Virus record (IMG/VR): IMGVR_UViG_3300046812_000144
Direction: 5' to 3' (one strand)
DNA: 20,000 nucleotides
Origin: an uncultured virus (IMG/VR IMGVR_UViG_3300046812_000144)
Taxonomy: Duplodnaviria > Heunggongvirae > Uroviricota > Caudoviricetes
The notes beneath the pieces are model-generated. The model saw only the letters and a program-made list of their open reading frames with translations. It ran no database searches and was not told the DNA's origin. The translations under genes and the position numbers were made by a program. Of this stretch, positions 1-20,000 are shown in pieces (the stretch's first letter is position 1; each line of letters opens with the position of its first letter).

Positions 1-337
1 GACGAGCGTCGTAGAGTTGATCGTTGGTCATCGACTGGAGCATCGCTTCGTGGATGCGCTCCATCGACGTCTCGTGGATCAGGAGCGAGAAGAACTTCAG
101 GAGCCCCTCGCCGAAGCAGACGCCGCCCGCGAGGAACTCGTCGGGATAGCGATCTTGCCGCTCGCGAGAGCGGTCCTTCCACATCGCGTTCATGCTCGCG
201 ATGATCGAGAGCATGTAGGGCTTGAAGCTGTCGTCGTACGCCGGGCTGTTGAGCACGAACTCGATCTGACCGAGTTGACGCTCATCCAGCCGGCGAAGGT
301 CGAACATCTCGCGGAAGTCACCGCGTTGTCCTGCCAT
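1..337 (-). CDS. Hypothetical phage protein downstream of the portal (3' end runs off the window; not in the supplied ORF track)
   Basis: ATG at 337 is preceded by AAAGGAG. The frame is open to the window edge (MAGQRGDFREMFDLRRLDERQLGQIEFVLNSPAY...) with phage-like GC3-rich codons. Confidence 0.75.
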   Translation of the reverse strand, partial: MAGQRGDFREMFDLRRLDERQLGQIEFVLNSPAYDDSFKPYMLSIIASMNAMWKDRSRERQDRYPDEFLAGGVCFGEGLLKFFSLLIHETSMERIHEAMLQSMTNDQLYDAR

Positions 338-349
338 GGTCTACTCCTT

Positions 350-2320
350 TCAGGAGTGATTCAACGCCGCCATCATCATCGCGTTCTTGCCGATGTCGGG
401 CGGGTTGAGCATGGACGCCGGAGCGCCCATACCGGCCGGCGCGCCTGTCGGCATGCCGGGTACGGCTGAAGGACCGCCGTTGGCAATCTGGCCGGAAGTC
501 GGGATGCCCGCGAGACCTGCCGGACCGCCCGCCTGCTGTGCCATTGCCGCAAGCTGCGGATTCTGGGTGAAGATGTCGTTGATCGAGGGAACCTCGAACA
601 CGCGGAAGATGCCACGGAAGAAGTTCACCGCGTTGATCTGGCCCATCAACGATTGCCCGAGGGGGCTCGACAGGGCTTGCAGGAGCGACAGCAGGTTCTG
701 CTGCTGCATCTGCTTGCTGAGTCCCATCGTCGCACCCATCGCCCGCGCTTGGTAGCTCGGGAACAGGTCGTATCCGCTGAGGACTTCCCTCGATGCAGGA
801 ATGGGCATCCCAGTGTCGGGGTCCAACTGCGCGCCATCCCCGAGGATCATCACCTCGATGGGCGGCTCAAGGAACTGCTTCGAGAGCGCGCTGAACATGT
901 TCGCCAGCGGCTCCAGCATGGTCTCTTCGTAGATGCGCGACTCCAGCATCAGGCGGGTGCCAGCAGCCTCGCGCCGGCCCACGAACTCGCGGGCGGTCTG
1001 GCGGCTGTCGGAACCGAGGCCCATGACGGCGTCGTCGACGAGGCCCGTGCCCATCTGGGCGAACTCGCGGACCTGTGCGATCTTGTTGTCGGCCACGGTG
1101 AGGCCCGACATGTCGTGACCCATCGGCATGATCGCCTGCGACGGGTTGCCGTTCAGGCCGATGAAGCGGCCGGGGCGGCTGTAGAGGTTGCGCGTGATGA
1201 GGCCAGCGCCACGATCGTAGAACCACATCGGATCGATCATGAGATCGGCCGCGTCGAGGCTCTGGTTCAGGTAGCGATTGCCGACGATCTGGAGCTTCTC
1301 GATGATCTCGGCCTTGCCCGGCGCGTAGAAGTAGTGCGGGTCAGGCGTCGGCGAGAAGGCGAGGAACGGCAGCCGCCCGTGGTTGTACGGGTTCGGCCGG
1401 TTCCGCATCAGGTAACGGCGGTTGGCGACAGTGACGACGCGGTTCAGGTCGCCGTCGGGCGAAAGCTCCGAAGGCACACGACCCCAGAACTCAAGGATCT
1501 CGATCGGGCGGGCGTACTTGTCCATGTAGCGCGCGGTCTCGTCGTCCATGCCCGTGCGGACTTGGAAGCGACGGATCGAGGTGACGAGTTCGGAGTTGCC
1601 GCCTCCGATTGCTCCCTCGCGCTCCATGCGGGCCACTTCGGACTTGTCGAACGTGCCGATCTCCGCGAGGTAGCGGATGTCGTCGAGGTCGAGAAAGTAG
1701 CGGCGGACGACCCACTTCATGTCGCGCAGGCGCGAGACGGCCGGCTGCGGGAAGAAGTCGAGGAGGTCGACCATGATGGACTCGGGGCCGTCGAACATGA
1801 CGACCTTGCCCTTGCGGATGTGGCGAACGACCTTGCCCGAGAGAGGCATGCGGTCGATCTGTTCCATGATACGGGTCTGCTCGTCGCGCTTCCAGCCCAC
1901 CTGCATCACGGCAACGCCGTAGAGGCCAGAGGCCACGAGGAGATCCACCTGCTTCAGGAAGGCGCTGTCGTCCTTCATCTGCGCGGCGTTCAGGGCCTCC
2001 TGTTTCTGCGCGGTCTTCCGGTCATCCGGGCCGTAGCCCATGAAGTTGACGGGAGGATACGAGGAGAGCGAGGCTGCGGCCTTGCGCGCTGCGTCGGCCC
2101 ACAGGGCGCTGAAGATCAGTGGGATGTGGACGTTGTTCTTGTGCGGGTGGAAGCGGCCAGACCACGAGCCACGCCAGAGGTCGTAGAGCCGGGGCCACTT
2201 GGAGCGGATGCCGTTGAACTGCGACTCGGAGTAGCGCAGGCAGTCGATGACCATGTTCGCCATCTGCTGCTTGTAGGCGTAGTCGGACGGCTCGCGCTGA
2301 ATGGCAAGAGCAGAGATCAT
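350..2320 (-). CDS. Portal protein (large, podovirus/P22-like type)
   Basis: 656 aa, downstream of the terminase. It has portal-like segments (GLYGVAVMQVGW, DFFPQP, ILEFWG, NPYNHGRLPF, SRQTARE) and a low-complexity Q/G/P/A-rich C-terminus. Confidence 0.85.
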   Translation of the reverse strand: MISALAIQREPSDYAYKQQMANMVIDCLRYSESQFNGIRSKWPRLYDLWRGSWSGRFHPHKNNVHIPLIFSALWADAARKAAASLSSYPPVNFMGYGPDDRKTAQKQEALNAAQMKDDSAFLKQVDLLVASGLYGVAVMQVGWKRDEQTRIMEQIDRMPLSGKVVRHIRKGKVVMFDGPESIMVDLLDFFPQPAVSRLRDMKWVVRRYFLDLDDIRYLAEIGTFDKSEVARMEREGAIGGGNSELVTSIRRFQVRTGMDDETARYMDKYARPIEILEFWGRVPSELSPDGDLNRVVTVANRRYLMRNRPNPYNHGRLPFLAFSPTPDPHYFYAPGKAEIIEKLQIVGNRYLNQSLDAADLMIDPMWFYDRGAGLITRNLYSRPGRFIGLNGNPSQAIMPMGHDMSGLTVADNKIAQVREFAQMGTGLVDDAVMGLGSDSRQTAREFVGRREAAGTRLMLESRIYEETMLEPLANMFSALSKQFLEPPIEVMILGDGAQLDPDTGMPIPASREVLSGYDLFPSYQARAMGATMGLSKQMQQQNLLSLLQALSSPLGQSLMGQINAVNFFRGIFRVFEVPSINDIFTQNPQLAAMAQQAGGPAGLAGIPTSGQIANGGPSAVPGMPTGAPAGMGAPASMLNPPDIGKNAMMMAALNHS

Positions 2321-2904
2321 GTAGCCCTCTTGAAGTCGGCCGGAAGCGGCAGACGTGTGTATCCGCCGGGTCCGATGAGGCCGTCGGTTTCGACGATCTT
2401 CATGAACAGGTCGAAGGTCAGGTGAACGTCATCACCGCAGTAGCGAAAGAGCTTGCCGAACTTGCCCGTGCGGGCGAGTTCCTTGGCGTTGCCGCCGTGC
2501 TCGATCTTCCCTCGGCCGAGATTGCGGCGAGAGATGCGGTCCAGCGTGAGGTCGCCCTTGCCGGTCTTGATGCCACGCTTGGCGCAGGCACCGGAGAGGG
2601 CCTCGAAGATGTCGTAGTGCTTGCGGACACGCAAGGCCCGTCGGGCCAACCCCTCCATCACTGGCAGGTCGAAGCCCACGGAGTTGAAGCCGACGAGGAG
2701 GTCGGCCTGCTCGATGTGGCGGGCGCACGCTTCGACCTCATGGTCGTCGTATGCGTAGAGCCAGCGATCGCGTGTGTCGTACAGCACGATAGCGGACGCG
2801 CCCCCCTTGCCTTGGCGGAGGAGTTCCCATCCGTGCTCCTTGTCCTTGGGGTCGAGGTCCTCAGCCCAGAGGCGGGACTCGATGTCGAACACGATGACGC
2901 GCAT
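2317..2904 (-). CDS. DEDD/RNase H-like 3'-5' exonuclease (YprB/DnaQ-like fold)
   Basis: Exo I VFDIES, Exo II VGFNSVGFD and Exo III YCGDD motifs are present, plus HYDIF and LDRI. RBS is AGAAAGGA, and the stop overlaps the portal start (ATGA). Confidence 0.8.
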   Translation of the reverse strand: MRVIVFDIESRLWAEDLDPKDKEHGWELLRQGKGGASAIVLYDTRDRWLYAYDDHEVEACARHIEQADLLVGFNSVGFDLPVMEGLARRALRVRKHYDIFEALSGACAKRGIKTGKGDLTLDRISRRNLGRGKIEHGGNAKELARTGKFGKLFRYCGDDVHLTFDLFMKIVETDGLIGPGGYTRLPLPADFKRAT

Positions 2905-2926
2905 AGGCGTCCTTTCTGTAGAAGAG

Positions 2927-3012
2927 GAGGGGGCCGGCCGGAGTCACCGAGCAGGTTGACGAGACCGCTTCTGCCCAATCGCCGTTGCAGGCGCGGGGAA
3001 CCGGCCCACCTC
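2927..3012 (-). other. Intergenic multi-stem structure (candidate cis-regulatory RNA)
   Basis: Closing inverted repeat GAGG-GGGCCGG (2927-2937) / CCGGCCC-A-CCTC (3001-3012). Inner stems are 2949-2954/2971-2976 and 2980-2983/2990-2993. Confidence 0.4.
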
Positions 3013-3202
3013 ACATCGGGGACAACTTCTCCGGGCTCGACGCAATGATGACCGAGCGAAGACCGAAGTCGTTGAGATACCACTCATTGCCATTCGGCAT
3101 CACGAACTTGTGGTACGTGCCGGCCGGGTTGGCGATGAGTTCGTGGCTCTTGACCTCGAAGACCTCGTTCATCCCGGTGCCGACGATACGGACAGTTTTC
3201 AC
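3011..3202 (-). CDS. Hypothetical protein (63 aa)
   Basis: GTG start at 3202 overlaps the upstream stop (GTGA) and follows GGAG. Begins VKTVRIVGTGMNEVFEVK. Confidence 0.65.
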   Translation of the reverse strand: MKTVRIVGTGMNEVFEVKSHELIANPAGTYHKFVMPNGNEWYLNDFGLRSVIIASSPEKLSPM

Positions 3203-4548
3203 GGTGTCTCCTGCCGCATGTAACGGCGGTCGCCCCGCGCGATCGCGGCAGTCTCTTCGGGTGGCGGACCACCCTCGATCTGCTCGAAGGCCCAGAGGTA
3301 GTTGTACGAGGTGTAGCATCCGACGGCAGGCCCCGGCGCGGAGCCGGCGAACTGTACATAGATGGCCGTGCGGTGCTTCGGAAGTGCGTCACCTGAAGCG
3401 ATGTTGTTGATGGTAACCGCAGTCGATTGGTTCGTCGCTACATCGGACGTGACAGACCATGAGTGCGTGTGACCCGCCGCTGCGAAGTTACCCGATGCGC
3501 CGGATGTCGCATTCTTCGAGCCGACCGAAGTACCACCGTTCACCAGATGCGTGTGCGCGTTTTGAGTCGGTTGACAGTTTACGGCCGTGTGGTTGTGGAT
3601 AAGGCCGCCGCCAGTCGTGCCAACTTCACCGTCGTTAGTTGAACCCTTAGCCCAGACAGCGTCAAGGGCTGTGTAGCGAGACCAACTAGCAGGGATTGCA
3701 CTATTGGCACCGATCCAGAGACAGATGATGCTCGTCGGAAGCGTCGCCGCGCTTGACTGGATGACATTGATCTTCGAGAACGGTGGTTCGTGGCTGGACG
3801 AGTTGATCGTCGTCGTCACGGACTGGTTCGTCGCAGTCTGTAGCGTAAGACTCACTGAGTGCGTGTGCCCCGTCGTCGCGATGGGGTCGGTGCCCGCAGG
3901 ACCCGTCCCCGAAAGAGCCGCGTTACCCGGCGTTGAAGTGACTGCGCCGTGAGTGTGCGCGTTTTGCGTGTGCGTGTGGGCCGGTGATGTGTGGGTATGT
4001 GTGTTTGCACCACCAGTTGTTCCACCATCCGTACCGGTTGCAGCCCCTTTCAGGTAGCGATCAGCATACGCGCGTGTCCAGTTCGCCGGAAAGACATCGG
4101 CTGCGAAGAAGGCGAGGCAGCCACTTGGCAAGGTCGCCGGAGTCCCATCGCTTGCGATCCAGATGACTTCGACGAAGGCGAGATCGTTGCTCGTCGCATT
4201 GACGGTGATCGCGATTCCGTTGTTCGTTGCCGTTGCGGCAGCCGAGGCAAAGGCATCGTGACCGTGGGTATCGTCTGCACCTGTACTTGCGACCGTACCG
4301 GTAAAGACGTTGAGAGCATCGCCACCCGGCGCATTGATGGTGTGCGTGTGGGCGTTCTGGACCGGGTTGTGTGAGGGTGACGTATGCGTGTGTGTCGCGA
4401 ACCCTCGGTCGGTGACGAGGTCTGTGTCAGCACCTGCCGCAGAGCCCAGAACGTAACGGGCATCGAGTGCGGTCACGCGCGTCCACCCTGTGGGGATGGA
4501 AACGACCGTCGAGGGCCACGCGACAACGATGTTAGCTGGAACCGCCAT
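3199..4548 (-). CDS. Tail-collar/His-x-His fibre-like protein with three tandem ~133-aa modules
   Basis: Each module has a collar-like P..I..W....IP..W start, a glycine-containing segment leading into H-x-H, then QNAHTH and a third HxH. The protein is T/A/G/S-rich. RBS is GAGAGGA. Confidence 0.7.
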   Translation of the reverse strand: MAVPANIVVAWPSTVVSIPTGWTRVTALDARYVLGSAAGADTDLVTDRGFATHTHTSPSHNPVQNAHTHTINAPGGDALNVFTGTVASTGADDTHGHDAFASAAATATNNGIAITVNATSNDLAFVEVIWIASDGTPATLPSGCLAFFAADVFPANWTRAYADRYLKGAATGTDGGTTGGANTHTHTSPAHTHTQNAHTHGAVTSTPGNAALSGTGPAGTDPIATTGHTHSVSLTLQTATNQSVTTTINSSSHEPPFSKINVIQSSAATLPTSIICLWIGANSAIPASWSRYTALDAVWAKGSTNDGEVGTTGGGLIHNHTAVNCQPTQNAHTHLVNGGTSVGSKNATSGASGNFAAAGHTHSWSVTSDVATNQSTAVTINNIASGDALPKHRTAIYVQFAGSAPGPAVGCYTSYNYLWAFEQIEGGPPPEETAAIARGDRRYMRQETP

Positions 4549-4777
4549 TGCGCTGTCCTCTCAGGAAGTCCTGAAGCTCGACGAGCGATTGCTGGACTTC
4601 CTTGACGAGTTCGCGGACATTGCCGCCCCATGAGCGCGAGGAGACTTTCGGGTACGGATGAAGTTGGCGCGTGCCAGACTCCATCAGGTAGTCTTCCTGT
4701 CGCATTGCGACGTAGAGGTCAGTCACACGGTCGTAGACCTCGGTCTTGCCCGTTTCGAGTTCGATGGTGACCTTCAT
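4532..4777 (-). CDS. Hypothetical protein (81 aa)
   Basis: ATG at 4777 follows AGAAAGGA. Begins MKVTIELETGKTEVYD and has a helical C-terminus. Confidence 0.7.
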   Translation of the reverse strand: MKVTIELETGKTEVYDRVTDLYVAMRQEDYLMESGTRQLHPYPKVSSRSWGGNVRELVKEVQQSLVELQDFLRGQRNGGSS

Positions 4778-4790
4778 TGGTACGTCCTTT

Positions 4791-5024
4791 CTACATCGCT
4801 TGGAGAGCGGTGATTGCTGCACTGATCTGGTCGCGAGCGGCGACCATATCGTTCGTGATCGCTATCTTCGTCGCCTGCTGGTTCGCGGGCGAGAGTAGCG
4901 AGTAAGCTGATGCACCGAGACCGTCGTCGAAGATATTGACGACGCGGTCCCGGTCAGCGAGGAGCTTGTTCGCAGCAGCATTGAGTGCTGCGATCTGTGT
5001 GGCAACTGCTGCGGGAAGAGCCAT
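4791..5024 (-). CDS. Hypothetical Ala-rich helical protein (77 aa)
   Basis: ATG follows TGAGGA directly after the terminase stop; compact operon spacing. Confidence 0.7.
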   Translation of the reverse strand: MALPAAVATQIAALNAAANKLLADRDRVVNIFDDGLGASAYSLLSPANQQATKIAITNDMVAARDQISAAITALQAM

Positions 5025-5030
5025 GATTCC

Positions 5031-6977
5031 TCATACGGGTGCGCGGGGTGGAATCCAGCCGTCCTCCTCGAAGCCACGGACGCCGTCGTCGAGGTAACCG
5101 GAAGCCCGGAGTTCATCGCGCTCGGCCATCATGGTGAGGAGTTCGTCGTTCGTCATGGGCTTGCCCATGTCCTTCAGGTCGTCATCCCACGGGCGACGGA
5201 CTGTTGTTCCCTCGTCCTGCACGAGACCGGGGTCCGTGACGGGCGGTCGCCACAGTTTCGGGGCGAAGCCGTCAGCCGCTGCATCGGCAAGGTCGTCGTG
5301 TGAGACCGTGTCAACCTTGAGGATCTGGTTGACCATCTTCCGCACGATCGGCGTCACGATGAAGTGAGGGCACTGCACATAGACGAGCTTGTTCGTCTTC
5401 GGGTCGAGCACGGGAGGCGGGCACTTGCACTCACCCCTGTTGAGGAGGATGCGCGCGTAGCCGCCCTGCCAGTGACCGGCCGCTGTACGGATGCGGGACT
5501 TCTTGTCCTTCGTACGGTTGAACTGCATGAACTGGTCGTCGCCGAAGTTGAAGCCGGCGGTGCGAAGGAGGCCGAGGATACGGTTCTTGTAGACGCCCTC
5601 TTTGCCACCCGGCTCGGTCTCGTCCGTGATCGCGCGGATGAAGATGCCGCGACGGCGGAGGTTGACGAGGACGGCAATCAGTTCCTTGTTGAAGTCCTCT
5701 TCACGCCACTCGTTCGAGGCGCGGAGGAGTTCGGTGTCGAGGTAGAGCACGCCGTTGTTGCGGGCGTCCTTCAGCCAGACCACGATCACAGAGTCGTCAC
5801 CGCGCCCGATGTTCTCCTTGTTCTTGAACGCCGTGTCGATGTGGACGGTTGCCCACTCGACCGTCACATCCCAGATGAAGTCCGGGTAGGAGACGTAGAG
5901 CCACGGGATCTGCCCCTCGACGAGCGGAGCGTGCTCCGATGCGCCGGGGTTGTTCTGCTGCTGGCCTGCGAACTCCTCGGCGTTGATGCGCTTGCGTCGC
6001 GCGATCTCGGCCACGGTCCACATCTTCGGGTGCGTCGGTAGGCCGGTGGTCTCGTCCTCGGTCTGCCAGAAGAAGACGTGCCAGATGCCTTGGCCGAAGG
6101 GCACCTTGTCGAACATCGACATGTGCGGGCAGGGCATGCCGGTCCACGAGGCGACGCCATCCTCGTGCATGTGGTAGCCCGCGACGTCATCGTCGAGGTA
6201 CCGGGTGCATGTGAGGACACGGAGTCCGTTACGGTGGAGCGCGTTGGCCGACGACATGAAGGCTGACTTCTGCCCTCGCAGGTAGGCCGAGCGGTCCTTC
6301 TTCAGCTTCTCCTGTTCGAGCGGGTCATCCCAGAAAGACTGGCGCGGGTGGTAGCCCGTCGCGCCGATGCCGGCGGACGAGGCGTCGAACGAGGGCTCGC
6401 CGATGTTGCGGGCGCGCCGATAGGAGTGCTTGATGAATGACTTGGTGCGCTCCTGCGCGCCAGTCACCCAGTCGCCGTAGAGCCATACGAACCACGAATC
6501 CGGGTCGTGGTTCTTCCCCCCACCGCAGACTGCAAGGATTGACCCGAGGATGTCACCGGACAACTCGTCGGTCGCAGACTGGATGAGGGTCGTCATGTCG
6601 GGGTCGTTCAGGTGCGACCACAGCGACCCGGCTTTAGTCGATGAGACCGTCTTCCCGAAACCACGCGGCAGGAGAGAGATCAGGTTGTACTGCTCGGGGA
6701 TGCCAGCGAGGGCGTGAGCCTTCCACTGGAGCAGGTGAGTCTGGAGCCATGTGGTGTACGGGATGTGAAGCGGCTCGTACAGCCACTGGGGCTCTGCGGG
6801 ATGCGACGCGAGGTAGTGCTCCGCGCCCCATGCGTGGCGAAGGAAGTGCCACAGGGAGCGAGGGTGCGTCGACCGCATGGGGTTTACATGCCACGCTTCC
6901 GGCGCGCAGATCGCCCGCCAGAGGACCCGCTCGGCTTCCATGTCCCAGTCTTGACGAAGCGCAGAAACTTGAGCCAC
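5031..6977 (-). CDS. terL: Terminase large subunit
   Basis: Walker A LLPRGFGKT, Walker B FWDDP, coupling motif TRY, and nuclease acidic motifs HIDTA, GDDS and HDDLADA. GTG start follows GGGAGG; an alternative ATG lies at 6940. Confidence 0.9.
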   Translation of the reverse strand: MAQVSALRQDWDMEAERVLWRAICAPEAWHVNPMRSTHPRSLWHFLRHAWGAEHYLASHPAEPQWLYEPLHIPYTTWLQTHLLQWKAHALAGIPEQYNLISLLPRGFGKTVSSTKAGSLWSHLNDPDMTTLIQSATDELSGDILGSILAVCGGGKNHDPDSWFVWLYGDWVTGAQERTKSFIKHSYRRARNIGEPSFDASSAGIGATGYHPRQSFWDDPLEQEKLKKDRSAYLRGQKSAFMSSANALHRNGLRVLTCTRYLDDDVAGYHMHEDGVASWTGMPCPHMSMFDKVPFGQGIWHVFFWQTEDETTGLPTHPKMWTVAEIARRKRINAEEFAGQQQNNPGASEHAPLVEGQIPWLYVSYPDFIWDVTVEWATVHIDTAFKNKENIGRGDDSVIVVWLKDARNNGVLYLDTELLRASNEWREEDFNKELIAVLVNLRRRGIFIRAITDETEPGGKEGVYKNRILGLLRTAGFNFGDDQFMQFNRTKDKKSRIRTAAGHWQGGYARILLNRGECKCPPPVLDPKTNKLVYVQCPHFIVTPIVRKMVNQILKVDTVSHDDLADAAADGFAPKLWRPPVTDPGLVQDEGTTVRRPWDDDLKDMGKPMTNDELLTMMAERDELRASGYLDDGVRGFEEDGWIPPRAPV

Positions 6978-7375
6978 TGGAACCTCCCTCGGCTGATGAC
7001 GCCATGCTCGAACGCCATCTCGGGCGTGAGGAGCACCATGTCCGGCTTCGCGCCGTTCCTGTAGATGTCTTCGAGGTGGTTCGTGAGTTCGCGCTCCCAG
7101 AGGGTGCGGACCGTGGGCATCTCACCGATGGTGAAGCCGAGGCGGTGGAGTTCGTCGCCGTTGAGGAGCGCGCCATGTTCGCCGTCGTCCGTGACGATGC
7201 CACGGGCTTCCATCTCGCCCGCGATGCGGAGGCGCTCCTTGCGGCGGTACTCGTCCCAGTACTTCAGGGTCGCTTCGGCGTCATTGGCGTCAGGGACGTC
7301 CGACTTCGCCTTGCGCTGTTGCAGGCGCGTGGAGATCAGCGCCGGCATGTCGTACTCACGGGGGTCGAGGCCCAT
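6884..7375 (-). CDS. Hypothetical protein (163 aa) immediately upstream of terL
   Basis: ATG follows AAAGGAG with GC3-rich codons. The 3' end overlaps terL by up to 94 nt. Confidence 0.7.
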   Translation of the reverse strand: MGLDPREYDMPALISTRLQQRKAKSDVPDANDAEATLKYWDEYRRKERLRIAGEMEARGIVTDDGEHGALLNGDELHRLGFTIGEMPTVRTLWERELTNHLEDIYRNGAKPDMVLLTPEMAFEHGVISRGRFQWLKFLRFVKTGTWKPSGSSGGRSARRKRGM

Positions 7376-7376
7376 G

Positions 7377-7649
7377 TCAGGCTCCTTTCGGAGGAGTGGG
7401 GATCACGCCACGGGTGGCAGAGAACTCACGAGGGTCGACGTAGTTGCGGTGCATCGAGTGCGAACGGGCGGAACGCGCCATGCGCTCGGCGTACAGGATG
7501 TCGGACTCGCTGGCTTCAGGGTTTGCTTCCTTGAAGACGACGCCACCCTTCTTGCCAAGCTCGTCGCAGGTCCCGCACCATGGAAGTGAGAACTCCGAAG
7601 GCTGAACGGGGCTGCCGCAGTTGCGGCACGTCGAGGACATCTGGGACAT
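7377..7649 (-). CDS. Small zinc-finger protein (CxxC...CxxC)
   Basis: ATG at 7649 follows AAGGAG. Contains CRNC and CGTC. Confidence 0.7.
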   Translation of the reverse strand: MSQMSSTCRNCGSPVQPSEFSLPWCGTCDELGKKGGVVFKEANPEASESDILYAERMARSARSHSMHRNYVDPREFSATRGVIPTPPKGA

Positions 7650-8328
7650 TGGATGACTCCTTGAGGGAAGCAGCGAAGGTCGCCGCACTGGGGATCGAGA
7701 GGATCGTCGTGCTCTTCCCTGTGTTGCGGAAGTAGTAGTCGACGTCCGGTGGGACTGGCGTCACGCCAGCAATCGCCCACTCAGGCAAGTGCCGTGCGAT
7801 GTAGGGCGGTCCGAGGCGGACACCGATGAGGTCGTAGTCCGTGCCGGGTGCATGAAGCGAGAAGGACGTGTCGAGCTTGAAGTCGTGGAGAGCGCAGACC
7901 CGATCGTACTTCCACGGGCGACGTTCACGCTCACGCTCGATACGAGGTCCGTGACGGTCATCGATGTAGTCGGGACGGTCGAGGAGGATTTCGAGGTCGA
8001 AGCCGGCCTTCGGGATGCCCGTCTCATCGATGGCACGCTGAAGCATCTTCGGCCAGTCGCGTGGAACGCCTGAGATGTCGAGGTCTGGGTCGGTGATTAC
8101 AAAGGGTTGCGTCGCCATCTCGTCACGAAGGACGTACCATGGAGCGACGTGTCCGATGTTCGCTCCAGCGTGAACTACGCGATAGGGACAGGTCTTGTAC
8201 CAATCGAGTAGTGGCTGGTAGGTGGAAGCATTGTCGAGGAGAACAACCTCGTGCCCTTCTGCCGCGAGCTTCTCTGCCATGGCACGAGGCCAAGTGAGAA
8301 GATTGTGCATGTTGATGATGCAGAGCAT
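7516..8328 (-). CDS. Glycosyltransferase family 2-like protein (GT-A fold)
   Basis: N-terminal VVLLDNAST, ANIGH and a DxD motif (ITDPD). ATG at 8328 overlaps the upstream stop (TGATG) and follows AAGGA. Confidence 0.7.
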   Translation of the reverse strand: MLCIINMHNLLTWPRAMAEKLAAEGHEVVLLDNASTYQPLLDWYKTCPYRVVHAGANIGHVAPWYVLRDEMATQPFVITDPDLDISGVPRDWPKMLQRAIDETGIPKAGFDLEILLDRPDYIDDRHGPRIERERERRPWKYDRVCALHDFKLDTSFSLHAPGTDYDLIGVRLGPPYIARHLPEWAIAGVTPVPPDVDYYFRNTGKSTTILSIPSAATFAASLKESSNVPDVLDVPQLRQPRSAFGVLTSMVRDLRRAWQEGWRRLQGSKP

Positions 8329-8639
8329 CACAGGTTCCTTTCGTTGGGCTCCACCGGGCCAGTACCGTAGGTGATGTCGAGGGCACGGGTGATCCATGGA
8401 GCATCAATGCCCCAGAGGACGTCTGGGGAGGGAGCAAGATTCTTGTCACGTTCACGCGCAGCAACTCGAACGATCCGGTGAATGTGGACGTCGTCGTTGT
8501 GCTCGACCACGAACATCAAGATGCCCTTGGCGTTCGTGTACCAGTACATCTTGTTTGGCTCGCACCAGCAGTCGGTCGAGTCGCGGTGACCGCTGTCGGC
8601 GAGGCAGATGTGAACTTCGTTGCGCCGTTCCATCTTCAT
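8328..8639 (-). CDS. Hypothetical protein with His/Cys metal-binding motif
   Basis: Contains H..C...H...DCWCEP...VEH. ATGA overlap with the upstream gene; RBS is AAGGAGG. Confidence 0.7.
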   Translation of the reverse strand: MKMERRNEVHICLADSGHRDSTDCWCEPNKMYWYTNAKGILMFVVEHNDDVHIHRIVRVAARERDKNLAPSPDVLWGIDAPWITRALDITYGTGPVEPNERNL

Positions 8640-9034
8640 CTAGCCTCCTTGTCGGAGTCGATGAGTTTCGCGTTGATCGCCTCGGTCCACAGAGACACGC
8701 GCTTTGGTGACTTACGAATGTAGGCGACCATGTGTGCATCCATGGCGAGCGCGAGGACCTCGTCGAGGTCGTCCTTGAAGCGCCCAAGCGACATGGGGTA
8801 CACCATGACGTGGAGCAGTTCGTGGACCACGGTGCCGATGTGGTCGACGTTGCCCGTCTGTTGGTTTGCGTCGACCTTGATCTTGATGTCGGTCGGCGGC
8901 ATGATCTCGTTCCAGAGGTTGTGCCCCTGCTGCGCGGTCATGTGCTGATAGGTGAGCGTGACTTCAGGGTGCCGGAGAAGTTCCAGCATCACCCGGTGGA
9001 GCGACTGTGTCGATAGTGGATACGAGCCCTTCAT
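8636..9034 (-). CDS. Putative zincin-like metallopeptidase
   Basis: HEXXH motif (VVHELLHV) with downstream acidic residues (DE). RBS is GGAGGA. Confidence 0.6.
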   Translation of the reverse strand: MKGSYPLSTQSLHRVMLELLRHPEVTLTYQHMTAQQGHNLWNEIMPPTDIKIKVDANQQTGNVDHIGTVVHELLHVMVYPMSLGRFKDDLDEVLALAMDAHMVAYIRKSPKRVSLWTEAINAKLIDSDKEAR

Positions 9035-9611
9035 GAGCTTCCTCCCTCGCTTCGAGGCGGGATGAGAGAGCCCTAACGACGTCGGCTGCCGGGTAGGAGG
9101 CGAAGAGCACCTCGACTACGAAGTCGACGTCGGCGATCGACGAGGTCAGGTCCTTGTAGCGGGTGAAGGCCATGGCGCGCGTGAGGGGCGGGCCCGGCCC
9201 AAGGTCACGGATCTTGACGGCATCGCGGAGCTTGCCCCACTGGACGGAGGCGCTCATGCGCGTGTCGGCATGGAGCTTGGGGTCGAAGGCGAAGCGGATG
9301 CACTGCTTGAGCATGCGCTTCTGGACTTCGTCGTCGTCGAGGTCTTCGAGGAGCGACATGTCAGCGAGTGCCATCATGGCGTCGTGGTCGAGCATCCCCG
9401 AGGGCGGGGCCGGATCGGCCGGTGTGGCGTCGGGTAGGACGGAGGTCGCCTTCCGCGAGGGCGCGAGCTTGCCCTCCTCGACGAGACCCTTGCGCGCGAT
9501 GGCGATGAGGGCCACCGAGCAACCGGTACCAGCCGCCTGCTGCTCCTTCGTCTCGTCGGGGTGCGCGAGGATGTAGAGTCGGGCCTTCTGGAGCTTCGTC
9601 TGGGGGGCCAT
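8964..9611 (-). CDS. N-terminal HTH protein, candidate terminase small subunit
   Basis: ATG at 9611 follows AAGGAG. HTH-like segment TKEQQAAGTGCSVALIAIARK. It is the first gene of the packaging operon; the TerS call is positional only. Confidence 0.55.
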   Translation of the reverse strand: MAPQTKLQKARLYILAHPDETKEQQAAGTGCSVALIAIARKGLVEEGKLAPSRKATSVLPDATPADPAPPSGMLDHDAMMALADMSLLEDLDDDEVQKRMLKQCIRFAFDPKLHADTRMSASVQWGKLRDAVKIRDLGPGPPLTRAMAFTRYKDLTSSIADVDFVVEVLFASYPAADVVRALSSRLEAREEAHEGLVSTIDTVAPPGDAGTSPAP

Positions 9612-9718
9612 AGGAACTCCTTGCAAAGGTTTGACGTTAGATACGTCCGAGTATATGGACGGGACAGGGGCTGCCCACAAAGTCATGACATCCATGCGGG
9701 TCACTGGGGGGCCCTTGC

Positions 9719-9734
9719 TGGCACGCATCTTGCT
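9719..9734 (+). promoter_or_regulatory. Sigma-54 -24/-12 box 1
   Basis: TGGCACGCATCTTGCT matches the consensus TGGCACG-N4-TTGCW exactly. Confidence 0.75.
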
Positions 9735-9736
9735 TG

Positions 9737-9752
9737 GGCAAGGACCATGCCA
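9737..9752 (-). promoter_or_regulatory. Sigma-54 -24/-12 box 2 (faces the packaging operon)
   Basis: Reverse complement TGGCATGGTCCTTGCC, with GG-N10-GC spacing. Confidence 0.7.
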
Positions 9753-9758
9753 CGCTGC

Positions 9759-9774
9759 TGGCACGCTCTATGCG
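9759..9774 (+). promoter_or_regulatory. Sigma-54 -24/-12 box 3
   Basis: TGGCACGCTCTATGCG, with GG-N10-GC spacing and a -12 element of ATGC. Confidence 0.6.
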
Positions 9775-9777
9775 TAG

Positions 9778-9793
9778 AGCAAGGCCCGTGCCA
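9778..9793 (-). promoter_or_regulatory. Sigma-54 -24/-12 box 4 (faces the packaging operon)
   Basis: Reverse complement TGGCACGGGCCTTGCT is an exact consensus match. Confidence 0.75.
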
Positions 9794-9907
9794 CAGGTCG
9801 GTGGGTAACTCTAGTGTACCACGTTCCACCTTGCAACGCCCCCCGCATGCGCCACGAAGCGTGTTACCACACGCAATGAGCCCGGCGGGCGGAGCGCGGG
9901 ATGCCGG

Positions 9908-9925
9908 TGTGTCCATCCTGACACG
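9908..9925. promoter_or_regulatory. Candidate enhancer-binding-protein site (TGT-N10-ACA)
   Basis: TGTGTCCATCCTGACAC lies about 140-200 bp upstream of the predicted starts of boxes 2 and 4, and resembles the site at 10213. Confidence 0.4.
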
Positions 9926-9977
9926 GTCAGTTTCTAGCCGCTCCTCCCTCGCTGGCCCTGTCCGGGCAGAAGTGCCC

Positions 9978-10002
9978 TAACCCCATGGCGCACAAGCACT
10001 TA
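9978..10002. promoter_or_regulatory. IHF-like dyad site
   Basis: TAA-CCCC-ATG-GCGCA-CAA-GCAC-TTA; contains the CAA-N4-TTA core of the IHF consensus. Confidence 0.45.
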
Positions 10003-10082
10003 GACCATTCGCTCCCAGACGCTCTAGGATGCCCCACAATCGCGTCGGCCCCCCTCCGAGGATGGCCGCACGGGGATTTACC

Positions 10083-10107
10083 TAAGTCGTTGTCGCCCAT
10101 GCATTTA
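10083..10107. promoter_or_regulatory. IHF-like dyad site
   Basis: TAA-GTCG-TTG-TCGCC-CAT-GCAT-TTA, exactly 105 bp from the previous copy; both copies are followed by CCATTCG. Confidence 0.45.
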
Positions 10108-10212
10108 CGCCATTCGAGCCCGCTGGCGCTCGCCCGTCTCCGGGCATCCTAGGAGGCCGAGAACGCCCTCTCATTGACAACGCCTACACAAAACCGTTTC
10201 ACTCTGCACCAC

Positions 10213-10229
10213 TGTGGCAACTTTGACAC
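10213..10229. promoter_or_regulatory. Candidate enhancer-binding-protein site (TGT-N10-ACA)
   Basis: TGTGGCAACTTTGACAC lies about 135-150 bp upstream of the predicted start of box 5. Confidence 0.4.
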
Positions 10230-10307
10230 ATGGACGCGCGAAACGCCTCGGGCGTTCTGCCCCGAAACACGTTGCGCTTTGCCCCAATCTGTGAGATGCT
10301 CCTCCTG

Positions 10308-10332
10308 TAAGTCATTGTGCTGCAACGTGACA
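10308..10332. promoter_or_regulatory. IHF-like site immediately upstream of sigma-54 box 5
   Basis: TAA-GTCA-TTG-TGCTG-CAA, at the usual IHF position between the activator site and the -24 element. Confidence 0.5.
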
Positions 10333-10336
10333 ATCG

Positions 10337-10352
10337 TGGCACACGGATTGCA
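10337..10352 (+). promoter_or_regulatory. Sigma-54 -24/-12 box 5 (faces the early arm; predicted +1 near 10363)
   Basis: TGGCACACGGATTGCA matches TGGCAC-N5-TTGCA. Confidence 0.75.
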
Positions 10353-10362
10353 CTGTTCCATG

Positions 10363-10950
10363 GTGGTAGCACGGTCGCCGGTCCGAAACCGGCGCGCGAC
10401 ACCGGAACGCACCGGCAGCCCGCCCTGATAACCGTATCTCGGTGGACGGCAAGCCGGCCGGCCCCGCGAGGGGCACCCGACAGGGCACACGGTGGAGTGA
10501 CAGGGGAATCGGATGCACGCACAAGGCCCGCAGCACGCGAGCCCAACGCGGCCCCCACGGTCACATATGATGGACGCCGGCACACGCGAGCGGTCGCGGT
10601 GACGGGCAGCGCACGCAGTGCCACCACCCAACAGAGCCCTTCGGGGACAGCGAAGTCGAGGGTGTCAAGCGTGCGACAATGCCCCGAGCGAAGCGCCAGA
10701 CTGTAAGGTGTCCAGACTGTAGCACCCTGCTACGCTTCACCCTGCACTTACATCCCGGCCACCGCACGAACCAACGGCAACGCGAGCAGCGCGAGGGAAG
10801 CCCCGCGAGCCTGCACCGCCGCCACCTCGTGCGGGGCCGGAGTGTAAGCGCAACAGTGTATCTTAAGAACCTACTACAACACCTGTGTGAGAGTCCCACC
10901 CCGTTACGGCGGGGGGTGGGCCCCCTCACGACGGTGTAAGGGGTGGGGGC
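10363..10950 (+). ncRNA. Candidate long structured RNA or leader
   Basis: No convincing gene here, and many stems: 10376-10394, GCCCC-GCGA-GGGGC (GNRA loop), CCC-TTCG-GGG (UUCG loop), 10422-10427/10481-10486, 10560-10564/10599-10603, 10719-10733, 10800-10837 and 10895-10920. Confidence 0.4.
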
Positions 10951-11071
10951 CACAATGTGTAAGCCCCGCGAAGCGCCCCCTCTGGCTCTGTACCAAAACG
11001 CCGCCCTTCAACCAGAATCGCGTCGCACCCCTCACCACGCACAATCGCACCCCTTCCAATGCGGAGGCTCC

Positions 11072-11317
11072 ATGTTCAAGCACCTGAAGCGCGCCACCCT
11101 CGTCGAGTGTGAGTCCAACGACGCAGCCGGAAACGACCTGTACCTCATCGCCGTCTGGGCCGATGACGCCGAGACGCAGTCCGCCACCGTGTGGTGCGCT
11201 GAAGTCTTCCGCAACGGCGGCTCCATCGTCCGCTGCTGGCACCCGACGCGCCGTGCGGCCGTCGCGTGGGCCAAGAGCGAAGTCGAGGCCGACATCCGCG
11301 TGTCGGTGCTCCGATGA
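11072..11317 (+). CDS. Hypothetical protein, first gene of the early arm
   Basis: ATG follows GGAGG; begins MFKHLKRATLVEC; C-ending codons dominate. Confidence 0.75.
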   Translation: MFKHLKRATLVECESNDAAGNDLYLIAVWADDAETQSATVWCAEVFRNGGSIVRCWHPTRRAAVAWAKSEVEADIRVSVLR

Positions 11318-11487
11318 CCTGCCGCTCGCCCAAGCACCCGTTCGTCGTGGAACTCCTCCTCAAGGGCCGCTGGCGCATCGAACAGACGTTCGCCGAGCGC
11401 GACGCTGCCCGCGACTTCGCCGTCCAACTCCTCACCAGTGGCGTGCTCCGCGAGCCCATCCGCGTCCGCGCTCGCAAGGTGGCCTGA
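11314..11487 (+). CDS. Hypothetical protein (57 aa)
   Basis: ATGA overlap; begins MTCRSPKHPFVVELLLKGRW. Confidence 0.65.
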   Translation: MTCRSPKHPFVVELLLKGRWRIEQTFAERDAARDFAVQLLTSGVLREPIRVRARKVA

Positions 11488-11488
11488 C

Positions 11489-11704
11489 ATGCCGCGCACC
11501 ACGTTCGCCCTCGCTGCTTCGCTGAAGCCCGGCGACCTCGTCGCCACGTTCGACTCGGCCGACTCGCGCACCGAGGCCCTGCTCTGGCTCGAAACGCGCG
11601 CCTCGCACCGCATCCGCGTCAACCTCGACATCCTGACCATCGCGACCATCCGCGTCGACGAGCACCGCACGCTCACGTCCATCCGCATCGGAGGCACGCT
11701 GTGA
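11489..11704 (+). CDS. Hypothetical protein (71 aa)
   Basis: ATG 1 nt after the upstream stop; RBS is AAGGTGG. Confidence 0.65.
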   Translation: MPRTTFALAASLKPGDLVATFDSADSRTEALLWLETRASHRIRVNLDILTIATIRVDEHRTLTSIRIGGTL

Positions 11705-11901
11705 CGCACACCTCGCACATCCTGCTGCACCTGCCCGACCACCGCATCCTCTACACCGGCCTGTCGCGCACCGAGGCCGACAAGGCTGCTGCCGCCGGCC
11801 GTGCTGCCGGCTACCACGTCACGACGCAGGCCGCTCCCGTCACCGGTTCACGCCGCTCCATCTGGCACTACACAATCGTCGGCATCACGGAGGCCGCGTG
11901 A
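11701..11901 (+). CDS. Hypothetical protein (66 aa)
   Basis: GTGA overlap; RBS is GGAGG. Confidence 0.7.
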   Translation: MTHTSHILLHLPDHRILYTGLSRTEADKAAAAGRAAGYHVTTQAAPVTGSRRSIWHYTIVGITEAA

Positions 11902-12284
11902 CACGCACCGGAACCTACCGCGCGCTGTATCTGTTCGCGGTCGCGGCTGACGCCTACGCGTTCGCCAAGCAGCTTCAGGAGGGCGTCGTCGCCTCATTCG
12001 GCGAAGGCGACGACCAGTGGGAAGGCCTCGACGTGTGCGACGCTGGCGCGACCATCACGGTCCACACGCGCGAAGAGCGCGACCCCACGCTGCGCCATGG
12101 CCTCATCAGTGTCGAGGCTCGCATCCCCATCGCCTACGTCCCCACCGACTACTGGTTCTCGCCCACCACGGACGACAACCTCATGACGGTCGACGAGCAG
12201 GGCAAGTCCACGCACGGCGAGCCCGTGAAGTGGGGCCTGCTCCGCAACGCGTCCACACTGCCCACGCCGGGAGGGAAGTCATGA
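11898..12284 (+). CDS. Hypothetical protein (128 aa)
   Basis: GTGA overlap; RBS is GGAGG. Confidence 0.75.
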   Translation: MTRTGTYRALYLFAVAADAYAFAKQLQEGVVASFGEGDDQWEGLDVCDAGATITVHTREERDPTLRHGLISVEARIPIAYVPTDYWFSPTTDDNLMTVDEQGKSTHGEPVKWGLLRNASTLPTPGGKS

Positions 12285-12424
12285 AGAAGTTCTGGGTGTA
12301 TCTCACGGTCAACGGCATCACGCACGTCCGCTTCGTGGACGAGCGGCACCTCGACGAGACGCTGACGGCCTTCGCCAACACGTTCGCGACCGAGCCCTAC
12401 ACGGTCGAGCGGAAGGCCGCATGA
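12281..12424 (+). CDS. Hypothetical protein (47 aa)
   Basis: ATGA overlap; RBS is GGAGGG; begins MKKFWVYLTVNG. Confidence 0.65.
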   Translation: MKKFWVYLTVNGITHVRFVDERHLDETLTAFANTFATEPYTVERKAA

Positions 12425-12522
12425 CGCTCGCCTACGTTGTCCTACTCGTGGTCGCCATCGTGCTCCTGCACGAGAACGACTACCCACAGCCGCCAGTCTG
12501 GCGCAAGCGAGGGCACAAGTGA
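12421..12522 (+). CDS. Small single-pass membrane protein (33 aa)
   Basis: Overlaps neighbours at both ends (ATGA, GTGA). Sequence MTLAYVVLLVVAIVLLHENDYPQPPVWRKRGHK. Confidence 0.6.
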   Translation: MTLAYVVLLVVAIVLLHENDYPQPPVWRKRGHK

Positions 12523-12737
12523 TACTCGTCCACGTCGTAGTCGAAACGTCAGCGTGCTCCTTCGCTGAGTACTCGGTCCACGCCAACAACCGCTCGCGGC
12601 ACGCCCTGTCGGGTGCCATCCGCAACGCCTTCCGCAAGTACCCCAACGCACGCTCGGTCGAGGCAGAGTTCGCCGACGAGCGCGACTCGCGTATCACGCT
12701 CACGCGCGCCAACACGCTGCGCGCTCAGGAGGCATAA
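12519..12737 (+). CDS. Hypothetical protein (72 aa)
   Basis: GTGA overlap; RBS is GAGGG. Confidence 0.65.
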   Translation: MILVHVVVETSACSFAEYSVHANNRSRHALSGAIRNAFRKYPNARSVEAEFADERDSRITLTRANTLRAQEA

Positions 12738-12889
12738 TGTTCAAGCTGACCGACTTCACCATCGAACGCGCGGGCAAGAACTATGCGGTGTACCTCGCCG
12801 CACAGGCGTCGAACGGGCCCATCGCCACGCTGCCCACCGTCGAGGAGTGCGCCCGCTTCGTGCGTGCCCTCGTGGACGAGAGGCTCTGA
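12737..12889 (+). CDS. Hypothetical protein (50 aa)
   Basis: TAATG overlap; RBS is AGGAGG; begins MFKLTDFTIERAGKNYAVY. Confidence 0.7.
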   Translation: MFKLTDFTIERAGKNYAVYLAAQASNGPIATLPTVEECARFVRALVDERL

Positions 12890-13062
12890 TGCCCACCTTC
12901 AAGTGGCACCACATCGCGACGGGCAAGTCCATCACGCTCGTCTGCACGCTCACGAACGGCAAGGTCTGCATGCGTGACGAGGACGGGAACCGTCTGTACC
13001 TGAGCAAGTCCGACCTCGCGGCCGAGTACAAGGCCGCCACGCTTCACTGGCAAGGGAGGTAG
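12889..13062 (+). CDS. Hypothetical protein (57 aa)
   Basis: TGATG overlap; RBS is GAGAGG; begins MPTFKWHHIATGK. Confidence 0.65.
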   Translation: MPTFKWHHIATGKSITLVCTLTNGKVCMRDEDGNRLYLSKSDLAAEYKAATLHWQGR

Positions 13063-13065
13063 CAC

Positions 13066-13467
13066 ATGAGCAGCGGCGGGTACCAAGGCGCGCTCGAAGC
13101 AGCAGGCGCGACCGTCCACACGTTCGATTCATTCGGCGACTATCAGGGCTCGTGGTTCGCCAAGGTCACCTTCAACGGCGTGACCGGTTGGGTGCAAGGC
13201 GGCTACGGCTCGTGCTCGGGTTGCGATGCGTTCGAGGCCGAGATGGGCTACGAGCCCTACGACGTCGACGACGACGACTACGCCCACTATAAGGCTTCGT
13301 GGGATGCACGGCTCAAGAACTTCGGTGCCTCGTATCTCAACGCCCTCCAGACGTTCGACGAGGTCTTCGCGCCCTACAAGCGCAAGGTCGAGGGACCGCG
13401 TCTCGACTACGAGTGGCTCGACGAGGACGACCGGGCCATCTACGACTTCCTGAAGGAGAACCAGTGA
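13066..13467 (+). CDS. Acidic hypothetical protein with a CxxC motif
   Basis: RBS is GGGAGG. Contains GDYQG and YGSCSGCDAFE, and is D/E-rich. Confidence 0.8.
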   Translation: MSSGGYQGALEAAGATVHTFDSFGDYQGSWFAKVTFNGVTGWVQGGYGSCSGCDAFEAEMGYEPYDVDDDDYAHYKASWDARLKNFGASYLNALQTFDEVFAPYKRKVEGPRLDYEWLDEDDRAIYDFLKENQ

Positions 13468-13679
13468 CCACCTACACGTTCACAGTCCCCGTGCTGCTCA
13501 CCGTCACGGTGAACGCAGCGCACTCTGAAGACGCCGCTGAGGATGCGGCCTGTGCAGTCCACGCACTCAACGTCGACCTGTCGAACATGGCCGCGAGTGC
13601 TGGCAACGATGACATCGTCATGAGTGACGGGCCGTACGACCTGACGCTCACCGATGTCTCACCCGAGGAGCGCGACTGA
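13464..13679 (+). CDS. Acidic hypothetical protein (71 aa)
   Basis: GTGA overlap; RBS is AAGGAG. Contains V.A.SEDAAEDAA. Confidence 0.7.
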   Translation: MTTYTFTVPVLLTVTVNAAHSEDAAEDAACAVHALNVDLSNMAASAGNDDIVMSDGPYDLTLTDVSPEERD

Positions 13680-14053
13680 TGGCAAAGCTCTTGCGGTTCG
13701 AGGTCACGGTCGAGCGCACCGAGACGACCGAGTACAAGCACATCGTGCTGGCCTACACGGAAGAGCAGGCCGAGCGTGTCGCGCTCAACGGCGGATACGA
13801 GGGCAGGACGACCGGCCCGCGCTTCGTCGACGAGGACGAGGAGGGCGAGTACATGGACGGCGACTCGGAGGTCAAGGACGTGACGCTCATCGAACTGAAC
13901 GGCGACCACTACGTGAGCCCCATCGGCCGTGGTGACATCACCACCTGCGCGCTTTGCGGCGAGCCCGTCAGGTGGACAGGCACCGACCGCACCGAAACAA
14001 CGCCCCTCATCCCCGGACCATGGGTCCACACCAACGCACCGGAGGTCAAGTGA
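13679..14053 (+). CDS. Acidic hypothetical protein with a C-terminal CxxC...H motif
   Basis: TGATG overlap; RBS is GAGGAG. Contains A.TEEQAERVA, DEDEEGEYMDGD and CALCGEPVRW...WVH. Confidence 0.75.
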   Translation: MAKLLRFEVTVERTETTEYKHIVLAYTEEQAERVALNGGYEGRTTGPRFVDEDEEGEYMDGDSEVKDVTLIELNGDHYVSPIGRGDITTCALCGEPVRWTGTDRTETTPLIPGPWVHTNAPEVK

Positions 14054-15180
14054 GCACGAACCTGATGCAAGCGAACCGTCAGTGGGCCGAGCGCCCGGCT
14101 GACGAGCGGTTCCAGACGCTGTCCGACATGCACAGTGCCATCGCGAAGCGCGACACGGCCAGCACCGATGGCAAGGTCCGCATGTCGCATGTCGGCCTGC
14201 ATGTCAACGGCGAGATGACGATGGTCGGCACCAATCGCATCGCCAAGTTCACCCACTGGTCGGCCGGCCAGATGCTCACCAAGCTCGGCGTGCCGCGCGA
14301 CCTGCTCGCGAAGCTCTCGCCCGACGTCGCGACGAGCGTGCTCATGGACCGTCTGCCGGCCGCCCTCAAGGATGGCTCGGTCGACGCCCGTCAGCGCATG
14401 CTGCTCCAGAGCGAGGGAACCACGGACACCATCCGCGCGTTCCATGGCTCGCGCTACGAGCGGCTGTGGGACAAGCAGGTCACCTCGATGCTCATGGAGT
14501 ACCTGCCGCCCGGCTGGCGCAATCCTGTCGCCTTCAAGGATGGCAAGTGGGGCGCTGAACTGGTTCCCTCGGGGCTGTACGCTGGCGACCGTGACATGTT
14601 CGCCATCTTCATCGACGGCGGCGACTGGAAGGACCAGCCGGGCTCGTTCGACGTGGACGGCGACGCCTTCCACCGTGGGTTCATGACGTGGAACAGCGAG
14701 GTTGGCGCGCAGTCGTTCGGCTTCATGCCGTTCAACTTCCGCGTCATCTGCGGCAACAACATCATCTGGGGCGCTGAGAACGTGCAGGTGTTCAAGGCCC
14801 GCCATGCCGGCGGCGCGCACGACATCTTCAAGGGCCTGCGCCGGTTCCTGACCACGCTGAACGAGAGCACGAACGCCGACAGCTTCGTGGTCGCCGTCCG
14901 CGATGCGAAGGACACCATCGCCATCTCGCTCAAGGGCGCTTCGACCTCGATGGGTCGCGAGCGTATCCTCGACGAGGCGTTCTCGAAGTTCAAGGGCAAG
15001 TTCACCCAGACGGTCATCACGGACTCGCTCGACGCCATCCTCCGCGAGGAGAAGGGCGCGAAGGGCACCCGGTGGGACTGGCTTCAGGGCTTCACCTCGG
15101 TCGCGCGCACCACTGTGAACGCGGACGAGCGCACGAAGATCGAGACGACCGCGAGCAAGCTGCTGCTCGCCACGAAGTAG
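14050..15180 (+). CDS. DUF932-family protein
   Basis: GTG start follows GGAGG. Contains QWAERPADERF, RYERLWD, LYAGDRDMFAIFID, RGFMTWNSEVG and FRVICGNNIIWG, as I recall from DUF932 proteins of phages and mobile elements. Confidence 0.75.
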   Translation: MSTNLMQANRQWAERPADERFQTLSDMHSAIAKRDTASTDGKVRMSHVGLHVNGEMTMVGTNRIAKFTHWSAGQMLTKLGVPRDLLAKLSPDVATSVLMDRLPAALKDGSVDARQRMLLQSEGTTDTIRAFHGSRYERLWDKQVTSMLMEYLPPGWRNPVAFKDGKWGAELVPSGLYAGDRDMFAIFIDGGDWKDQPGSFDVDGDAFHRGFMTWNSEVGAQSFGFMPFNFRVICGNNIIWGAENVQVFKARHAGGAHDIFKGLRRFLTTLNESTNADSFVVAVRDAKDTIAISLKGASTSMGRERILDEAFSKFKGKFTQTVITDSLDAILREEKGAKGTRWDWLQGFTSVARTTVNADERTKIETTASKLLLATK

Positions 15181-15249
15181 CCAATCGCGCACCACGCGCG
15201 GGAGGTGGGGGGCGCGCATCCTAGAACGCGCAGTGACCTTGGAGGCAAC

Positions 15250-16023
15250 ATGAAACTCTTCCTTGTCGGTGGCACCGTCCGTGACCACCTGTTCGGGCTG
15301 CCGCAGGGGAACGATGTCGACTTCGCTGTCGAGGCCGAGTCGTTCGCTGAGATGGAGACGGTGCTCGTCGCACGCGGCCTGCGCGTCTGGCAGTCGCGGC
15401 CCGAGTTCGTCACGCTCCGAGGGCAGATGCCGCTCTCGGCGCTCGGCACCTTCGGGGGCCTGCTCGGGTTGCGTGGGGGCAAGCACGGCAAGGCGTCTTT
15501 CAATCCCGAGCACGTTGTAGTCGATGCCGACTTCACCCTCTGCCGTGCCGAAACTCAGTACAGCGATGGTCGGCACCCGGACAAGGTGACGCCTGCTGAC
15601 CTGCTCACAGACCTCGCGCGCCGTGACTTCACGGTGAACGCTGTCGCCGTCAGCGAGGACGGTCAGTGGGTCGATCCGTTCCGTGGTCGGCGTGATGCCG
15701 AGTACAAGGTTCTCAGGTGTGTGGGTTCCGCGCTCCACCGTTTCGAGGAGGACCCACTGCGCCTGCTCCGTGCTCTCCGCTTCGCTGTCAAACTCGACCT
15801 GATGCTGGATGTCTGGCTCAGTCGAGCCCTCGACGACATGGCCGTCGTCAACCGCCTTGCCACGCTGCCGGTCGAGCGTGTCAGGGAGGAGCTTGGCAAG
15901 TCGTTCGCACACAACTGGCTCGCAACCGCTCTCGCGCTCGCGACCGACTTCACCACCGTCGGCCACGCTGTGCAAGAGCACTTCCCCACACTGTGGCTGA
16001 AGGCCACGACAGAGGAGAGATAA
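15250..16023 (+). CDS. cca: Class II tRNA nucleotidyltransferase (CCA-adding/poly(A) polymerase family), short form
   Basis: Motif A VGGTVRD...DVD, motif B DLARRDFTVNA, motif C DPFRG..D, motif D FEEDPLRLLRALRF and motif E ERVREEL. RBS is GGAGG. Confidence 0.9.
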   Translation: MKLFLVGGTVRDHLFGLPQGNDVDFAVEAESFAEMETVLVARGLRVWQSRPEFVTLRGQMPLSALGTFGGLLGLRGGKHGKASFNPEHVVVDADFTLCRAETQYSDGRHPDKVTPADLLTDLARRDFTVNAVAVSEDGQWVDPFRGRRDAEYKVLRCVGSALHRFEEDPLRLLRALRFAVKLDLMLDVWLSRALDDMAVVNRLATLPVERVREELGKSFAHNWLATALALATDFTTVGHAVQEHFPTLWLKATTEER

Positions 16024-16024
16024 C

Positions 16025-16408
16025 ATGAAGTTCGACATCAGCAACATCGGCGACTACGACATCATGAGCGCACTTCGTGGGCCGGATGCCTCCACGAGTG
16101 CAGCGACACACGCGAAGCACTTGACGACCTCGGTGCTTCGCAACCTCGCTGGCATGGAACGCAATGACAGGTGCGTCATCTTCACGCCGGACGAGGCGGC
16201 CCGCGAGTGGGAGATGGCACCCCTCCATGAGAAGCTCGCGGTGCTCGACTTCATGAACAGCAACTACCACTTCGAGTCCCACTTCCGCCGGGCGCTGAAC
16301 GTGATGGCAACGCGCGGTGTTCCCGGTGTGGCGGCGTACAAGAAGTGGTACTTCGACAATATCGACGGCCCTGCGCGCGTGCGCGCGGCGCTGCCGGTGA
16401 GCGTGTGA
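16025..16408 (+). CDS. Hypothetical protein (127 aa)
   Basis: RBS is GAGGAG; starts 1 nt after the upstream stop. Confidence 0.75.
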   Translation: MKFDISNIGDYDIMSALRGPDASTSAATHAKHLTTSVLRNLAGMERNDRCVIFTPDEAAREWEMAPLHEKLAVLDFMNSNYHFESHFRRALNVMATRGVPGVAAYKKWYFDNIDGPARVRAALPVSV

Positions 16409-16611
16409 TGCACCTCCACCTGCTCCCGTCCCAGTGGCTGATCGCTGGCATCGGTGTCCTGATGCTCATCATCATCGAGGGTGCCGTCATCGGTGGCATC
16501 CGAGACTTCTGGCGTTGGAAGTCCTACGGCATGGCGTGGATCGGGGTCATGTTCCTGTTCATCGTCCCTGCCCTCGCAACCGCGCTCGTGCTGAATGCCT
16601 GCGGCCACTAA
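16408..16611 (+). CDS. Small membrane protein with two hydrophobic segments
   Basis: TGATG overlap. Hydrophobic segments WLIAGIGVLMLIII and WIGVMFLFIVPALATALVL. Confidence 0.7.
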   Translation: MHLHLLPSQWLIAGIGVLMLIIIEGAVIGGIRDFWRWKSYGMAWIGVMFLFIVPALATALVLNACGH

Positions 16612-16804
16612 GCGCACCCTGACCGTCATGTTCCGCCAGACGCCGGCCGGCCTGCTCGGGTCCGGCGTCGTGGAGGACGACGACCTGTTCCGCAACACGC
16701 TCTTCGCATCACTCGACGAGGCGCTCCGCTACATGCAGAGCCGCTACCAGACCGCCTACAAGGTCATCCTGAACATCCCCTCCAACGTCAAGAGGAACAC
16801 ATGA
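16595..16804 (+). CDS. Hypothetical protein (~69 aa)
   Basis: Fills the gap between neighbours with GC3-rich codons; the start is uncertain. Confidence 0.6.
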   Translation: MPAATKRTLTVMFRQTPAGLLGSGVVEDDDLFRNTLFASLDEALRYMQSRYQTAYKVILNIPSNVKRNT

Positions 16805-17097
16805 AGATCGAAGTCCGCTTCCGCGACTACGTCAGCAGCGAGTACCCCCGTGTCACCGCGTACGAAGTCCGCTTGAAGGGCAGGCGCACATGGGAGTACA
16901 TCACCATCCACGTCAGTCGTGTCCTCCGTGAGCACTTCGGCTCGCTCACCGACAAGTGGGTGCGCGTGAGTACGACCAAGGAGAAGGGAGCATTCAAGCT
17001 CCCGACCGACGCACGCCGAAGCCTTTGTGAGCGTGGTGTGAAAGACTTCTTCGGCCGTATCCCGACGGGTGGCCTGTACTTCACGGTCATCAAGTGA
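16801..17097 (+). CDS. Basic hypothetical protein (98 aa)
   Basis: ATGA overlap; RBS is GAGGA. Confidence 0.75.
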   Translation: MKIEVRFRDYVSSEYPRVTAYEVRLKGRRTWEYITIHVSRVLREHFGSLTDKWVRVSTTKEKGAFKLPTDARRSLCERGVKDFFGRIPTGGLYFTVIK

Positions 17098-17300
17098 AGA
17101 CGACCGTCCTCACCTCGCTCGTGCAGGCGCAGAACTCGGCGGCTGCCATGGACGAGATCGACCACGCCATCGTTGCCCTCCGCCGGGCGCAGGTCTACCT
17201 CGAATCGGCCGGCCGATTCCCAGACGCAACGAGGGCGGCCGAACGGGCGTTGAAGCTGGTCGACTTCAAGTTGGCGCTCCAGCGTCGGTACGCATCATGA
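17094..17300 (+). CDS. Hypothetical helical protein (68 aa)
   Basis: GTGA overlap at the start and ATGA overlap at the end. Confidence 0.65.
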   Translation: MKTTVLTSLVQAQNSAAAMDEIDHAIVALRRAQVYLESAGRFPDATRAAERALKLVDFKLALQRRYAS

Positions 17301-17509
17301 GCCGCATCCTCGCGAAGGGCGAGGTCGAGCACAAGATCAGGCTCGACTACATCCTCCCGGCCAACTGGGAGGAGGCGAACAACAAGTTCGGTGGTGGCTA
17401 CATCACGATCACCGAGGTCGCCAAGGTCGCAGTCGACAAGTACATCTCGAACGTGATGGCGATGCAGAAGGCCATCGAGGAGATCCGCCGTGGCACGCAA
17501 ACACCGTAA
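17297..17509 (+). CDS. Hypothetical protein (70 aa)
   Basis: ATGA overlap; begins MSRILAKGEVEHKIRLDY. Confidence 0.7.
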   Translation: MSRILAKGEVEHKIRLDYILPANWEEANNKFGGGYITITEVAKVAVDKYISNVMAMQKAIEEIRRGTQTP

Positions 17510-17729
17510 GGCAGGCATCGTCAAGCAGGGCATCGCGAGTGAGATCGTGAAGCCCGAGAAGCGGACGACCGAGCGCAAGGTCATCCAGAACGCGACGACC
17601 GGTGAGTTCGAGGTCGTGCATGTCGAGACTGTCACGCCGGCCGTCGTCAAACAGGGCAAGGCGTACGGCAGCACGCTCAAGGGCCGAGGGAAGCCCAACA
17701 CGCCGCCAGCGACTGGAGGCAAGAAGTGA
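17490..17729 (+). CDS. Basic hypothetical protein (79 aa)
   Basis: GTG start follows GAGGAG; K-rich. Confidence 0.7.
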   Translation: MARKHRKAGIVKQGIASEIVKPEKRTTERKVIQNATTGEFEVVHVETVTPAVVKQGKAYGSTLKGRGKPNTPPATGGKK

Positions 17730-18076
17730 GTCCCACGAAACTCGCAGAACTCGTCCCACACAAGTTCCTCGACGGGCCGCTGGCCGGCCGTACGATCGAC
17801 CTGCCCCGTGGCACCGAGACGTTCCTCATCGGGCCCCGGTGCTCGCCGCTCTTCACGTACGAGTACGCCGGCAAGGACGGCATCACCGTCCTGCTCGCGA
17901 AGCGTGGCCGCAGCCGGCAGCTTCGCCGGCTCGTGCTCGACTACATCGGCAAGAAGGGCAAGCACCCGGCGCTCGTCGCCCTCGGTTGGCGGCGTCATCC
18001 GACCGTCGGCAAGACGGTCAAGACAGGCAAGGGCGCTGCTGCCCGTGCCGCGAAGAAGGCGGTCCCAAGTGCATAA
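17726..18076 (+). CDS. Basic hypothetical protein (116 aa)
   Basis: GTGA overlap; RBS is GGAGG. Contains FLDGPLAG. Confidence 0.7.
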   Translation: MSPTKLAELVPHKFLDGPLAGRTIDLPRGTETFLIGPRCSPLFTYEYAGKDGITVLLAKRGRSRQLRRLVLDYIGKKGKHPALVALGWRRHPTVGKTVKTGKGAAARAAKKAVPSA

Positions 18077-18245
18077 GGTGCTCTGGCTGATCCGCTGGCC
18101 ATTTGTTCTCGTGGTCGCGCTCGTCGCGTTCCCGTTCGCCCTCGTTGCGAGCGTCGCGGCGTGTGACCCCAACACACTCATGCAGTGGTGGGACGATGGT
18201 GAGCACGGCGTCCGGCCGTGGCTCTTCGACTGGACCCGTGTCTGA
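18069..18245 (+). CDS. Small membrane protein (58 aa)
   Basis: GTG start with an 8-nt overlap. Hydrophobic segment WPFVLVVALVAFPFALVASV. Confidence 0.6.
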   Translation: MHKVLWLIRWPFVLVVALVAFPFALVASVAACDPNTLMQWWDDGEHGVRPWLFDWTRV

Positions 18246-18495
18246 GATCCAGATCATCGCGATCCAGAACCCGGCCGGCCGCAAGCACGAACACGTTCGC
18301 GTCTTCGGCTACCGGCTGACTGACACCCTGCGTCGTGTCGTCGAGGTTGCCGTGACGATGGCTGACGCGGCCGACCTGATCGCGGATGCCGCTGCCCTGA
18401 AGGAGTTTCCCACCATCGAGGTCGACGACAAGCACGTCGTTGGCTGCCTCAACACAGGAGACATCGAGATGATCCACATGAAGGAACAGCCGTGA
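18238..18495 (+). CDS. Hypothetical protein (85 aa)
   Basis: GTG start with an 8-nt overlap; begins VSEIQIIAIQNPAG. Confidence 0.65.
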   Translation: MSEIQIIAIQNPAGRKHEHVRVFGYRLTDTLRRVVEVAVTMADAADLIADAAALKEFPTIEVDDKHVVGCLNTGDIEMIHMKEQP

Positions 18496-18911
18496 AGAAG
18501 CCATCCATGACGGCAGCATCCCGGCGGCTCTTTGCGGAGGCCCGCGCCCGCGAGCGGCACGAGTTCGGCATCCCGACGCCGAAGAAGCCAACCGTGGGTG
18601 AGCAGGATCGGCTCATGGGCAACGAAGAAGACGATCACGAATACGCATTCGTCATGCAGCCGGAGATCGAAACACAACTGACACAGCCGGGGTCATCCCT
18701 GACGGGCAACTCCATCCTCTGGGAGCTATTCGACGACCGTATGAACGGGAAGATCGCGCCCTTCAAGCCGGGTCCCATCGGTGCCTACAAGCGCCGGCCG
18801 GTGCCCAAGCCCTTCACCCTCAGCAACTGGCCGGAACTGGAGCGCAAGGCGATGCTGGAACTCCGGGCCAAGAACGATGCCGCACTCACTGCACTGGAGG
18901 GAAGCCTGTGA
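18492..18911 (+). CDS. Hypothetical protein (139 aa)
   Basis: GTGA overlap; RBS is AAGGA. Confidence 0.7.
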   Translation: MKKPSMTAASRRLFAEARARERHEFGIPTPKKPTVGEQDRLMGNEEDDHEYAFVMQPEIETQLTQPGSSLTGNSILWELFDDRMNGKIAPFKPGPIGAYKRRPVPKPFTLSNWPELERKAMLELRAKNDAALTALEGSL

Positions 18912-19444
18912 CATCCTACGAAGAACGCCGTGAACTGATGCACATGGCCGAGGCCGTGCGTGAGGAACTGCGCTCGGTCACGAAGCGTGTCCACCTGCTC
19001 ATCAACAAGATCATCGGCGAGGGTGACGCGCTCATGCTGGCGGCAGCCGACGAGCGGTCGGCCGGCATGGAGACGACCGTGAAGGCCGTCAAGTACAACG
19101 GCATCGGCAAGGTGACCGAGGTGGTCGAGAAGACCCTCGGTGTGTCGCTGCCCTCGCTCGGAGGGAAGACACGGATGGCGAATGTCGTGCCGGGGACTCC
19201 GCCATACATCTCGGCCCCGACGCCTGCCCCGGCCGGCAAGCGTGCGTGCAGTGCCTGCCACTCGCTGGAGCCGTACCCGCACCGGGCGAAGAACTGCCCC
19301 AACGCGCACCTGCTCCAGCAGCAGAAGAAGGCCGAGGTCGCGGCCCGTCCTATCAAGAAGCTCCGCGAGCCGATGTCGGCAGAGCGGCGTGCGAAGGCGG
19401 TCGAGTCGCTCAAGAAGGCCCGTGCAGCAAGGAAGCCGAAGTGA
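18908..19444 (+). CDS. Hypothetical protein with a zinc-knuckle-like CCHC motif and basic tail
   Basis: GTGA overlap; RBS is GGAGGG. Contains CSACHSLEPYPHRAKNC and ends REPMSAERRAKAVESLKKARAARKPK. Confidence 0.75.
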   Translation: MTSYEERRELMHMAEAVREELRSVTKRVHLLINKIIGEGDALMLAAADERSAGMETTVKAVKYNGIGKVTEVVEKTLGVSLPSLGGKTRMANVVPGTPPYISAPTPAPAGKRACSACHSLEPYPHRAKNCPNAHLLQQQKKAEVAARPIKKLREPMSAERRAKAVESLKKARAARKPK

Positions 19445-19527
19445 CGCTGGTCGGGATCGTACTGCTCCTGCTGTATCTCCTTCATCAGCCGGCGAAGCAC
19501 CGCCGGCACAAGTGGTGGGACGAATGA
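19441..19527 (+). CDS. Small single-pass membrane protein (28 aa)
   Basis: Overlaps neighbours at both ends (GTGA, ATGA). Sequence VTLVGIVLLLLYLLHQPAKHRRHKWWDE. Confidence 0.55.
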   Translation: MTLVGIVLLLLYLLHQPAKHRRHKWWDE

Positions 19528-19781
19528 CGCTACCCGAGAAGTTCATCGAACAGATCAACAAGGCCATCGACGACTACGACAACGGCAAGCTGACTCGCGC
19601 CGGCCTGTCGGTCACCGTCCGTGAGGTCATCGAGAAGTCAGCCAACGAGGCGTACGAAGCCGGCCACTCCGAAGGTTGGGACGATGGCTACGCGGACGCC
19701 GAGAACGAGATCGACCCCGACGACGAGATCGAACTCGACATCGACCTCGACAACATCGAAGACGACGAGGAGGACGCATGA
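19524..19781 (+). CDS. Hypothetical protein with a GxxxG repeat and very acidic C-terminus (85 aa)
   Basis: ATGA overlap. Contains AYEAGHSEGWDDGY and ends EIDPDDEIELDIDLDNIEDDEEDA. Confidence 0.7.
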   Translation: MTLPEKFIEQINKAIDDYDNGKLTRAGLSVTVREVIEKSANEAYEAGHSEGWDDGYADAENEIDPDDEIELDIDLDNIEDDEEDA

Positions 19782-19843
19782 GACTCACCCCGCATGAGAT
19801 CGTGTCCATCATCCTCGCATTCCTGAAAGGGCTCACCCAGTGA
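19778..19843 (+). CDS. Possible 21-aa hydrophobic peptide
   Basis: ATGA and GTGA overlaps; RBS is GAGGAGG. Sequence MRLTPHEIVSIILAFLKGLTQ. Confidence 0.5.
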   Translation: MRLTPHEIVSIILAFLKGLTQ

Positions 19844-20000
19844 CCCAGAACCAGTTCGACATGGCGTTGCTCGACATCATCGAAGACACGCCCCGTGGTA
19901 AGAAGGTCGACATGCACGCGGCCATGCACACGCTTCAGGACAAGGGGCTCCCGCGTGAGCCCGGCCTGTGGACATCTCGGCTCGACGCCTTCACACTCGG
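19840..20000 (+). CDS. Hypothetical protein (partial)
   Basis: GTG start follows AAAGGG; the frame is open to the window edge. Confidence 0.55.
   Translation, partial: MTQNQFDMALLDIIEDTPRGKKVDMHAAMHTLQDKGLPREPGLWTSRLDAFTL

What the first reader, a model, noticed from the sequence alone, without database searches (positions are those of the whole stretch)
9716..9796. Four sigma-54 boxes in 75 bp, arranged as two head-to-head pairs
Seen: boxes in +,-,+,- orientation, all GG-N10-GC, two of them perfect consensus. The -12 elements of each pair are only 2-3 bp apart, and the two repeat copies differ mainly at non-consensus positions. Known: sigma-54 holoenzyme binds -24/-12 as a stable closed complex until an AAA+ activator acts. 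Inference: each predicted start lies inside the opposing box, so occupancy within a pair should be mutually exclusive. The array could be an early/late toggle, a roadblock silencing the packaging operon, a decoy titrating host sigma-54, or a bound-protein landmark for the terminase. I do not know of a described phage element like this.
Basis: partly seen in the sequence, partly recalled or inferred. Interest (0 to 1): 0.9.

Follow-up and report, generated by a model that had tools for sequence, protein, structure and literature searches.

The report
Phage sigma-54 docking palindromes before packaging genes
A soil phage carries, at the head of its DNA-packaging genes, two palindromes each made of two facing docking sites for the bacterial sigma-54 RNA polymerase; similar palindromes turn up in many unrelated phage sequences but hardly ever in bacterial genomes, and what switches them on is unknown.

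Summary
Four sigma-54-type boxes lie at 9719-9793 as two head-to-head dyads of 34 and 35 bp. A fifth box at 10337 was not in the finding. The pattern TGGCAY-N6-TGC gives 5 hits against 0.38 expected. All five lie in the 1.46-kb gap between the packaging and structural arm (minus strand) and the replication arm (plus strand).

Relatives whose flanking gene is 45% identical, and a third, more distant relative, keep such dyads while the surrounding DNA has diverged.

The same dyad occurs in at least 122 viral contig stretches (GC 34-68%). A reversed control gave 0, and 596 Gb of prokaryote genomes gave only 34. Unconstrained positions follow the sigma-54 consensus, and the arms are not complementary between the two elements, so this is a protein site and not a hairpin.

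In 10 fairly complete phage genomes, 60 of 71 boxes sit in one cluster per genome. In 8 of the 10, that cluster lies upstream of terminase genes.

None of 48 phage records encodes a sigma-54 activator or a sigma-54.

Best reading (0.45): host sigma-54 polymerase docks here and, once activated, fires in both directions. Rival readings are silent docking, a terminase landmark, or another protein.

This scan noted such dyads before on other DNA. My searches found no paper describing them.

The parts
9719..9733 (+). sigma-54-type box 1 (TGGCACG-N4-TTGC, followed by T); predicted start about 9745
   Evidence: start rule from PMC4591121 passage
9738..9752 (-). sigma-54-type box 2 (TGGCATG-N4-TTGC, followed by C); predicted start about 9726, 115 nt before the first leftward gene
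9759..9773 (+). sigma-54-type box 3 (TGGCACG-N4-ATGC); predicted start about 9785
9779..9793 (-). sigma-54-type box 4 (TGGCACG-N4-TTGC, followed by T); predicted start about 9767
9719..9752 (.). dyad 1: boxes 1 and 2 head to head, 34 bp, 4-bp centre
   Evidence: the same architecture in viral contigs
9759..9793 (.). dyad 2: boxes 3 and 4 head to head, 35 bp, 5-bp centre; centre 40.5 bp from that of dyad 1
10337..10351 (+). distal single sigma-54-type box pointing to the replication arm; kept with the same following bases in two relatives
10363..11071 (+). conserved non-coding stretch downstream of the distal box. It is probably a structured leader or non-coding RNA. Its first hairpin keeps pairing through changes on both sides.
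   Evidence: no Rfam match
9650..9677 (-). weak sigma-70-like promoter candidate (TGGGCA-16-TATACT) between the dyads and the first leftward gene
   Evidence: a similarly placed TGCGCA-16-AAAATA in the 45% relative is my reading
9859..9874 (.). 16-bp palindrome about 100 and 140 bp upstream of the two leftward boxes; a candidate activator or operator site, and only a lead
   Evidence: kept in part in the 45% relative; I did not find it at that place in the third relative
8964..9611 (-). first gene of the leftward arm (215 aa). No family match. By position it is a possible small terminase or DNA-binding protein.
   Evidence: relatives
5031..6977 (-). terminase large subunit, 2.6 kb downstream of the dyads on the same strand
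   Evidence: phrog_38, E 2.6e-30

Best explanation
The four boxes are docking sites for the host's sigma-54 RNA polymerase, built as two dyads in the phage's single control region. That region lies between the packaging and structural arm and the replication arm. Each dyad offers the enzyme two opposite ways to sit, and probably only one can be used at a time. The enzyme waits as a closed complex. When an ATP-driven activator acts, it starts either leftward into the packaging operon or rightward, from points 18-19 bp apart. The phage does not encode that activator in any recognisable form. The dyads would thus be compact, enhancer-gated, two-way start sites at the head of the late genes. Shown here: the sequence match, the conservation, the restriction to phages and the position. 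Inferred: binding by sigma-54 polymerase, mutual exclusion within a dyad, firing, and timing.
For: Not chance: there are 5 boxes against 0.38 expected, and all lie in the 1.46-kb control gap.

Conserved: the relative whose flanking gene is 45% identical has 8 boxes, two of them head-to-head dyads at a similar distance from that gene. A third relative has 9 boxes there.

Matches the sigma-54 consensus at free positions: in 166 half sites from other viral contigs, the unconstrained positions follow the sigma-54 consensus as I recall it. T stands before TGGCA in 57%, T before TGC in 67%, and A or T after the GC in 84%.

Not a hairpin: the bases between the two elements are not complementary between arms (120 of 390, 31%).

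Widespread in phages, rare in bacteria: the dyad occurs in at least 122 viral stretches, against 0 for the reversed control. Only 34 occur in 596 Gb of prokaryote genomes.

One cluster per genome: 60 of 71 boxes in 10 phage genomes lie in one cluster per genome. In 8 of the 10 that cluster is upstream of terminase genes, mostly where genes diverge.

Terminase neighbours: 31 of 75 other loci have a terminase gene within 2.5 kb.

No better promoter nearby: only one weak sigma-70-like promoter is seen in 9300-11400, and no sigma-70-family factor is found in this phage or its two relatives.

The distal single box looks like a working promoter: conservation begins at the box and runs downstream into a hairpin kept by changes on both sides.

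A host-linked case: a dyad heading a terminase operon lies on a 669-kb Methylotenera contig whose genome has rpoN at 224.6 bits.
Against: No activator was found. 0 of 47 dyad-bearing viral records, and not G001 either, encode a Sigma54_activat domain, although sigma-54 needs one without exception (passage of PMC4591121). No activator site is established; the 16-bp palindrome at 9859-9874 is kept in only one of two relatives.

The host is unknown, so rpoN in the host is unproven.

Bacteria, which have many sigma-54 promoters, almost never use this dyad. The dyad may therefore serve something other than plain promoter work.

With my crude gene calls, more dyads lie between same-strand genes (17) than between diverging genes (14), and 47 of 88 fell inside short open frames that I could not judge.

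The test of single-box orientation was inconclusive: 15 with the gene direction and 13 against.

No expression data exist.
Confidence: 0.45

Rival explanations
1. Silent docking. Sigma-54 polymerase binds the dyads but is not meant to fire. The parked enzyme shapes what its neighbours do, for example by damping or insulating the nearby sigma-70-type promoter of the packaging operon or by holding polymerase at the control region. This would resemble the 'repressive promoters' reported for E. coli RpoN.
For: No activator is found in 48 phage records. The dyad form is specific to phages. A conserved weak sigma-70-like promoter lies 42 bp beyond dyad 1. E. coli RpoN holoenzyme can interfere with RpoD holoenzyme at a promoter (passage of PMC8743547), and sigma-54 represses where its site overlaps another promoter (passage of PMC4591121). 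Dense tandem arrays with a 26-28 bp period in another phage contig (L035) look like more sites than genes need.
Against: The dyads do not overlap the sigma-70-like promoter. The distance from dyad to that promoter differs between relatives (61 against 79 bp, my count), which speaks against a fixed contact. Intragenic sigma-54 sites in E. coli did not lower expression of the overlapping genes (passage of PMC4591121). A perfect -12 element is kept, as in regulated promoters.
Confidence: 0.25
2. Landmark. The polymerase parked at the dyads marks the place where another phage machine assembles, most likely the terminase at the start of packaging, or else the replication start.
For: The cluster is single in each genome. 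It lies next to terminase genes in 8 of 10 genomes and in 31 of 75 loci. There is a precedent in phage T4: binding of the large terminase gp17 to the late sigma factor gp55 is thought to help load terminase on the genome (passage of PMC3012670).
Against: Position upstream of the first late gene is equally what a promoter needs. Other dyads lie next to primase, helicase, methylase or anti-restriction genes. In records with terminal repeats the dyads are not at the ends (contig positions, end classes). No contact between sigma-54 and any terminase is known to me.
Confidence: 0.12
3. Another protein, phage-encoded or a host factor other than sigma-54, reads the dyad as a symmetric operator.
For: Palindromes are the usual form of sites for dimeric proteins. 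Spacing is tight: 94 of 124 head-to-head pairs have 3-8 bp between them and none has 0-2. The first leftward gene is unassigned and could bind DNA.
Against: The half site is a two-block, 15-bp match to the sigma-54 promoter, and it also occurs alone. The motif is the same in phage lineages from 34 to 68% GC that share no small protein at BLAST level. A phage protein and its site would be expected to drift together.
Confidence: 0.1
4. Decoy. The sites soak up the host's small pool of sigma-54 to shut off its stress or defence regulons.
For: Closed complexes form whatever the growth condition (passage of PMC4591121). Replicated phage DNA would multiply the sites.
Against: There are only 5 sites per genome here. 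A fixed place upstream of the packaging genes is not needed for a decoy. The dyad form halves the number of enzymes held per box.
Confidence: 0.05

Closest known systems
Bacterial sigma-54 (RpoN) -24/-12 enhancer-dependent promoters (for example glnA and pspA, named in PMC4591121)
   Same: The GG-N10-GC frame and the longer consensus TGGCACG-N4-TTGCW are shared (consensus recalled). The holoenzyme binds as an inactive closed complex and needs an ATPase activator (passages).
   Different: Here two sites face each other with only 4-5 bp between their -12 elements, a form almost absent from prokaryote genomes (34 stretches in 596 Gb). No activator gene or proven activator site goes with them. They are in a lytic-looking phage.
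Symmetry-driven bidirectional sigma-70 promoters of E. coli and Salmonella (PMC12825309 and PMC10268837; only the search listing and the start of each abstract were seen)
   Same: A near-symmetric sequence lets polymerase sit in either of two orientations, one binding event excludes the other, and transcription diverges.
   Different: Those rest on the symmetry of the sigma-70 -10 element and fire without an activator. Here whole sigma-54 promoters are mirrored and would stay locked until activated.
'Repressive promoters' of E. coli RpoN holoenzyme (PMC8743547) and transcriptionally silent sigma-54 sites (PMC4591121)
   Same: Sigma-54 polymerase bound without firing, with possible effects on neighbouring promoters.
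   Different: Those are single sites scattered through a bacterial chromosome. These are paired, clustered at one locus per phage genome, and tied to the packaging operon.
T4 late transcription and packaging coupling (gp55 with gp17; PMC3012670)
   Same: A sigma factor at late promoters is thought to help load the terminase.
   Different: T4 uses its own sigma-like protein and a different promoter. No link between sigma-54 and a terminase is known.

Membership tests
sigma-54 (RpoN) -24/-12 promoter | GG and GC doublets ten bases apart within TGGCAC-N5-TTGC | tested here: met
   All four boxes and the distal fifth match. Free positions in 166 half sites from other phage contigs follow the longer consensus. 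The consensus itself is recalled.
sigma-54 (RpoN) -24/-12 promoter | Bound by sigma-54 holoenzyme as a closed complex | not testable with these tools
   This needs a gel shift, a footprint or ChIP.
sigma-54 (RpoN) -24/-12 promoter | An enhancer-binding AAA+ activator and its upstream site | tested here: inconclusive
   No Sigma54_activat domain was found in G001 or in 47 other dyad-bearing viral records. A host activator cannot be excluded. The 16-bp palindrome at 9859-9874 lies about 100 bp upstream of box 4's predicted start, but it is kept in only one of two relatives.
sigma-54 (RpoN) -24/-12 promoter | Transcription starts about 12 bases after the GC | not testable with these tools
   No RNA holder is listed. 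Indirect support exists only for the distal box, where conservation and a covarying hairpin begin just downstream.
sigma-54 (RpoN) -24/-12 promoter | The host encodes rpoN | tested here: inconclusive
   The host of this phage is unknown. The phages encode no RpoN: 0 of 47 records are over the cut-off, and G001 has only a 10.7-bit match on the antisense of a real gene. One host-linked look-alike lies in a Methylotenera genome that has rpoN.
Hairpin element (terminator or REP-like palindrome) | Arms complementary along their whole length | tested here: not met
   Bases between the two elements match between arms at 31% (17-35% at the four free positions). No terminator-like site was found in 9300-11400.
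Operator of a phage-encoded dimeric regulator | Site and binding protein specific to one lineage and found together | tested here: not met
   The same motif occurs across about six lineages that share only polymerase, portal, terminase and a tail-spike-like protein at BLAST level. Single half sites also occur. Remote similarity was not tested.
Symmetry-driven bidirectional promoter | Two opposed starts a fixed short distance apart from one symmetric element | tested here: inconclusive
   The geometry fits: predicted starts are 19 and 18 bp apart. Of the dyads whose flanking genes I could call, 14 of 33 lie between diverging genes and only 2 between converging genes. No transcripts are available.

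The most novel reading that the evidence does not exclude
Phages from many lineages have adopted the host's locked sigma-54 polymerase as a ready-made, universally conserved DNA-bound module. They unlock or exploit it by a means that is not an AAA+ enhancer-binding protein. One possibility is a small phage factor that frees sigma-54 from its activator requirement, giving the phage a private transcription channel for late genes. Another is use of the parked enzyme as the loading mark for the terminase. Either would be a new way of using sigma-54.
Probability: 0.25. Interest if true: 0.92.

Novelty: new variant of a known kind. Interest (0 to 1): 0.8.

Why it matters
Sigma-54 promoters are known as a bacterial device that stays locked until an ATPase activator opens it. 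Here complete sigma-54 sites are mirrored into dyads that phages use widely and bacteria hardly at all. They are placed at the one control locus of the genome, usually before the packaging genes, in phages that carry no activator.

If the sites fire, phage late or two-way transcription would hang on a host signalling state or on an unknown unlocking factor. If they do not fire, phages are using a parked polymerase as a structural mark.

Either answer would add a new chapter to sigma-54 biology and to phage gene timing. It would also give a simple sequence flag for the control region of uncultured phages and a hint that their hosts carry rpoN.

Tried and rejected
Expression data: no RNA holder is listed among 22 runs that hold the stretch, so starts could not be mapped and read laying was not used.

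Rfam: no match in 9400-11300.

Close cultured relatives: DNA search of the phage collection with 9000-11000 found nothing. The terminase finds only Erwinia phage Pecta at 23.5%.

Cultured relatives of two other dyad-bearing lineages: I found them by terminase. The two records I scanned, Caulobacter phage GB2A and an uncultured spring phage, have no such dyad. So no laboratory system was found.

Orientation of single boxes against the local gene strand: 15 with and 13 against. My gene calls were crude, and halves of dyads were partly counted as singles, so this is inconclusive.

Gene context of dyads: 47 of 88 fell inside short open frames that are probably not genes, so only 33 could be classed.

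A shared phage partner protein: all-against-all BLAST of ten genomes gave only DNA polymerase, a tail-spike-like protein, portal and terminase as families spanning lineages. Remote homology was not explored.

Phage sigma-54: the 10.7-bit match in G001 lies antisense to a real gene. A 13-bit match in another record holds two stops.

Identity of the 215-aa first gene: no Pfam, PHROG or PDB sequence match.

Earlier notes on this genome: none.

Host: not identified. I found no usable route with the tools left.

Full report
WHAT IS THERE

The window is part of a phage of 63% GC. Its first 15,180 bases are 99.6% identical to a 63.6-kb viral record, G001, rated 99% complete.

Genes on the minus strand from 9611 down include a large terminase (5031-6977), a tail protein, an exonuclease and an SU10-type portal. 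In G001 this arm runs on through SU10-type adaptor and capsid genes. Genes on the plus strand from 11072 onward, and their continuation in G001, are of the early and replication kind: a tRNA nucleotidyltransferase, RtcB, an RNA ligase, NAMPT, a helicase and a family-A DNA polymerase.

Between the arms lies a 1.46-kb stretch (9612-11071) in which I saw no convincing gene. It has no Rfam match.

The four boxes of the finding stand at its left edge, at 9719-9733 (+), 9738-9752 (-), 9759-9773 (+) and 9779-9793 (-). A fifth box at 10337-10351 (+) was not in the finding.

The pattern TGGCAY-N6-TGC has 5 matches in the window against 0.38 expected, and none of 200 shuffles reached 5. The whole of G001 has the same five and no more.

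ANATOMY

Each pair is a dyad: TGGCAYG, four free bases, (T/A)TGC, a centre of 4 or 5 bases, then the mirror image. The lengths are 34 and 35 bp, and the centres are 40.5 bp apart.

I used the E. coli rule that the start lies 19 bp downstream of the motif centre (passage of PMC4591121). The plus boxes would then start at 9745 and 9785, and the minus boxes at 9726 and 9767. Each start therefore falls in the middle of the opposing box.

The two RNAs of a dyad run apart without overlap. The two binding sites overlap almost fully, so one holoenzyme per dyad is the likely limit (inference).

The centre of the dyad is the place just downstream of both -12 elements. That is where sigma-54 makes its fork junction and where the bubble begins (passage of PMC5095919). 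In other phage dyads this centre is 75-80% A+T.

CONSERVATION IN RELATIVES

A search with the 215-aa first leftward gene found eight viral loci.

Five loci are close kin of the window; one is identical over the region compared and four are about 96% identical there. In the four diverged ones the 81-bp array carries 0 or 1 change, at a non-consensus base, while the neighbouring 104 bp carries 8.

Two loci at 45% protein identity (record G046) have an otherwise poorly alignable control region. They still keep two head-to-head dyads at a similar distance before the gene, a back-to-back pair, and two single boxes: 8 boxes in all.

A third relative, G027, shares many proteins. It has 9 boxes there, including one dyad.

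All three lineages keep a distal single box followed by the same bases. Conservation starts at that box and runs downstream. The first hairpin downstream keeps its pairing through changes on both sides at five or six pairs between the window and G027. This is what a working promoter with a structured leader would look like. It is indirect evidence, from two sequences only.

A PHAGE-WIDE ELEMENT

The same pattern read backwards found none.

The 80 loci fetched range from 34 to 68% GC.

In 166 half sites from 83 distinct dyads, the positions I had left free follow the sigma-54 consensus as I recall it. T stands before TGGCA in 57%, T before TGC in 67%, and A or T after the GC in 84%.

The four free bases between the elements match between arms no better than chance (17-35%), so a hairpin is not what is selected.

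Of 124 distinct head-to-head pairs, 94 have 3-8 bp between them, with peaks at 4 and 7, and none has 0-2. Back-to-back pairs favour 5-10 bp and 20 bp. Alternating arrays are common, with up to four dyads in a row.

The dyad pattern found only 34 stretches in 596 Gb from 185,579 prokaryote species. Of these, 13 or 14 carry further boxes and sit mostly on short metagenome-bin contigs that look like phage. Several others are perfect hairpins of another kind.

My estimate of chance for this pattern is about 7e-12 per base, which is roughly 4 in that collection. The size of the viral collection in bases is not given to me, so I state no fold enrichment beyond these counts.

WHERE IT SITS IN PHAGE GENOMES

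In ten fairly complete dyad-bearing genomes (about six lineages by shared proteins), 60 of 71 boxes lie in a single cluster of at most 1 kb per genome.

In 8 of the 10 (4 of the 6 lineages), that cluster lies upstream of the terminase genes, 0.25 to 2.9 kb away on the promoter side. Mostly this is where the two gene arms diverge.

Among 75 other loci, 31 have a terminase gene within 2.5 kb. Only the two longest open frames per locus were scanned. Two loci of the window's own kin and three loci from contigs already represented were left out. The rest lie by primase or helicase, methylase, anti-restriction, epimerase or unknown genes.

With crude gene calls, 33 dyads could be classed. Of these, 14 lie between diverging genes, 17 between same-strand genes and 2 between converging genes. 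The other 47 of 88 fell in short open frames of doubtful reality, and 8 were at locus edges.

One host-linked case exists. On a 669-kb contig of a Methylotenera genome bin, a dyad stands at a diverging junction heading an operon that ends in a large terminase. That genome has rpoN at 224.6 bits.

WHAT IS MISSING

Sigma-54 needs an ATPase activator without exception (passages).

G001 has no Sigma54_activat domain, and nor do 47 other dyad-bearing viral records, 8 of them rated at least 90% complete. None encodes a sigma-54 DNA-binding domain above the cut-off.

G001 and its two relatives have no sigma-70-family factor either, so this phage seems to rely on host polymerase throughout.

The simple promoter scan finds only one weak sigma-70-like site in 9300-11400, on the minus strand at 9677-9650. 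A similarly placed pair of hexamers stands in the 45% relative (my reading).

A 16-bp palindrome at 9859-9874 lies about 100 bp upstream of the start predicted for box 4, which is where activator sites usually sit (recalled). It is partly kept in G046, but I did not find it in G027.

No RNA data are listed. The host is unknown.

READING

That sigma-54 polymerase is the binder I hold at about 0.8. The reasons are as follows:
- Two blocks match at the right spacing.
- The free positions agree with the consensus.
- The boxes also occur singly.
- The motif is unchanged across phages of very different composition, which points to a highly conserved host protein and not to phage proteins that would drift with their sites.

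What the dyads do is open. I commit to enhancer-gated, two-way start sites at the head of the late genes (0.45). The position is that of a promoter. No better promoter is visible for either 30-kb arm. Diverging contexts are over-represented. The distal box behaves like a promoter.

Silent docking (0.25) is the main rival. It rests on the missing activator and on the near absence of the dyad from bacteria. E. coli offers precedents: silent sigma-54 sites, and interference with sigma-70 polymerase at the promoters that PMC8743547 calls repressive.

A landmark for the terminase (0.12) has a precedent in the T4 gp17-gp55 contact (passage of PMC3012670).

Another binder (0.10) and a decoy (0.05) are less likely.

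PRIOR KNOWLEDGE

Five full-text searches on sigma-54 or RpoN in phages found no paper on such dyads. The library does not hold most subscription journals, so this is not proof of absence.

Earlier notes of this scan, which are AI notes on other genomes, describe the same kind of dyad. One says it recurs in hundreds of viral contigs and almost never in bacteria. I repeated that comparison here and agree. Another places such dyads upstream of sigma-70 early promoters. Here a weak sigma-70-like site lies beyond dyad 1, but the spacing is not kept in the relative.

- One cluster per genome.
- The tie to the packaging operon across lineages.
- The absence of activator genes in 48 records.
- The spacing profile of head-to-head and back-to-back pairs.

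Noticed in passing
window 10337-11071 (+): A single sigma-54-type box is followed by about 700 bases of conserved non-coding sequence. Conservation with relative G027 begins at the box. The first hairpin keeps pairing through changes on both sides at five or six pairs. This is possibly a structured leader or a long non-coding RNA of the replication arm. Rfam has no match.
   Followed up: partly
window 10010-10061, 10024-10034 and 10142-10152: A roughly 50-base element occurs once here and twice in relative G027 (about 35199-35260 and 35520-35570 of that record). Its core, CTAGGATGCCC, recurs inverted about 110 bases further on in the window. Its function is unknown.
   Followed up: no
window 9859-9874: A perfect 16-bp palindrome (6-bp arms, 4-bp centre) lies about 100 bp upstream of the leftward boxes. 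It is partly kept in the 45% relative. It could be an activator or operator site.
   Followed up: partly
window 15205-16023; G001 41927-43192, 50517-51491, 45114-47604: The phage carries an RNA-repair and NAD-salvage set: a tRNA nucleotidyltransferase, RtcB, an RNA ligase, a NUDIX protein and NAMPT. This is the kind of kit phages use against host tRNA- or NAD-targeting defences.
   Followed up: no
window 15181-20000: The window and its nearest record G001 are 99.6% identical up to 15180 and then diverge sharply, with only two short stretches at 75-81%. This is a mosaic break in the early arm between very close phages.
   Followed up: no
locus L035 3080-3240: Another phage contig (43% GC) has five near-perfect sigma-54-type boxes in tandem at a 26-28 bp period, followed by two decayed copies, ahead of a small gene. 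That is far denser than one promoter per gene.
   Followed up: no
window 3199-4548 (-): The tail protein (phrog_5795) is rich in repeated His-Thr-His motifs, which is unusual in composition.
   Followed up: no
locus L082: One dyad lies beside a gene matching the Zot-like assembly ATPase family of filamentous phages, so the dyad may not be limited to tailed phages.
   Followed up: no
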